From: Lama guanicoe
Taxonomy: Eukaryota
Direction of reading: 5' to 3'
Assembly: GCA_013239625.1 (NCBI GenBank)
Contig: MU053881.1
Coordinates: 1,364,001 to 1,428,000 of the forward strand
Length of the DNA stretch: 64,000 nucleotides
Shown here: positions 1 to 64,000 of the stretch, piece after piece
Numbering within the stretch: the stretch's first letter is position 1
Layout: every line of letters starts with the position of its first letter
Notes under the pieces: model-generated
Database searches by the model: none
Told to the model about the DNA's origin: nothing
The model's input: only the letters and a program-made list of their open reading frames with translations
Program-made: the position numbers and the translations under genes

Positions 1-699
1 TCATTTAAGCCCTTCTCTCCCGTTGCTCTGATACCAGAATCTTGGTTCTCCTCTTCTTTCTGACCATTCCTTCTCAGGCCCTTTTCCTCTGTGTCTTAAA
101 AGTGTTCCCCAGGGCTGATTTTGGCCTTCTTTCTTCTCACTGTACATGCTCACAACCGGGAACAGTTTGGGGATTCTCAGAACTGCAAAATACTTTATTT
201 GAGGTAAGCAAGCTCCTTAACGGGGCTCACTGAGTCTCAGACATTACTGTACCTTGGTTATATAAAACTGATCTGCAGGGACAAATATTGCAGGAAACTT
301 CGTTAGGGAAACTTCCAGCTACCAAATCTGCCCAGGAGGCAGGGACCACAACAGGAAAAACCCTGTAAGGAGTCTCAAATGAAACTTCCTTTTTTTGTTG
401 TTGTGATTAGGAGCACTGGCCTTAAAAAGATAAGCAAGCCTGGGCTTGTTTCCTGAGACATTCTCTTTATCCGAATCCGCTTTCAGACAGGAAGTCCCAA
501 GCGGGCTGGACTACACTGTCTCGTTCACTGAACTGCCCCTCGAGCCAGCCCGGGCTGGGCAGAGTGGGTCTGGGGGCTGATCATCTGTTGTGTGGTGGCT
601 GTGTCCGGATTTAGGTCCTCGGGTATGGCGGGAGAGCAGGAAACACGGGAGGGAGGGCACGGCTGGCTCTGCCGAAAGGTGCTGCACTCAGAATAACCC

Positions 700-1700
700 C
701 CCGTGGAGGAGCAGACAAGCCTCACAGGATTAGGGCAGAGCACCGGCGTTTGCCCCCGGTTTCACCCGGCTTCTGCCGCGGACGCCTGGGGCACAGCAGA
801 TCCCAGGGAGGGGCCGCTGGGGCCGCGCAGCCGCGTTGTGAAGGGCCGGGCCCGCCCCCGACGTCACACGGAGCCCCGCCCCCCAGGGAGCTGCGGGAGC
901 GCGCGAGGCTCTGTCACGCAGGCGCGTTCGCGCGGTGTAGGCGGAGCTAGAGGCCGCCGGGGGGGCTTGTAGGGAGACGGCGCTGCCGCCATTTTGTAGG
1001 GTGTTTGTCGCAGCGGCTGGAGAGAGAAGACGGCGGTTTGGCGACATTTCTCGGCCAAAGGGCCTTTTCCTTTCGCGGAGGTAAGGTTTTGGGTGGGGTG
1101 CGCAGGGCTGCCCGGTTTCCCAGTCTTGTAAATGTCGAAGTCAGGTGTCGGAAAAACGGCCTGGTCCGGGGCCTCGGCGAGTGGGGTTCCTTCTGGGCAC
1201 AGCTCTGCTTGTGGCCTTTACAACCTGAAGTTGCCCAAGTGTTGAGGTAGATGTAAAGCCCTGGGGCAGGAAGGCCTCGGCTCTGCCGGCGACCCTGCTC
1301 TGTGGGGCCCCGCCGCTCCCATCCCGGCTGCGGAGGCCGGAGCGAGCGCCTGACGCGGGAGCCGCCGGTGGTTTGTTTTCGTGGATCGAGCCCTCCCCTG
1401 GGGGCCTGGTCTTGGCCGTTTGTGGCATTTGGGGGTTTTCCAGAGTCGGACATCTGGCTCTGTGGGTGCGCCAGAGGCCCTGGCCGGGTGCCCTGGGCGG
1501 GCAGGCGGGGGGTGGGGACCGGGCGTCCGGGAGCTGCGAGTCCAGGTGGTGGAATTTAGCTCGGGCTCGTGGGAGTTAGAATTCTTTGTGCGAACCGGTT
1601 TTTTTCCTAAGGTGGAGCAAAACATTATTGCAGCAGATCTGCGTTTCTGATATTTGTGCCCTGCGCTGTCCTTGATTAGTTAAGTAACCGCGGTATGCTT
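700..1700 (+). promoter_or_regulatory. CLK4: CpG island / promoter of CLK4
   Basis: Dense CpG/GC-rich block. GC boxes (cccgcccc 851-858, ccccgccccc 874-883), CRE-like cgacgtca 859-866, YY1-type GCCGCCATTTTG 985-996. No obvious TATA box. Confidence 0.85.
975..1080 (+). other. CLK4: CLK4 non-coding exon 1 (5' UTR; start approximate)
   Basis: Strong donor GAG|GTAAGG at 1080/1081 inside the CpG island. No ATG in the exon. The next exon begins directly with the initiator ATG. Confidence 0.75.
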
Positions 1701-4121
1701 CCCCATCCTTAGGAAACAGCACACGAGGCTGACCGGGTCAGCCACCTACCAGGTCTTGCTTTGTAGCTGTCTTTGTATGTTCGTGCTCCGTACATACACC
1801 CACGGGCTTCTTGTTACCTTTTAAATGCAGTCCTCCTGGAGCCGTCTAATGATAACTTTAACTCATACAGCTATTTTAAAGCCGTATACATGGCATTAAA
1901 ATTGTCGGGTATTATAGTGTGTTAAAGGGCAGTAGAGAATCAGATTTCTGAGACTGATTTATACATTCAGATTTGTTGTGTGTGATGTTTTTATTAAAAG
2001 ATGTCTCTTGATTCTAACATGTAGGAGTCTTTATTAATTAGAGGTAGCGTAGTAATTTTAATTTTTCTTTTTTGTGTATGCGGAGGAACCTTATCTTTGT
2101 AACCTGGGTCTGGGATTCTTGTCTTGGCCTCTTGAGAAAACTGAGCAAGTATTAGTTGGCCCCGAGGGGAGTGGGGAGTGCGACACGGCACTTCCTAACA
2201 GCTGAATTAAATTTGAAGTAGTGAACTTGGCTAAAGAGAGAAAAGTCTTTGGCTCTCCTAAGATGCTTATTCTTATTTTAGTATTTGCATATTGATAACT
2301 TTGGTTATTTAAGAATTCTGCCTTGTTACAGGTGAGCTAATTATGGCAGACCGCCAGTAGAAGGAAAAAAACAAAACTGAAGGAGACACATGCTTTGCAA
2401 AAACTGCATTATAATAGTCATAATAATAACCCTCAGTCATGAGATGTGACTTTGCTTGCTATGATTTAAGAATGCTTAACCAAGCAATTAAAATTTCCTG
2501 AGTTCTTATGTGGTTAAAATACAACTTGGGTAATTGGAAGGTCAGAAGAATTCCACTGGAAATACATTTTTTATGGCTTTTCTGATGGCTTTTGGCTCAG
2601 ATTAATTTGTAGTATCATTTATTTCAGTTTCCGATATTCAAGGGACTGTGTCGAATTCTGACTGTGTCAAACTCTGACTGTGTCAGAATACTCATTTCTC
2701 AATTTCCGGTGCACAGATCCCAATTTCCATAACTAGGGTTTGAGGACTTTTTGTTTGACCTCACCAAGGCCTCCTCTTCCTATTTTAAAGCGAGCTAAGA
2801 GAGATGCTACATTATCAGATGTACGATTGATGGGCATAGAATTAGAATCAGCAAGAGAAGTGGGTTTAAAATACCCGAATGTTTGGTGGCTTCAGGCTCT
2901 GATGGCATGATACCTACATTTTCTTAGGGAATACCTCCTAGGAGATGCCTCATTTTGAAGTTTTTTGTTTTGTTTTGTTTTTTTCCCCCAATCCATTTGA
3001 AATCATTTAAATTTTTTACTTGAACTTGTTTGCTTGTTACTGAGTCATTTGGGCAAACTGAAAGAGGGTAAGCTGGTTTTGCTCCAATTTACCTTTTTTT
3101 CAACTCCTTGCTGAGTTACGAAACTTACCCTGTTCAGCAGAGTTTGGACATTACTATTAAGAACTACTTTGTGAAAGAATTGGGGAGAGGCAGATAGGGA
3201 TCACATTGTTGGAACACAGATCCTGGTCCTGAAAGGAGCCTGTGAGATTGTAGATGGGGTTAGGGAATTGTCAGTTATCTGATTTCACTGTGACCATGTT
3301 CATCCTTATAGGTTCATTTCTTCTGTCACTCCAGATCTACAACGAGTATGTTTAATTTTAAGAATGGCTGCAGGATGATCTAGAAATAAACTTGTTGGAT
3401 AAAAGAAATTGAGTTCATAAAATAATCTTTTTATTGCTCTTCTGAGTATTGAATACTGTGTTCTGGTCACACCCTGTTTTTTGTTTTCTGCTTTCTGTAT
3501 TCAGAGCTTTGAGGCATTCGAAGATTTAGAGAAAGGAACTCTTGACTGAGAAAAAGAAGCTTCATTAATGGCTCTTTACCTTTAAAGCAAAGTCATCTCC
3601 TATATTCAGTATCCCTAAGTATTCCTCTGACTTCAGTTGTTTATATTACAGTATTTTGCCCAGGCTGCATGACACTTGTTATGTGTGGTAAATTAGTTCA
3701 CAAAGTCATCATCAATAACTTAATAATTTGATGCTATCAATAATTAAGAGGTCAGTAATAATTTATCATAGAAAGACGGTAATGATAAAGGTAATTTAAA
3801 AACAAAAAAGTTATTAATTTCTAGCTAGATATTGTCCACTGAAGGCTCTAGGCTTAAACCCTTGCTCTTTTTTTTTTTAAATGGCAGTTAACAAGTGTTA
3901 GTTGAAGACAGGCACCAAGCTGCTTTTATTTTTTGAATTTTTAAATTTATTATTATTATTTTAATGAAATGTAGTTGATTTAAAATGTTGTGTTACCAAG
4001 CTTTTACATTTTAGAACCTCTTTGACCTCATGTGCTGGGTGTTATAATTAATATAAAAATTTTATTTACTAAACATAATCATCTGTAACTTCCACAACTT
4101 CCTTTTCGTTTCCATTAACAG

Positions 4122-4282
4122 ATGCGGCATTCGAAAAGAACTCACTGCCCTGATTGGGACAGCAGAGAAAGCTGGGGACATGAAAGCTACAGTGGAAGTC
4201 ACAAACGAAAGAGGAGATCCCACAGTAGTACACAAGAGAACAGACATTGTAAACCACATCACCAGTTTAAAGAATCTGATTG
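4122..4282 (+). CDS. CLK4: CLK4 exon 2 (first coding exon, 161 nt; MRHSK...KESD)
   Basis: ttaacag|ATG acceptor; TG|gtaaat donor. Confidence 0.95.
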
Positions 4283-7200
4283 GTAAATTACTCTTGAACT
4301 AGTAGCATTTTAACGCTAATCGTTTTAATGATTTGTCATTAGCTTATATAGCTTTCATCTGTCAGATTGTTCTATAAATCAGCCAACAAATATTCATTCA
4401 GAAAATATTTACTGAGTGCCTTTTATATGCTGGGCACTTTAAATGCTAAGGTTACAGCTGTGATGACAGCAGCAGACAGCAGCATTCCTACCCTATGTAA
4501 CTGTCTGGGAGCCTCAGGAGACAGTTGATTGAGTCTCAGCTGCCAGTGATGTAGTTAGAGGACATGAGACACGGGCAAAGTCAAGTGGTAATAGGACACC
4601 AAGTTGGTGCCTTTAACTTGTATTTAGGAGGGAGATGTGTACATTGGGGCACTTTTTTAGGGTTCCACAGAGGTGAGAGGTAATGAGGGCCCAGGAGAAT
4701 TCATACAGATGAGAAAAAGAGCACGTGCTCTATGAGACTGTTTAAGTGTGTTGGGGATTAGTTGCTTATACTGTATTCTACAGGTCATATTTATAGGCAA
4801 GGCCAGTGGATATGTTTGGGATTTTTAGAAGCTTGGCTATTATAAGAACCATTCCTTTGTGTAGGCAGTAGCCAGTAATGTAGGAAGGGGCCTCAATAAA
4901 AATTTCCAGTAGCATATGTCCTGTTCTGTTGTATGCTTACCAGTGTAAAATTTTGAGGTAATAACATTTATATAGAATTGAAGGAATTCTAAGGTTCCTA
5001 AATGATTAAACAAAGGCTAGGTGAGTAGAGTTTCTTTCATTCTGTCCTCCATTAATTTCCCTTTCTCATTTGTTTTGTTGGTTTTATGTTTTCTCCTTGT
5101 TTTGTGCAGATGTTCCATTGGGACTGTTTGCCAGATTGCTTTCTAAATTAGCCAGCTGGGGTTACTTTAAAAAACAGTATGTAATTTTTTTCCTTCTCCA
5201 TGATAAAACAGACTTGTTCTGCAGAACAGTGAGCTTGTTGGCAGTCAGTGCAGACTACTCATTCTTCATCACACACTGTCATGTGCAGGGAAGAGGAAGA
5301 ATCTATGCCAGGCTTTCAGTGACCTGAGCTAATTAATGTACTATAGAAAAATATCTGTACCCTGTATTAAAATAAATGCAAAATACTGTAAGCCTTAACA
5401 TCATAGTTATAATCACTCATGGGCTTATGCATTGTGTATGTAGAAAGGAAGTGATATAAGTGATGAACAGTTCATTCATGTTCATGATTAACTGCATAAG
5501 CAATACTGAGTCAGTCCAACAACCACTAGACCAACAGTTTCTTTTTTGACATTGGCACCAGAGATGTCTGGGGATAATTGCTCTCCATAATATGAAGCAG
5601 TCTCATAGTCTTTCAAGATTCAAAACTTTACAAGAGTGTTTTTTATAAAATTACTGAAAAAAATGAAAAATACAGAAACACATAAGGAAGATAATCTTGA
5701 AAGGATGCTAGTCCTCCATTATTCGGATGTAAAATTATTTCTGATTATTTTCTTCTGAAAATATCTTTGTTTATAAATCTTTGCCTCTGATTATTTCCTG
5801 AAAATAGATTCTGAGGAGGGGCAGTTTCAAGTTAAAGAGTGTGAACTTTTACAAAGCCCTTGCTACATATTCACGTATTTTTCTAGAAAGTTTGTACCAA
5901 GTTACAGTCCTACAGCATACGCATTCATGCTCTCACAAGTCTTGGTTATTTTGAAATGCCAAGAATAGTGTTTTGTTTTAATTTGAATTTTAAAATTTTT
6001 ACTGAACTTGTTTATATATTGACCACTTGAACATTATTTTTGTATTCTTAGCCCATTTTTCTATTAAAGTGTATTTTTTTAAACTAGTTTATAAGCACTT
6101 TTATTGTATATGAGTTATCTTAACCTTTTTTCATATATATATTGTAGTGTCTTTTGTGATTTGTCTTCCGGTAGTAAGTAGCCTATGAGTTGCTCCCTTC
6201 CTACAGGCTTAATTACTTCTGCAAAGGAAGACCGATGTGGCTATGAATGCTGTTTTTATATCCTGAAACATCTTCCTGTAACACAGAGTATCAAGCCTTA
6301 AACCAGTGATTCTCAAACTTTAGTGTGAATAGAATCACCTTGGAGTTATGCTTGAAATGCATGTTACCAGATCATTCAGTGAGTCTGACACTGTTGATAA
6401 ACAGACCACCCTTTCAGAAACACTATTTTAAGCTCTTTAGTCTGGCATACAAGATTTTGGATGATCTGTTCCGCCCCCTGTTTGTCTCTGTTCCCCTATG
6501 TGAAAGTTGCTCTTGCTGAAATTGTCTACTCATTGTTTCCCCATAACGTGTAGACAAGCCCATCTCTGAGCCCTTGTGGCTGAAAGTGCTCTGTAAATGT
6601 GGAAGAAGGTAATGTGCCATTTTTATCCCCTGGCATTTCTTCTGCTTTCCACTTTGTCCAAATCTTGACCCCCCTTTGAGATGCAACTCTTCTTTTTCAT
6701 GAAATCTTCCCTAACTATTTTAAGCATTTTGAATTTTTCTCTCTCTCTTACCCTAAGCACTCATACACAACCTTTTGGCATTTCGTGCATTGTTGAGTTT
6801 TGTTTCGTGTTTATGTTCATTATTTGTTGGCAGGGATTTTGCCTTATATATATTTTTTATCTTCCACAGGACCTGTGTGGAAATTAAAACGAATGCTCAT
6901 AACCTCATTAGTCTTGGCTATTTTGAATGACTACAGTGAAATCTTCACTGGACAGTCAGTGAATATTTGTAGAAATTAAGTCAATTTGTTCACCCTGCTC
7001 ACTCTGTCCATATAGCCTTTACAATTCTGTAGACTTCGTTTGTATAATCTCTGAGCCTTGGTTGTAGATTGAAGAGGTCCTCGTCTTTTTAGTTTATCCT
7101 CATGGTATTACTTCACCCCATATTCATTATTCTATGGATTGTTTATGAATTATCAGCAGATCTAATTTCACGCACTATTCCAGCTAAAGATTATTAGGGA

Positions 7201-10200
7201 TAGTTTTTCCTGATAGATTTTGGACTTTTATCAGAAGGATGCCTTACAGAATGAAACAGGATGCCCTTAAGAGTATGGTAATTTCTAGCTTGATGTATCG
7301 TGGACCTCTCCCTTACCGTTCCAAGCAGCTGATGAGATCCCTGACCGAGACCCAGGTCCTACCCTGATATCCTGAGCTGTTTCTCCAATTGCTAGAGTGT
7401 AAGGCTGACACTGGGAAAGGGGGGTTTCTGCATCTCCCCAGCCTGGATTTGATGCCAGTTCTGTTGAGTAGCAGTCTTAGAAATGCTTCTCCTTTATTTC
7501 TGCCTAAACCAGCCCCCTGGGAAAAAGAACAACAGCATATTCTGGGGAAAAGGAAGGTTGGTGAGGGCTATCTAGTCAACATCTGTCACTCCATTGCTTG
7601 TCAGGATTATTTTAGCTGATGTGTCTGACTGGGCAGGTGTCCCCTCTCTCCCTCAGTGCTCCATGTGCATCCCTCTTGAAGCTTCGCACTCTGTCGAAGA
7701 GGACACTCATCCCAGGTAGAGAGGGGGACGGGAAACTGGGCAAATTGAATCTATGTCTTTTTCTTTCCATCAGATCAAAGCTAAACTGGGATCCATTGAC
7801 TTCCTGAGGTCCATGACCTCTGAAATCCCTTGTTTTTGTTATGTATTTGTGCGTTTCTTAGGGAAGAGGGCCCATATCTTTTATCAGATTTTGAAAGGGG
7901 TCCGTAGATTCAGAAGTTAAGCACATGGCACCAGTTAATGCTGTTTTCCGTGAATTCTTGTGTATTTCACGAGCAGGAATGACAGGAAATCCGAAATGCA
8001 AAGGGAAGTTGGGGGTGGGTAATCCTAGACAAGCCATTACAAGATCCTTTTCTCATTTGAGGGTGGTATGTTTTAGATGTCTTTGGCACATGAAGCAACC
8101 ATCAAAAGCTGTGTTGTCTATTCTCAAAGAGGAGTACAGGAAGCTAGAAATACAAAGAGATGGGGAGATGGGATAGGTAGTATGTGTCATAAAAGTGGCA
8201 CAGAGGAGTTAGAATGTGCTCTCCCACCACGGCAAACCATTTTCCTTCTAGGGATCTCAAATTTACTCATCTAAAATGAAAAGGCTGAAGTATATTTAAG
8301 ATTCCTTTTAGCTCTGATACACCTTTCATGAAATAGTTCTCTGTGTGCCAGGGATATCTAAAATTCACTTAACATTAAGAGAGAAAGGAATTCTGTTTTG
8401 CCTGCCTCAGATTATGTGTGGCTCTGAGAAAAGAAAGCTTAGCTACAGGTGCATATATCAAAAGACTGATGAATTTCAGAAGAGCAGTTTTGTGAATTTT
8501 TGGTCTTAACTTTCTCCAGAAGGTAAAGGGACATTTAATCAAGTAAACACAGTACAATTGAATGATACGGCTCAAGCTTTGTTCCTTGATAGCAGCATAT
8601 ATAATAGAGATATAAAAACCCATTTGCTTATTGTTTAAAGTAAAATTATTTCTTAAGTTTTGTGATTTAAGTATAAATTCTAATTCATCAATTTGTCTTT
8701 TTTTCTTTTATTGAGTTAGCTGTTTAAACCAGGAATTCTTGAGAGAATGTTTTGTTTTAACCACATCATTCTAGAATGAAGAGAATAATTTTAAATCCTT
8801 TAATGTGTTTGCAGTCATTACTTAGAAGCAAGGTCCTTGAATGAGAGAGATTATCGGGACCGGAGATACATTGATGAATATAGAAATGACTACTGCGAAA
8901 GATACGTTCCTAGACATTATCACAGAGACATTGAAAGCAGTTATCGAATCCACTGCAGTAAGTCTTCAGTCCGAAGCAGGAGAAGCAGTCCTAAAAGGAA
9001 GCGTAATAGGCACTGTTCAAGTCATCAGTCACGTTCGGTATGATTGATTGGTTTTTATTTTGGGTGGATACGTATTTGTGTGAAAAAGCACTTACTGAGC
9101 TGATAAGTTTGGAAAGTTTATATATATAATACTATTTGAATATAGTTGTGTTTATATTACTTGAGTCCTTAAAGGAAACTTCCAAATTCTTATGACTAAT
9201 CTGTGTTTATTAGCTAGCCCTCATTTGCCCATATTTACTCATTTTCTGCAGAGCAGATTATGAATCCCTTGATTTCAATATTAAAAATATTTTAATGTTT
9301 TATAATATAATCTTATGAAAAGATGAAGCACCCGTCTTTTCTTTCATTTTAAACTTTTTTTACTTTAAAAGAAAGATGTTTCCTAATACTTGGAAACATA
9401 GAAAGTTGCACTGGTGGATCCATACCCTGTGTATAGCACAGTGCCACAGCACAGTGCATCATTTTCTGCAGCTGGTTCCACTGGGATTCTGAACATGGGT
9501 GCTGAGTGGGAAATGTGTTGTCCAGAGAGCCTGCCCTTTTTTTACACGCATGCATCGATCACCTGTTTGATTAATAAACTATGAATTACTGTTTTCCTCT
9601 CAAGTTTTCTTCAGTAGAACTAGTTCTGATTAGATTGAACGTTGAAATTAACTAGCTTTTATTTTCCCCTTTTAATCATGTATGTTTTAAAGTATTGCTA
9701 AATGAACGATTTGAACTAATCTTGACATTTTAAAACATCTTCCTGACAAAGTAGACATCCCAGCTCACAGCATGTGCTGTTTTGTAACGAGATTGATAGA
9801 TCATGACATTGCGTTCCTTAAATTTCAGACTTCACTTAAATCAGTATTTTAAAGAGACAATTGTGTTGTTTTTTTTCTATTGCCACTTTAAGTATCTTAT
9901 CTGAAAATCTGTTCCTTGCCATGTTTTTCTTCTGTAACATAAACTGTGCCCTGTGAATTTCTGGGGACTGAATTTGAAATTGCTCCTGCCAACTGTTCGT
10001 GGCCTGGTGCTTATCTGAATGCCTGAATATCTCCCCGCTGAATGAATTGCGTATTCTGCCCTGAATTCACTCTGATATATTGATTGGCTGGACGATCTTG
10101 GTGCTGCCCACTTGCCGTTCCAGAAGAGCCACCGAAGGAAAAGATCCAGGAGTATAGAGGATGATGAGGAGGGTCACCTGATCTGTCAAAGTGGAGACGT

Positions 10201-13200
10201 TCTAAGAGCAAGATGTATAGAATATTTTTCAACACTTTTTAAACTTTGCAGACAGAATAATCTTTTTAAGAGTAGTTTGTCAGCGGGGGGCTAAAGAACT
10301 CTTCGTTGCTTTTTTGTTTTGTTTTCGTGGGTTTGTTTGTTGTTCTTTTGTATTTCTTCTTTTCTATACAGTTTAAGTATTTCTACTCTAAAGTTCCAAA
10401 ATAATCAGTGGAATTTGAGATTAGAGCAAGAAAGATAGCTCTATCTAATTGTTTTCGGTAGCAGCTGAAAATAAGATAATTTGAGTGCTGAAACCTTAGT
10501 TATGCTTTGATAGAGATCATTTGAAAATATTCCACACTTAAGCATTCATTGTTTGAGTAACTGATAGTTTGTACCGTTACTTACACTTCTTTCTCCCCCC
10601 TCACTTTAGATGAAATCGTGGACACTTTGGGTGAAGGGGCCTTTGGCAAAGTTGTAGAGTGCATTGATCATGGCATGTAAGTTTGTTTCTTTTGTTTGTT
10701 TTCAACGTTCTGATATTTTTGGTGGGGAAGGATCCATAATTGAGATGAAATGGTACTTTAGTGGTAGGTATGTGTTTTCCTGAGAAGAGGTGTAAGTATT
10801 CAAAATTTTTTGAACTTTGTATGATTTATTTACCATGAATGTGGATTTTGGTCAAGAATGCTGAACATTTTTATCAGATGAAGTTCTTTGAAATTAAAGT
10901 GAGTGTTCAAGTAAAGGGTGTTCAGGTGAAGGGTTTCCCAGAACTTAGGCCCCTGGCTTTTTGTGAGAGATTTGGAGTGCTTTACTCTGCTTTTGAATTA
11001 CAGAGGCAATAAAGCATATCTAATTTTCTTGGTTCAAAAACCTTTATATCCAAAGGATAGTATTTATGTGTTAGTCAGCTTCTTAAACTATAAAGAATTA
11101 CGTTACTTAAAGCCTGCAAAATAAAGTCCAGATTTTTTTAATGAGTTACACTAAACCCTTTGTGATTTGACCCTCTCTGCCTCATTTTAATGTTTTCTTC
11201 TAGGACCTCTGTTCTGTGGTTGCAAGCTTTTTATTGTAAGTGAATCCCTTAAGACAATTTAGTCAAAACTACACATTTCTAAATTGACATCTAAATTTTT
11301 TTCATCCTAAATAGTTGAGAAGTATGTAATTTCCAGTTTGTTGTAAATGTTAATTAAAAAAAAACTATATTTAGGGGAATCTAAATACAACGCCTACTGT
11401 TATCCATAAATAAAACTTTTCTTGAATACTTAGAAATGTTTTAACCTTGGATTTATCTTTACTCCACTTTTCATAAAGAATATTATCCTAAATGTCTTTT
11501 TTTATCACCCTTTCCTCTCTTCAAAAAAATGTGAACATAAATTGAAATTTTGAGATATTTTGAAATATATTCAGACTTAGGAAATTTACTGTAATAGTTC
11601 AAAGAATTCCTATGTTTTCTTCACCCAGATTCCCCAAATGTTAACATTTTACAGTATTTTATCATTCTCTAGATAGACATTCATGTATTTTCAAATTTTT
11701 CCAGCTAATCTGATGCAGTCCTGATTCACATTTCACTAGTTGTCTCATTAATATCTTTTAAAATTTCTTGATAGTGCAAGACTTCAGTATTTGAGATATT
11801 CCAATTAATAGTATTTAGTTGGTCAAGTACAAATCTGTTACCAATTTTGGTACTTATTACACCTAAAACAAAATTTAATCAGAAATGTATATTTTATTGG
11901 AATGGTTGGGGCTTTTAAAAAACGGGTACATGTTTCCATAGATAAATATCTTAGTGTTTCAGCATTGTTTCCATTTTAGTTTTTTTAATTGATGTATAAT
12001 TGAATAATATTATGTAAGTTTGTAAGTTTAAGGTGTTTAACATGTTGGTTGATAAATTTATATACTGCAGTATGATTACTACAGTGGCGTTAGCTAACAC
12101 ATTTATCCATTTTTCATTTTTTGTGCTATTAGCATTTAGAAAACTTGGCCATACAATTAAATAGAAGACGTTTTGTCACAGCAGTTTTGTAGCAGTTATT
12201 TAAGTGTCGACATAACATGCTTACAGCATAGGGAAATTATCATCAAAATAATTTTTTAATGATTTGTCAGCCTACAACTTCACTAGAGCCCTTGTTAAAA
12301 GCAGTGGGATGGGAAAAGTTTTGCTATCCAGCCACTAGAAAAATTGGTTTTGCCTGAAAATTTTGTTTTGTTTTGTTTTTTACAGCCTAGGGCACATACC
12401 TTGCCATACTAATTACCCATGCATGAGGTTTTCTTTTCTTTTATGAAGTGGAAAGGCCATAGTGAAAAAGGCTTGAATGCTGGCCCACCTTCAAGAAAAT
12501 CAGGTTTAGAAAAGAGGACATAGGGAAGCTGAAGATCTGGGAACCCCTTTCCTCAAAATCATTCACGGCTCTACACTTGTTAGGAAGGGTTACAAATGCC
12601 CAGTCTGAAGCACGCTGCCCTGCATTGTAGCTGTTTCTACCTACTGGCATCAGTGAACGTGCTTAACCTTCTTTTGGCTTCATGATTTATTGATGGTGTC
12701 TCCTTTGCCTGAATGTTCCATTTTCGTCCCAAGTCTACCAAACTGATAGCTGTTTCTCAGGGCTCAGTTGTGTATCACCTCTTCTGAAGGAGTCTGCTCC
12801 CCTGACCCTGATGGTTGAGCTCTTTATCCTCTCTATTCCATATTACCTTGTACCAAGCACATCTAACCTGATAAGTTGTTCAGGTGTCTGTCTTTTCCAT
12901 TAGACTGTGAGGTACATGGGACAAGCCTGTTTTTATCACTAACACCTATATACCATCTGGCACAGTAGGTCTAGCCTGGTGATTGAGCGAATGCTTTTCA
13001 GCAGTACCATACTCTATTCAAGGTTTATATTTCTGTCCTTTTTTTCAAAAAAAAGAAGTATTCTGTAAAATTTAGGTAAATTTAAAATTCTGGAAACAAA
13101 CATTGACATAAGTATTAAGAGAATCATCACTCCATATAAAGTATATTTTGTCAAAATGTTTTGAAAAGGTGTTATATGCATCTGTTACCATATGTCTTGA

Positions 13201-16200
13201 AGATTATTTTAGGAAAATAACATGGAATAATTAGTACTTAATAAGATAATGCTTTAGAGGATACATGTCTTCAACCCCCTCATGTACACTTACCATTTTA
13301 ATTTTAATTTTTAAGGGATGGCATACATGTAGCGGTGAAAATCGTAAAAAACGTGGGTCGTTACCGTGAAGCAGCTCGTTCAGAAATCCAAGTACTCGAG
13401 CACTTAAATAGCACTGACCCCAGTAGTGTCTTGTAAGTATAAACTTGGAACGGGGGTCTGCCGTGTTACGTGAAATAATCAGAATTTTGTGAACTGAATC
13501 ATTTTTATCTTGATCTCTTTCAGCCGCTGTGTCCAGATGCTAGAATGGTTTGATCATCACGGTCATGTTTGTATTGTGTTTGAACTGCTGGGACTTAGTA
13601 CCTATGATTTCATTAAAGAAAATAGCTTTCTCCCATTTCAAATTGACCACATCAGGCAAATGGCGTATCAGATCTGCCAGTCAATAAATTGTAAGTATAC
13701 TTGTTAAATTTTTAAACACCAATGAATTAAAGTTTTTATTATACAAGCGACATATCAAAACATTGTTACTAAAAATGCACATATTAGAAGAAAAGATGAA
13801 GCCACTTTTGATTCCTACATTCACTGCTCATCCTCCCTCCCATGCAGTACAGATTGAATTTGTAAATGAAACTAATGTCTTTTTGTTCTTTTGTAGTTTT
13901 GCATCATAATAAATTAACCCATACAGATCTGAAGCCTGAAAATATTTTATTTGTGAAGTCTGACTATGTAGTCAAATATAATTCTAAAATGGTAAGTTAA
14001 AGACTTGTTTTAATTTTGGTGATTGTCTTTAAAATTAGTTTAGCGTGGTGATCCTTGGATGAGGAATTTTACCTCTGAGGCTTATTTTTATATCCTGATG
14101 TTTAACCCCAAAAGGGTAATAATCTTTTTTCTTTCTTACGGGGTTATGTTGAGGATCAGAAAGGAACTAACATGCGAGCCTCTTGGATAGTACTCCAAAA
14201 CATTTCATGTCTTTATTGATCTTCATATTTACTCACCTGTGTCTCCCTAGAAACGCGATGAACGCACACTGAAAAACACAGACATCAAAGTTGTTGACTT
14301 TGGAAGTGCGACGTACGACGATGAGCATCACAGCACTCTGGTGTCTACGCGGCATTACAGAGCTCCAGAGGTCATCTTGGGTCAGTAGACACCAGACTTC
14401 CTGATAGTTTAATTGGAGAAGAAATCTTTGTTCTCTGCAGCTTTTATTGGGAGGCAGGTAGTGGAGGGATAGCTGTGATTTTCTTAGTAGTGTACAGAAA
14501 GTGTTTTCTGTTTTCATAAAAGCTGTCTGGACTCTGCTATAAATATTCTTCCTGAGTGGGAAAAATGTGATACCATCAGTATAGATACTCCAGGTGGTGG
14601 TTATTTTTGAACAAGTCAGTCTTACCAAGAACAAGCTCTATTGGCCAAGTACATCACAGCAGGGTGATTTTAAAGTGATATGAGTACCTGTTATTGTCTC
14701 ATCACAAAAGCATGGTGCTGGTGAAAACGATAAAATTTGGTTGGCAGACGTCTAGATGTCGGGGGGGATGGAGGTCGAGGACAGCAGAAGGGGGGCTAGT
14801 CAGGGAGAGCTTCTCTGATAATCTTTGACGTGAGAAAGGCTGGGGCAGAAGATGAGTCGGTGCAGGGTGTTAAAGAGGGAGCTCAGGAGGGGACAGTGTG
14901 TCTTGTGCCTCAGGGTCTGACAGCGCGACCAGGACTGGTGACAGCAGGGGACATCAAGGGTGGGTTTGGGGGCTTGGAGATAGTTAAATGCAGTAAGCTT
15001 ATTACTTGGCCAAAAGTGAGGGCCAACTGAAGTTAGATAGTATAACATTTTTATGGAATCAGCTGTTCCCACTTTTTAGCTTGTCCAGTAGGACTTGGTA
15101 GTTCAGGATAGGAGTGGAAAGTGACCTAATGATGCTCACCGAGCAGAGAGACCAGCAGAGGGGTGAGGAAATCAAGGTCGTGGTGCAGTGCTGGCCAGTA
15201 GAGCTCTCCATGGTGGTGGGAATGTTCTGTTTGCGCTGTCCAGTATGGTGACCATTAACCACTGTAGACTACTGTGTACTTGAAGTTCAGCTAGTGTGAC
15301 TGAGGAACTGAATTTTAGATTTTGCATTAAATTTTAGATTGAAACAGCTACACGTGGCTAGTGGCTACCACGACAGGACAGAACAGGTTTAGAATTTGTC
15401 TTTGAGGTTGTTACTAGGATTTCTGCTTAGTGTGGTCTGAGAGGAGTTACTGTGTTGAAATAGTTTAGAAAGTGTATTCATGACTGAGGACTGAAGGCTG
15501 CAACGAAGGTGAAAGAGAGGAGTGTGGGAAGAGGCTGTGGACAGAGAGGTATTTGCAGAGCTTAGAAGGAGATAACTTGCTATGTTTTATCAATTTTGGG
15601 AAAGGTATTTTTCCCACACATTTTAACACATGGTGGGGGACAACACAAAACAGTTGGCGTTTTTTCTTCGTTACTGATACATAACAGTGGTGCATCTTAT
15701 GCTTAGTTAATGGCCTCCTCCTAAATTGGGTAAATACAGTGATTCTTAGTGATAATACAGTTCTAAGTGTGGCCAGGCTGGGAATAGTTGATACAAATCT
15801 GAAGTTGGTGTTTGTGGTCTTGATGAAAAGAGTACAAGAGATGAGAAGATGAGAACGGTTCTCGTGTGTTTGTGGACTGTTAGTCCTGAAGATGAAGGCA
15901 GAGTTAGGCTGGAGGGGAAGGGGTGGTCAGGTGCTGCAGTTGAGGAGGGCAGTTGGTCTCCTGTCTTGGGTGTTGGTAATAAACAGAAATAGGGAGAAGC
16001 TGGTAAAAGTGAATGATACGAAATTCCAAAGAGTATGAGAGCTGACTTACCAGAAAATGGGATGAGTTAGAATGGTGCAGAGGGTTACAGTCACCTGGGA
16101 GAAAGCTGGGCTGGGAGAGAGGAGTGGCTAGAAAAGAAAACTTCGTCTTAGGTCCAGGCTGGGTGGTTTGCAGGTTTTGTGTGTGGTGCTGTGAGTCGAA

Positions 16201-19200
16201 ACCGTGCTCCGTTATCCGTTTGCTCAGCTGACGGGTACTGTGAGAGTTGGCAGAAACAGCTAAGTCGGAGTCAAGTCCCTTGAATATATTGTTTCTCCCT
16301 TTATCTTTAAATTCAGTGATGTTACTGAAAGTAATTGAAATGGCTTGTAGAGTAGGTTTTATTTGCACATTATTGTTTTATTAAATACTTGATCTTTAAA
16401 AGAATGAAACACCTGAATGGTTTGTTTTTCTTTTCTGAGTAATATTACTATTGAGGATTCTGAAGGAGAAAGTATATATAATCACGTAGAGACAACCAGA
16501 AAGTACGTATGTAGATCCCTGTCTGAACTTGAAATGGCTGTATAATTCTGCTTATAGGTGACACTGCTTATTAATATCCAGTATAATTCTTACATAATTT
16601 ATGTGAAACTAACATTTCTTTTAATGGAAGAAATAAACTCAGACATCAAGCTGATGATAACCGATAAGGAGTAATCACATTCTGAGGATAATTATTGATC
16701 TACATTTGCACTAATAAAATGTAAACTTTCATGGAAAGACCATGAAGTGGGTGTAACAGTGCTCCCCATTGCACAAGGAATGCAGAAAGTATGAAATATT
16801 TGCTAGCACCTCTTTTATTTTATATAAAATGCGGCCTCCTGCAGGCTAACATACTGTAATTTGATATCAGGATATGGAAGACTGAAAGCAGACTGAATAA
16901 TGTTGGATATAGAACAAAATGTAAACCCTGAATTTACTGTCATGTGCTCTAAAAAAGGGCTGTATAAGGAGAGCACCCACACAGGAAAGGGTTTAGTGTG
17001 TTGGCAGTTTTTAATTGTTGCATAATAAGGTGTTTGGTTTTGTTTTTAAACAGCTTTAGGTTGGTCTCAGCCTTGTGATGTTTGGAGCATAGGTTGCATT
17101 CTGATTGAGTATTACCTTGGTTTCACAGTCTTTCAGGTATGTATTTATTTAGTAAATGTTGTTTGCTAATTCATAATGAACTTTATATGTTAAAGGCATG
17201 TTAAAGTTTTGGTTTCCATATTGAAAAGTTGCCATTGTGTCACTTAAGATTAAAACTTATATGCAAAGTAGTCATCCTTCTCTACTGTCATAGTTGAATG
17301 AAACACTGCTGAGTGGTCATAATTTATCCTGCATGTGAATGGAGTTTTTAAACATATGGTTCATATTGACTTCATATGACCCATTTTTTAAATTGTGGTG
17401 CTCCATAAATTTACATTAGTTCTAACTGTGACCAGTTTTAATTCAGTTCTGATTATGTTGCCTATTGATATGACCATGAACAAGTTACTTCTTTTTTAAA
17501 AAGAATTTAGAAATAGTGAGTTGTATTAAGCATCTTTGTCAAACCAGGCACATTTCTAAGCACTTAGTATGTAAAGATGAAAAGACAACATCTCTGTCCT
17601 CAAGGAAGTCGTGCACAGGGTAGACACGGGGAAACTTACAGCACAATGTGATATATGCTATAATGGAACAACGTAGAAAGTATGGTGGGAACCCAGAGAA
17701 GGTGAATAGTTAAGTTTCCTTAGAGAAGGCATCACTGAGAAGTAGGGAGTTTAAGCCATACCAAAGGAAAGAGTAGGAGTTTGTCAGAAAACCTGAGTGT
17801 GTGATGCCATATCAGGAAGAAGAAATTGTATTCACAAATGCAGGAGGCATAAAGATGCTCGAGTCGAGGGTGGAGGAATAGTGCCGTCAGAGTGTCTTGC
17901 ATAAATAGGAAACGTCTGTAGGCAAGGACTGATTCATAGCTGACTTGTTTGCCATAGAAAGGTATTTACTTGTGTTACCCTAGGAGTCAGTGGTTTCCAA
18001 GTGTGGACTGGTCTAAAATGAAAATGATTTTCTAGGGTTGCCATTCTAGCCTTCATTTAGAAGTTAGCCTTCCTGTTTTTTTGGTATTAAAATGTCCCTT
18101 TAGTGAAACAGTAATCGTTACTTGCTTTTTAAAGTAAAAGTCCTTATCAAAATAAAAAGCAGAAAATGTTAAGGTCTCCACTTTTTTTCCCTCATAATTT
18201 TACTTATGTCTGAAGACTTAAAGTCTTGAAAGCTTCAAGCAGTGTAACCCTTGAAGAACTTTCTGTAGGGTTGGGATGTGATGTGATCAAGGTGTGTCAT
18301 TCTAGTTTGTAGATGGGTGGGGTGAGGGTGGTTCAGGAGTTCCTGGCTAATAATGTCAGGGCCGACTTGAGGTTATGGCATGCAGGGTGGGGGGAAGCTA
18401 TGGTGAAGTTATAGTCACTTAGGTGACTGTTGCAGAATACATGTGTTCACTGCTGTGGGGCACCTCACCAAACTTCTGTCTAGTCTGCAGAGAGCTGTTA
18501 GATGTACTCTTGAGTTTGTAGACAAGTTAGAGACCTAAGAAGAAGCTGCAGGTCATTTCTAGGAGGTGCTGTCCGGTTTTGTGGTAGAAAGCTGTAGGGT
18601 CAAGAAGTTGAGCAGAACTTTCTTCATTCTGACACTTAAATAAAATAGACCCTTCGAATGGTTTTATGATTGTAAGTCATTCCAAAGTCTTTAAGTGTGG
18701 ATTATTACTGTTGGTTTGAGATGTGGTTTATATTTGAATTCCACCCTCCAAAATAGTCTTCAGCTAAGGAACTTCTTGAAAATGTGGAGCTTGTATTATT
18801 TATTCCTGTCATGAATTAAGAACAACATTTTGAAAGTGTATACTAGGCACAGAAGTTGACAGATTTAAAAAGCATTGCACACAGCCTCTGCTCTCCAGAA
18901 CATGGGTTGGCAAACTGTATCCTGCCTGATGCCTTCTTTAAAAAATGAAAAAGGATATGTGATAGAGACCATTTGTGACCGCCTAGGCCTAAGATATTTA
19001 CTGTCTGGCCTTTCACGGAGGAAGTTTGCCAGCCTCTGCTCTAGGAGCATCCTATTTCAGCTGTAAGTTTATTCCACTTTCGCAAAGCTTTATTACTGTT
19101 TAAGAATGTGAGTTTTGTCTCAGGTTCACAGCTCAAGTTTCCTCATTTATGAGCTATATGTGACCTTGAGCTAGTATCTTACCCTCTGAAAGTCACGTTC

Positions 19201-20741
19201 CCACATACCTAGCTAGGGTTATGAGTATATTGGGGCTGTCTGGGATTAGTTGAGTGTGACAAGGTTGCTATTCATTGGGTAATGGAGGTTAAATGAGAGA
19301 CAGTTTTTTGGTAATCTTCCCCAGTCATCCCTCAGTTATATAGTGTAAGAAATAACAGATAAATAGGGGAAAACTGTTTTACACTGAGTAAATTATGTCA
19401 TCCCCTGTGCAGACCTTACTGATCCTTTCTAGAAAGACTTTGATTAGATTTGCATCAGACAAGGTAGCTGATTCAGTTTTTTTCCATCTTTGAAGTAGAG
19501 TGTAATATAAATTGTGTAGCTTTCTAATCCAGGCATATTTAGTCCTTTTATGTCAATACTGTTTCCTTGTGTTTTCCTTTATTGTGCATACCGGGAAAGG
19601 GAAAGTGCTAAATTTCTTTCTCCTCCTTTTTTAGACTCATGATAGTAAAGAGCACCTGGCAATGATGGAACGAATATTAGGACCCATACCAACACACATG
19701 ATTCAGAAAACAAGGTATACCTTTTGTGACTAAAGCCCTTGTTAGGTGCATGCAGTGGCCTGTATTCAAACTACAGGAAACCCATCTTTGTTGTCACTGC
19801 TTATTCTAGGGACTGCAGACTGTGAATTTTTTTCCACAAAGTGAAGTTTTTAAAAAGTAATACAGTATTTACTTTGTGATCCAGTAGACAGAGTGATGTT
19901 TTTATACTCACGGTAACATTTGCATAAATATTTTCCTAACTTGATGTAAAAATAATACATAGAGTAGTAAAAAGAGTTTAATTTTGGAGTCATATTGATC
20001 TAAGTTTGAATTCCATACTGTTGTTACCCAGCTGTATGTCTTTGGACAAGATACTGTAAGTGGTTTCAAAACATAACTTCACAGGAGTCACCCAGGTAGT
20101 TGTTTAAAGATTTCCAGCCCCATTCCAGATCAGAATTTTAGTGGAATCAGAGTTTCACTAAATGGATCCAGGAACCGCTGTTTTTGAAGCTTGCGTTGTT
20201 TCTTGTGTGCTGTTTGGGAACACCTTAGGTGGGACACTAGAACTTCAGAGGGTACAAGATTAAGGAAGATACCATGTAAGGTATCTGATGCATAATTGCT
20301 GCCGAGATGTGTTTTAATTGTGAGAGAGAGATGCGTGGTTCCATCTGTTTCCCCCATCTCCTGGTGAGTGCAGGGTAAACATGAAAAAAATTTTTTTTAA
20401 ACTAATCGAGAATTCTTTTTGCTGTAGAAAGCGCAAGTATTTCCATCATAACCAGCTAGATTGGGATGAACATAGTTCTGCTGGTAGATACGTCAGGAGA
20501 CGCTGCAAACCATTAAAGGTAAAAAAAAAAAAAAAGTTTAAAAAGCTGTTTTTAACTATTTTTTGATGTCTTTCTTAAACAAAATCATTTTTCCCCTCAG
20601 GAATTTATGCTTTGTCATGATGAAGAACATGAGAAACTGTTTGACCTGGTTCGAAGAATGTTAGAATACGATCCAGTACAAAGAATTACCTTGGATGAAG
20701 CACTGCAGCATCCTTTCTTTGACTTATTAAAAAAGAAATGA
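4122..20741 (+). CDS. CLK4: CDC-like kinase 4 (dual-specificity LAMMER kinase), full CDS: join(4122..4282,8815..9037,10124..10214,10610..10676,13316..13432,13524..13690,13897..13991,14251..14380,17054..17136,19635..19714,20428..20518,20601..20741) = 1446 nt, 481 aa
   Basis: Hand-spliced exons give an uninterrupted [23 protein letters not shown]...DLLKKK* with an RS-rich N-terminus and the motifs [32 protein letters not shown] and [11 protein letters not shown]. All introns are GT-AG with consistent phases. Synteny with COL23A1 matches the known CLK4 locus. Confidence 0.97.
6302..6425. mobile_element. MER5-like hAT/Charlie MITE remnant
   Basis: cagtgattctcaaacttt...gaatcacct... and terminal ctttcagaaacact resemble MER5A ends. 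Confidence 0.55.
7557..7731 (+). pseudogene. 7SK snRNA retropseudogene (5' ~half), sense orientation in CLK4 intron 2
   Basis: gtgagggctatctagtcaacatctgtcactccattg...ggtgtcccctctctccctcagtgctccatgtgcatccctcttgaagcttcgcactctgtcgaagaggac aligns colinearly with the 7SK sequence as recalled (GTGAGGGCGATCTGGCTGCGACATCTGTCACCCCATTG...GGTGTCCCCTTCCTCCCTCACCGCTCCATGTGCGTCCCTCCCGAAGCTGCGCGCTCGGTCGAAGAGGAC). 3' limit uncertain. Confidence 0.88.
7657..7715 (+). other. CLK4: Predicted 59-nt 7SK-derived cassette exon of CLK4 (poison exon / alternative start exon)
   Basis: Branch-point-like ctgAc 7625-7629, pyrimidine tract tcccctctctccctcAG, donor CAG|gtagag. ATG at 7663 is in frame with exon 3. Confidence 0.6.
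8815..9037 (+). CDS. CLK4: CLK4 exon 3 (223 nt; [13 protein letters not shown]...HQSRS)
   Basis: tttgcag| acceptor; TCG|gtatga donor; matches ORF 8837..9043. Confidence 0.95.
10124..10214 (+). CDS. CLK4: CLK4 exon 4 (91 nt, alternatively spliced; [30 protein letters not shown])
   Basis: gttccag| acceptor; weak T|gtatag donor; matches ORF 10112..10294. Confidence 0.95.
10610..10676 (+). CDS. CLK4: CLK4 exon 5 (67 nt; [21 protein letters not shown])
   Basis: ctttag| acceptor; AT|gtaagt donor; Gly-rich loop. Confidence 0.95.
13316..13432 (+). CDS. CLK4: CLK4 exon 6 (117 nt; [38 protein letters not shown])
   Basis: tttaag| acceptor; TT|gtaagt donor; VAVK lysine. Confidence 0.95.
13524..13690 (+). 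CDS. CLK4: CLK4 exon 7 (167 nt; [14 protein letters not shown]...CQSIN)
   Basis: tttcag| acceptor; T|gtaagt donor; matches ORF 13510..13707. Confidence 0.95.
13897..13991 (+). CDS. CLK4: CLK4 exon 8 (95 nt; [18 protein letters not shown]...NSKM)
   Basis: ttgtag| acceptor; ATG|gtaagt donor; catalytic loop HTDLKPEN. Confidence 0.95.
14251..14380 (+). CDS. CLK4: CLK4 exon 9 (130 nt; [43 protein letters not shown])
   Basis: ccctag| acceptor; G|gtcagt donor; DFG to APE activation segment. Confidence 0.95.
15199..15386. mobile_element. MER3-like hAT MITE
   Basis: gcgctgtccagtatggt...gctagtgtgactgaggaactgaattttagatttt...cacgtggctagtggctacc pattern. Confidence 0.65.
17054..17136 (+). CDS. CLK4: CLK4 exon 10 (83 nt; [27 protein letters not shown])
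   Basis: aaacag| acceptor; CAG|gtatgt donor. Confidence 0.95.
18896..19041. mobile_element. MER58A-like hAT MITE
   Basis: Inverted ends gggttggcaaact ... agtttgccagcctctg; internal tatttactgtctggcccttt-like motif. Confidence 0.6.
19635..19714 (+). CDS. CLK4: CLK4 exon 11 (80 nt; [26 protein letters not shown])
   Basis: ttttag| acceptor; AG|gtatac donor; LAMMER signature. Confidence 0.95.
20057..20226. mobile_element. MER5-like hAT MITE
   Basis: agtggtttcaaa...gagtcacccagg...gaatcagagttt...gtttgggaacac pattern. Confidence 0.5.
20428..20518 (+). CDS. CLK4: CLK4 exon 12 (91 nt; [30 protein letters not shown])
   Basis: ctgtag| acceptor; AAG|gtaaaa donor. Confidence 0.95.
20601..20741 (+). CDS. 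CLK4: CLK4 exon 13 coding part ([16 protein letters not shown]...DLLKKK*)
   Basis: cctcag| acceptor; TGA at 20739-20741; AT-rich 3' UTR follows. Confidence 0.95.
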
Positions 20742-23700
20742 AATGGAAATCAGTGGTCTTACTATACTTCTCTAGAAGGGATAACTTAAGACTGTGTCAG
20801 TCAACTCTAAACATTCTAATATTTTTGTAAACATTAAATTATTTTGTACAGTTAAGTGTAAATACTGTATGTTTTGTATCAATAGCATAATTATCTTGTT
20901 AAGCGAATATGGTCTTGATAATGAAATATAAAAGCTAAAATTAATTTTCCTTTTTTGAGGTTAATTACCATTTTTAAAGACCTTTGGAAAAATCCTTTCT
21001 GTCCAGTGACAAATGTGATTGATCTTGTCTTTTATACATGGAGGTTGACTCTTTGAAGTGATTTTTTTTTTCTTTTTTTGAGTAAAAGAAAATCTTGACT
21101 ACTTCATTCCTTAATGATTATTCTTTACATACCTCAAAGTCAGACTTTTCTTCACTTTAAAAGTTTTTTCTGCAATTGTTGAACAGGTAATAAGGATTAT
21201 TAACTCTGTAGGCAGGTATTGGAAAGCAAAAACCCATAGGAAATGTTAACTGATGGAGTTTCATTCAGTTGCAAGTATTGTGTTCTGTTTCATTGGGTGA
21301 TCTCAGTGGTGATAAGCAGCCATCAGGGAAAGGCATCCAGTGTGTCCGTCGTGACAGATTAGTAACACCACATGCTCACTTCATTTAAGATTAAAGCGTA
21401 GCAGGAAGGTAAGCGTGCGAAGTCCTGTTTCCCGAGGGCTACTTACGTAGTCAAGTCACGAACTAAGAACAGGAATTCTGATGACTGAGGTTTTGGGCTT
21501 TAATGCCAGATCTTCAGGAGATTTGAAATTGTCTAGTATATTTCCTTATCACATGAAATACAAATACTTAAACCTTAGTGTATGAATTTTAAGGTTGTTA
21601 TTAAGCAGTTAATGTTTGTTTTAATCTTTGCTGGAGAAAAAGATGATTTGATTGTAAAACACTGTGGGAAGAAACTTCTGCAGAAGTTTCCAGACCCTGA
21701 TTGGTTAACACGATGAACTTTTTATTTGCCTGTGGGTATTTTTTCCTTACTGTTAACCTGTTTTCAAATTGAAAACTACATGGTAAATGTTAATTAATTT
21801 AGTAAAAATACAAAACTATTGATCAGTCTGCCAGGTGAGAAATCTTTTTTGTTGCAGAATTCATCGCTGATTATCCAGATACAGGGTTTTTGTTAAGTGT
21901 TCCCATTTCCAAAGGGCATTACACAAAGATTTGAATTTTATCTGTATTTTAAACGAAAAACATGAAATTTTTTTGGTATGACAAATAGTGAAATCAAGAT
22001 GGGCTTCTCTTCGTGATCTCCTGGCAGCATTTGCCCATCTAGTAAAGCTGTGTTTCTAAGCTTGACCAGGAATTTAAGAAAGCTGAAATAAATTTAGCCA
22101 GAGAATCATTGCATCAGTTATGCTCAGGCCTCTGATGTCGTCCATATGTAGTTGAGCTATATTATATGTGATAAGTTTTTTTAAAGGAGCATTTGATGTG
22201 AAAAAGAGGTTTTTCCTGAACGTGGTGGTGGTATAAAGATTAAGAATTCTGCTATCCTTTATTTTCCCTTCCGTTTCCATGCTACAAAGCCACTGAATCA
22301 CGTAAGCCTCCTGACCTATCCCTACCAGTGCTCCAAGTTCCCAAATTAATGTTTACTTTTTCTCCCATCAAAAACTTTCTCAGAGTACTGATTTCAGGAT
22401 ATAGGAGGAAAGAAAAATAACCACATTATTTCTTACTAAGAAGTTATTGTTAGCCCTTTTCTCTTCCAATAAGAATTTACATTCTACACTAGGGGTGTCT
22501 TCTAGTTCCTAGGCCAAATTCTGGTATTTTAGGAATTAAAGTGAAACTTCAATGAATGAGGTTGAACAGGAGAAATGCTTAGTGGTTAGGGTGGTACCTG
22601 TGATACCATTACGAGTGTCTACTGCTAACCTTCGTTTTCTTTAAATTGTGTTTTTCCTTGTACCTCTGAACTCATTTTTTGAAAGTGCCAGGTTTTTATT
22701 TGAGAGTATCAGGAGCATCAGTACTAATGGGAAAGATTTAGAATACCCAGTGCATAAATGCGGCTCATTTGTAACTTGGTATTCTCCCTGATAATTTGAT
22801 GCCTTGTAGGTTACTATCTCTAAAAACTCCATTGAAGTCAAACTTGGTTTTAAAAGTGAAGCTAAATAGGTCAATTCCAGTGTTTTCTTCTACTGCTTAG
22901 GTGTTCTCATCCACGTATTGATCAAAACTTTTGGAGTAGATGAATAAAATTGACTTCTATTATTACTCAGTTGACAGTAGCAAACTACCCAGTGAAATTT
23001 TATAGTTCATACAATTAAAAACTATTCCTCTGAATAATCTTGAAGAGCTGGATGCTAGAGAAACTTGAAATGACGTGGCCAAGACCAGTAATTGAGGCTG
23101 AATTGTGACTTAAATTCGGCAATCCTAGATTCTAGCATTGTGCCTTCTTGTGATAATGTACCTACCTGAGTCAAAAACTTCAGTTTGATTCCTGTTCACA
23201 GTTCTGTGAAATGACCTGGGATAAAATTCATGGCTAATAGTTAGATTACTTAGATTACATTTTTTCCACATTTTTCTTTACTCCAGTAGCTGATAAGTAC
23301 CTTCAACCATCAAAACGGCTAAAATGGCATGATCATTTGAAAACGTACTCTGTTTTAAGTAGATAGGCAGATACCTGTATTTAAACTGATCTTGACAATT
23401 CTGGAATGAAGAAACACTTTGTCAGGTGACCTGGCTTTTTAACTCCTTTCCAGTTTGAAATGTCTGATTCTTAAAAATTCTTAAAAATTTGGTGCAAGTA
23501 AGATATTTTAAATTTGAACATCCAGTTCTTTGCTTAACATCCTACATTTTTTAATATTACAGTCAGAAGGATTCGTGAGTCAATAAAAGGTGTGAATAGC
23601 ATTGTTGGTTGAGATTGCATGTTTGGGGATAAATCAGAAGAAACAATTTTAATTTTCTTCAGAGTTGATCTTTTGGATCACTGTTTTTTAAGAGGTTGCT

Positions 23701-25544
23701 ATCTTTAGCTAAATCCTTAAATCCAAACTTTAATTTGGCTGGTTAATTGGGTTGGGCGGGGGGGTTTGTTTTATTTTTTCACTTTTTTATAGAGTGAAGC
23801 TGAAGTTTAAAAGTTAGTTTTACACTCCTTAGTCCAGCCTTTGGGGGCATAGTTAAGAGGTAATCTTAATGTGAGCACACTTAATTTGAGTCATTTGGGG
23901 CTAGTTCCATATTGGTGATTCGTTTTTTACAATATATTGCAAAAATTGAATAATGAACTTCTAAATACATATATAGCCCAGCTTCAAAAATTAAAAACAT
24001 TTTGCACATTTTGTTTCACCTGTTCCCCAACTTGCTTTTCTGTACAAATGCCAGATCATTTCACCCATTATATTTCTGTATATCTTCTAACAGGAGGTTT
24101 TTTTAAAAAAAAAATACACCATTAGCATACCTAACAAAATAATTCTTTATCTAAGATAGTTTATGTTTAAAGCTTCATGACTGTCTAAAAAGTAACCAAG
24201 TTAGTTTGAATCAGTACCCAGTCAGGGTGCACACACAGCTGATTTTTCTCAATTCTCTTAATCACTATGTACTTTTTCTCCCCTCCTTGCTTTTTATTGC
24301 TTCGCTAATTAAAACCTGGTCATTTGTCTTTAGAGAATTTCCCATATTCAGTATTTCATCAGAGTGGCGTCCATTCCTCTAATTCCCACTTGCCCTATAA
24401 ACTGATAGTTAATGAATGGAAGTTTTTTTTTTTAATAGAATTCCTTCTAATGCAGAAGAGATGTGAGAAATATGATGTGTTGCAACTCTTAATGATATAA
24501 CAGATTCAGGCATCAGTCATCAATGGATGCTACAACCATTGGGCGAAAACAGGGAAGACTATAATGAAGGGATCAAGTTAAACCTCTGATTGACAACCAG
24601 ATGTGCTGATAAGCTTCTGAGGCAATGCAGTGGGAAATCCACAGCACCTCTGAGGTATCAGTGCCTTAAAAAAAATTTTTTTTTGACTTGGAGCTAATCA
24701 GTCCTCTAGATTAAAACTGTAAGAAGCATCTAGCCCTTTTTGTTCATTTGTTACCTGTCAGCTGATTCCTTGGAATAGCAGTTCAATGAATTAAAGCGCT
24801 CGGACTTCTTACCAGCATGTTGCAACTTTAGTCCCAGGTCTTCTCTACATTTGAAGGAGTAAGTTACTTTAACTGTATTTGCTTATTTGGAATTACTTAG
24901 GGGTAATATCTATGTTACAGGGTGATTAAAAACATCTAGCAGTTTACCTGGCTTTTAGTATTCCTACTGGTAAATACTTTTATTTTCTATAAGTGACTTA
25001 ACCCAGGTGACTGCATGTTATTTTCTCAATAATGTTGATTGTTCCTCTTTATGGCACCAGGAATTACAAAACTATCCAAGAATTCTACTTTTTTGGACCC
25101 TCTAGCATAGTAGATTTTATTGTGACATTTCACTGAAACTTGAAGGGGAATAGAATTTTCAAAGAAATTTGTTTTTTGCCAGTCAAGAATGTGTAGTATT
25201 CAGATAAATTTTCTTACATTCACTCCTTCCCTGGTTTTAGTTTTTAAATGCTGTAATTCAGGGGAAAAGTTATATATAATTTTTTTTAAATGAGATGTAG
25301 ATTTAATCATAAAGTCTTGAAGCCCCCTAAATATCCTTTTGAGGTGGGCACCACATAGACCTGGTTCTTTACATACTCTTGACAGCAGTTACATGTAATG
25401 AGATTAATTAAAGGTTACTCGCAGATTTGGAGGAGTTACCATGCACATCTCCCCCAGTGACTTAAAATATTTCCTATTACAAATGTAAATGAAAATTAAG
25501 GGTGTTGGGGTTTTTTTCAGTAATTTTTTAAAATCACCAGCTTT

Positions 25545-27570
25545 GAAATTTATTGTAGTTGATTTACAATGTTGTGTTAGTTTCAGGTATACAGCAGAGT
25601 GATTCAGTAAAATATATACACATATCACATATTCATATGTATACATATATTCTTTTTCATATTCTTTTACATTATAGGTTATTACAAGATATTCCTGTGC
25701 TATACAGTAGGTCCTTTTTGTATAATAGTAATGTGTATCTGTTAATCCCCAAATCCTAATTTATACGTCCCCCAACCCTTCTTCCCATTTGGTAACCATA
25801 AATTTGTTTCCTATGTCTGTGAGTCTGTTCCTGTTTTGTAAATAAGTACATTTGTATCATTTTTAAGATTTCTCATATAAATGATATATTCATCTTTGAC
25901 TTAGTATGATAATCTCTAGGTCCATCCATATTGCTTCAAAAGACATGATTTCATTCCTTTTTATGGCTGAGAAATATTCGTGTGTGTGTGTGTACACATC
26001 TTTATCCATCTGTTGATGGTCGCTTAGTTTGCTTCCATGTCTTGGCTGTTGTTAATAGTGCTGCTATGAACATTAGGGTACATACATCTTTTCAAATTAG
26101 AGTTTTCATCCTTTCCAGATATAAGCCCAGGAGTGGGATTTCTGGATCATGTGGTAACTCTATTTTCAGTTTTCTAAGAAATCTCCATACTGTTCTCCAT
26201 AACGGCTGCACCAAATTACATTCTCACCAGCAGTGTAGTAGGGTTCCCTTTTCTCCACACCCTCTCCAGCGTTTATCATTTGTAGACTTTTTAATGGTGG
26301 GCATTCTGACCAGTGTGAGGTCAGAATCTCATAGTTTTGATTTGCATTTCTCTAATAATTAGCAATATTGAACATCTTTTCAAATGCCTATTGGCCATCT
26401 GTATATCTTCTTTGGAGAAATGTCTATTTAGGCCCTCTGCCCATTTTTTGATTGGGTTTGGTTTTTTGATACTCAGCTGTATGAGTTGTTTTTATATTTT
26501 GGAAATTAAGCCCTTGTTGGTAGCATCATCTGCAAATATTTTCTCCCAATCAGGTTGTATTTTCATTTTGCTTATGGTTTCCTTTGCTCTGCAAAAGCTT
26601 GTAAGTTTGATTAGGTCCCATGTGTTTACTTTTCTTTAATTTCTTTTGCCTTAGGAGACTGATCTAAGAAAACATTACTATGATTTATGTCAGAGAATGT
26701 TTTGCCTATGTTCTCTTAGTTTTATGGTGTCATGTCCCATGTTTAAGTCTTTAAACCATTTCGAGTTTATTTTAGTGTATGGTGTGAGGGAATGTTCTAA
26801 CTTCACTGATTCACATGCAGCTGTCCAGCTTTCCCAGCACCGCTTGCTAAAAAGACTGTCTTTTCTCCATTATATATTCTTGCCTCCTTTGTTGAAGATT
26901 AATTCACTGTAGGTGTGTGAGTTTATTTCTGGGCTCTCTGTTCTGTTCCATTGATCCATATGTCTGTTTTTTTGCCAATACCCTGCTGTTTTGATTACTG
27001 AAGCTCTGTGGTATTGTCTGAAGTCCAGGAGGGTTACACCTCTAGCTTTGTTTTTTTTTTCCTCAGGATTGCTTTGGCAATTCTGGGTCTTTTGTGATTC
27101 TGTATAAGTTTTAGGATCATTGGTTGTAGTTCCGTGAAAAGTGTCCTGGGTAATCTGATAGGGATCACATTAAGCATGTAGATTGCTTTGGGCAGTGTGG
27201 CCATTTTAACAATATTAACTCTTCCAATCCAAGAGCATGGGATATCTTTCCATTTCTTTGAAGTCTCTTCAGCTTCTTTTATCAGTGTTTTATATTTCTC
27301 AGCATGTAAGTCCTTCACCGCCTTGGTGAGGTTTATTCCTAGGTGTTTTACTTTTTTTGATGCAATTTTAAAAGGGATTGTTTTCTCTCTCTGATATTTC
27401 ATTAAAATGCAGCATATTTCTTTGTGTTAATCTTGCATCTGCTACTTTGGTGAATTCACTTATCAGTTTAGTAATTTTTGTGTGAAGTCTTTTGGTTTTT
27501 CTCTATAGAGTATCATGTCATCTGCATATATCAACAGTTTTGCCTCTTCCCCTCTAACTTGGATACCTTT
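25545..27570 (-). mobile_element. 5'-truncated LINE-1 (ORF2 RT to C-terminus plus 3' UTR), degenerate
   Basis: Minus ORF 27034..27402 ([20 protein letters not shown]...[25 protein letters not shown]) is L1 ORF2. RT motif YADDMI at 27528-27511. L1 3' UTR end near 25545. Confidence 0.93.
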
Positions 27571-28164
27571 TTAAAGAAATCCAGTTCTTTTAAAAGCTGT
27601 TGGATTTATTCTTTAACTAAAGACAATATGGGTAGGTACAGTTTTGAGAATGAATAACAAAATAAGAGCAGGCCTAAATGACCATAGAGTATGTCATTAA
27701 CAGAGAAGTTTAATTTTAAAAGATCTTGTTATTTCTTTTTTATATTTTTCAAATTTAGGACATTTAAATTATTTTGTGTGACCTCACAACAATTGCACAC
27801 ACGAGAACAATGTGAGCTTTGTGACGATGCTTGCCTGGAGAGTCTGAATTTAGACCCTGGGACTGCCCATATAGGTAGACAGATTACATATTCTCTGCAG
27901 CCTCACCTGTGAGTTGAAATACTACCACCTGACTTCCCAGGGGTGGTTGTAAGGGTTAAGTGAGACCATTTATAGGAAGTGGCTGTCATTTTACCATTGT
28001 TTGACTTATTCCCTATATTCTTGATTTATACAGTATCCTATAGTCTACAAATTATATTCTTATACTTCTGGTTTTAGTCCTAGAGGAACCATATGAAATG
28101 AGCACAAATAGATATTGCCTCTCTTTTAATGTTACCACCTTCCATCTTCTTCCATCCTTTTAAC

Positions 28165-30790
28165 TTCTTTTGTCTATGAAGTATTTTATGTACGAAGTGT
28201 ATAGTTGAGTGTTGCATTTTTATCTAATTTTTGCCTTTTAGTTGTGCTCAGGCCATTTATATTGAATGTGATTATTGATACATTTGGGATTAGATTACCA
28301 TCTTCCTGTTTTCTGTTTTTTCCATTTGTTCCTGTTTTCCTCTTTTTCTGCTTTATTTTGGATTAAGTATTATTTTTTCATGATTCTACTTTATACCCTT
28401 TGGTGGTTTATTAGCTATAACTAGTGTGTGTGTGCACATGTTTAGCATTTGCTTTAGGTTTTGTAGTATACATCCTTAACATCCTTTAACTGATATTACA
28501 CCACATACATCACACACAGTAAAAGAATGTTCGTAGCAGCACTATTTACAATAGACAAGACATGGAAGCAACCTAAGTGTCTATCAACAGATAACTTGAT
28601 GAAGTTGTGGTGTGCATATACAATGGAATACTATTCAGCCATAAAAAAGAATGGAATAATGCCATTTGCAGCAACATGGATGGACCTAGAGATTATCATA
28701 CCAAATGAAGTTAAGTCAGAGAAAGACAAATACTGTTTGATATCACTTTTATGTGGAATCCAAAATATGACACAAATGAGCTTATTTAGGAAACAGAAAC
28801 AGACTCAAAGACATAGAAAACAAACTTGTGGTTACCAGGGGGAAGGAGAGAAGAGGGATAAATTAGGAGGTTGGGATTAGTAGATACAAACTACTATATA
28901 TAAAATAGATAAGTTTCCACTGTAGAGCACAGGGAACTATATTCAATAGCTTGTAATAAGAAGTTATGAAAAAGAATGAATATATATAAAGCTGAATCAC
29001 TATGCTGCACACCAGAAACTAATGCAACATTGTAAATCAACTACACTTTAATTAAAAAAAAAAAAGAACCTAACAGTAAACTGCCATTTCTCTCCTCCTA
29101 GGCTTCGTACTACTTTTGCCACACATTTTATTTAGCCATATGTTAAAACTCCACAATACATTGTTATTTTTGCCTTAAGGCATCAATTATCTTTTAAAGA
29201 GATTTAAATTGTAGGAATTCTTACACTGCCCCACATAGTTACCATTTACAGAGCTCTTCAAACCTTTATGTAAACCCATGTTTCCATCTGGTATGGCTTT
29301 CCTCTGCCTGAGTTACTTTCATTAACGTTTTTTGATTGTGGGTCTGCTGGTGAGTCATTCTTTCAGCTTTTGTATGAGAGTATTTATTTACACTTTTTTT
29401 TTTTTGGAGCGATATTTACATTGGGTGTGGGATCTTATACCCAGTTGACACACAATGTTGCTTTCCCCATCTTCTGGGTTGCAGTTTCCAATGAAAAGTC
29501 TGCTGTTATGTTTGTTGCTCTGTACGTGTCTTTTTTCTCTGGTTGCTTTCAAGTCTTTTTTCTTTACCATTCCGTTTAAGCAGCTTGATTGTGGTGTGTT
29601 TTGTGTGATTGTCTTTGTGTTCTTTGTGCTTATGTTCCTTGAAATCCTTGGATCTGTGAGTTTACAGTGTCTATCATTTGGGGATTTTTTTCAGCCATTA
29701 TTTATTCACATTTTTCCTGCCCTCTCCGCTGAGCATTCCTGTTACTCACATGGAATTGCCCCCCAGCTTGCTGATGCTCTGTTCATTTTTTTCAATCTCT
29801 TCCCCTCTGTTTCATTTCAGATAGTTTCTACTGCTTTATTTTCAACTTCATTAGTCTTCCGCAGTATCTAACTTGCCTTTAATCTCATCCAGTTTATTTC
29901 TCACCTCAAACATTGTCATCTTAATCTCTAGATTAGGTTTTTTTTAAACAAAAATCTTCCTCGTCTCTGCTTAACATGTTCGATCTTTTCCTCTTAGCTC
30001 CTTGAACATATGGCATACAGTTATAACTAAATATTTTTGTCTGCTAATTCTGTCACCTCTTTCATTTCTGGGTTGGTTTTGATTGACTGCTTTTTCTTCT
30101 ATTATGGGATATTTTCTTGCTGTTTTTTATGCCTGGTAATTTCGGCTTTTTGTTGTACCTTGTTGAGTATTTTTATATCCTATATACTTGAGCTTTATTT
30201 TGGGACATGATTAAGTTGCGTGAATCAGTTTGATCTAGGGTTTTGGATTTTGTTAGGCAGAACCAGGGCAACCTTTAGTTTAGGTTCATTTAGCCCCACT
30301 CCTGAGGGAAAACTTGAATTTGAATACTCTACTCAGTGCCCTCTGAATGATCAGGTTTTCCATGCTGGTTGGCGGGAAGGAGAGCCACCCCCAGCCTGTG
30401 TGAGCTGCAGGGATGGCTTCCTCTCTGGCAGAGTTGTCATCCTTTCGGGTGGCTCTTTCCCGGCCCCGCCCAGGTGGTTTCCTTACAAAGGTGGCTGTGT
30501 CAGGTGAAGAGTTCTCCTCCCCAGCTCTGCCCCCCTGCAAGTTCTAAGTGCCTTGGCATCCTTGAACTTTCAGCTCTCTTCGCCTTGGGGTGGCTCTGCC
30601 TGCGTTCCCCACCCTGCATGGTCGCCTAGAAAAATCTCTCCAGAGGGAAAAGCTGGGACAATCTTGGCCTCACTTCATTTCTTTCCCCATCTCCCAAGGA
30701 TCACTGTCCTTCATTGCCTGATAACCATTATCTTGAAAGTTGCCATTTCATATAGTTTGTCTTGTTTTCTAGTTTCTGATAGAGTACATC
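28165..30790 (-). mobile_element. Ancient L1 (L1MC/L1ME-like) remnant, interrupted by the 28527-29065 L1
   Basis: T-rich degenerate L1 phrases (gccatttatattgaatgtgattattgat, ttgcagtttccaatgaaaagtctgctg, ggatctgtgagtttacagtgt). Boundaries approximate. Confidence 0.65.
28527..29065 (+). mobile_element. LINE-1 3' fragment (ORF2 C-terminus, 3' UTR, poly-A), nested in an older L1
   Basis: ORF 28527..28880 MFVAALFTIDKTWKQPKC...MEYYSAIKKNGIMPFAATWMDLE; poly-A at ~29054-29065. Confidence 0.92.
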
Positions 30791-31199
30791 TAATCTCCGC
30801 TGGAATACCCATTTTATAAGCTAGAAAACGGTGGTGGGGGCGGGGGGCTGAAACAGTAACTGGCTGTGAGCGATCAGGGGAGCCAGAGCAGGATCTGGAC
30901 GATATACATCAAGACCTGGTGTTTTCCCCACAGGATCACACTGCTTTTTCTAAGTAACAATTTCCTCATGTAATTCTTTAAGCCTTAATGCTTAATTCAA
31001 GCCATTTTTGTTGGAAAAGTTTTAAAAAATGATTAAGTACCCCTGCCTTCTTAAACAGAGCATTTCAAACACATTTGAACCTTTCCATCATCAACGTTAG
31101 TTAGGATTTTCTGCAGTGCTTATCAACCATATCTGACCCAAGTAATTCCTTTTTTATAAAATATTTCATAATGCTCCTTTTATCCTGAAGAGTCTGGGC

Positions 31200-32100
31200 C
31201 CTTGACAGTCATCAGGCTCAGTTGCCGTCCCTGCTGGTCACAGTTACGATGGGCAAAGGAGCACCACGAGGTGCCTGGTTTATTCCTCCCTGCCCACACT
31301 GTACAGACACAGCCCTCCTCTTCCCGCCGGTGAGGGTAAGTTACCGCTGCCAAAATCGTGACTCTTAGACTTCAGTCCCTGGACACAGAGTCCAAATTGC
31401 CCTCGGCAGCAGCCGTAGCTTGCAGGTGAATGGACCCTTGCTGTGTGCCCTGGCAAGTGGAACCCCATTGAAAAGTAGGACCTCCACCCCTGCAAGGCCC
31501 AGGTTTGTGAGGACAGCCAGCACTAAGTCCCCCAGTGAGTCACGGGGAGAGGTGGGGCTCTGCTCTTGCTTCTGTCCCTTGGTTCCCGGACCCATGATTA
31601 TTGGGAACAAGGCATCACGTAAAGGCCTGTCACTTAGTGAGTATTCCACATCCTGAAAAATGGCGCTGCAGCCTTTCAGAGTGTTGCCTTTGAAGACTCT
31701 GAGCTGGTGCTTCACCTGTGCCTTCAAAAGGCAGCTCCAGTGTTCTGTGAGCCTGGCTGCTTCTGGCTGGCGCGGGACGTGGCACAGCCAGTGGACTGCA
31801 TGGTCACGGGCTCACTCCCACACGTACTCTGCTGTAAAGTGCGCTCCCTGCTCAGATGCTGTGTCGTATGGGATTCCATACGTGTGGACTGGGGAGTCTG
31901 TATGTACAGTGGTGCTGGCTGAGGCTCTGCAGACAGAGAAGAAAGAACAGCTGTCCATCTGTGTGAGGGACAAACTGCTGGCCCTTCCGGGATGAAAAGA
32001 GTCCAAAGAAGGTGATTTGCCACCAAGTCGCCAAATGGTCTCCCTGGGGATTTGTGCCTATCACTGACAAGTTAGCCATTCAGAGGCAGCAGTAGTTGAC
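31200..32100 (-). mobile_element. ERV-L-class internal (pol integrase C-terminus + dUTPase) relic
   Basis: Minus ORFs 31365..31727 (GNTLKGCSAIFQDVEYSLSDRP...LGLAGVEVL...KLRL) and 31280..31495 (...LCLYSVGREE) resemble ERV-L integrase-dUTPase residues. Confidence 0.65.
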
Positions 32101-33012
32101 TGACCCTTGGTGAATGCTAGGTGTATGTTAGGGAATACGATGGACTTCTTCTCCCCCCTCCCCAATATAGATCTCGTCTCCACCACTCTTGACTCCACAC
32201 TCTGCCCTTAGGAGGCTGACCGTCTGCATCACCTGGGCTCTCTTGTCCTGTGGATTTGGTCGTGGGAGGCTCAGCAGATGAGAGAGCAGGAGGAGAGAGA
32301 TTATCCCCCGGCTCCCTACCTTCCAAGCCATGGTTTTGCAGAAGTGGTGTCCCTTGACCAAAGGCCACAGCTTCCGCTGAGCGGACCTTTGTACAGCTCT
32401 GAGCACGCACAACAGCTCCTTCCTCTCCCACCTTCAGCTCCAGATGATAATGACCTCCCACTGCTCATGCTCCAGAGTGTTTCTTCATCCCCTGTTGGCT
32501 TCCCTTAATCTGCCCCGCAATGTTGAGTCTCTACACTCAGACTGTCTTCAGTCTGAGGATGCCATCTGTTCCTTCCAGGACCCCAGCTAACACAAGATAG
32601 AGTATTTTCTTCCTTGCCTTTTAAAATTAGTTGTAGACAGTAAACATATTTTCACCTTTCCTTAATTCACTTGACAAATGTTTGCCAGATCCTGTACTGT
32701 TCTTTGAGAAAACAGTGGTGAACAAGATAAAGGGGTAATTTGCCTTGTTAATAAAAAGGTAACTTCAAACAGTGAAATGCCCCCAACCCCTGAGTAATCC
32801 TTCTGAAGACTGCGAGTGAAGCCTCCTCAGACTGGACAGTCTGGGAAGGTCTTTTGGAGACAGTGAGGTTTAAAGACCTGAGGACCTTGACCTGAAGGAG
32901 GAGTTTGCTCAAAATTCTGAGAGCAGGATATTCCAGGTAGTGAGGCAATGAGCAAGGGCGAAGGCCAGAGGGACCAATAAGCTTGGTTTGTTTGATGTAT
33001 AGATGTTTCTGG

Positions 33013-33123
33013 GAGGGAGGGTATAGCTCAGTGGTAGAGCACATGCTTAGCGTGCACGAGTTCCTGGGTTCACACCCCAGAACCTCCATTAAATAAATAA
33101 ACCTAATAACAACCCCTCCCAAA
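33013..33123 (+). mobile_element. Vic-1-like tRNA-derived SINE
   Basis: gggagggtatagctcagtggtagagc (A box)...ggttcacacc (B box)...attaaataaataaacctaat tail. TSD agatgtttctgg (33001-33012) / agaagtttctgg (33124-33135). Confidence 0.88.
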
Positions 33124-34116
33124 AGAAGTTTCTGGAATATAGTGAACAATACATGCTGGTGATGGGCAATTTATCTATGTGTTTGTAGCAAGAATGAAGT
33201 GCCACCTTGCAATATGGGATTGGCCTCTTTTCAGAGAGAACAATCCAGTTTGCTGAGCAGACTTGTTTTCAGACTGTTCTAAAACACAACAGATTTTTAG
33301 CAGGACCTGTCTCTGTATAACCACCTAACTGTAACTCCAGTTTCCTTAAGGTCATAGCTACAAAGTTGCAGAGGTGAGATGCCAGCCACTTCTGTTTTAT
33401 TCCAGTCTCAGAGGTAATTTCCCCCTCTCAATTAAGGGAGCAAGAAGGAACATGTCAGCTGAAGGTCCTCAACAGTTTGAAGAGAAAAGAAATCTGTCCT
33501 AAGAACAGAAGCTAATAATCCGAGGAGACCCAGGGAGTGAGACGGAAGATACAACGGATCTTTTTCTCAAAAACGGTTGTGGATGTGCTCAAATTACGAA
33601 GATCAAAGCTAGTTTGTTGTTTTTACATGAGCATTACTGGAGTTAGTAGAAGAGTTATGTGGGACCCATTTTAGGAGATTATATGCCAGGTAGGAATCTG
33701 AGCCAGCAGAGCACGCACCTGACTTCCAGCCTTGCCCCCCGTTCTGGATAAAGGCTGTTCGGGCCGCCTGATTCTCATCCAGGCTTTCCTGCTTTGACCC
33801 TGTGCTGCACACCTGCGGCAGAATCGCAGTATAGGTTACATGTGGTACCTACGAGATGATTATTTTTGGCCATGTTCTGTTTCCGCTGCAGAATTAAGCC
33901 ACCAGCTCAGCAAAAGTTGAGTTCTTTCCCCCTATCTTTTGCATTTGTTAAAGTCTCAATCTTCTCAAATGAAAGCCTTCTCTAGGTCAGGAACAAGGTC
34001 TTAAAAGTTCTGTTTCCAGTGACTCTGGCACATAGTAAATGGTGAGAGAATGAAGATTCTAAGACATCCTTCCGCTTGGCGCGTTCTAGACCTTGACTGC
34101 ATCTGTAAATGCGAAT

Positions 34117-34150
34117 CCACAAGAGGTCGCTTTCGGCCACCAAGTGGCGC
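34117..34150 (+). promoter_or_regulatory. Two tandem CTCF-like motifs upstream of COL23A1
   Basis: ccacaagaggtcgc 34117-34130 and ccaccaagtggcgc 34137-34150 resemble the CCASYAGRKGGCRS core. Confidence 0.5.
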
Positions 34151-34299
34151 TAGGGCACCATCTAGGAGGGTTTCACTAAGTTTTCCCGCTGGCTTTGAAG
34201 TTTTGGACTTTTAAGTAAGTGTCAGAAAGGTTAATTCACAAGTTGAAGCGAATTTTCGCAAAGCATGAATGATGCTGCAGCCAGGGGCGGGCTGCAGAA

Positions 34300-35450
34300 G
34301 ACGGCCTGAGTCTCTGGGTGCTTCTCAGGCCTCCTGGGATCGCAGCTGGAACTCGGGCTGGGGAGTCGCAGAGTCGCCAGCGGGAGTCGGAGCAGCCCGG
34401 CGCCCGGGGCAGGTGAGGGCGGCGGCGCGCGCCGGGGGCTCCGCGGGGCCCGCTCCCCTCCCGCCCCCGCCCCCTCGCGGCTCGGGGCCGGCCGGGCCGC
34501 TCCTCCCCTGGGTGGGTCCCGGCTCCTTTTCTGGCAGGCTCTATTTGCATAGAGGAAACTGCCCAAAGTGGCCGCTGTGCGGAGGCGCTGGCGGCGGGGA
34601 AGGGGGCGTGCGCCGCGGTCCGCTGCTCCCCGGAGGCCCAGCCCCGCGCCCGGCCGGCTTCGTGCCCGCGGCTCCCCCGCCTGCCCACCGCGCGCTCCGC
34701 CCGGCACCCCGGCTCTGCGCAGCGCCCCCTCCGAGGGCCCACGCGCCACCAGCGCGCCATGAGTCCCGGCCAGTTCGCGGGCGGCGACGCGCCGAAGGGC
34801 GGCCTGGCGGGCAGCGGCGGCGGCGACGCGGGGCGCCCGGCGACGGCAGCGGGGGCCTGGGCGCTGGGCGCGCTGTGCCTGCTGCTCTCCGCGGGCTCGG
34901 CGGCCGCCTGCCTGCTGCTGGGCGTCCAGGCGGCCGCGCTGCAGGGCCGGGTGGCGGCGCTGGAGGAGGAGCGGGCGCTGCTGCGGCGCGCGGGCTCGCC
35001 GGACGCCCTGGCCGCCTGGGCCGAACCGCACCTGGAGCGCCTGCTGCGCGAGGTGAGGCGCGGCGCGCGGGGAAGGGGACGGGCGTGCCCCCCGAGCTGT
35101 GTCGCCGAGGAGGGGTGGCCCGCCGGTCCTCGCAGGCCGCCGGCGCGCGGGGGGCGGAGGCGGGGGTGCGGGTCCCCGAGGGCGTCCTGCTGTCCCCGCT
35201 CCAGCCTCGGGGTCGCGTTCCCAGGCCGGTGGCTGCGGAAACAGCGAGCTAGAAGGGCCTTTGGGGGACGGAGGAGGAAAGACTGCGGACTTTGAAATAA
35301 CAGATCTGGAGGCGAGTCTCCCCGGGTGTGCGCGCCGGGACCCGCTGCTTCCCGCTTGCGTTAAGCGCCTGGCTCCTTATCTGTGCCGGGATAATGAGAA
35401 AGCTTTCGCGGGAAGTGTCTTGTGACTCTTGTCTCCGGTGGCACCTACTG
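34300..35450 (+). promoter_or_regulatory. COL23A1: CpG island / promoter of COL23A1
   Basis: Very GC/CpG-rich. GC boxes at ~34460-34472. Octamer ATTTGCAT 34543-34550 next to AGAGGAAA. Confidence 0.85.
34759..35052 (+). CDS. COL23A1: Collagen XXIII alpha 1, coding exon 1 (98 codons: cytoplasmic tail, type II TM helix, coiled coil)
   Basis: MSPGQFAGG...ALCLLLSAGSAAACLLLGVQAAALQGRVAALEEERALLRRAG...WAEPHLERLLRE; Kozak-like gcgccATG; donor GAG|gtgagg. Confidence 0.95.
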
Positions 35451-36794
35451 TTCCCAACGCTGATACACCTGGAGAGACGTGGGGCCCTCAGCAGGCGGCG
35501 GCCACAGTGGAGGGAAACCTCAGTCAGACCCGAGGGCTGGGGCCCTGGGAGGGACATGGTCAGCCCAGCCTGCCGCGTCCACGTCCCGCCCGAAAGTGTT
35601 TCAGAGCAGCTCCATCTGGGAGATGTAGTGCTTGTTTGGTGCTGCTTCGGCTCAGTGCGCATCCAGTGCAGCCAGACCAGAGAGGGTGCCCCCATCCGCT
35701 TGGTAGGGTGAGGGGAAGGAAAAGCAGTCGGGGCCAGAAAACCCAGATTCTGGTTTCAGTCGATTCCACCTGGGCAGTGTGGACACAGGCAATCCTGAGT
35801 TTCCTTGCGTTTGTCGGAAGCATCATAGGAGACTTTGTGACACTTAAGATTGCTGCTGTGTGTCTTCAAAGCAGAAGCCTCGTTTGGGACTTCAGAGCCC
35901 TCGCCCATCATGTTTGTTAAAACCCCCATGTTCTGTGCAGCAGTGCACCTCGGCATAGACCTGGTGCTGGTGCTGGCGGGCTGGCCAGTGCGCCCCTGCC
36001 TGTGCTGGTCTCCCTTGCCTGAGCCGTCCTCTTCTTCCTGGGAAAGGCGGCTTCCCAAGCTCCCAGGTGTACTCCCAAAGGGGCATCCTCGACTATAGTA
36101 TGAAAAGCACCCCAGTGTTGCAAGGTGGGGGGGGCAGGCTTGCTGCTACCAGTTCCCCTGAATTGTGCCCAGCTGTGATCTCTACTAACGCGCTGAGCTA
36201 TGTAGCCATTGTTGAGTTAACTTGGATTCTTTAGAGGAATGGGAGAAGACTGCACCACCCCTCCTTGGTCATCATATCTATTTCTTAGTCTCTTTCATTT
36301 AAGCCTGCATTATATCTACAGCTTGGTTTTGGGCAAAACTGCTGCCTCATGAAATGATTTCCTATGTTCCTCTTGTAAGTGCCTGCAGACTTCAGAAATC
36401 TCTCTGGAGCCCTGCTGGCAACTCTTGGTGATGATTTCATAATTGCAGCCCATTATCTTTCAGCAAATCCTTAGAGACTAGGGTGTTAAATTGATTTACG
36501 GAGGGCCAGTGACATTTCTACCTGTCGATGCTGTAACTGTGGCTGTTCTTTCAAATAGGAGGCCCCTCTTACTTAGTACAAATAAACTGCAAGCTTTGAC
36601 TGCGTAAGTCAGAAATCCTGGTGAAACTTTTTACAAGGGACTTGCAAATCGTGTCCTGGATTCTAATGGGGAGGTGGGGGCACTGTACTGGGAACGCAGT
36701 CACAGCTGAGAAGTGTGGACTCTCAAGTCCTGAACTGTGCAGATTACAGGAGAGACTGCAGGGGCTTCATCCTGCTTCCGAGGAGTTATTGCAG

Positions 36795-36862
36795 AGTCTC
36801 TCTCTCGCTCCATCTCTCTCTCTCTCTCTCCCTCTCTCTCTGTCTCTGTCTCTCCCTCCCTC
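36795..36862. repeat. (CT)n-rich microsatellite
   Basis: Imperfect tctctc run. Confidence 0.85.
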
Positions 36863-38760
36863 CCTGCATATGCACCCCCCCCCCACTTTCTCTCTTTATT
36901 AGAAAGGCAAAGGGAAAATTTCAAATCCTGGGATTTCCACTTGAAATCCTCTATACCGTTCAGCAGGCTGCCGTTAGCACAGGACGCATCTCAGCGCGTC
37001 GTGCTGCTGGCTAACCACGCTCGGCGTAGAGGGCCCTGTGCTTGGAGCACCTGAGATGCCACACCCTGAGTGTGGCTGGCCTCGAGCTTCTGGCTGTTTG
37101 GGTGTCCCCCGTGAGAGGCATCTCTTTCCCAGGGCACCAGTCGGCTCCTGCTCCTAGCCATTCGCCTTGCAGATGTCGCGGGATGGGAGGTGTACACAGC
37201 CTGGCCGGTGGCCCTGAGAGTCCCTGGCTGAGCTGAGCGGGCTGTGGGAGGCACGTCGGGGAGCTGGTAATTGGCTTTAAATAAATGTGAAGATAGTGTT
37301 TAAAAATGGTTCAATATAAAGGACAAAGCGACAACGAACTGAAAATCTCTTAGAGAAGAACATTTGTGCTTGAACGCGCTTCCCAGTCCTTGCTTGTTCT
37401 CCGCGAAGCGTCCTTTCCGCCCGCGCTGAAGTAGTTGCGTTTGTGGGGGTGCCTGCAGCTTGTCCTTTTACCAACAAGCTTGTTTTCAGAGTTTCAGAGG
37501 CAGAAGCCATGTCCAAATTAAAGAGGAAAAATCCTTGCCAACCATACACAACTTTAATGTCAGAAAAATAAATAAATAAAAAACAAGCCGACAAAAGCCA
37601 CTGTTCATAGGGGACCCACTGTCTTTGTTCCCTTGGGAATAGAACCGTGAACCAACTCTTTTGGGACGGGCTGATGTGTCTGATAATGTCGATACAGAAG
37701 CTACAAAAAAGGAATAGTCATGATAACTCATGATCTTAAAGACCCTTCCCATGGCACAAAGGAAAAGAAATGGTTCTTCAGAACATAAAAGCAAGATTTC
37801 TGAGCAAGAGTCATTAATGATAGTATCTTCAGTACGACCCCAAAATATAAATGCAAAACAACCATCTGATACTAAACTTTTAAAGTGCTTTAAATAGCTT
37901 GTCTCAGTAATCGGCCCCCCCCCATTAGTTATACCTAGAGTTGCAGTGTTACAAAAGCTCAAATTTTAGAGTAAATAAAAAGCTACTACACTACAGTAAA
38001 AATTTTAATGCAGGGATTAAAGAAATATTTAGTTATATTCAGAGGAAACTATTTCCAGCTTACAATGGATTTATTGTTGGCTGTTGGTCTTCCATTGTCC
38101 AGACCAATTAGTTTGAAAACAATTTGAAAAACCCAGAGACTCAGGATAAAATTCAAGCCCTTTCCTTCCCTGGCACCAACTCTATGTATTGGTTAAGAGA
38201 CCTTAAAACCCAGAGTCAAATGTAGCTTTTTGGGCAGCTGGTCACTCACCAGGACGGCTCTATGGTGAATGCTTTAATAAAAAAACACCAGTGTTTGGTT
38301 CTTGTGGCACAACCTGAGGTGGAGCGTAATTCATAGCTACATTCATTTCCTTGACGTCTCCTGGCTCCCAAACCGAAAAAGTTTCTTACCAATTACTTCC
38401 TGGCACATTTACTTTATCTCTCCCCTCTTTTTTTTTTTTTTCTGGTCTTTTATTTTGGCCACAGTTTGGGAGAGCTTTATTAGAACAGCAGCATGTTTAG
38501 AACGAGAAGCCAACTGTCAGGCCGTTCCTTTCCCAAACATATTTTGGAATTGCTGAATCGGACTCTTACACATTGGCTTGGGAGATTTGCCGCATCGCTC
38601 CTGAAGTTGGGAATCTGTAGGTGGAATGAATCTGTAAGCGGAATGTAAGCAGAATGAATGCAACCAGCAGGCAGAGAGGGCTAGATGGTGCGTGGGGTTT
38701 CAGTCCCATTGTCTGCTAGTTTCATCATCTAACCTCCTCAGCTTCCCTAATATGATGATT

Positions 38761-38915
38761 GCAGAGCGGGAGGGTAGAGCTCAGTGGTAGAGCACGTGCT
38801 TAGCATGCACAAGGTCCTGGGTTCAATCCCCAGTACCGCCATTAAAATAAATAAATAAACCTAATTACCCCCTGCCACCGAAATAAAAAAACAAGGAAAA
38901 AAACTTTTAAAAAGA
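38761..38915 (+). mobile_element. Vic-1-like tRNA-derived SINE
   Basis: agctcagtggtagagcacgtgcttagcatgcacaaggtcctgggttcaatccccagtacc plus (taaa) tail. TSD cctaatatgatgat (38746-38759) / cctaatatgacgat (38916-38929). Confidence 0.9.
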
Positions 38916-39059
38916 CCTAATATGACGATCATAGCTACCTGCATAGTGACGAGCAAATAAGACAATGGAGAGCAAAGTGTTGGTCAGTAAGTGGGCTCTT
39001 GATGGCGACTAACAGAATCCCCGACTGTGGTCCCTGAAACGACAGTCATGGAATGACCT

Positions 39060-39495
39060 TGCATAGCCAGAGCAGCCCGGAAGTCTGCCTGCAGGTCCTG
39101 GGTTAGTTCCCTGACTTGGCCACGACTGGGTGCCCCGTCACTGTCTGCCTTTCTCTTGGCCTTTCCTCACGGTCACGAGATGTCTGCTGCAGCTCCAAGC
39201 ATGTGTCTTCACACAAGAGTAGCCAAGGCAGAAGGGAAGAGGCCAGGAAAAAGCCATCTTCTGGAGAGGCTTTCTCTTTCATTTGAGTCAGGGGACTTTC
39301 CTTAGAGCCACCAGCCAGAACCAGAGCCCATGATCACCGTCATCCTGTCCCTAAAAGGGTGATGGGGCTGCCACAGGGGGCTTTGGCCAAGCTCGGTTCA
39401 TCCCTTGAGTCTGGGCACGTTGCCAGGGGAACAGAATTGCAGCTTTGTGAGGAAGGGAGCCTGGGAATGGCTGTTGGGGAGCAACCAACAGTGTC
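39060..39495 (-). mobile_element. Old MaLR LTR (MLT1J/K/L-like)
   Basis: ctcacggtcacgagatgtctgctgcagctccaagcat... and ggctgttggggagcaaccaacagtgtc end. Confidence 0.5.
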
Positions 39496-40039
39496 AGGCG
39501 GATGCCCTAGAATGTTACCCTAGAGAAGGATGGGGTTGGGGGGGGAGGGGACAGTCATCCATTGTCCTGCCACAGCTTTCATAACCATGCCCCTTTTACT
39601 GCTCCGTGCTTTGAGAAACTCTTCAGCCACAAAATTTGTTTCCTTCAGGGTCCTGCTCTCCAGCTCCCCCTCCAGCCATGGTCAAGGTTGGTGCATTTGG
39701 GGTTCTCTCTAGCTCCATCCCATACTTGCACATCACCCTGCAGTGAGTGGAGAGGCTGCTCGTGCTTGAGGACCAAGGAGCTCAGTACCCCCGAAACCAC
39801 GTGCCCAGGCAGCCTGCTCCCCCTCCCCGTGCAGCCCCTGGCCATAGGCCTCCTGGACTTTTCCAACAGCCATGTCTCCCTGTGGCCTCCAGATCCCCTT
39901 CCAGAGTGTGCAGTTAGAATCATGGTCCCCAGAGCATGGTGTCTCTTTTACCCTCATTGAGCGTCATCTCATTAGAATCCACCTTTCTAGATGCCTTTGG
40001 ATCCTTGTGCCTTCAAAGAGCAATGTGACAGGAGCAATG

Positions 40040-40116
40040 TGGAGGTACTGGGGATTGAACCCAGGACTTCCTGCATGCTGAGCACGTGCTCTACCACTGA
40101 GCTGTACCCTCCCCCA
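40040..40116 (-). mobile_element. Vic-1-like SINE, tRNA-related head only (no tail)
   Basis: tggaggtactggggattgaacccagg...tgctctaccactgagctgtaccctcccc. Confidence 0.85.
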
Positions 40117-41287
40117 GCCTGGCTAAATTTAAAAGGGCATTTATTGGCTTGAGTCACTGAGACGTCCAGGGAAATGTCTGCTCAGGCATAGCGAGAAGTG
40201 CCTTGATTTTGTGTCTCTTTGTATTGGCTCCATATTTCTCAAGGATGCCCTCCCTCTTCCCGTGAAGTGGCCGGGCAGCTGCCAGCAGCTCCAGGCTCAT
40301 GTCCTCAGCTTTAGAGTTTCTCTGTCCCCGTAGTTCCCCCAGTTCACTCCAAAGATCAGTATGGATTAGCTGCACTGGTCACTAAGACAAGCCGGGCAGC
40401 CTCTCTGATCTACTAGGTTCGGGGTGTGTGTATGCACCTGTGCACACCTGTGTGTCCCCCACTGGAGTGAAAGGACCAGGAGTGGAGGGTGCTTCCCAAA
40501 GGACAACTGTTACTAGAAGAAGTGGGGGAAGACACGGGGCTGGTAAAACCCAGTAGATGACCATCCAAGGAATAAAAAGAGAGGCTTGGGCGACAAGCTG
40601 GAGCCACATCCTGGAGAAATTCCTCCGCAGTGGCTTCAAATCCAGCTAAAGGATTTTTGTTCTAATGGGGTGGGCAGTAGAGTTGGTGGGTATTGTTCTG
40701 TAGGTGTTTATGTATCTTGATAAATTCGGGTTTATCTCTGGTAATATCAAAACCCGTAACTGTCTCTGAATATAATGCACATACAAAATGTGAGCTTAAC
40801 ACGTTACAGGGCCACTTAAAATCTTAAAACTTCCCCGAAACGACTGCATGAGTTGTGGAACACAGAGGTTATTGTCCTTGTTTTACAAGGGAGAAATGTC
40901 ACCGAGATGGAGGCGGTGACCTGCTGTGGGCGCCCCTCGGGCTAGCGGGAGGCCCTGGAAGGAGGAGTGACAAGGGGGGCGTGTCCTGTCCACCCTTTGT
41001 CTGCGTTTCTCGTCCAGCCCAGGGCAGTGCTTCCTCGGCCCCCTATCATCCGTTTACCAGGGAGGGTTCTCCCCAGAGGAGTGTTCTCGTGAGGAAGGAG
41101 GCGCCCCCTCCTCCAGCCTGGTTGAGGGGCCTGTCGGGGTGCCTTAAGTCCCACTGACCTGAAGCAGTGATGCGCGTGTGCTAGGAGGTGGCCGTGGCCT
41201 TGCCTGGAGCCGTGCGTCCCAGTGGCCTTGAGAGGCCTGAGTTTGAAGAGGAAACGCTCTGGACAAGGATTCAGAAAGGCACCGACT

Positions 41288-41465
41288 TTATTTTTTTTTA
41301 ATTTAATTTATTTTTTTCAATTGAAGTATCGTTGCTGCGCCATATTATGTAAGTTACAAGTGTCCAATGCAGCGATTCACAGTTTTAAAGGTTGCGCTCT
41401 ATTTATAGTTATTACCAAGTGTTGGCTCTGTTCCCTGTGCTGGCGATACATCCTTGTAGCTTACT
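41288..41465 (-). mobile_element. Short L1 3' end
   Basis: T-tract followed by ttgaagtat...catattatgtaagttacaagtgt...gattcacagttttaaagg. Confidence 0.65.
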
Positions 41466-41533
41466 GATACCCACTAGTGCGCACACACCCCTTGCTCCCC
41501 CGCCTCCGTGTTGCCTTTCCTCCACTGTCTGTG

Positions 41534-41855
41534 TCTGTTCAGGCTGCTGTCACACAACAGCGCGGACCTGGGGGCTTAAACAGCAGATGTTTACGTGTCA
41601 CAGTTTGGGAGGCTGGGAAGTCCAGGCAGATACGGTGCCCAGTGAGGACCACTTTCCGGTTCATGGCCGGCCACCGTCTCGCCGTGTCCTCTCATGGCAG
41701 GAGGGTGGGGGGCTCTCTGGGGCCTCTCTTACAAGGGCACTAATCCCATTCATGAGAGCCCCACCCACCTCCCAAAGCCTCTCCTAACACCATCCCACTG
41801 GGGGGTAGGTTCCCACACATGAATTGGGGGACAGGGGACACAAACATTTGGGCGG
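41534..41855 (-). mobile_element. MLT1A/B-like MaLR LTR
   Basis: ggggcttaaacagcagatgtt...ggaggctgggaagtcc...ggcactaatcccattcatgag...gggacacaaacatt. Confidence 0.75.
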
Positions 41856-43564
41856 CTGCCACCCCTTGAACCCCACTTCTCTACAGCAAGGTGGAGCCCA
41901 GCCTGTGGGGCGGGGCCGAGATGATTCGGGGAGAAGGGAGGGCTGGACGGGAGGGCTTGTGCAGCTGAGGCTGAGCTCTGAGCACAGACCCCGCTGTCCC
42001 TCAGTTTCAGGGCCCCGCAGGGCTTTGGCACTGTCCTGCACCTTCAGAGAGCCCTCTCTTTTACCACAGGTCTCTACATATGTCCCCCTTTCCCTGCAAT
42101 AATGCTGACCCCCGCCCCCCACGAGGCATTGATAGGCGTTGGTGGGAGACAGAGTTCTTTCAAACCTCTTCTTCAGCTCCGGCTGCTGCTGGGCAGTGGC
42201 CACCTCCTTCCTCCGGGACATCAGGCCCAGTGCTGGCATATAGCACCCCTGCTCGGCAACCCTTCCCCTTCCAGCTCTTCTAAAATGTAAATAACCAAGA
42301 TGGATGTTGATTTAACGTGATTAATGGTATTGATAGTCCCACCGCCCTGAGGCCAAGTCTGTTGAACTTTTTGCAGGATCCCTTCCAGTCCTTGTATGGA
42401 CGGGCAGATTTATGTGCAGCTCATCGTCACCGCAGAGTGCACACCATTTATGTCTTGCTTCGATGTATTTCAGCCTTATATCAAAAACATTTTCCCAGCT
42501 GCTCCAGGGTCCTGTTTCATGACCACTTAGGATTCCATCAGTGGAATCTGCATCCTTCCATCAACACGCATCTAGACCTCCTCCCATCATCGTTGGCACA
42601 GTACAGCCGGTGGTTTTGTGGGGGAAGTGTCTCACTTCTATTTTTTTTAGGATGGAGAGTAACTGTCTAAAGAGGATCGTTTTTAGGGCTTTGTTTTTTG
42701 TCTTGATTTTAGAACATCCAACTTTGTCCATGACATACATGTTTACCCTCCTGCGGAATTCCAAAACTCTTGCACCATTGTGAAATCACGCCTCAAGTTT
42801 TATGATGGGCAGAGTGGATTCAGTCTGTCTTCTGGTTGAACTTTTATTTTAGTTGGATTTGTTATTGTTGAAAGCAAAAGCAAAAGCAAACGATCATCAA
42901 CCCTTAAAATAAGATTTGGCAGAACTCTGAAGATTTCATCTCAGAATTAGGCTCATTCGTTGGTTTGGTGCAGAACCAGAGCTTAGTGGTCGCCAGGCAT
43001 GGCTCTCGGTCGGCAGTGCAACTTCTAACTCTGTGAACAAATGTAACTTGGTGTCGTAAAGTTCTCCGGAGGCTGCACACAACCTCTGGCTCCTTCCCCG
43101 ATCGATTTCCTCCATGTGTAAGATCAGGATGAATCTGCATTGTTGACGCAGGCACTTAGAAAACATCCCTCCATCATGTCCGGAAACATACTTCAGCACT
43201 AAGCACGAGCCAGGGGGAGAAAAAGCAAGTTTGCAGCTGTAGTTTTAAAGAAAGCCATGTCAGTGTGCTCCTGGGGGCAACAGGGGAAGTGGCTGAGGGC
43301 CTCCGGGTGCCTGCCCCGGACAGAAGGTTGACACGTCCATCCTCGTGGTGTTGCTTAGCAAACCCCCAGCCCAGGCTTCGCCCTCCCAGAAGGGGCAGCG
43401 ACCAGCCCAGGTGACCTGACGCCTAGCTCGGAGCCCTCTCGGTAGCCTCACGGCAGCCCCCCAGAAATGGTACTTTAGCTTGGAGCAGCGGCAGCTTTTC
43501 CTGCCCTTGTAGACATCCTCATCCTCCCCAGGCGGCCGATGTGCAAGGTACTGGGGGAAACTGT

Positions 43565-43689
43565 AGCTTTGAGCAGCCCTGGGTTCACATCCCAGCTCTG
43601 CCATTCCTAGTTGTGTGGCTTCCAAACCTCAGTTTGCCCATCTGTATATTTTTTTGGTTTTTGGGTTTTTTTGCCTTCCAATGTCTATT

Positions 43690-43744
<55 letters not shown>

Positions 43745-43975
43745 TGGGGGGTGCAGTTAGGCTTGCTAATTAATTAATTAATCAACTAATTATTTTTAGT
43801 GGCTGTACTGGGGATTGAACCCAGGACCTTGTGCATACTAAGCATGCGCTGCAGCACTGAGCTACACCCTCCCCAGCTCGTCTGTTAAACAGGGATGACA
43901 GTACTTGCCTCAGAGTTTCTGTGGGGACGAGACAAGCTGATGTGTCTGCAGAGCCCAGTGCATCACACGCATCCT
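43565..43975 (+). mobile_element. MIR remnant split by a SINE insertion
   Basis: ctgggttcacatcccagctctgcca...aacctcagtttgcccatctgta, resuming as tctgttaaacagggatgacagtacttgcctcagag after 43876. Confidence 0.65.
43686..43875 (-). mobile_element. Vic-1-like SINE with (TTTA)n tail
   Basis: gtactggggattgaacccaggaccttgtgcatactaagcatgcgc...ctgagctacaccctcccc; (TTTA)n at ~43688-43745. Confidence 0.87.
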
Positions 43976-44823
43976 GCAAATGGCAGCTCTCGTTGGAACG
44001 CTCTCTTGGAATCTGGAAGGAGTGTCTCTGTTTGCTAATTGGAGAGGTGGTCCCGTGGTTACAGGGACGGCCTTAAGATCCTGTTACCACTGGGATTCTG
44101 CCACCCTGTGAAGGCCGTAGAGAAGTGAAAAAGGTACCTGAGTCTCTGAGTCAATGATGGAGAAATGTGACTTTGTTGTTGAAGAAAAGCAAAGACTGAA
44201 TTAGCTTCACAGCCCCATTTTTTCAGTCTCTCAGTTGAGCAGAATGAGATTTTTCCATTTAAATAAAAAAATTTCATGGTTATGACCAAAATAAAAGTGT
44301 AAGTATCCCCCAGATTATTAAGTGGCCTTTTCCATTGTGAAAGGGCACCCGACACCTAATAAACTGAATTAATAAGCCTGTTTCTGTGATTACGCAACAT
44401 GGCACAAACGGCCTCAACGCTCGTGACTACACTGGTGAGCTGGAGGCCCCGCGCACATCTGCTTCGACTCACAGTAGTAAATGAGAAAACCTTTATTTTC
44501 CTGATGTAGCCACAAAATCTGGGAGCGGGGGGAAGTGCCTTCAAATGGGTAATGTGAACTTCTGAAACGGAATTTGCTTCCAACTCTACGTTGTGAAACA
44601 AATCATAACGCAATGAGAATGTATTCTGGTGTTTTCAAGAAGACAACGGAAATAAAACGTACTTAACTTTGGGTCTCCAAGGAGGATCGTCCCACACAAA
44701 CCAGGGTCTGTCCGTTTATTTAGCTGTGATTTTTTGTGTGACATGTGGGCGATTATCACCTATAGCATCCCGTCTTCAGACCCATCTGTGGTGCAGATGA
44801 AGGACAAGTTTACAGGGCAGTGG

Positions 44824-44826
<3 letters not shown>

Positions 44827-44878
<52 letters not shown>
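44827..44878. repeat. (GT)26 microsatellite followed by a degenerate TG-rich tract to ~45090
   Basis: Perfect GT run. Confidence 0.95.
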
Positions 44879-44881
<3 letters not shown>

Positions 44882-45804
44882 AGGGTGAGCCCCTGGGAGG
44901 GGTGGGAGGGCATAAGCGTATGTGTGCTAGTGGGTGTGTGTGCATATGAGAGCGGGTGTACACACATATGCGCACGTGGCCCTTGTGTGTGTGTATATGT
45001 GTGAGTGCACGTAGGTGTCTGAGTGTGTATATGAATGTGTGTGCATGTGCGTGGCAGGCAGTGAGCGTGTGCGTGCAGATGCACACGCAGGAGCTGGGAG
45101 GGAAGCAGGAAGGGTGAGACCAGCCTGACCTCGTCACCTCCCCACCCAAGCTGTCCCACCTGGAAGCCGCTCAGGCCGCGGGGCCCCAGAGCTGAGCGCC
45201 CTGGGTTTGAGTCTGGAGTTGCCTCTAAAGTGGCCACAGTGTCCCGGGACAAATCAGTTGACTTTTCCAAGTCTCACTTTCCTCCTCTGGAAAAAGGGTG
45301 ATGGTCTGTGCTTGACCGCGGTTTCTGCGAGGATGGAGGGAGGCGCCCTTCCCAGGACAGCCTGGGCAGTGAGGGAGGCTAGGTCCCCTCCTCCTTACCC
45401 CCCGCCCCTGCCACCGGCCATCCTCGCCGCGGAGCTGCAGGACTGCTAACCCCCGTGCCTGGGCCGTCCCAGGGCCTGCTGCTGCCCTGTCCGGCTCCTG
45501 TCGTGATCCTCACATCTTCGGCTTGGATTGGGTGAGCCGAGCTGGGTGAGGGTCCTGCGGGTGACCTTCACCCGGGAGCCCGTGCCCCAGGCCGGTGTGG
45601 CCAGCGTGCATTCTTCTCGCTCATCTTCCTAAATATTCTCACTGGTGTCTCCCTCCCCTCACCCCACCCTCCACCTCCCAAGGTAAGAACTTCAGGACCT
45701 TTCAGCCTCCTCCCTGCCTCTTCTCGCTTCTCGTCGCTTGTGGCTGGTGGGGAGTCTCGGGGAGGAACGTGGGGATGGGACGGGTGTCCCGGGGACCCCA
45801 TCCG

Positions 45805-46815
45805 TGTCAGACTGCCAGGGCTGTTGGAGCAAAGTACTGCAGCATTAAACAACAGACATTTGTTTTCTCATGATTCCGAAGGCTGGAAGCCCAAGGTCAC
45901 GGCGTCGGCAGGGTGGCTTCTCCCGAGGCCTCTCTCCTTGGCCTGCAGATGGCTCTGCGCACTCCCCGTGTCCTCACACGGTCACTCCTTTGTGTGTGTC
46001 TCTGTCTGAACTTCCTCTTCTCTTTTTTAGATATGGGAGTTCGTGTTTATTTAATATGGTGCTATTTCTTATGTATCATCTTTTACATGTAGCGATAGTA
46101 CATTTTTCAACTTGATTGTTTTAAAGCTGTGTAATTATTTACAACAGCGCAGCACGTGTGCTGTGTATAACACATCGTTTTGTCTCCTGCTGTTGAAAGG
46201 TCACATCTGAAGCGCTATATGCCATGTTACAGCTCCCCCTGACCAGAAGTCAGCAAATAATTTAACTGAATTATTCGTAAGTATAAACATGCAAATATCA
46301 CACATCATTTGTATGCACGTTACCCAAATATCCCTGAAGCGTATGCCAATATTATCCTTGGAAGAAGAAACCGCAACGCTGTTGACACACTGAAATAAAG
46401 TTAAGCTTTGCCATTCAGATCATCTTTATATTGTGAAAATTTCAAAACAGAAACGGTGAAGGAATTTTATGGCAAGCGCAGATCTAGTCCCCACCCAGAT
46501 TGCACCATTAACACTTCACTTGCTCTGTCTCTTTGTGCCTTTATCCATTCACCAGTGCATTTTATTTTTTCATGCATTTCAAAATAATTTCCAGATATCA
46601 CGTGCTCAGGGGGAGCCCTGAATACTGCAGCGTGCGTATTACTAACCAGTGACTCTCCTCTTCTTATGAAGACACCAGTCATGTCGGATCAAGACCCGCC
46701 CTAATGGCCTCATTTTAACTTGATTACCTCTTGGAAAACCCTGTCTCAATTACAGTCCCATTCTGAAGGACTGGGGGTTAGGACTTGGACACATGACTTT
46801 CGGTGGGGGACACGG
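45805..46815 (-). mobile_element. MLT1C/D-like MaLR LTR, interrupted at 46022-46655
   Basis: ttaaacaacagacatttgttttctca...ggcctctctccttggcctgcagatggc...cctcttct, resuming as tcttatgaagacaccagtcat...ctaatggcctcattttaacttgattacctc. Confidence 0.8.
46022..46655 (-). pseudogene. Putative retroposed mRNA 3'-end fragment (source gene not recognised)
   Basis: TSD tcctcttct at 46013-46021 and 46656-46664; T-run 46023-46028; AATAAA on the minus strand at 46051-46046. Confidence 0.6.
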
Positions 46816-47539
46816 CTCAGCCTGGACCACATCTAGTCAGGCTGGACACATCGGGGAGGCTCCAGATATCCGCTGGGGACAGGGCATGGGGGCGGGGTTC
46901 CGCAGGAAGCAGGCGGGCTCCGTGTGGGGACTGAAGCGGGCCTGGCAGGGCGGCTGGGCTGCGGGGGAGACCCTGGCTGCGCTGCGGAGAAGGCTGGAGG
47001 CCACACGTGGGAGCAGCCTGAGGGCTCTCCCTCGCAATCAGAAGCCACCCCCGCACCCCAGGGGCCTGGCCGGCTCGGTGAACCTTAGAAGGTGGGTTCT
47101 GATGGGAAGTGATGTGTGTGTCTTTGCAAAATAATGAATGGGAACACAAATTAAGGATTACTGAAGACTTGCATTTCACTTGCAGACTAAGCCTTTCAAA
47201 ACACACTTCTGTATTTTGGGACCGAGCAGGGATCCTTAAGGAAATGTTTGCCAACGTGGTTTGGAAAGAGAGTCGCTCAGCATGCCAATGGGAGTCACTG
47301 ATTAAACCCACATTCCTTAGAGAAGAGCTCCTGAGCTCCTGCCAAACGCCTGGGCTGGGCTGGGTGCGCTCCCTGACTGTCTGCCTCCCACTGCTGGGAC
47401 GTTTACCTGGCACTGAGGCGGACGCTGAGGCTCGGGGTTGGTGACCTGATGCCTTCTGAGCCCGGATGGATGCCCATCCCCCCAGCCGGCCATGCCCGGG
47501 GAGCCAGGACCTGGGCATCCCTGTCTTTTGGCTTTTGTT

Positions 47540-49520
47540 CAGTGTATATGACATACAGTGAACTCCGTGGATTTGAGATGTGCAATTCGCTGCATTTTGA
47601 CATGCGTGTACACCTGTGAAACCATCTCCACGGTCTAGATAGTGAATGTCGCCCTCTAAAGTCCCCTCCTGCCCCCTTGAATTGTCTCTCTTCCATCCTC
47701 TCCCTCCTGCCACCTGGGCATTTCTGGCTGGTTCCACTGATTTCTAGCACTAGTGATTGGTTTCCCTTTTTGTGAGATTTTCACATGAATAGAATATTCG
47801 TCCGGGGGAGGGGGGTCTGGTTTCCTTCACTCGGTACAATTTTTGAGAGTTTCTTCGATAATTTGCGCACGTTATCAGTTTGTTCTTTTTCACTGCCGAG
47901 TAGTATTACATGGATATAACACAGTTTGTTCAGCCATCTCACCTCTTGGTGGATATTTGGGTTGTTTCCAGTTCGGGGCTAATACAGACAAGGTCTTTTA
48001 TTTGTAATACTCATGTACAGGTCTTTGTGTGCAACACACTTTCATTTCTCTTTGGTGTAACTCCCTTGGAGTGGAATGGTGGATGGTCTGAGAGGTGTGT
48101 GATTAACTTCCTAAAACACCGCCAAACCGTTGTTCAAAACCATCGCATCATTTTACGTTCCCACCGGCAGTGTATGGCGAGTGTCCTATGTTCGTACAAT
48201 GTCTTTTTTCTTTGTTTGCTTTTAAGGTTTTCTCTTCATCCCTGGTTTTAAGCAATTCAATTGTGCTATTCCATGGCGTAGTTTTCTTCATGTTTATTTT
48301 GAGTTTCATTAGGATCCTTAGATCTGTGGTTTTATAGTTTTCATCAAAATTTGAAGTTTTTGCTCATTACTTCTTCAACATTTTTTTTTCTGTTCTCCTC
48401 TACCTCTTGGACTCCAATTACACACATATTAGGCCGCTTGAATCCCAAAATTCACTGACACTCTTCCTTTTTAAAAGCGTCCTTCCTCTCTGTGTTCATT
48501 TTGGGCAGTTCCTGTTGCTGTCTTCAGACTCGCCAATCTCTTCCTCTGCAGCCTCTGATCTTCCCTGAATCCTTTCTGTTGCATTTTCCACCTCAGACAT
48601 GATCGTTTTCATCTCCAGAATTTCAGTTTGGGTCATTGGGTATCTTTGACGTCTCTGCTTAACTTTTTGAACGTAGGCAGTGCAGGTACAATCCTTGTTT
48701 TAAGGTCTTTGTGTGCTAAGTCTGTGGCAATTGTGAGTCATTTTCAATTATTTCATTTCAATTCAATTTCACTTCAAAAAAATCTATGATTTTTCTGCTC
48801 ATTGTGGGGCTTCTTTTCCTGACAGTATTTTCTTATCGTATGCCAGACTATTATGAATTTTACCTCATTGGATGGTGGATATTTTTATATTTCTATCAAT
48901 CTTGAGCTTTGTTATGTCACAGTTACTACTTGAGAATAGCTTGATCTTTTGGGTCTTGTCTTTAAGACCCATTAGCTGGGGTCAGAGCTGTACTCAGTGT
49001 AGGGTAGTTATTCCCTGCCTTCGTGGTACCTTGCTCAGTGTCAGCAGGTGCTCCTCCCAGCCCTGTGTGAGAGCTTGGTGCTCTTCCCTCTAACCCTTTC
49101 AGGTGGCTCTGTCCCTGGCCTTGGGTGGCTTCTTCATGTACACGTGCTGACCAGTGCTCTGCTGAGTACCCAGCGGGGACCCTTGAAGATGTCCGTGGTC
49201 CTGTGTGTGTAGCTCTCAGCTCCCAGGTCCTCTGCTCTGCACGCCCTGACTGCCCTCACGTGCCGGGACTCCGTGCTGTCAGGCTCTCCCTGTGTTTCCT
49301 CTCCCTGTGCTGCAGCCTGGGAACTCCCCCCAGGCAGGAAGCCAGAGCGCTTGTTTTCTGTGTCTCTGAGATCGCTCTCTTTCCCTGCTTGACATCTGTA
49401 TCTTCAAAACTATTGTTTCATATATTTTGTTTGTGGGATTTTTGTTGTTGTTATTGTTTGGGTTTTTGATATTGTTTTAGGCAGGAGGGTAAATCTAGTC
49501 CTTGCTACTCCATCTTGCCT
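47540..49520 (-). mobile_element. Ancient L1 (L1MC/L1ME-like) fragments
   Basis: ctgccgagtagtattacatggatata...ggatatttgggttgtttccagtt...cccaccggcagtgtatg; ttagatctgtggttttatagttttcatcaaa. Boundaries approximate. Confidence 0.65.
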
Positions 49521-49677
49521 GGAAGTAGAAACCCATGACATGGCCTTTTTAACATTTTTGGAATAATTTTAGATTTATATACACAACCATGATTATATAC
49601 ATAACCACTTGGATACAGAACTATGGCACATAACCATAGTGCATTTGTGAAAAGTAAAAAATTAACTGTATACAATG

Positions 49678-50196
49678 CTCTGGCAGGCAGAATTCTAAGA
49701 TAGCTCCCAAGATGACCACCCCTTAGGGAGCACACTTCGTATAATGCCCTCCCCATGAGTGTATGCAGAACCTGTGATTATGATGGTATGATTGAGTTAC
49801 ACTCAACCTAAGATTGAGTTACTAATCGGCTTGTCCTTGGTGGGCCTGACTTAATTAGGTGAGTCCTTAAAAGAGATTGGACCCTTCCTTGAAGCATGAG
49901 AGGGTGTGTGAACGGGACCACATGGCAAGGAACTGTGCGCAGCCCCTGGCCAGCAGTCAGAAAGAGAATGGGGGTGGCCTCAGGCCACAAGGAACCACAT
50001 GAGCTTGAAAGAGGACTCAGAGCTCTAGAAACACCCAGATGATACGTTGATTTTAGCCTCGTGATACCCTAAGCAAAAAACCAAGTTCATCTGTATCTGG
50101 ACTTCTGTCCATGAAAACTGTAAGACAGTAAATTTGTGTTGCTTTAAACTGCTTACTTGGTGGAAATTTGTTATGCAGCAATGGAAAATGAATACA
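49678..50196 (+). mobile_element. MLT1E/F-like MaLR LTR
   Basis: tggcaggcagaattctaagat...gaaaactgtaagacagtaaatttgtgttgctttaa...tgttatgcagcaatggaaaatgaataca. Confidence 0.7.
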
Positions 50197-50379
50197 ATTA
50201 CTGTGAATTAAAAAGAACCAGGTCAAATTCATGAGTAACAATAACCCACTGTTCATCTAGCAAGACCAGCATTAAGCCATGGACCGTTCCCACCACCTCC
50301 AGTTTGCAAGATGATTTTAACACTCTCATATTGTGTCTCCATTGGAGGTGGTCAGAATTCTGATCAAGAATAGATCTAT

Positions 50380-51312
50380 CATATGAGAAAATATTTGCAA
50401 ATCGTATATCTGATGAAAATGTAGGTATCCAGAATATGTAAACAACTCTTAACAGCTCAGCAACTAAAAGATAAACAATGCAATTTAAACATGGACAAAG
50501 GGCTTTAACAGACATTTCCTCATACAAGGTATACCGATGGCCAACAAGCACATGGAAATATGCTCAACATCATTAGTCACTAGGGAAACGCAAGTCAAAC
50601 CCAAAATGAGATCCCACTTCACAGCCATTAGGATCTATTGGTGAGAATGGGGAGAAATTGGAACCTTCATACATTGCTGGTGGGAACGTAAAATGGTTCA
50701 GCCACTGTGGAAAAGTTCGGTGGATCATCAAAATGTTAAATATGGAATTATCATATGACCCAGCAATTCCACTCCTAGGTATATACCCAAAAGAATTGAA
50801 AATAGGTACTCAAACAATCCATGCACATACACTCATGTTCATAGCAGCACTACTGACAATAAACAAAAGGTGGAAACAGCCCACATGTTCATCAGTGGAT
50901 AAACAAGTTGTGGTATGTCCATACAATGTAATACTATTCAGCTGTAAAAAGGAATGAAGTACTGACACATGATACAAAGTGGATGGACTGCGAAAACATT
51001 TTGCTAAATGAAAGAAACCAGACACAAAAGGTCACATATTATGTGACTCTGTTTATATGAAGTATCCAGAATAGGTCAGTCCATAGAGACAGAAAGCAGA
51101 TTGATGACTGGGAGGAGGGAGGAGAGGGAACGTACTGGCTGATGGGCACAGGATTTCCTTTTGGAGAGATGGTGATGTGTTGGAACTAGACAGGGGGAAC
51201 TAGCTCAAGGGGGTGGTTGCCCAACATTACGAATCCCCTAAACGCCACTGAATTGTTCACTATAAAGTGGTGAATTTTGTGTTATGTGAACGTCACTTTA
51301 ATTTTTTAAAAA
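50380..51312 (+). mobile_element. L1MB-like 3' fragment
   Basis: ORF 50658..50957 (ELSYDPAIPLLGIYPKELK...[18 protein letters not shown]) is the L1 ORF2 C-terminus; 3' UTR follows. Confidence 0.88.
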
Positions 51313-51639
51313 AGAATAATCTGTTATGGAAAATAGCACAGTTGTATCTTAATCAGTGAGTGGTAAGTGGTGCTGTGATTTTGCCGCCCATTTTTTTGGT
51401 GGGGGAGGATGACTCAGAGTTTATTAGTTTTGCCACCTGGACAGTATAGCCGAACCAGCTGCCATAAGGCAGTTCCAATTTCAACAGAGCAGTAAATGAG
51501 CGTTAAAAGTGAGTGTAAATCCCAAGAAAAAAGTAGAGGGGCATGGCCGCTGCTACAAGGAGATTCACCCCCTGAGCCCTGTGGTCCGCCCTCGTGGGAG
51601 ACACAGCTGCCAAGCCAGGGAGAGGCAGTAACGGGTTTG

Positions 51640-52212
51640 CTATCCATTCTTCAAGTGAACTACAGACTTGATTCAGATCTTCTCACCAGTTTGTCCTCTC
51701 ATGTCCTTTTCCTGTTCCAGAATCCCGTCCAGGAGACCACATTTGCATTTAGTTGTCTTGTCTCCTCTGATCTATGACATCTTCTCAGTCTTTCTTTTTT
51801 TTTTTTTTAATGACTTTGACAATTTTGAGACATATTGGTCAGGTTTTCTGTAGAATGTTGCTTGATTTGAGCTAGCCCCATGTTTGTCATGATTAGACAG
51901 ACTGGGTTATAGGTGTGTGGGAAGAATACCGCTCGGTGGATTGCCACTGTCATGACATCATGCCAGTGGTCCATGACGTCAGCGTGCCCTGCCTGTCGCT
52001 GGTGACGTGAGCCTTGATCACTTGATTCAAGTGGTACCTGCCAGACTCCTCCATTATGAACTCACTGCTTTCCTTTCCCTGCCCTGCTCTTTGGAAGTGA
52101 GTCTCCAAGTCCAGCCACATGGAAGGCGAGGGGAATTTAGCTCCACCTCCTGGCCAGGGAAGTATCTACATATATCACTCAGAATTCTTCTGTAAGGAAG
52201 ACTTCTCTTATT

Positions 52213-52263
<51 letters not shown>

Positions 52264-53360
52264 CCAATCATTTATGCCAATCAAGACTTGTGGATTTCTA
52301 ATTTATTCTTTGGATTATAACCTAATACACATTATTTATTTCGTTGGTTAAGTTGTTCTAGCTTTGGCCATTCTGGAGGTTTTTCAGGTTGGTTTTGTGT
52401 TTCTGTGAAGTACCCTCCCCCTCCTCCCTCCTTTTAAAAGCACTTCCTTACTTTCTGGACTATAAGACATTCCAGGTTTATCTTATATTTTTCCTTCCAT
52501 GGCTCTAGAATCATTCATTTCTTTAAGGAGTCCTGGGTCCTTTTATTGGAGAATGGTATTTAGAAACCAAGATCTGGGTGCTGACTGTGCTTGTTGCTAC
52601 TAGGGTGTCATTGGCTGTGGGTCTTCTCTGCAGACAGCTAAGGTACATACGTGTGTATGTACACCTCCTGTGCACACATACCTATAATTAATTCCGTATG
52701 CATAGAGTGTGTAACATAAACGTAACCCCATAGGGATGTCTCTGACTAGCCCTGCATCACAGGGTTCATTCTAGCTTCCCTCCTTTGCTTATTTTTAACT
52801 TTTCTCAGACAGTGAGAAACTTGACTCTAATTGCCCATAGTTTATTCACTACAAATATTCAACCCCAATAAATATGTAAAGTGATTTCAAAATTGCTCCC
52901 CCTGAACCCCCGTGAGAAACAACTTTACCTACCAGATTACAGTGTTTATGTATGGCCTTCAGTCTTATAGTTCTCAACTGAAATGCTGCAGTTCTCAACT
53001 GAAACCCTATTTTGCCATGTGACTTAGGTTAACTACATGTTTTCTTCCCCACTACCTGCAGTGAGGTTATATCATGCGATTTTATGTAGTTAGATTCGTT
53101 TGTCTCTGCGTGCGTTCCACCCTGGGGTTCTCCAACATCCTGGCTGATTTTCTTTTTAAAGCTTGTATCCATCAAAATTTACTCTTTGTGATGCACAGTC
53201 CAGTAGTTCTTGACAAATGTGTCAAGTCTTGTATCCAGCATCCCAGTACCATACAGAACAGCCCATCTCCTCACGTCTCCATGTGTCTCCTGGCACTTCC
53301 TTCTTCCTGTTCCCTCAGCCTTTGGCAACCACTGACCTAATTTCTGTCCTTATAGTTTTG
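51640..53360 (-). mobile_element. Old L1MC-like 3' fragments
   Basis: ttcctgttccagaatcccgtccaggagaccacatttgcatttagttgtc...ggagaatggtatttagaaaccaagatctgggtgct. Confidence 0.6.
52211..52262. repeat. (TTTC)13 microsatellite
   Basis: Perfect tttc run. Confidence 0.93.
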
Positions 53361-53767
53361 TATGGTCTGCATTTTTTAGACATGAAAATTGATCATAAGC
53401 AGAGGCTGTCTTGCTTTGTGATTGAAGTTAGCTGACACCAGGATTCAAGTCCAGTCCTGACATATTGCCCGGAGCCTCAATTTTCTCATCTGTAAGTGGG
53501 TATAAAAATAGTTTTAGCCCCAAGGAGGGGTATTCTTGGGAAGACTAGATAACAGCTGTTGGCACAGTGCCTGGCACATAGTAAGTAACCAGTCATCTCG
53601 ATGCTAGTAATATTTTATATTTGCCGTCCTCATCATCACCCAGGTGGGGTATTAAAAGAGGAATGTGAACGAGGCCAGGAAACGCTGCGCTCTCGAGCTG
53701 GCCGTGGGAACGAGGGAACGTAAGGAAGTACGCCTGAGCCCTTCCCTGCGGGGACGAAGGCGGGCGG

Positions 53768-53860
53768 NNNNNNNNNNNNNNNNNNNNNNNNNNNNNNNNN
53801 NNNNNNNNNNNNNNNNNNNNNNNNNNNNNNNNNNNNNNNNNNNNNNNNNNNNNNNNNNNN
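53768..53860. other. Assembly gap (93 N) followed by a poly-C run (53861-53887)
   Basis: N characters. Confidence 0.99.
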
Positions 53861-56800
53861 CCCCCCCCCCCCCCCCCCCCCCCCCCCGCCCCGCCGCCTG
53901 CCGCGCCTGTGGATTGTCAGCGCTGATCCTGGAATTAGTTAGGGCTTCCTGAGGAGGCAGAATCATCTGCGTGTCATGCAAAAACTGACCCCGGCGGGGG
54001 GATTTCAGGACTTCATCTTGCCTCTTCTCCTCCTCAGGATTTTTTTTTTTTTCACTGAGACGACGATGTTACAACACGGAAAGCACTTTTAAAGAAGCAA
54101 ATCTCCATAATCCCTCCATCCAAGTGGGCTGGTGTTTTTGGTGGCTGCTGCCGTCCCACGCCTGCGTTTCTACACAGATGTAAACATTATTTATGGTACC
54201 ATAAACATTTTCCCTTGCTGCTGCACAGTCTTCATGACGATTTCTCGTGAAGATACGACGGTTCCGGGAAGGGGATTCTCCATCCTTCACTCAAACCCTC
54301 CCGCTGTTTTGCGGCGCTATTTCGTGAATCTCTTTCTTTTTTTTCCCCCCCTTCTGCTGATTTATTTCCTTGGAATGGATTCCCAAGAGTAGGAATTTTA
54401 TGTCAAAGGATAGGAATGTCTTTGTGGCTTTATCTGTAGCATTTTGCAGAAATAAATCATTATCTCCTTTTTTCGTATGAGGATCTATCTTTCATCAAAA
54501 TGCAGCTGTTCAGGGATGGGATCAAGTAGCTGGTGAAGTGTGTGAGACTAATACTTCAACAAATCATTAATAAATTTATCATCTGACCATGTAATGCTTT
54601 TTTGAAAACCGCGAGTTTCCCTGATGAGTTTTCCCTTGGTGCTTGCCACCCCTCCCCCCAAACTCCAAGTTCCCCTTCTCCATACTTCTGGAGGGAGCGC
54701 TCCCAAAGTCAGGTCTTTTCTTAGAATCTCATTCTTTATTTACTTTTGGAGTCAGGACTTGTTTGCATATGTAAAACCAGGACCATATTGTTTGCAGATG
54801 CTAGGGGTGCTGCCAGATAATTGAATGTAAAAAGCTGAGGCTTTTGAATTATTTTTACAGACCTGGACACAAAAGCATATTTTCTTAGAATTTAAAGAAA
54901 CAAGCATGGAAATAAAGATCGTGGTATTGGGTTTCTAATTCAAACATTTAATTTTGTGTTCCTAATAGGGATTTTTAAACCCAGAGTTAGGGACCTGGAG
55001 ATGGGAGTGGGAGGCGGGGCAGAGGACTAGGAGGTAAAACTTTGCAGATTCACCGACTAATCCAGAAAAAGAAACACATCAAAGGAGTTAAAATAAATAG
55101 CAAAACAAAAACTCCATCAGTTACTTATGATTCCATCTAGTAGCATTTAACAATACGTCCCCCCCCCTTCTTCAACAGTTTTCTGTTTAGCTTTTGTATG
55201 AAGATAAGAATAGCTTAAAAGTAATTGTGTTTCCTATCAGTGTTGATAAAGCCCCCTTTCCCTCGGGGGAGCCGCCCAGATGTGATAGTACTTGTTAAAA
55301 GCAAATTGTTTTTGCTTGTTACTGTTTATGTGCTAAAGAAAAAGCTTTCCAGAGTAAGGACTGAAATTCAGACTACCACATTAATTAAAGTTTATTTTAG
55401 CTTTGACAAGAGCATCTGCTTAAAATTCTAGCATAAGGACATTTTAAAATTGCATGAGATTCAAAGCTCATTAGCAAAACTATTAATTAAAAACCCTGAA
55501 ACCCTTTAAAACCCTAATTAAAACCCTAACGTAAATTGCAAATTTTAGAATTTATTTTTAACTCTTATTTATCACATGCTGCAATGTATGTACAGAAGTT
55601 TCTGTGGCTTAAATAATGTTATTGCTTGACAATTTTTGTGGTGTGAATAATTAATATTATTTGATTGTTATACCCTATGTGCCCATGAAAATTCTTTTTA
55701 ATTACAAAATATTTCAAATATATAATAATAATAATAATAATAATTATAATTATAAATGCCTTGTATTTTGCCATATTTGCTTCTGATTTTTAAAGAAATA
55801 AAATGTTACTCTTTTGCACTTCTCAAAAAAAGGCAAATTTTTTTAGCACTAAGTGCTTTTTAAATTTTTTAACAAGTGTAGCTTCTAGCCTTTCTAGCAA
55901 TGATAAAAACAGATGAGAGCTCCTCCTACTAATTTACTGGCTTAAACTAGAAGGCTGGATTCTTTTCCCCAGTAAATTTGGAAATCTGTAGTCGTATCTG
56001 CAGGTACAATGGGGAGAAAAGGTGAGTTCTGAGGTCCTGCGCACGCCTGCACCGCTGGCGGCTTGGGCCGCGTCCCAGGTCGGTGAGGACGGGCGTGGCC
56101 GGGATGCTCCAGAGTCCGGTGCAGGGGCGGCCGCTGGAGGCTGGGGGTGGCAGTGTGGGTGGTAGTTGCTCTTGCTGCTGCGGGTCTCACCCCCTTGGGG
56201 GCGGCCTGTGGCAGCTGCAGGGGCACCTCTGGAGGCTAGGGGCCAGCCGGGCTGCTCGCAGGGTGGCTCTGGGCCAGGTGGACAGTGTCAGGGCAAAGTA
56301 CCACCCCCCACCCCCACCCCTGTCCCCGTCCCTGGCTTGAGCAGCAGCGAGTGGCAGGTGGGGGTCTGGCCCGGAGCTGAGAGCTTGGCAGCCAGAGGCC
56401 TAACCAGGTTCGGATTTCTGGGGCTAGCCAAGGCCTTGGGATGGGGGTGGAGGGCTGCAGAGTTGGGATGAGGATGGAGACGTCCTGTCATGATCCTGCT
56501 TTCACAGCACCTCCGCTGCAGTGTCCACGACCCCTGTCCTCCTGTTCTCAGAACTCGGCCTTAACTCCATCTCTCTTCGGTATCAGCCTCTGTGGCCCCC
56601 GTGGAAAACCAGGGCGAGGCTGGCAGGCTGGGAGGGAGAGGGAATTTGGGAGGGCTTTGCAGGGCCCGCAGCTACCCTCTTTCTGTCTCGGGCTCCCGGT
56701 CCTGGGCGGTTCAGCCAGAGGCAGACAGGGCTTGGCTGGAGCCCCTTCTTATGTGAAAATTCCAGGCTTAGTGGTCAAGGGCTTAAGACTGGAGGTGGCT

Positions 56801-57906
56801 TTCTTGCCTCCTCTAAAGCGGCGCTTTAAAAATTACATTTTTGTTCGTTTGTTTGCTGTACTATTTTCAAGATATTTGTATTATTTTTTAATGGAGAAAA
56901 ATTACATTTTTATGTTTGACCCTACGTACCTCTTCTGGTGGTCATCTTGCATTTTTTATTCAAATTAACACATTAGGGATTTGCTTTGCTTTTTTTAGGG
57001 AGATTTTCTCGTTTTTGTTTTTTGGTTTTGTTTTTTTCCTAGAGAAGGTTAATGCTTTGTATAGCCTTGTCAGGACTCAGGTGTTGGCTAGCTCTGGGAC
57101 TGTGGACCAATTGCTTCACTCCCCTAAACCTGGATTTGGGATTGCGGATGAATTTCTCCATTTTTTACAAGCTTGTGTCCCCTCTGTGGGGCAGGGACCA
57201 TGATTCAGGCCTCAGAGGTTACTCCGCATGTCACATCAAGTGCTAGTTATGCCAGAGCTGTGCTGTGAGTTGCCATCATAGCAGACTTCTGACTCCATGG
57301 CTGTGGTCAGTCTTTCCCCTTCACCCAGGTCTAGCATGTGTCGAGATTCTGGTTAAATGGAACTGAACCAGAGTTTCTAGGCCAAGGATCCCCACTGATA
57401 AGAAGAAAGGAAGATGCCATCAGGGTGGATTAGGTCTGGGCCGAGGGGTCTGACGCCAGTGGGCTGAGAGGGGCTGCAGCCTAGTGGGCCGAGGGCTCCC
57501 TGGGGTCGGATGGGGGTGGCCCCTCGAACAGGGAAGGAGGTTCAGGGGCCAGTTTGGGTTGGGCCCACCTGGCACCCCCCTGCTCTGCCCTCCCATCCTC
57601 ATGCTGACCACGGGGTCCCTTTGTTGGTCCTGGGTTTGTATTAGAAAATGTTATAACAAAGCAGAAACCTGCTGCCTTCTGTTCAGGGACTCCCAGGTCA
57701 TTGCTTAATGCTTATTTTTGTTTCTCCTCCTGTTTTATTAAAACTGCCCATAGAATTCAGTGACCTTTTAAAAAATGGTCTTGAAAGCCCCAGCACCACC
57801 ACTGTAGATCCTTCAGATACACTGATTTTTGCTGATTTTTCCACTTCTACCCCTCTCTGCTCTGAAACTCATCCTTATATTTTTTCCCCCTTTCTTCCTG
57901 GTTCAG

Positions 57907-57973
57907 AAGCTGGAGGGACTCGCCAAGCTCCGGACAGTTCGGGAAGCACCGTTGGAGTGCGTCTGCCCCCCAG
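57907..57973 (+). CDS. COL23A1: COL23A1 exon 2 (67 nt; KLEGLAKLRTVREAPLECVCPP-G); gene continues beyond the window
   Basis: Long pyrimidine tract with gttcag| acceptor; phase 0 matches exon 1; CAG|gtaagt donor; RxxR furin-type site (RTVR) and CxCPPG before the first collagenous domain. Confidence 0.93.
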
Positions 57974-58826
57974 GTAAGTGGATGTCTGATCCTGGCTGGC
58001 TCCTGACTTCTGAAGCCCTGGCCTTCTCGCCCTTGTCTGCTCAGAACCGCCGGGGACACGGTGAAGGGAATCACCTTGGCTTTCGGGTTGTCTGTTGTAC
58101 CGCGTGGAGCGTCCTGGGGTCTTTCTTCCTACCGCTTCCCTGGTAGGCATGTCATGAGAGATTCTGGCAAAATCAGCCGACTTGGTTTGATGAGGACAGT
58201 GGTGTTGGGGAAGGAGCTGAGAAGTGTTACAGATGACTTACAGTAACGGCTCAGATGCTCGGAAAGTAGCAGCCGTCCCATTTTAAAGATGGAGAAGCAG
58301 GCCTGAACCGCCCACATGGTATTAACCTTGTGACCCCAGCTCTGTCTCACACCTGAGGGGCTGCGGGTGGGTAGAGAAATAATCCGATGAATGTAGGTTT
58401 TTTGTTTGATTTTTTTGGGTGGAGGTAGAAGAAAGGAGTATGAAACATGGTCTGAATGACTCAGATAGTCATGTCTCTTGGGTTGTGGTGGTGTAGACCA
58501 GGATGGCTGTGAACAGAATGAGGATTTGCTGGTTCCGAATCGATGTGGCTCAAACCATGGTTCATATCGGGTCTCCTGGGTGTCCTCAGGGGAGCTTTGC
58601 ACAGACTATGGCTGAGAATTTAGGGCTGTAGTCTCAGCCCCAGTATTTTCAGGACTAGAATTATCCTCTCCTAGAACTGCATGGAATACCAGTGAACAAG
58701 TGGGAAGTCGTAGTATTTCCCAGGCTTCCCTCCACGCCGGGTAAAGTAACAGAATATGGGAGATGAACCCAGGCCCCTGTTCCTTGCTGTCACGCCTTCC
58801 ATTGGCCAAGCCAACATTTCCCAAAC

Positions 58827-59283
58827 TGTTACCGAAGGCAAGTTCGTGTGCCCTCTGCACCATGAGGCCAAACTGAAATGGTGGAGTTTGGAGCAGAGAA
58901 AGGTTTATTGCAGGGCCCGGCAAGGGCGATGGGGTGGCTCACGCTCAAGAAAACCCTGAACTCCCCAAAGGGTTTCAGCAAAGTGTATGTAAAGGCCAGG
59001 TGAGAGAGGGGGGTCACGGGGTATGTGATCAGCTCGTGCACGATCACGATGTTGAGGCAACTGGGCAGCAACACTGTCACCCCCCAGGCACCAGGTCTGG
59101 GGGCCACATGCTCTTGACCACCAAGTAGTTAATTTCTTCCCTTTGCCGGTGATATTAAGCATCTGAAAAACTCAGGAAATATACATGAGATACTACTATC
59201 CGGGTGCTGCAGAGAGGACCTGCAGCAGAGGACAGGGGAGGGGTCTGACCCTGGAAGGCCCCCCGGGGTCCCGCTCGGTTACG
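58827..59283 (-). mobile_element. Solo ERV1-type LTR (~457 bp)
   Basis: Imperfect inverted ends tgttaccga ... tcggttacg; 4-bp flanks aaac/gaac; AATAAA on the minus strand at 58909-58904. Confidence 0.65.
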
Positions 59284-60857
59284 GAACCACTTCATCTGGT
59301 CCAGAAACCAAGCTCACTGATGGGTTAGCATCTCCGGGTTAGGAGATGCCCTGAGATTTGTGAAAAGGTGGACCTCGATGTGAAAATTCAGTCTCTGGGG
59401 ACCCAGTGAGAGAGGATTTTATGGCTGAGCTTGAGTTGGCCTCTCATAGGAACCCTGAGGGTTTCATAGGATGGAAAAGGACATGACGAGTAATGACATC
59501 GTGAGCAGGTCAGGAGCTCAGGAGCTGCAGTTCAGGAGGAAAAACAAAAATTCAGGTCCACAGATGACTTTTTGGCTGATCTGCAAAACGTATGAAATGG
59601 GAACAGCTCCTCTCCTTTCCCCTCTTTCTTTCTGAGTGTTGTCGGGGTGTGAACTCATGTAAGTTATGTGGACGAGTGTCTTTTAAACTGGGAGTCCCAG
59701 CGCATTCATGAGACATGAAATCGGCTCTGTGGGCTGCAGCCCGCATTCTGAAATTCTGAGCCAGCAGAGATGGAACGAAAATGATGGGACTGGGGTTTTT
59801 GTTTCCGCGATTGTAAGGGCGACCTGGATGATGGTGTGAAACGGGCTCCTTGCGTGGGTTGCTGACCGGAAATTTGAAAATCCCAAATACAGATGATAGA
59901 TGGAGAGGGAGGAATTGGCAGTGAGGGGCGTGGAGCTCCTGAATAAACCCAAACCGGCTCCGAGTCTTGGTCAGACACTTACTGGCTGAGGGGGCCTTTC
60001 TGAGCTCATGGAGGAACTTCAGGTCCAAGCCCAGGTCCTACCCTCCCTTAGGGGCTTCTGAACCACCAGCAGAGGTGCTGAGAGCTGGGCTGACCGTGGA
60101 GGCCGAAAGGCTGGTCGGAACCCCCAGTCCCAGTGAGAGGAGGGCAGTGACTGCCCCTGCTCTCTGGAGGCCCCCAGGGGTTTGTGCTGTGCTGTCATTG
60201 TCCGAGGGCCTTGTGGCTATGGTCACACCCTCCTGGCACCTGTGATCAGTGTAGCCCCAGGGGTGCAGCAGGGTGGCATCTGCCGGGCCGCGATGTGAAG
60301 CCGTGCCCACGTCTGCTCTTTCTCTCCTGTCACCTCGAGCTGGAGGACTCCCACAAGCCCCTGAGACCAGAGCCCTTTATCAGAGCAAAGCCACAGAGGC
60401 TGGCACATTCTCCTCTGTCACAAAAAGGCACAGAGGCCTTTTTCTCCAGCACCAGAAACCTTTAACTCGTTCCCTTTCTCCCCAGCTCTGATCTGCCCTG
60501 CAGATTTCTGGAGTCTGGACACGCCGACCACCCTGTGTAGCTTGGCTCCCCGTCTGATCTGAGATACACACAGATCCCCCTGACCCACTTCCTTCCCACG
60601 GCCCCAAGGACAGTGTCACCTTTTGTCAGATCCTAGGATGCGGCAGACAGATAAGCAAGGCCAGAGAAGGGGGCGGCTCTTCTGTGTGTGTTGCCCATTG
60701 TGAAGGGGACGCTGGCGGAGCTCTGAGGCCGAGAGGAGGGCAGGCCTCGGGCTGGAAGGTCAGGATTCTTCTCTTGCCCGAGTTAGTGGTAGGAAGGCTG
60801 GCAGGGCGGGGCTTCAGGCAAGTGAGGGGCCCTTGAGCCTTGAACTCCTCTATAAAA

Positions 60858-61330
60858 CAGTGGAGTGGGTTGAATTGTGAATTTCCCAAAAGACAAGTCC
60901 CAGTGCTAACCCCTGGTGCTTGTAAGTGTGGCCTTATTTGGAGATCTCTGCAGGTGTACTTACGTTAAGGATCTTGAGATGAGGGCATCCAGGATCTAGA
61001 GGAGGCCCCCAGTCCAGTGATGAGTGTCTTTACAAGAGACAGGGTGAAAGACCTGAGACACAGAGACACCCGGAGGGGAAGGCCCTGGGAAGACGGAGGC
61101 CGAGACCAGAGGGATGCGTCTCCGTGGCCAAGAACACCCAGCACTGCCGGCAGCCTCGGAAGTGGAGGGGGCGTGGAAGGGACTCTCCCTCAGAGCTTCC
61201 AGAAAGAATCAGCCCTGCTGACACCTTGGTTTTGGACTTCTGGCCCCCAGAACTGGGAGAGAGTAGGTTTCTGTCATCTGAAGTCACCCAGTTTGTGCTC
61301 ATTTGTCGTGGCAGCCTCAGGAAGCTAAAA
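60858..61330 (+). mobile_element. MLT1C/D-like MaLR LTR
   Basis: gggttgaattgtg...gccttatttgga...cagccctgctgacaccttggttttggacttctggcccccagaactgggaga. Confidence 0.8.
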
Positions 61331-61581
61331 TGGGAACAGCAGTCACCCCGAGGACCTCGTAAGGCGGCTGAGAGACTCAGAATGTGCTGGACACAGGAGC
61401 TTCCTGCACCGCCAAGTGTGAAGCAGGGGCGCGGGGCTGCCGCCAGGAGCCCCCCGTAATGCTGCTCTTTCTCATACACCTGCCCCCCGAGAAACACTCC
61501 GCTCTTCCTTCAACAGAGAACTCCAGGCTTTACATTTATGTGACTAACCCATGTCCCGCGGAATTCCAACACCCTCGTACC

Positions 61582-61708
61582 TTCCTTCCTCCCTCCCTCC
61601 CTCTCTCTCTCTCTCTCTTCTTTCTTTCTTTCTTTTCCTTCCTTCCTTCCTTCCTTCCTTCCTTCCTTCCTTCCTTCCTTCCTTCCTTCCTTCCTTTCCT
61701 TCCTTCCT
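61582..61708. repeat. Compound (CCT/CT/TTTC/TTCC)n pyrimidine microsatellite, at the tail of a short minus-strand L1 end (~61710-61815)
   Basis: Pure C/T tract. Confidence 0.9.
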
Positions 61709-62006
61709 TTTAAATCAAACTGTAATCAGTTACAATGTGTCAATTTCCGGTGCGCAGCATAGCAGTCAGACATATACATACATGTACTCCTTTTGGTGTT
61801 CTTTTTCATTATAGCCGACACCCTCTCTTCTTACATTACTTATGTACTTGAATGCTTCAAAAAGTGTTTCAGGTTTTAAAATGTTTGTTTTTGAATAGGA
61901 AATAATATGTAATAGAAAACGATTCAAGTGCTATGAAAGGTTACACGTGAAAAATAATCTCCCTCCCCTCCAAAGGGGCCCCTGGCCATTTGCGGACGTC
62001 CTTCTG

Positions 62007-62195
62007 AGCAGGGCTCCCCAGCAGAGCTTCCTGTGACGGTGGGAGTGTCCTAGGCCCCACTAACACAGCCGCCACCACCAGCCGCATGGGCTGTTGAGCC
62101 CCTGAAAGGTGGCTAGTGCCACTGACGAACGGAATTTTGAATTTTTGTTTAACCTCAGTTTCTATCACCACTGGTGACTATGGTATTGGACAGCC
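62007..62195. mobile_element. MER3-like hAT MITE
   Basis: agagcttcctgtgacggtgggagtgtcct...gtggctagtgccactgacgaacggaattttgaatttt...gtattggacagc. Confidence 0.6.
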
Positions 62196-63189
62196 TGGTT
62201 TTTGAGGTCACTTATGTACATTTCAGCCAGTAGCTCCCCTCGTGGTTTTGCACACGGGGCATCATACTTCGTTGTCCCTGTGTTGCTGTTCGCGGTTTGC
62301 AGTTTCCCTCCGAGCTGGTCTGCATCAGCCTGCCTGTCGGAGAGCAGGTGCTGCCACCTTTGGGGTGAAAGGACGGAATCCTGTCAGGCTGTTGGGTTGT
62401 CCTGTGAGGTCGCCGGCCAGTCCCCACCCCAAGGATGTTCGGTTTGTTTTGTTTCCCACCCTGTGTTCTTACAGACCGTCCTGCAGAGAAGTCAGGGACG
62501 GAAGGAGGCCTGTTGTCTCGCCCTGTCCCCTGCCTTCCTCGTGCTTTGTACTGAAGGCTGTCATGAGCCAGGCACGGCTGCAGGGCCTGGGGTCCCGGGG
62601 CAGGAAGGACAGGAGCCCGCAGTCTGTTTGGGGAGCCCCCCCAAGAGCAGCAGTTCTGGAATGTTGCAGGAAGGGCGCTGGCAGGGGGTGGCCCTGAAGT
62701 CTGCTTGTGGGAGATGTGGGTGTGGTCGGGTCCCCACTGAGCTGTGAATGGTCCTGACGCGTGAGCATCCCAAGGGACGGGTTGGGGCCAGCACCACCCT
62801 GCAGCCTGAGAGGCCTGGATCCGACTCTTGACTCTGCTGCCAGGTGGGTGCATCCTGCACGTCCCGGAGATATGGGCCCCTCTGGTGTACAAGCTCCTTG
62901 CGTTAACTGACGCTTTTAATTACATTCATCAGACAGACAAATGGAAAAAGGAAACTTAGGAGGCCATACAGCTGGCCTGGAGAGGTCGGGGCAGAGCCAG
63001 GTTCGGGTGTGTCTGGGCTCAGGGGCTCCACCTCCACCTCTCAGCTCCTCTCTGAGCTGTTTTCAGACACTGTCTGCTTGCGGTGGGAAGGTGGCCACCA
63101 GCAGCCCGAGGGGTGGATCAGACCTTCTCAGCGAGCCCAGCGGATAGAGCTCTCCCCTTCCTTGAAGTTCTCAGCACTGGGGAGCGGGG

Positions 63190-63580
63190 AGTGTTATGGG
63201 CTGACGTGTGCCCCCTCCCCCTGCAAACTCATGCACTGAAGTCCTGTCCCCCTCCCAGTACCTCACAATGTGACTGTGTTGGAGACAGTTTCTTGGAAGA
63301 GGTATATAAGGTCAAGTGAGGCCATGGGGTGGGCCCTAATCCTCCATGCCTGGTGTCTTTGCAAGAAGAGGAGATCGGGACACAGACACACACACAGAGG
63401 GAGGGTGACGTGAAGACAGGGAAAGACGGCCATCTGCAAGCCAGTTCGAGAGGCCTCAGGAGACATCAACCCTGCTGACACCTTGATCTCTGACTTACAA
63501 CCCCCAGAACTGTGAGGAGATCGGTTTCTGTGGTTGAAGCCCCCCAGACCGCGGGACCCGTTCTGGCGGCCCGAGCAGAC
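63190..63580 (+). mobile_element. MLT1A/B-like MaLR LTR
   Basis: tgttatgggctga...gggtgggccctaatcc...gccatctgcaagcc...caaccctgctgacaccttgatctctgactt...ccagaactgtgag. Confidence 0.8.
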
Positions 63581-63711
63581 CAGTCCAGGGAGCTGTTGCT
63601 GGCGGGTGTGGAGTTTCTGTTTGGAGAGAAAGAAAAGTTCTGGAAATGGAGAGTGGGGACGGTTCTACCACGTTGTGAATGTAGTGAATGCCATGGAATT
63701 GTGCACCTTTT

Positions 63712-63875
63712 TTTGTTTAATTGAAGTGTAGTCGGTTTACAATGTTGTGTCAGTTTCTGGGGCACAGCATCATGTTTCAGTCATACGTATACATACGTAT
63801 TCCTTCTCACACTCTTTTTCGTCAGATATTGAATATAGTTGCCTGTGCCGTACAGTACAGACCTGTTGTTTATTG
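63712..63875 (-). mobile_element. Short L1 3' end
   Basis: ttgaagtgtagtcggtttacaatgttgtgtcagtttctggg...gatattgaatatagttgcctgtgccgtacagta. Confidence 0.7.
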
Positions 63876-64000
63876 GTTTTGTGAGGATTTCCTTGTATTT
63901 CCGATGTAAGAGATACTCTGCCAAAGCTCAGTAGATACTCTGTGTGATTTGTTCTGTATGTAGGTTTAGATTTTGCTGTATTTGTGGAAGAGGGTGAGCT

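What the first reader, a model, noticed from the sequence alone, without database searches (positions are those of the whole stretch)
7557..7731. 7SK snRNA retrocopy in CLK4 intron 2 has gained splice sites: a candidate dual-use poison / alternative-start exon
Seen: the segment is colinear with the 5' half of 7SK. Where 7SK (as recalled) reads CCCTCACCGCT the copy reads CCCTCAGTGCT, creating an AG after a clean pyrimidine tract with ctgAc 28 nt upstream. Where 7SK reads CATCCCCGATAGAG the copy reads CATCCCAGGTAGAG, creating CAG|GTAGAG. These sites define a 59-nt exon at 7657-7715. Spliced between exons 2 and 3 it shifts the frame to a TAG at 8823-8825, ten junctions upstream of the last exon, so NMD is expected. 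Established: SR-protein kinases and SR proteins are commonly regulated through poison exons. From memory and unverified, human CLK4 intron 2 also carries an annotated RN7SK pseudogene, which would make the insertion old. Inference: a Pol III regulatory-RNA retrocopy has been exapted as a regulatory exon in a splicing kinase.
Basis: partly seen in the sequence, partly recalled or inferred. Interest (0 to 1): 0.82.

Follow-up and report, generated by a model that had tools for sequence, protein, structure and literature searches.

The report
Old 7SK-derived optional exon in CLK4
A piece of the 7SK small nuclear RNA, copied into an intron of the splicing-kinase gene CLK4 before placental mammals diverged, has become a strongly conserved optional exon that cuts the protein short when included, probably a self-limiting switch, though its use was not shown in this animal.

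Summary
Window 7556-7744 (+) matches Rfam 7SK (76.6 bits, E 5.5e-18). It is a 3'-truncated retrocopy in sense orientation in CLK4 intron 2.

Compared with this genome's own 7SK gene, point changes created AG 7655-56 and CAG|GT 7714-17. None of the 20 best 7SK copies in this genome has either change. The 59-nt exon 7657-7715 shifts the frame to TAG 8823-25, with ten junctions downstream.

The exon is real in other mammals:
- A deposited mouse "clk4 truncated isoform" (AAT72062.1, 76 aa) is exon 2 + this exon + out-of-frame exon 3.
- Annotated isoforms of tenrec, rabbit, kangaroo rat and pangolin, and spliced unnamed contigs, join it to exon 3.
- Its translation is as conserved as that of coding exon 3. 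Five derived residues shared across species show a single insertion before the placental radiation.

A second acceptor (exon start 7605) gives a 111-nt frame-keeping form in horse and pangolin.

Not shown: use in this species (read laying failed), NMD, or regulation. The exon is on record; its 7SK origin appeared in no paper I could search. Interest is moderate.

The parts
7556..7744 (+). 3'-truncated 7SK retropseudogene (5' half of 7SK), in sense orientation in CLK4 intron 2
   Evidence: Rfam RF00100, 76.6 bits, E 5.5e-18. 79.1% identity to the genome's own 7SK gene over gene positions 5-173.
7657..7715 (+). 59-nt frame-shifting cassette exon (poison form)
   Evidence: AG 7655-56 and GT 7716-17 read. 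The same junctions are seen in mouse AAT72062.1. It is the only AG..GT pair in 15,174 intron bases at its scores.
7605..7715 (+). 111-nt form using the upstream acceptor (AG 7603-04). It keeps the frame, has no stop, and would insert 37 residues.
   Evidence: Horse A0A9L0SNL5 (P0028) and pangolin isoform X1 (P0017) join the exon 2 peptide to this start. Window translation. Acceptor score 4.58.
7625..7656 (+). Acceptor signals of the 59-nt form: candidate branch point ctgac (A at 7628), a 15-base pyrimidine run at 7640-54, and AG at 7655-56
   Evidence: Read. The AG arose by C-to-G at gene position 102. 0 of 20 other own-genome 7SK copies have it.
7713..7721 (+). Donor CAG|GTAGAG
   Evidence: Created by C160-to-A and A162-to-G relative to the 7SK gene. 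0 of 20 other copies have GT here. U1 duplex -8.0 kcal/mol. Spliced to exon 3 in 10 proteins from other sources.
7663..7665 (+). ATG inherited from 7SK, in frame with the CLK4 frame of exon 3
   Evidence: The tenrec X2 model and JGI proteins P0031 and P0032 start here. Weak start context TGCTCCATGT.
7630..7632 (+). TGG where the 7SK gene has TAG. This change opens the 111-nt frame.
   Evidence: Gene long frame has a stop here, the copy does not. Gene positions 75-79 read CTAGG, the copy CTGGG.
8823..8825 (+). Premature TAG reached after inclusion of the 59-nt exon
   Evidence: Ten junctions lie downstream.
4122..4282 (+). CLK4 exon 2 (start codon at 4122-24)
   Evidence: tblastn and spliced model.
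8815..9037 (+). CLK4 exon 3
   Evidence: Named CLK4 hits at 92-97% identity.

Best explanation
A 3'-truncated 7SK snRNA retrocopy landed in sense orientation in CLK4 intron 2 before the placental orders diverged. A few point changes gave it splice sites:
- C102 to G makes the AG behind 7SK's own pyrimidine-rich stretch.
- C160 to A and A162 to G make CAG|GT.
- A77 to G removes a stop.

Since then it has been kept almost unchanged as an optional exon.

The main form (59 nt, 7657-7715) shifts the reading frame. The message then encodes only a 76-residue N-terminal fragment, with a stop far upstream of ten exon junctions. That makes it an unproductive isoform, expected to be degraded by nonsense-mediated decay. 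Including the exon therefore lowers CLK4 kinase output.

By analogy with poison exons of SR-protein genes, I infer that inclusion responds to the phosphorylation state of SR-type splicing activators. These could bind the purine-rich GAAGAGGA stretch that the exon inherited unchanged from 7SK. This would close a feedback loop on CLK activity.

A weaker upstream acceptor (exon start 7605) gives a 111-nt frame-keeping variant.

Shown: origin, splice-site creation, use as an exon in other mammals, strong conservation, and the frame consequences.

Inferred: use in this species, NMD, and the feedback loop.
For: Origin: Rfam hit and alignment to the genome's own 7SK gene.

The splice sites are derived. 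0 of the 20 best own-genome 7SK copies carry the AG or the GT.

Exon use elsewhere:
- Mouse AAT72062.1 'clk4 truncated isoform' ends DSDCAPCASPLKLRTLLKRTLIPVTI. That is the exon 2 end, the canonical-frame reading of the 59-nt exon (the window reads [19 protein letters not shown] at 7658-7714), and then the shifted exon 3.
- 6 of the 20 proteins fetched from the exon 3 search carry residues of this exon directly before the exon 3 peptide. They are kangaroo rat X2, rabbit X4, Chinese hamster, Apodemus (5 residues only), pangolin X1 and tenrec X2.
- Two JGI contig proteins (P0031, P0032) run 7SK exon, exon 3, exon 4. Logan protein P0040 joins the exon to exon 3.

Conservation, 7SK-exon peptide against exon 3 peptide, each compared with the window:
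- tenrec: 17/17 against 77%
- hamster: 19/19 against 93%
- kangaroo rat: 19/20 against 93%
- rabbit: 18/19 against 95%
- pangolin: 30/36 against 84%
- unnamed P0030: upstream intron flank 22/45, 7SK-derived part 16/16 plus 34/37

Under unconstrained change at 0.2 differences per site, these identities have probabilities of 2e-4 (tenrec), 8e-5 (kangaroo rat, hamster) and 7e-6 (horse).

Single origin: the 7SK gene would read RSMCVPPEAARSVEEDDHPR in this frame. The copies share the derived residues C, L, S, H and T.

Signals: acceptor 7657 is the best of 1053 intronic AGs, and the pair is unique.

Frame: 76-aa product, with ten junctions after the stop.
Against: - No RNA evidence from this species. 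The only call that could show junctions failed.
- In one search, 20 runs hold the stretch, but only one is on record as RNA (X14, 0.76 of 37 words).
- All cross-species evidence is at protein level. I saw no orthologous nucleotides, so synonymous sites could not be examined.
- RefSeq 'isoform X' and other genome-derived models can be partly computational. The hamster and Apodemus models look ab initio.
- 14 of the 20 fetched exon 3 proteins lack the exon. No primate model among the hits uses it. The two Pongo isoforms and the Microcebus isoform use other exons.
- One unnamed group (P0029, P0035; P0038 of the same cluster and length was not read) reads Q where the others have the stop that contains the donor T. 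So the GT is lost there, while close relatives P0036, P0037 and P0039 keep it.
- NMD and CLK-dependent regulation of this exon are untested. The papers I read place CLK4 autoregulation at exon 4 and introns 3-4 (passages of PMC4281565, PMC5000506, PMC8395096, PMC11346455).
- The horse and pangolin models use the frame-keeping form, so 'poison' may not be the only role.
Confidence: 0.65

Rival explanations
1. The conserved function is protein-coding. On this view the exon is kept to make CLK4 isoforms. One would be a 37-residue insert in the disordered N-terminal domain (111-nt form). Another would be an N-terminally shortened kinase starting at ATG 7663.
For: - The 111-nt form is stop-free because the 7SK TAG became TGG.
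- Pangolin X1 (517 aa) and the horse UniProt entry use acceptor 7605.
- Tenrec X2 and the two JGI proteins start at the ATG.
- All the conservation evidence is at amino-acid level in this very frame.
- The canonical CLK4 ATG has a weak context, C at -3 and C at +4, so leaky scanning is conceivable.
Against: - The only cDNA-named record (mouse) uses the 59-nt frame-shifting form.
- Acceptor 7605 scores 4.58 against 8.98 for 7657.
- ATG 7663 has T at -3 and T at +4.
- A longest-ORF rule applied to a poison-exon transcript would produce exactly such 'isoform' models.
- A 37-codon open frame is not rare by chance.
Confidence: 0.2
2. The exon is used but has no regulatory role. On this view it is a tolerated by-product of strong accidental splice signals, and NMD clears the product.
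For: - No experiment links this exon to regulation. Papers on CLK1/CLK4 autoregulation name only exon 4 and introns 3-4.
- One unnamed lineage has lost the donor T.
- Intron 2 yields several other optional exons in different species.
Against: Splicing noise does not explain a sequence held as constant as the neighbouring coding exon across Afrotheria, Glires and Laurasiatheria. Nor does it explain an intron flank that is far less conserved than the element (P0030).
Confidence: 0.1
3. The conservation reflects a non-exon role of the retrocopy, such as a structured intronic RNA or a 7SK-like RNP decoy that still binds 7SK partners.
For: - The 5' 49 nt of the copy (7556-7604), outside both exon forms, also look conserved: 16/16 residues in P0030, with similar frames in P0026 and P0027.
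- Infernal still aligns much of the 7SK 5' hairpin.
- Tra2beta CLIP tags fall on 7SK RNA (passage of PMC3240583).
Against: - The fold is no more stable than shuffles: -54.6 kcal/mol, z +0.91, with 162 of 200 shuffles folding at least as well.
- Both GATC stretches of the 7SK 5' hairpin are changed in the copy, to GCTT and GATG. I recall these as the HEXIM-binding motifs.
- The 3' half with the terminal hairpin is absent.
- The conserved upstream 49 nt can be explained as the branch point and pyrimidine region of acceptor 7605.
Confidence: 0.04
4. A neutral pseudo-exon: chance splice-site look-alikes in a decaying pseudogene that are never used.
For: Introns hold many AG..GT pairs. 1256 pairs in CLK4's introns reach the scores of the weakest real sites.
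Against: - Spliced products exist in mouse and other mammals.
- The pair is the only one at its scores.
- Conservation equals that of exon 3.
Confidence: 0.01

Closest known systems
Mouse 'lammer protein kinase clk4 truncated isoform', GenBank protein AAT72062.1 (P0033)
   Same: It is the same exon and the same junctions. The exon 2 peptide is followed by the canonical-frame reading of the 59-nt exon, then a stop after three shifted exon 3 codons. It is 76 aa long, the length the window predicts.
   Different: - It comes from another species. It differs at 2 of the 20 residues the exon encodes in that frame.
- The record's name says nothing of 7SK.
- I could not read the paper behind it. García-Sacristán et al. 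2005 is a recalled guess (seen only in reference lists) and is not held. Nayler et al. 1997 is not held either.
Conserved poison exons of SR-protein and other splicing-regulator genes, such as the Srsf3 and Srsf5 poison exons named in Boutz et al. 2015 (PMC4281565, passages read). The ultraconserved-element work of Lareau 2007 and Ni 2007 is recalled, not read.
   Same: It is a frame-breaking cassette exon in a splicing regulator. It is conserved as strongly as coding sequence and is expected to feed NMD and lower protein output.
   Different: - It derives from a Pol III snRNA retrocopy.
- NMD and autoregulation are untested.
- The gene product is a kinase that does not bind RNA itself, so any feedback must pass through its substrates.
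CLK1/CLK4 exon 4 skipping with detained introns 3 and 4 (PMC4281565, PMC5000506, PMC8395096, PMC11346455; passages read)
   Same: It is unproductive splicing of the same gene family, yielding truncated, kinase-less products. It is a plausible target of CLK activity.
   Different: There a coding exon is skipped and the flanking introns are detained. Here an extra exon in intron 2 is included. None of these papers mentions it in the passages I searched for CLK4.
Exonization of retroposed elements such as Alu and MIR (general knowledge, recalled; reviews appeared only in the listings)
   Same: Splice sites are created by a few point changes in a retroposed sequence sitting in an intron. The pyrimidine-rich stretch of the element serves as the acceptor tract.
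   Different: - The source is a single-copy-gene snRNA (7SK), not a SINE.
- The element is in sense orientation.
- The exon predates the placental radiation and is under strong constraint. Most exonized repeats are young and weakly included.
7SK RNA gene family (Rfam RF00100)
   Same: Sequence, and part of the 5' hairpin alignment, over roughly model positions 1-178.
   Different: It has only the 5' half, at 79% identity, and is intronic. The GATC stretches are changed and there is no 3' hairpin. It is a pseudogene, not a 7SK gene.

Membership tests
7SK RNA (RF00100), functional gene | Covariance-model score above the gathering threshold | tested here: met
   76.6 bits against a threshold of 35.
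7SK RNA (RF00100), functional gene | Full length (about 331 nt) with the 3' terminal hairpin and U tail | tested here: not met
   Only about model positions 1-178 align. The rest is bridged as missing. Gene positions 5-173 align.
7SK RNA (RF00100), functional gene | Two GATC stretches in the 5' hairpin (recalled as the HEXIM-binding motifs) | tested here: not met
   In the alignment, gene GATC at about 42-45 reads GCTT in the copy, and GATC at about 64-67 reads GATG. That these are the binding motifs is recalled.
7SK retropseudogene | Diverged, truncated copy away from the true gene locus | tested here: met
   The true gene lies on another contig (L001, 396 bits). The copy is 79.1% identical and lies in a CLK4 intron. 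Target-site duplications and promoter elements were not examined.
Exonized retroposed element | Splice sites created by changes after insertion | tested here: met
   The own 7SK gene lacks the AG and the GT. 0 of the 20 best own-genome copies have either.
Exonized retroposed element | Element sequence present in spliced mRNA | tested here: met
   Met for other mammals: mouse AAT72062.1, six exon 3 models, P0031, P0032 and P0040. Not testable for this species.
Poison (NMD-switch) cassette exon | Inclusion gives a premature stop more than about 50 nt before a downstream exon junction | tested here: met
   TAG 8823-25 lies 212 nt before the exon 3 donor, and ten junctions follow.
Poison (NMD-switch) cassette exon | Conservation comparable with coding exons | tested here: met
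   Peptide identities are equal to or above those of exon 3 in 4 of 5 named species, and within 1% in the pangolin. This is protein level only.
Poison (NMD-switch) cassette exon | The isoform is stabilised when NMD is blocked | not testable with these tools
   No expression data could be laid. No paper found on this exon.
Poison (NMD-switch) cassette exon | Inclusion is controlled by the gene's own activity (autoregulation) | not testable with these tools
   Inference only. The papers read describe exon 4 and introns 3-4.
Alternative translation-start exon | ATG in frame with the downstream coding sequence | tested here: met
   ATG 7663 plus 53 nt joins exon 3 in the CLK4 frame. The tenrec X2 model starts there.
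Alternative translation-start exon | Favourable start context, and transcripts that lack the upstream canonical ATG | tested here: not met
   The context has T at -3 and T at +4. No transcript joining exon 1 to this exon was seen. What lies upstream in the tenrec and JGI sources is unknown.

The most novel reading that the evidence does not exclude
The exon works because it is 7SK. It kept unchanged the stretches of 7SK that bind SR-type and hnRNP proteins. These include the 12-nt GTCGAAGAGGAC block at 7693-7704. The CLK4 pre-mRNA would then present a 7SK mimic to the same proteins that 7SK snRNP holds.

Inclusion of the poison exon would read out the free, CLK-phosphorylated pool of these proteins. 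That would couple CLK4 kinase dosage to the 7SK/P-TEFb transcription-control system. It would be a ready-made sensor captured by retroposition about 100 million years ago.
Probability: 0.12. Interest if true: 0.8.

Novelty: new member of a known kind. Interest (0 to 1): 0.5.

Why it matters
CLK1 and CLK4 set the phosphorylation of SR proteins. They are studied as stress and body-temperature sensors and as drug targets. Their known self-regulation sits at exon 4 and introns 3-4.

A second unproductive-splicing switch in intron 2, frozen since before placental mammals diverged, would add a control point. It could be tested directly with antisense blocking, CLK inhibitors or temperature shifts.

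It is also a clear case of a Pol III regulatory-RNA retrocopy being turned into a constrained exon by three or four point changes. That is rare among exonized repeats, most of which are young and weakly used.

The value is limited in two ways. The exon itself is already on record: a mouse truncated isoform and RefSeq models. And no function has been shown.

Tried and rejected
- **Read laying.** No junction data were obtained.
- **Sequencing runs.** 20 runs hold the 401-nt stretch, but only X14 is on record as RNA. With shares of 0.76-1.00 the intron flanks are held too. Unlaid, this says nothing about splicing.
- **Orthologous DNA, all empty.** I tried search for related loci with P0032 in metagenome contigs (179 pattern matches, none confirmed). 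I also ran the DNA search with a 22-nt stretch of the exon in metagenome contigs (0 matches) and in genome contigs (0 matches). So there is no nucleotide-level cross-species alignment.
- **RNA structure.** The minimum-energy fold of 7550-7730 is -54.6 kcal/mol, z +0.91, and 162 of 200 shuffles fold at least as well. I rejected a structure-gated switch as unsupported. The fold does pair the acceptor's pyrimidine tract with the G-rich stretch after the donor.
- **Earlier findings of the scan.** By place, by sequence and by words, nothing bears on this.
- **Literature.**
  - CLK4 + poison exon: 22 papers.
  - 7SK + pseudogene + exonization: 11.
  - CLK4 + RN7SKP: 0.
  - CLK4 + 7SK: 7.
  - CLK4 + ultraconserved: 18.
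  - 7SK + poison exon: 13.
  - snRNA pseudogene + exonization: 5.
  - Clk4 + truncated + LAMMER: 7.
  - clk4 + erythroleukemia + truncated: 4.
  - 7SK-derived + exon: 1.
  - By listings and the passages I read, none describes this exon or its origin.
- **Papers not held.** Nayler 1997 and García-Sacristán 2005 may describe the mouse truncated isoform.
- **First script attempts.**
- **Neutral pseudo-exon.** Rejected; see the rivals.
Full report
**1. What is there**

Rfam's 7SK model matches window 7556-7744 on the + strand at 76.6 bits (threshold 35), E 5.5e-18. The alignment covers about the first 178 of 331 model positions; the rest is missing.

The window's own assembly is held. Its best 7SK locus, L001:1501-1833 at 396 bits, is presumably the true gene. 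Aligned to that gene, the copy spans gene positions 5-173 with 34 mismatches in 163 aligned bases, 79.1% identity.

The host gene is CLK4. tblastn with a full-length CLK4 (P0013) and a splice-aware refinement give 12 coding exons, all GT-AG, encoding 481 residues. Exon 2 is 4122-4282 and exon 3 is 8815-9037. Hits to the exon 3 peptide are named CLK4 in many mammals. The copy lies in sense orientation in intron 2.

**2.

- The gene reads CACCGC where the copy reads CAGTGC, giving AG at 7655-56.
- The gene reads CCCCGATAGAG where the copy reads CCCAGGTAGAG, giving CAG|GT with GT at 7716-17.
- The 59-nt exon 7657-7715, placed between exons 2 and 3, gives a 76-residue frame that ends at TAG 8823-25. 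Ten exon junctions lie downstream.
- None of the 20 best-scoring 7SK copies of this genome, the gene included, has the AG or the GT. The sites therefore arose in this copy. Those 20 are the best-scoring and least diverged copies (83-100% identical), so they are not a random sample.

I scored splice signals with a simple weight matrix built from recalled human splice-site frequencies.

- Acceptor 7657 is the best of 1053 intronic AGs in CLK4 introns 2-12: 8.98, against -2.2 to 9.6 for the real acceptors.
- The donor is matched or beaten by 39 of 986 intronic GTs. It exceeds 6 of the 11 real CLK4 donors.
- The pair is the only one in 15,174 intron bases that reaches both scores.

**3. The exon is real in other mammals**

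A search with the exon 2 peptide among short proteins gave 3 hits. One is GenBank AAT72062.1, 'lammer protein kinase clk4 truncated isoform [Mus musculus]', 76 aa. Its tail, DSDCAPCASPLKLRTLLKRTLIPVTI, has three parts:

- the end of exon 2;
- the canonical-frame reading of the 59-nt exon, where window 7658-7714 reads [19 protein letters not shown];
- three shifted exon 3 codons and a stop.

A search with the exon 3 peptide among longer proteins gave 25 hits, of which I fetched 20. The five left unfetched, P0021-P0025, are weaker hits named CLK1, 'dual-specificity kinase' or 'hypothetical protein' (opossum, Tasmanian devil, platypus, sheep, deer).

- Six of the 20 carry residues of this exon directly before the exon 3 peptide. 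They are kangaroo rat X2, rabbit X4, Chinese hamster, Apodemus (five residues only), Chinese pangolin X1 and tenrec X2.
- Fourteen do not.

A search with the translation of window 7576-7716 gave 10 hits.

- Two JGI contig proteins (P0031, P0032) run from the exon into exon 3 and on into exon 4. These are spliced products.
- A horse UniProt entry (P0028) also appeared.
- Four proteins of unnamed Logan contigs read through the copy unspliced.
- In the cluster of one of these, P0040 joins the exon to exon 3 while still carrying the upstream intron.

Weight of this evidence: the mouse record and the spliced contigs count most. RefSeq 'isoform X' models usually rest on transcript alignments (recalled). 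The hamster and Apodemus models look ab initio.

**4. Two acceptors**

The mouse product joins exon 2 to the 7657-type start. The kangaroo rat model joins another upstream exon to the same start.

Horse and pangolin join exon 2 to a start that corresponds to window 7605 (AG 7603-04). The resulting 111-nt exon keeps the frame and has no stop, because the TAG of 7SK at gene positions 76-78 is TGG in the copy. This acceptor scores 4.58; 23 of 1053 intronic AGs score as high.

**5. Conservation and age**

In the frame used by the models, the 7SK gene would read RSMCVPPEAARSVEEDDHPR, while the window reads [20 protein letters not shown]. The derived residues C, L, S, H and T are shared wherever the stretch is covered: by tenrec, kangaroo rat, hamster, rabbit, pangolin and horse, and by all the unnamed copies read. 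The sixth change, V to I, lies at a CpG and is not shared by horse or pangolin.

This indicates one insertion before Afrotheria, Euarchontoglires and Laurasiatheria split, not repeated insertions of an invariant gene.

Identity to the window of the exon's peptide, compared with the exon 3 peptide:

| Species | 7SK-exon peptide | Exon 3 peptide |
|---|---|---|
| tenrec | 17/17 | 77% |
| hamster | 19/19 | 93% |
| kangaroo rat | 19/20 | 93% |
| rabbit | 18/19 | 95% |
| pangolin | 30/36 | 84% |
| horse | 34/37 | not covered |

- In unnamed P0030, the 45 residues of upstream intron flank are 22/45 identical. The 7SK-derived part is 16/16 plus 34/37.
- For unconstrained change at 0.2 differences per site, the identities have probabilities of 2e-4 (tenrec), 8e-5 (kangaroo rat, hamster) and 7e-6 (horse, counted as 34 of 36). 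At 0.1 differences per site they are about 1e-2 to 2e-2.
- That neutral divergence between placental orders is 0.2 or more per site is recalled, not measured here.

Limits: all of this is protein-level evidence, and I could obtain no orthologous DNA.

One point stands against universal retention. The unnamed group P0029 and P0035 (with P0038 of the same cluster and length, not read) reads Q where the others have the stop that contains the donor's T. Its close relatives P0036, P0037 and P0039 keep the stop.

No primate model among the hits uses the exon. Pongo isoform 3 and Microcebus X2 use other intron 2 exons, and Pongo isoform 5 has exon 2 joined directly to exon 3.

**6. Mechanism**

- Shown: the origin, the creation of the sites, use as an exon elsewhere, the constraint, and the frame consequences.
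- Inferred: inclusion of the 59-nt form yields an NMD substrate and so lowers CLK4 output.
- Also inferred: inclusion depends on SR-type activators whose activity CLKs set. These may act through the purine-rich GAAGAGGA stretch. It lies in a 12-nt block (7693-7704) that is unchanged from 7SK.
- A passage of PMC3240583 reports Tra2beta CLIP tags on 7SK RNA. This is a lead, not a test.
- The alternative-start idea rests on the tenrec model and the two JGI proteins, which begin at ATG 7663. That context is weak. A longest-ORF rule applied to a poison-exon transcript would give the same models.

**7. What could not be done**

The run search found 20 holders, only one of them on record as RNA, and none was laid.

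**8. Known or new**

The exon is on record through the mouse truncated isoform and the RefSeq and Ensembl-derived models.

In ten full-text searches I found no paper that describes this exon, its 7SK origin, or an intron 2 switch in CLK4. This rests on the listings and on passages read in twelve papers:

- PMC4281565, PMC8395096, PMC5000506, PMC7261177
- 10.1101/2025.06.15.659434, PMC11346455, PMC3240583, PMC10228655
- PMC10082069, PMC7593917, 10.1101/2024.06.21.599975, PMC10952393

The passages on CLK4 regulation deal with exon 4 and introns 3-4. Two older papers that may describe the mouse isoform are not held. Genome-browser repeat tracks were not available to me. Supplements were not consulted.

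**9. Verdict**

The exaptation reading is supported. The regulatory and NMD readings are plausible but unshown. It is a new member of a known kind, of moderate interest.

Noticed in passing
window 5110-5176 (+): This is a second optional exon in CLK4 intron 2, 67 nt long, bounded by cag|ATGTTCC and AAACA|gtatgt. Acceptor score 7.73, donor score -0.51. After exon 2 the canonical frame reads TG+A, a stop at the junction, so it is also a poison exon. Its peptide [22 protein letters not shown] appears in models of a bat, a desman, rabbit, hamster and mouse lemur, 20-21 of 22 residues identical where mapped.
   Followed up: partly
window about 5912-5959 and about 6850-6970 (+): Further species-specific optional exons seem to lie in intron 2. 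The middle exon of kangaroo rat X2 maps at 5912-5959 (11 of 16 residues). The tail of Pongo 'CLK4 isoform 3' (P0034) resembles the window ORFs 6757..6930 and 6797..6979. That second match is by eye only.
   Followed up: no
window 4122-4282 (+): The canonical CLK4 start codon has a weak context, C at -3 and C at +4. Exon 2 is also open in a second frame from an internal ATG (MKATVEV...). Several RefSeq models use that frame to read through exon 2a into the CLK4 frame (P0006, P0012). Whether this is real leaky-scanning biology or an annotation by-product is open.
   Followed up: no
window 7556-7729 against placental orthologues: The copy differs from 7SK at 21% of sites, yet is almost frozen among placental orders. 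About 10 of the 34 mismatches are CpG transitions by my reading. Most of the divergence therefore predates the placental radiation. Either the insertion is much older than that radiation and could be sought in marsupials and monotremes, or it changed quickly at first.
   Followed up: no
window 7640-7654 with 7716-7729: In the minimum-energy fold, the acceptor's pyrimidine tract pairs with the G-rich stretch just after the donor, looping out the 59-nt exon. The fold is not more stable than shuffles, z +0.91.
   Followed up: partly
window 33017-33088 (+), 38770-38841 (+), 40040-40111 (-): Three tRNA-model hits at 39-50 bits. The two whose alignments were shown (38770-38841 and 40040-40111) have near-identical sequence. 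They look like heads of a tRNA-derived SINE family rather than tRNA genes; that reading is recalled, not tested.
   Followed up: no
window about 25900-29900, both strands: Long open frames here, for example 27034..27426 on the minus strand, look like LINE-1 ORF2 fragments. This is by recall from the translations and was not tested.
   Followed up: no
window 906-942: This short part of the CLK4 promoter/CpG-island region tripped the read laying filter. The tool says this is no evidence of anything.
   Followed up: no
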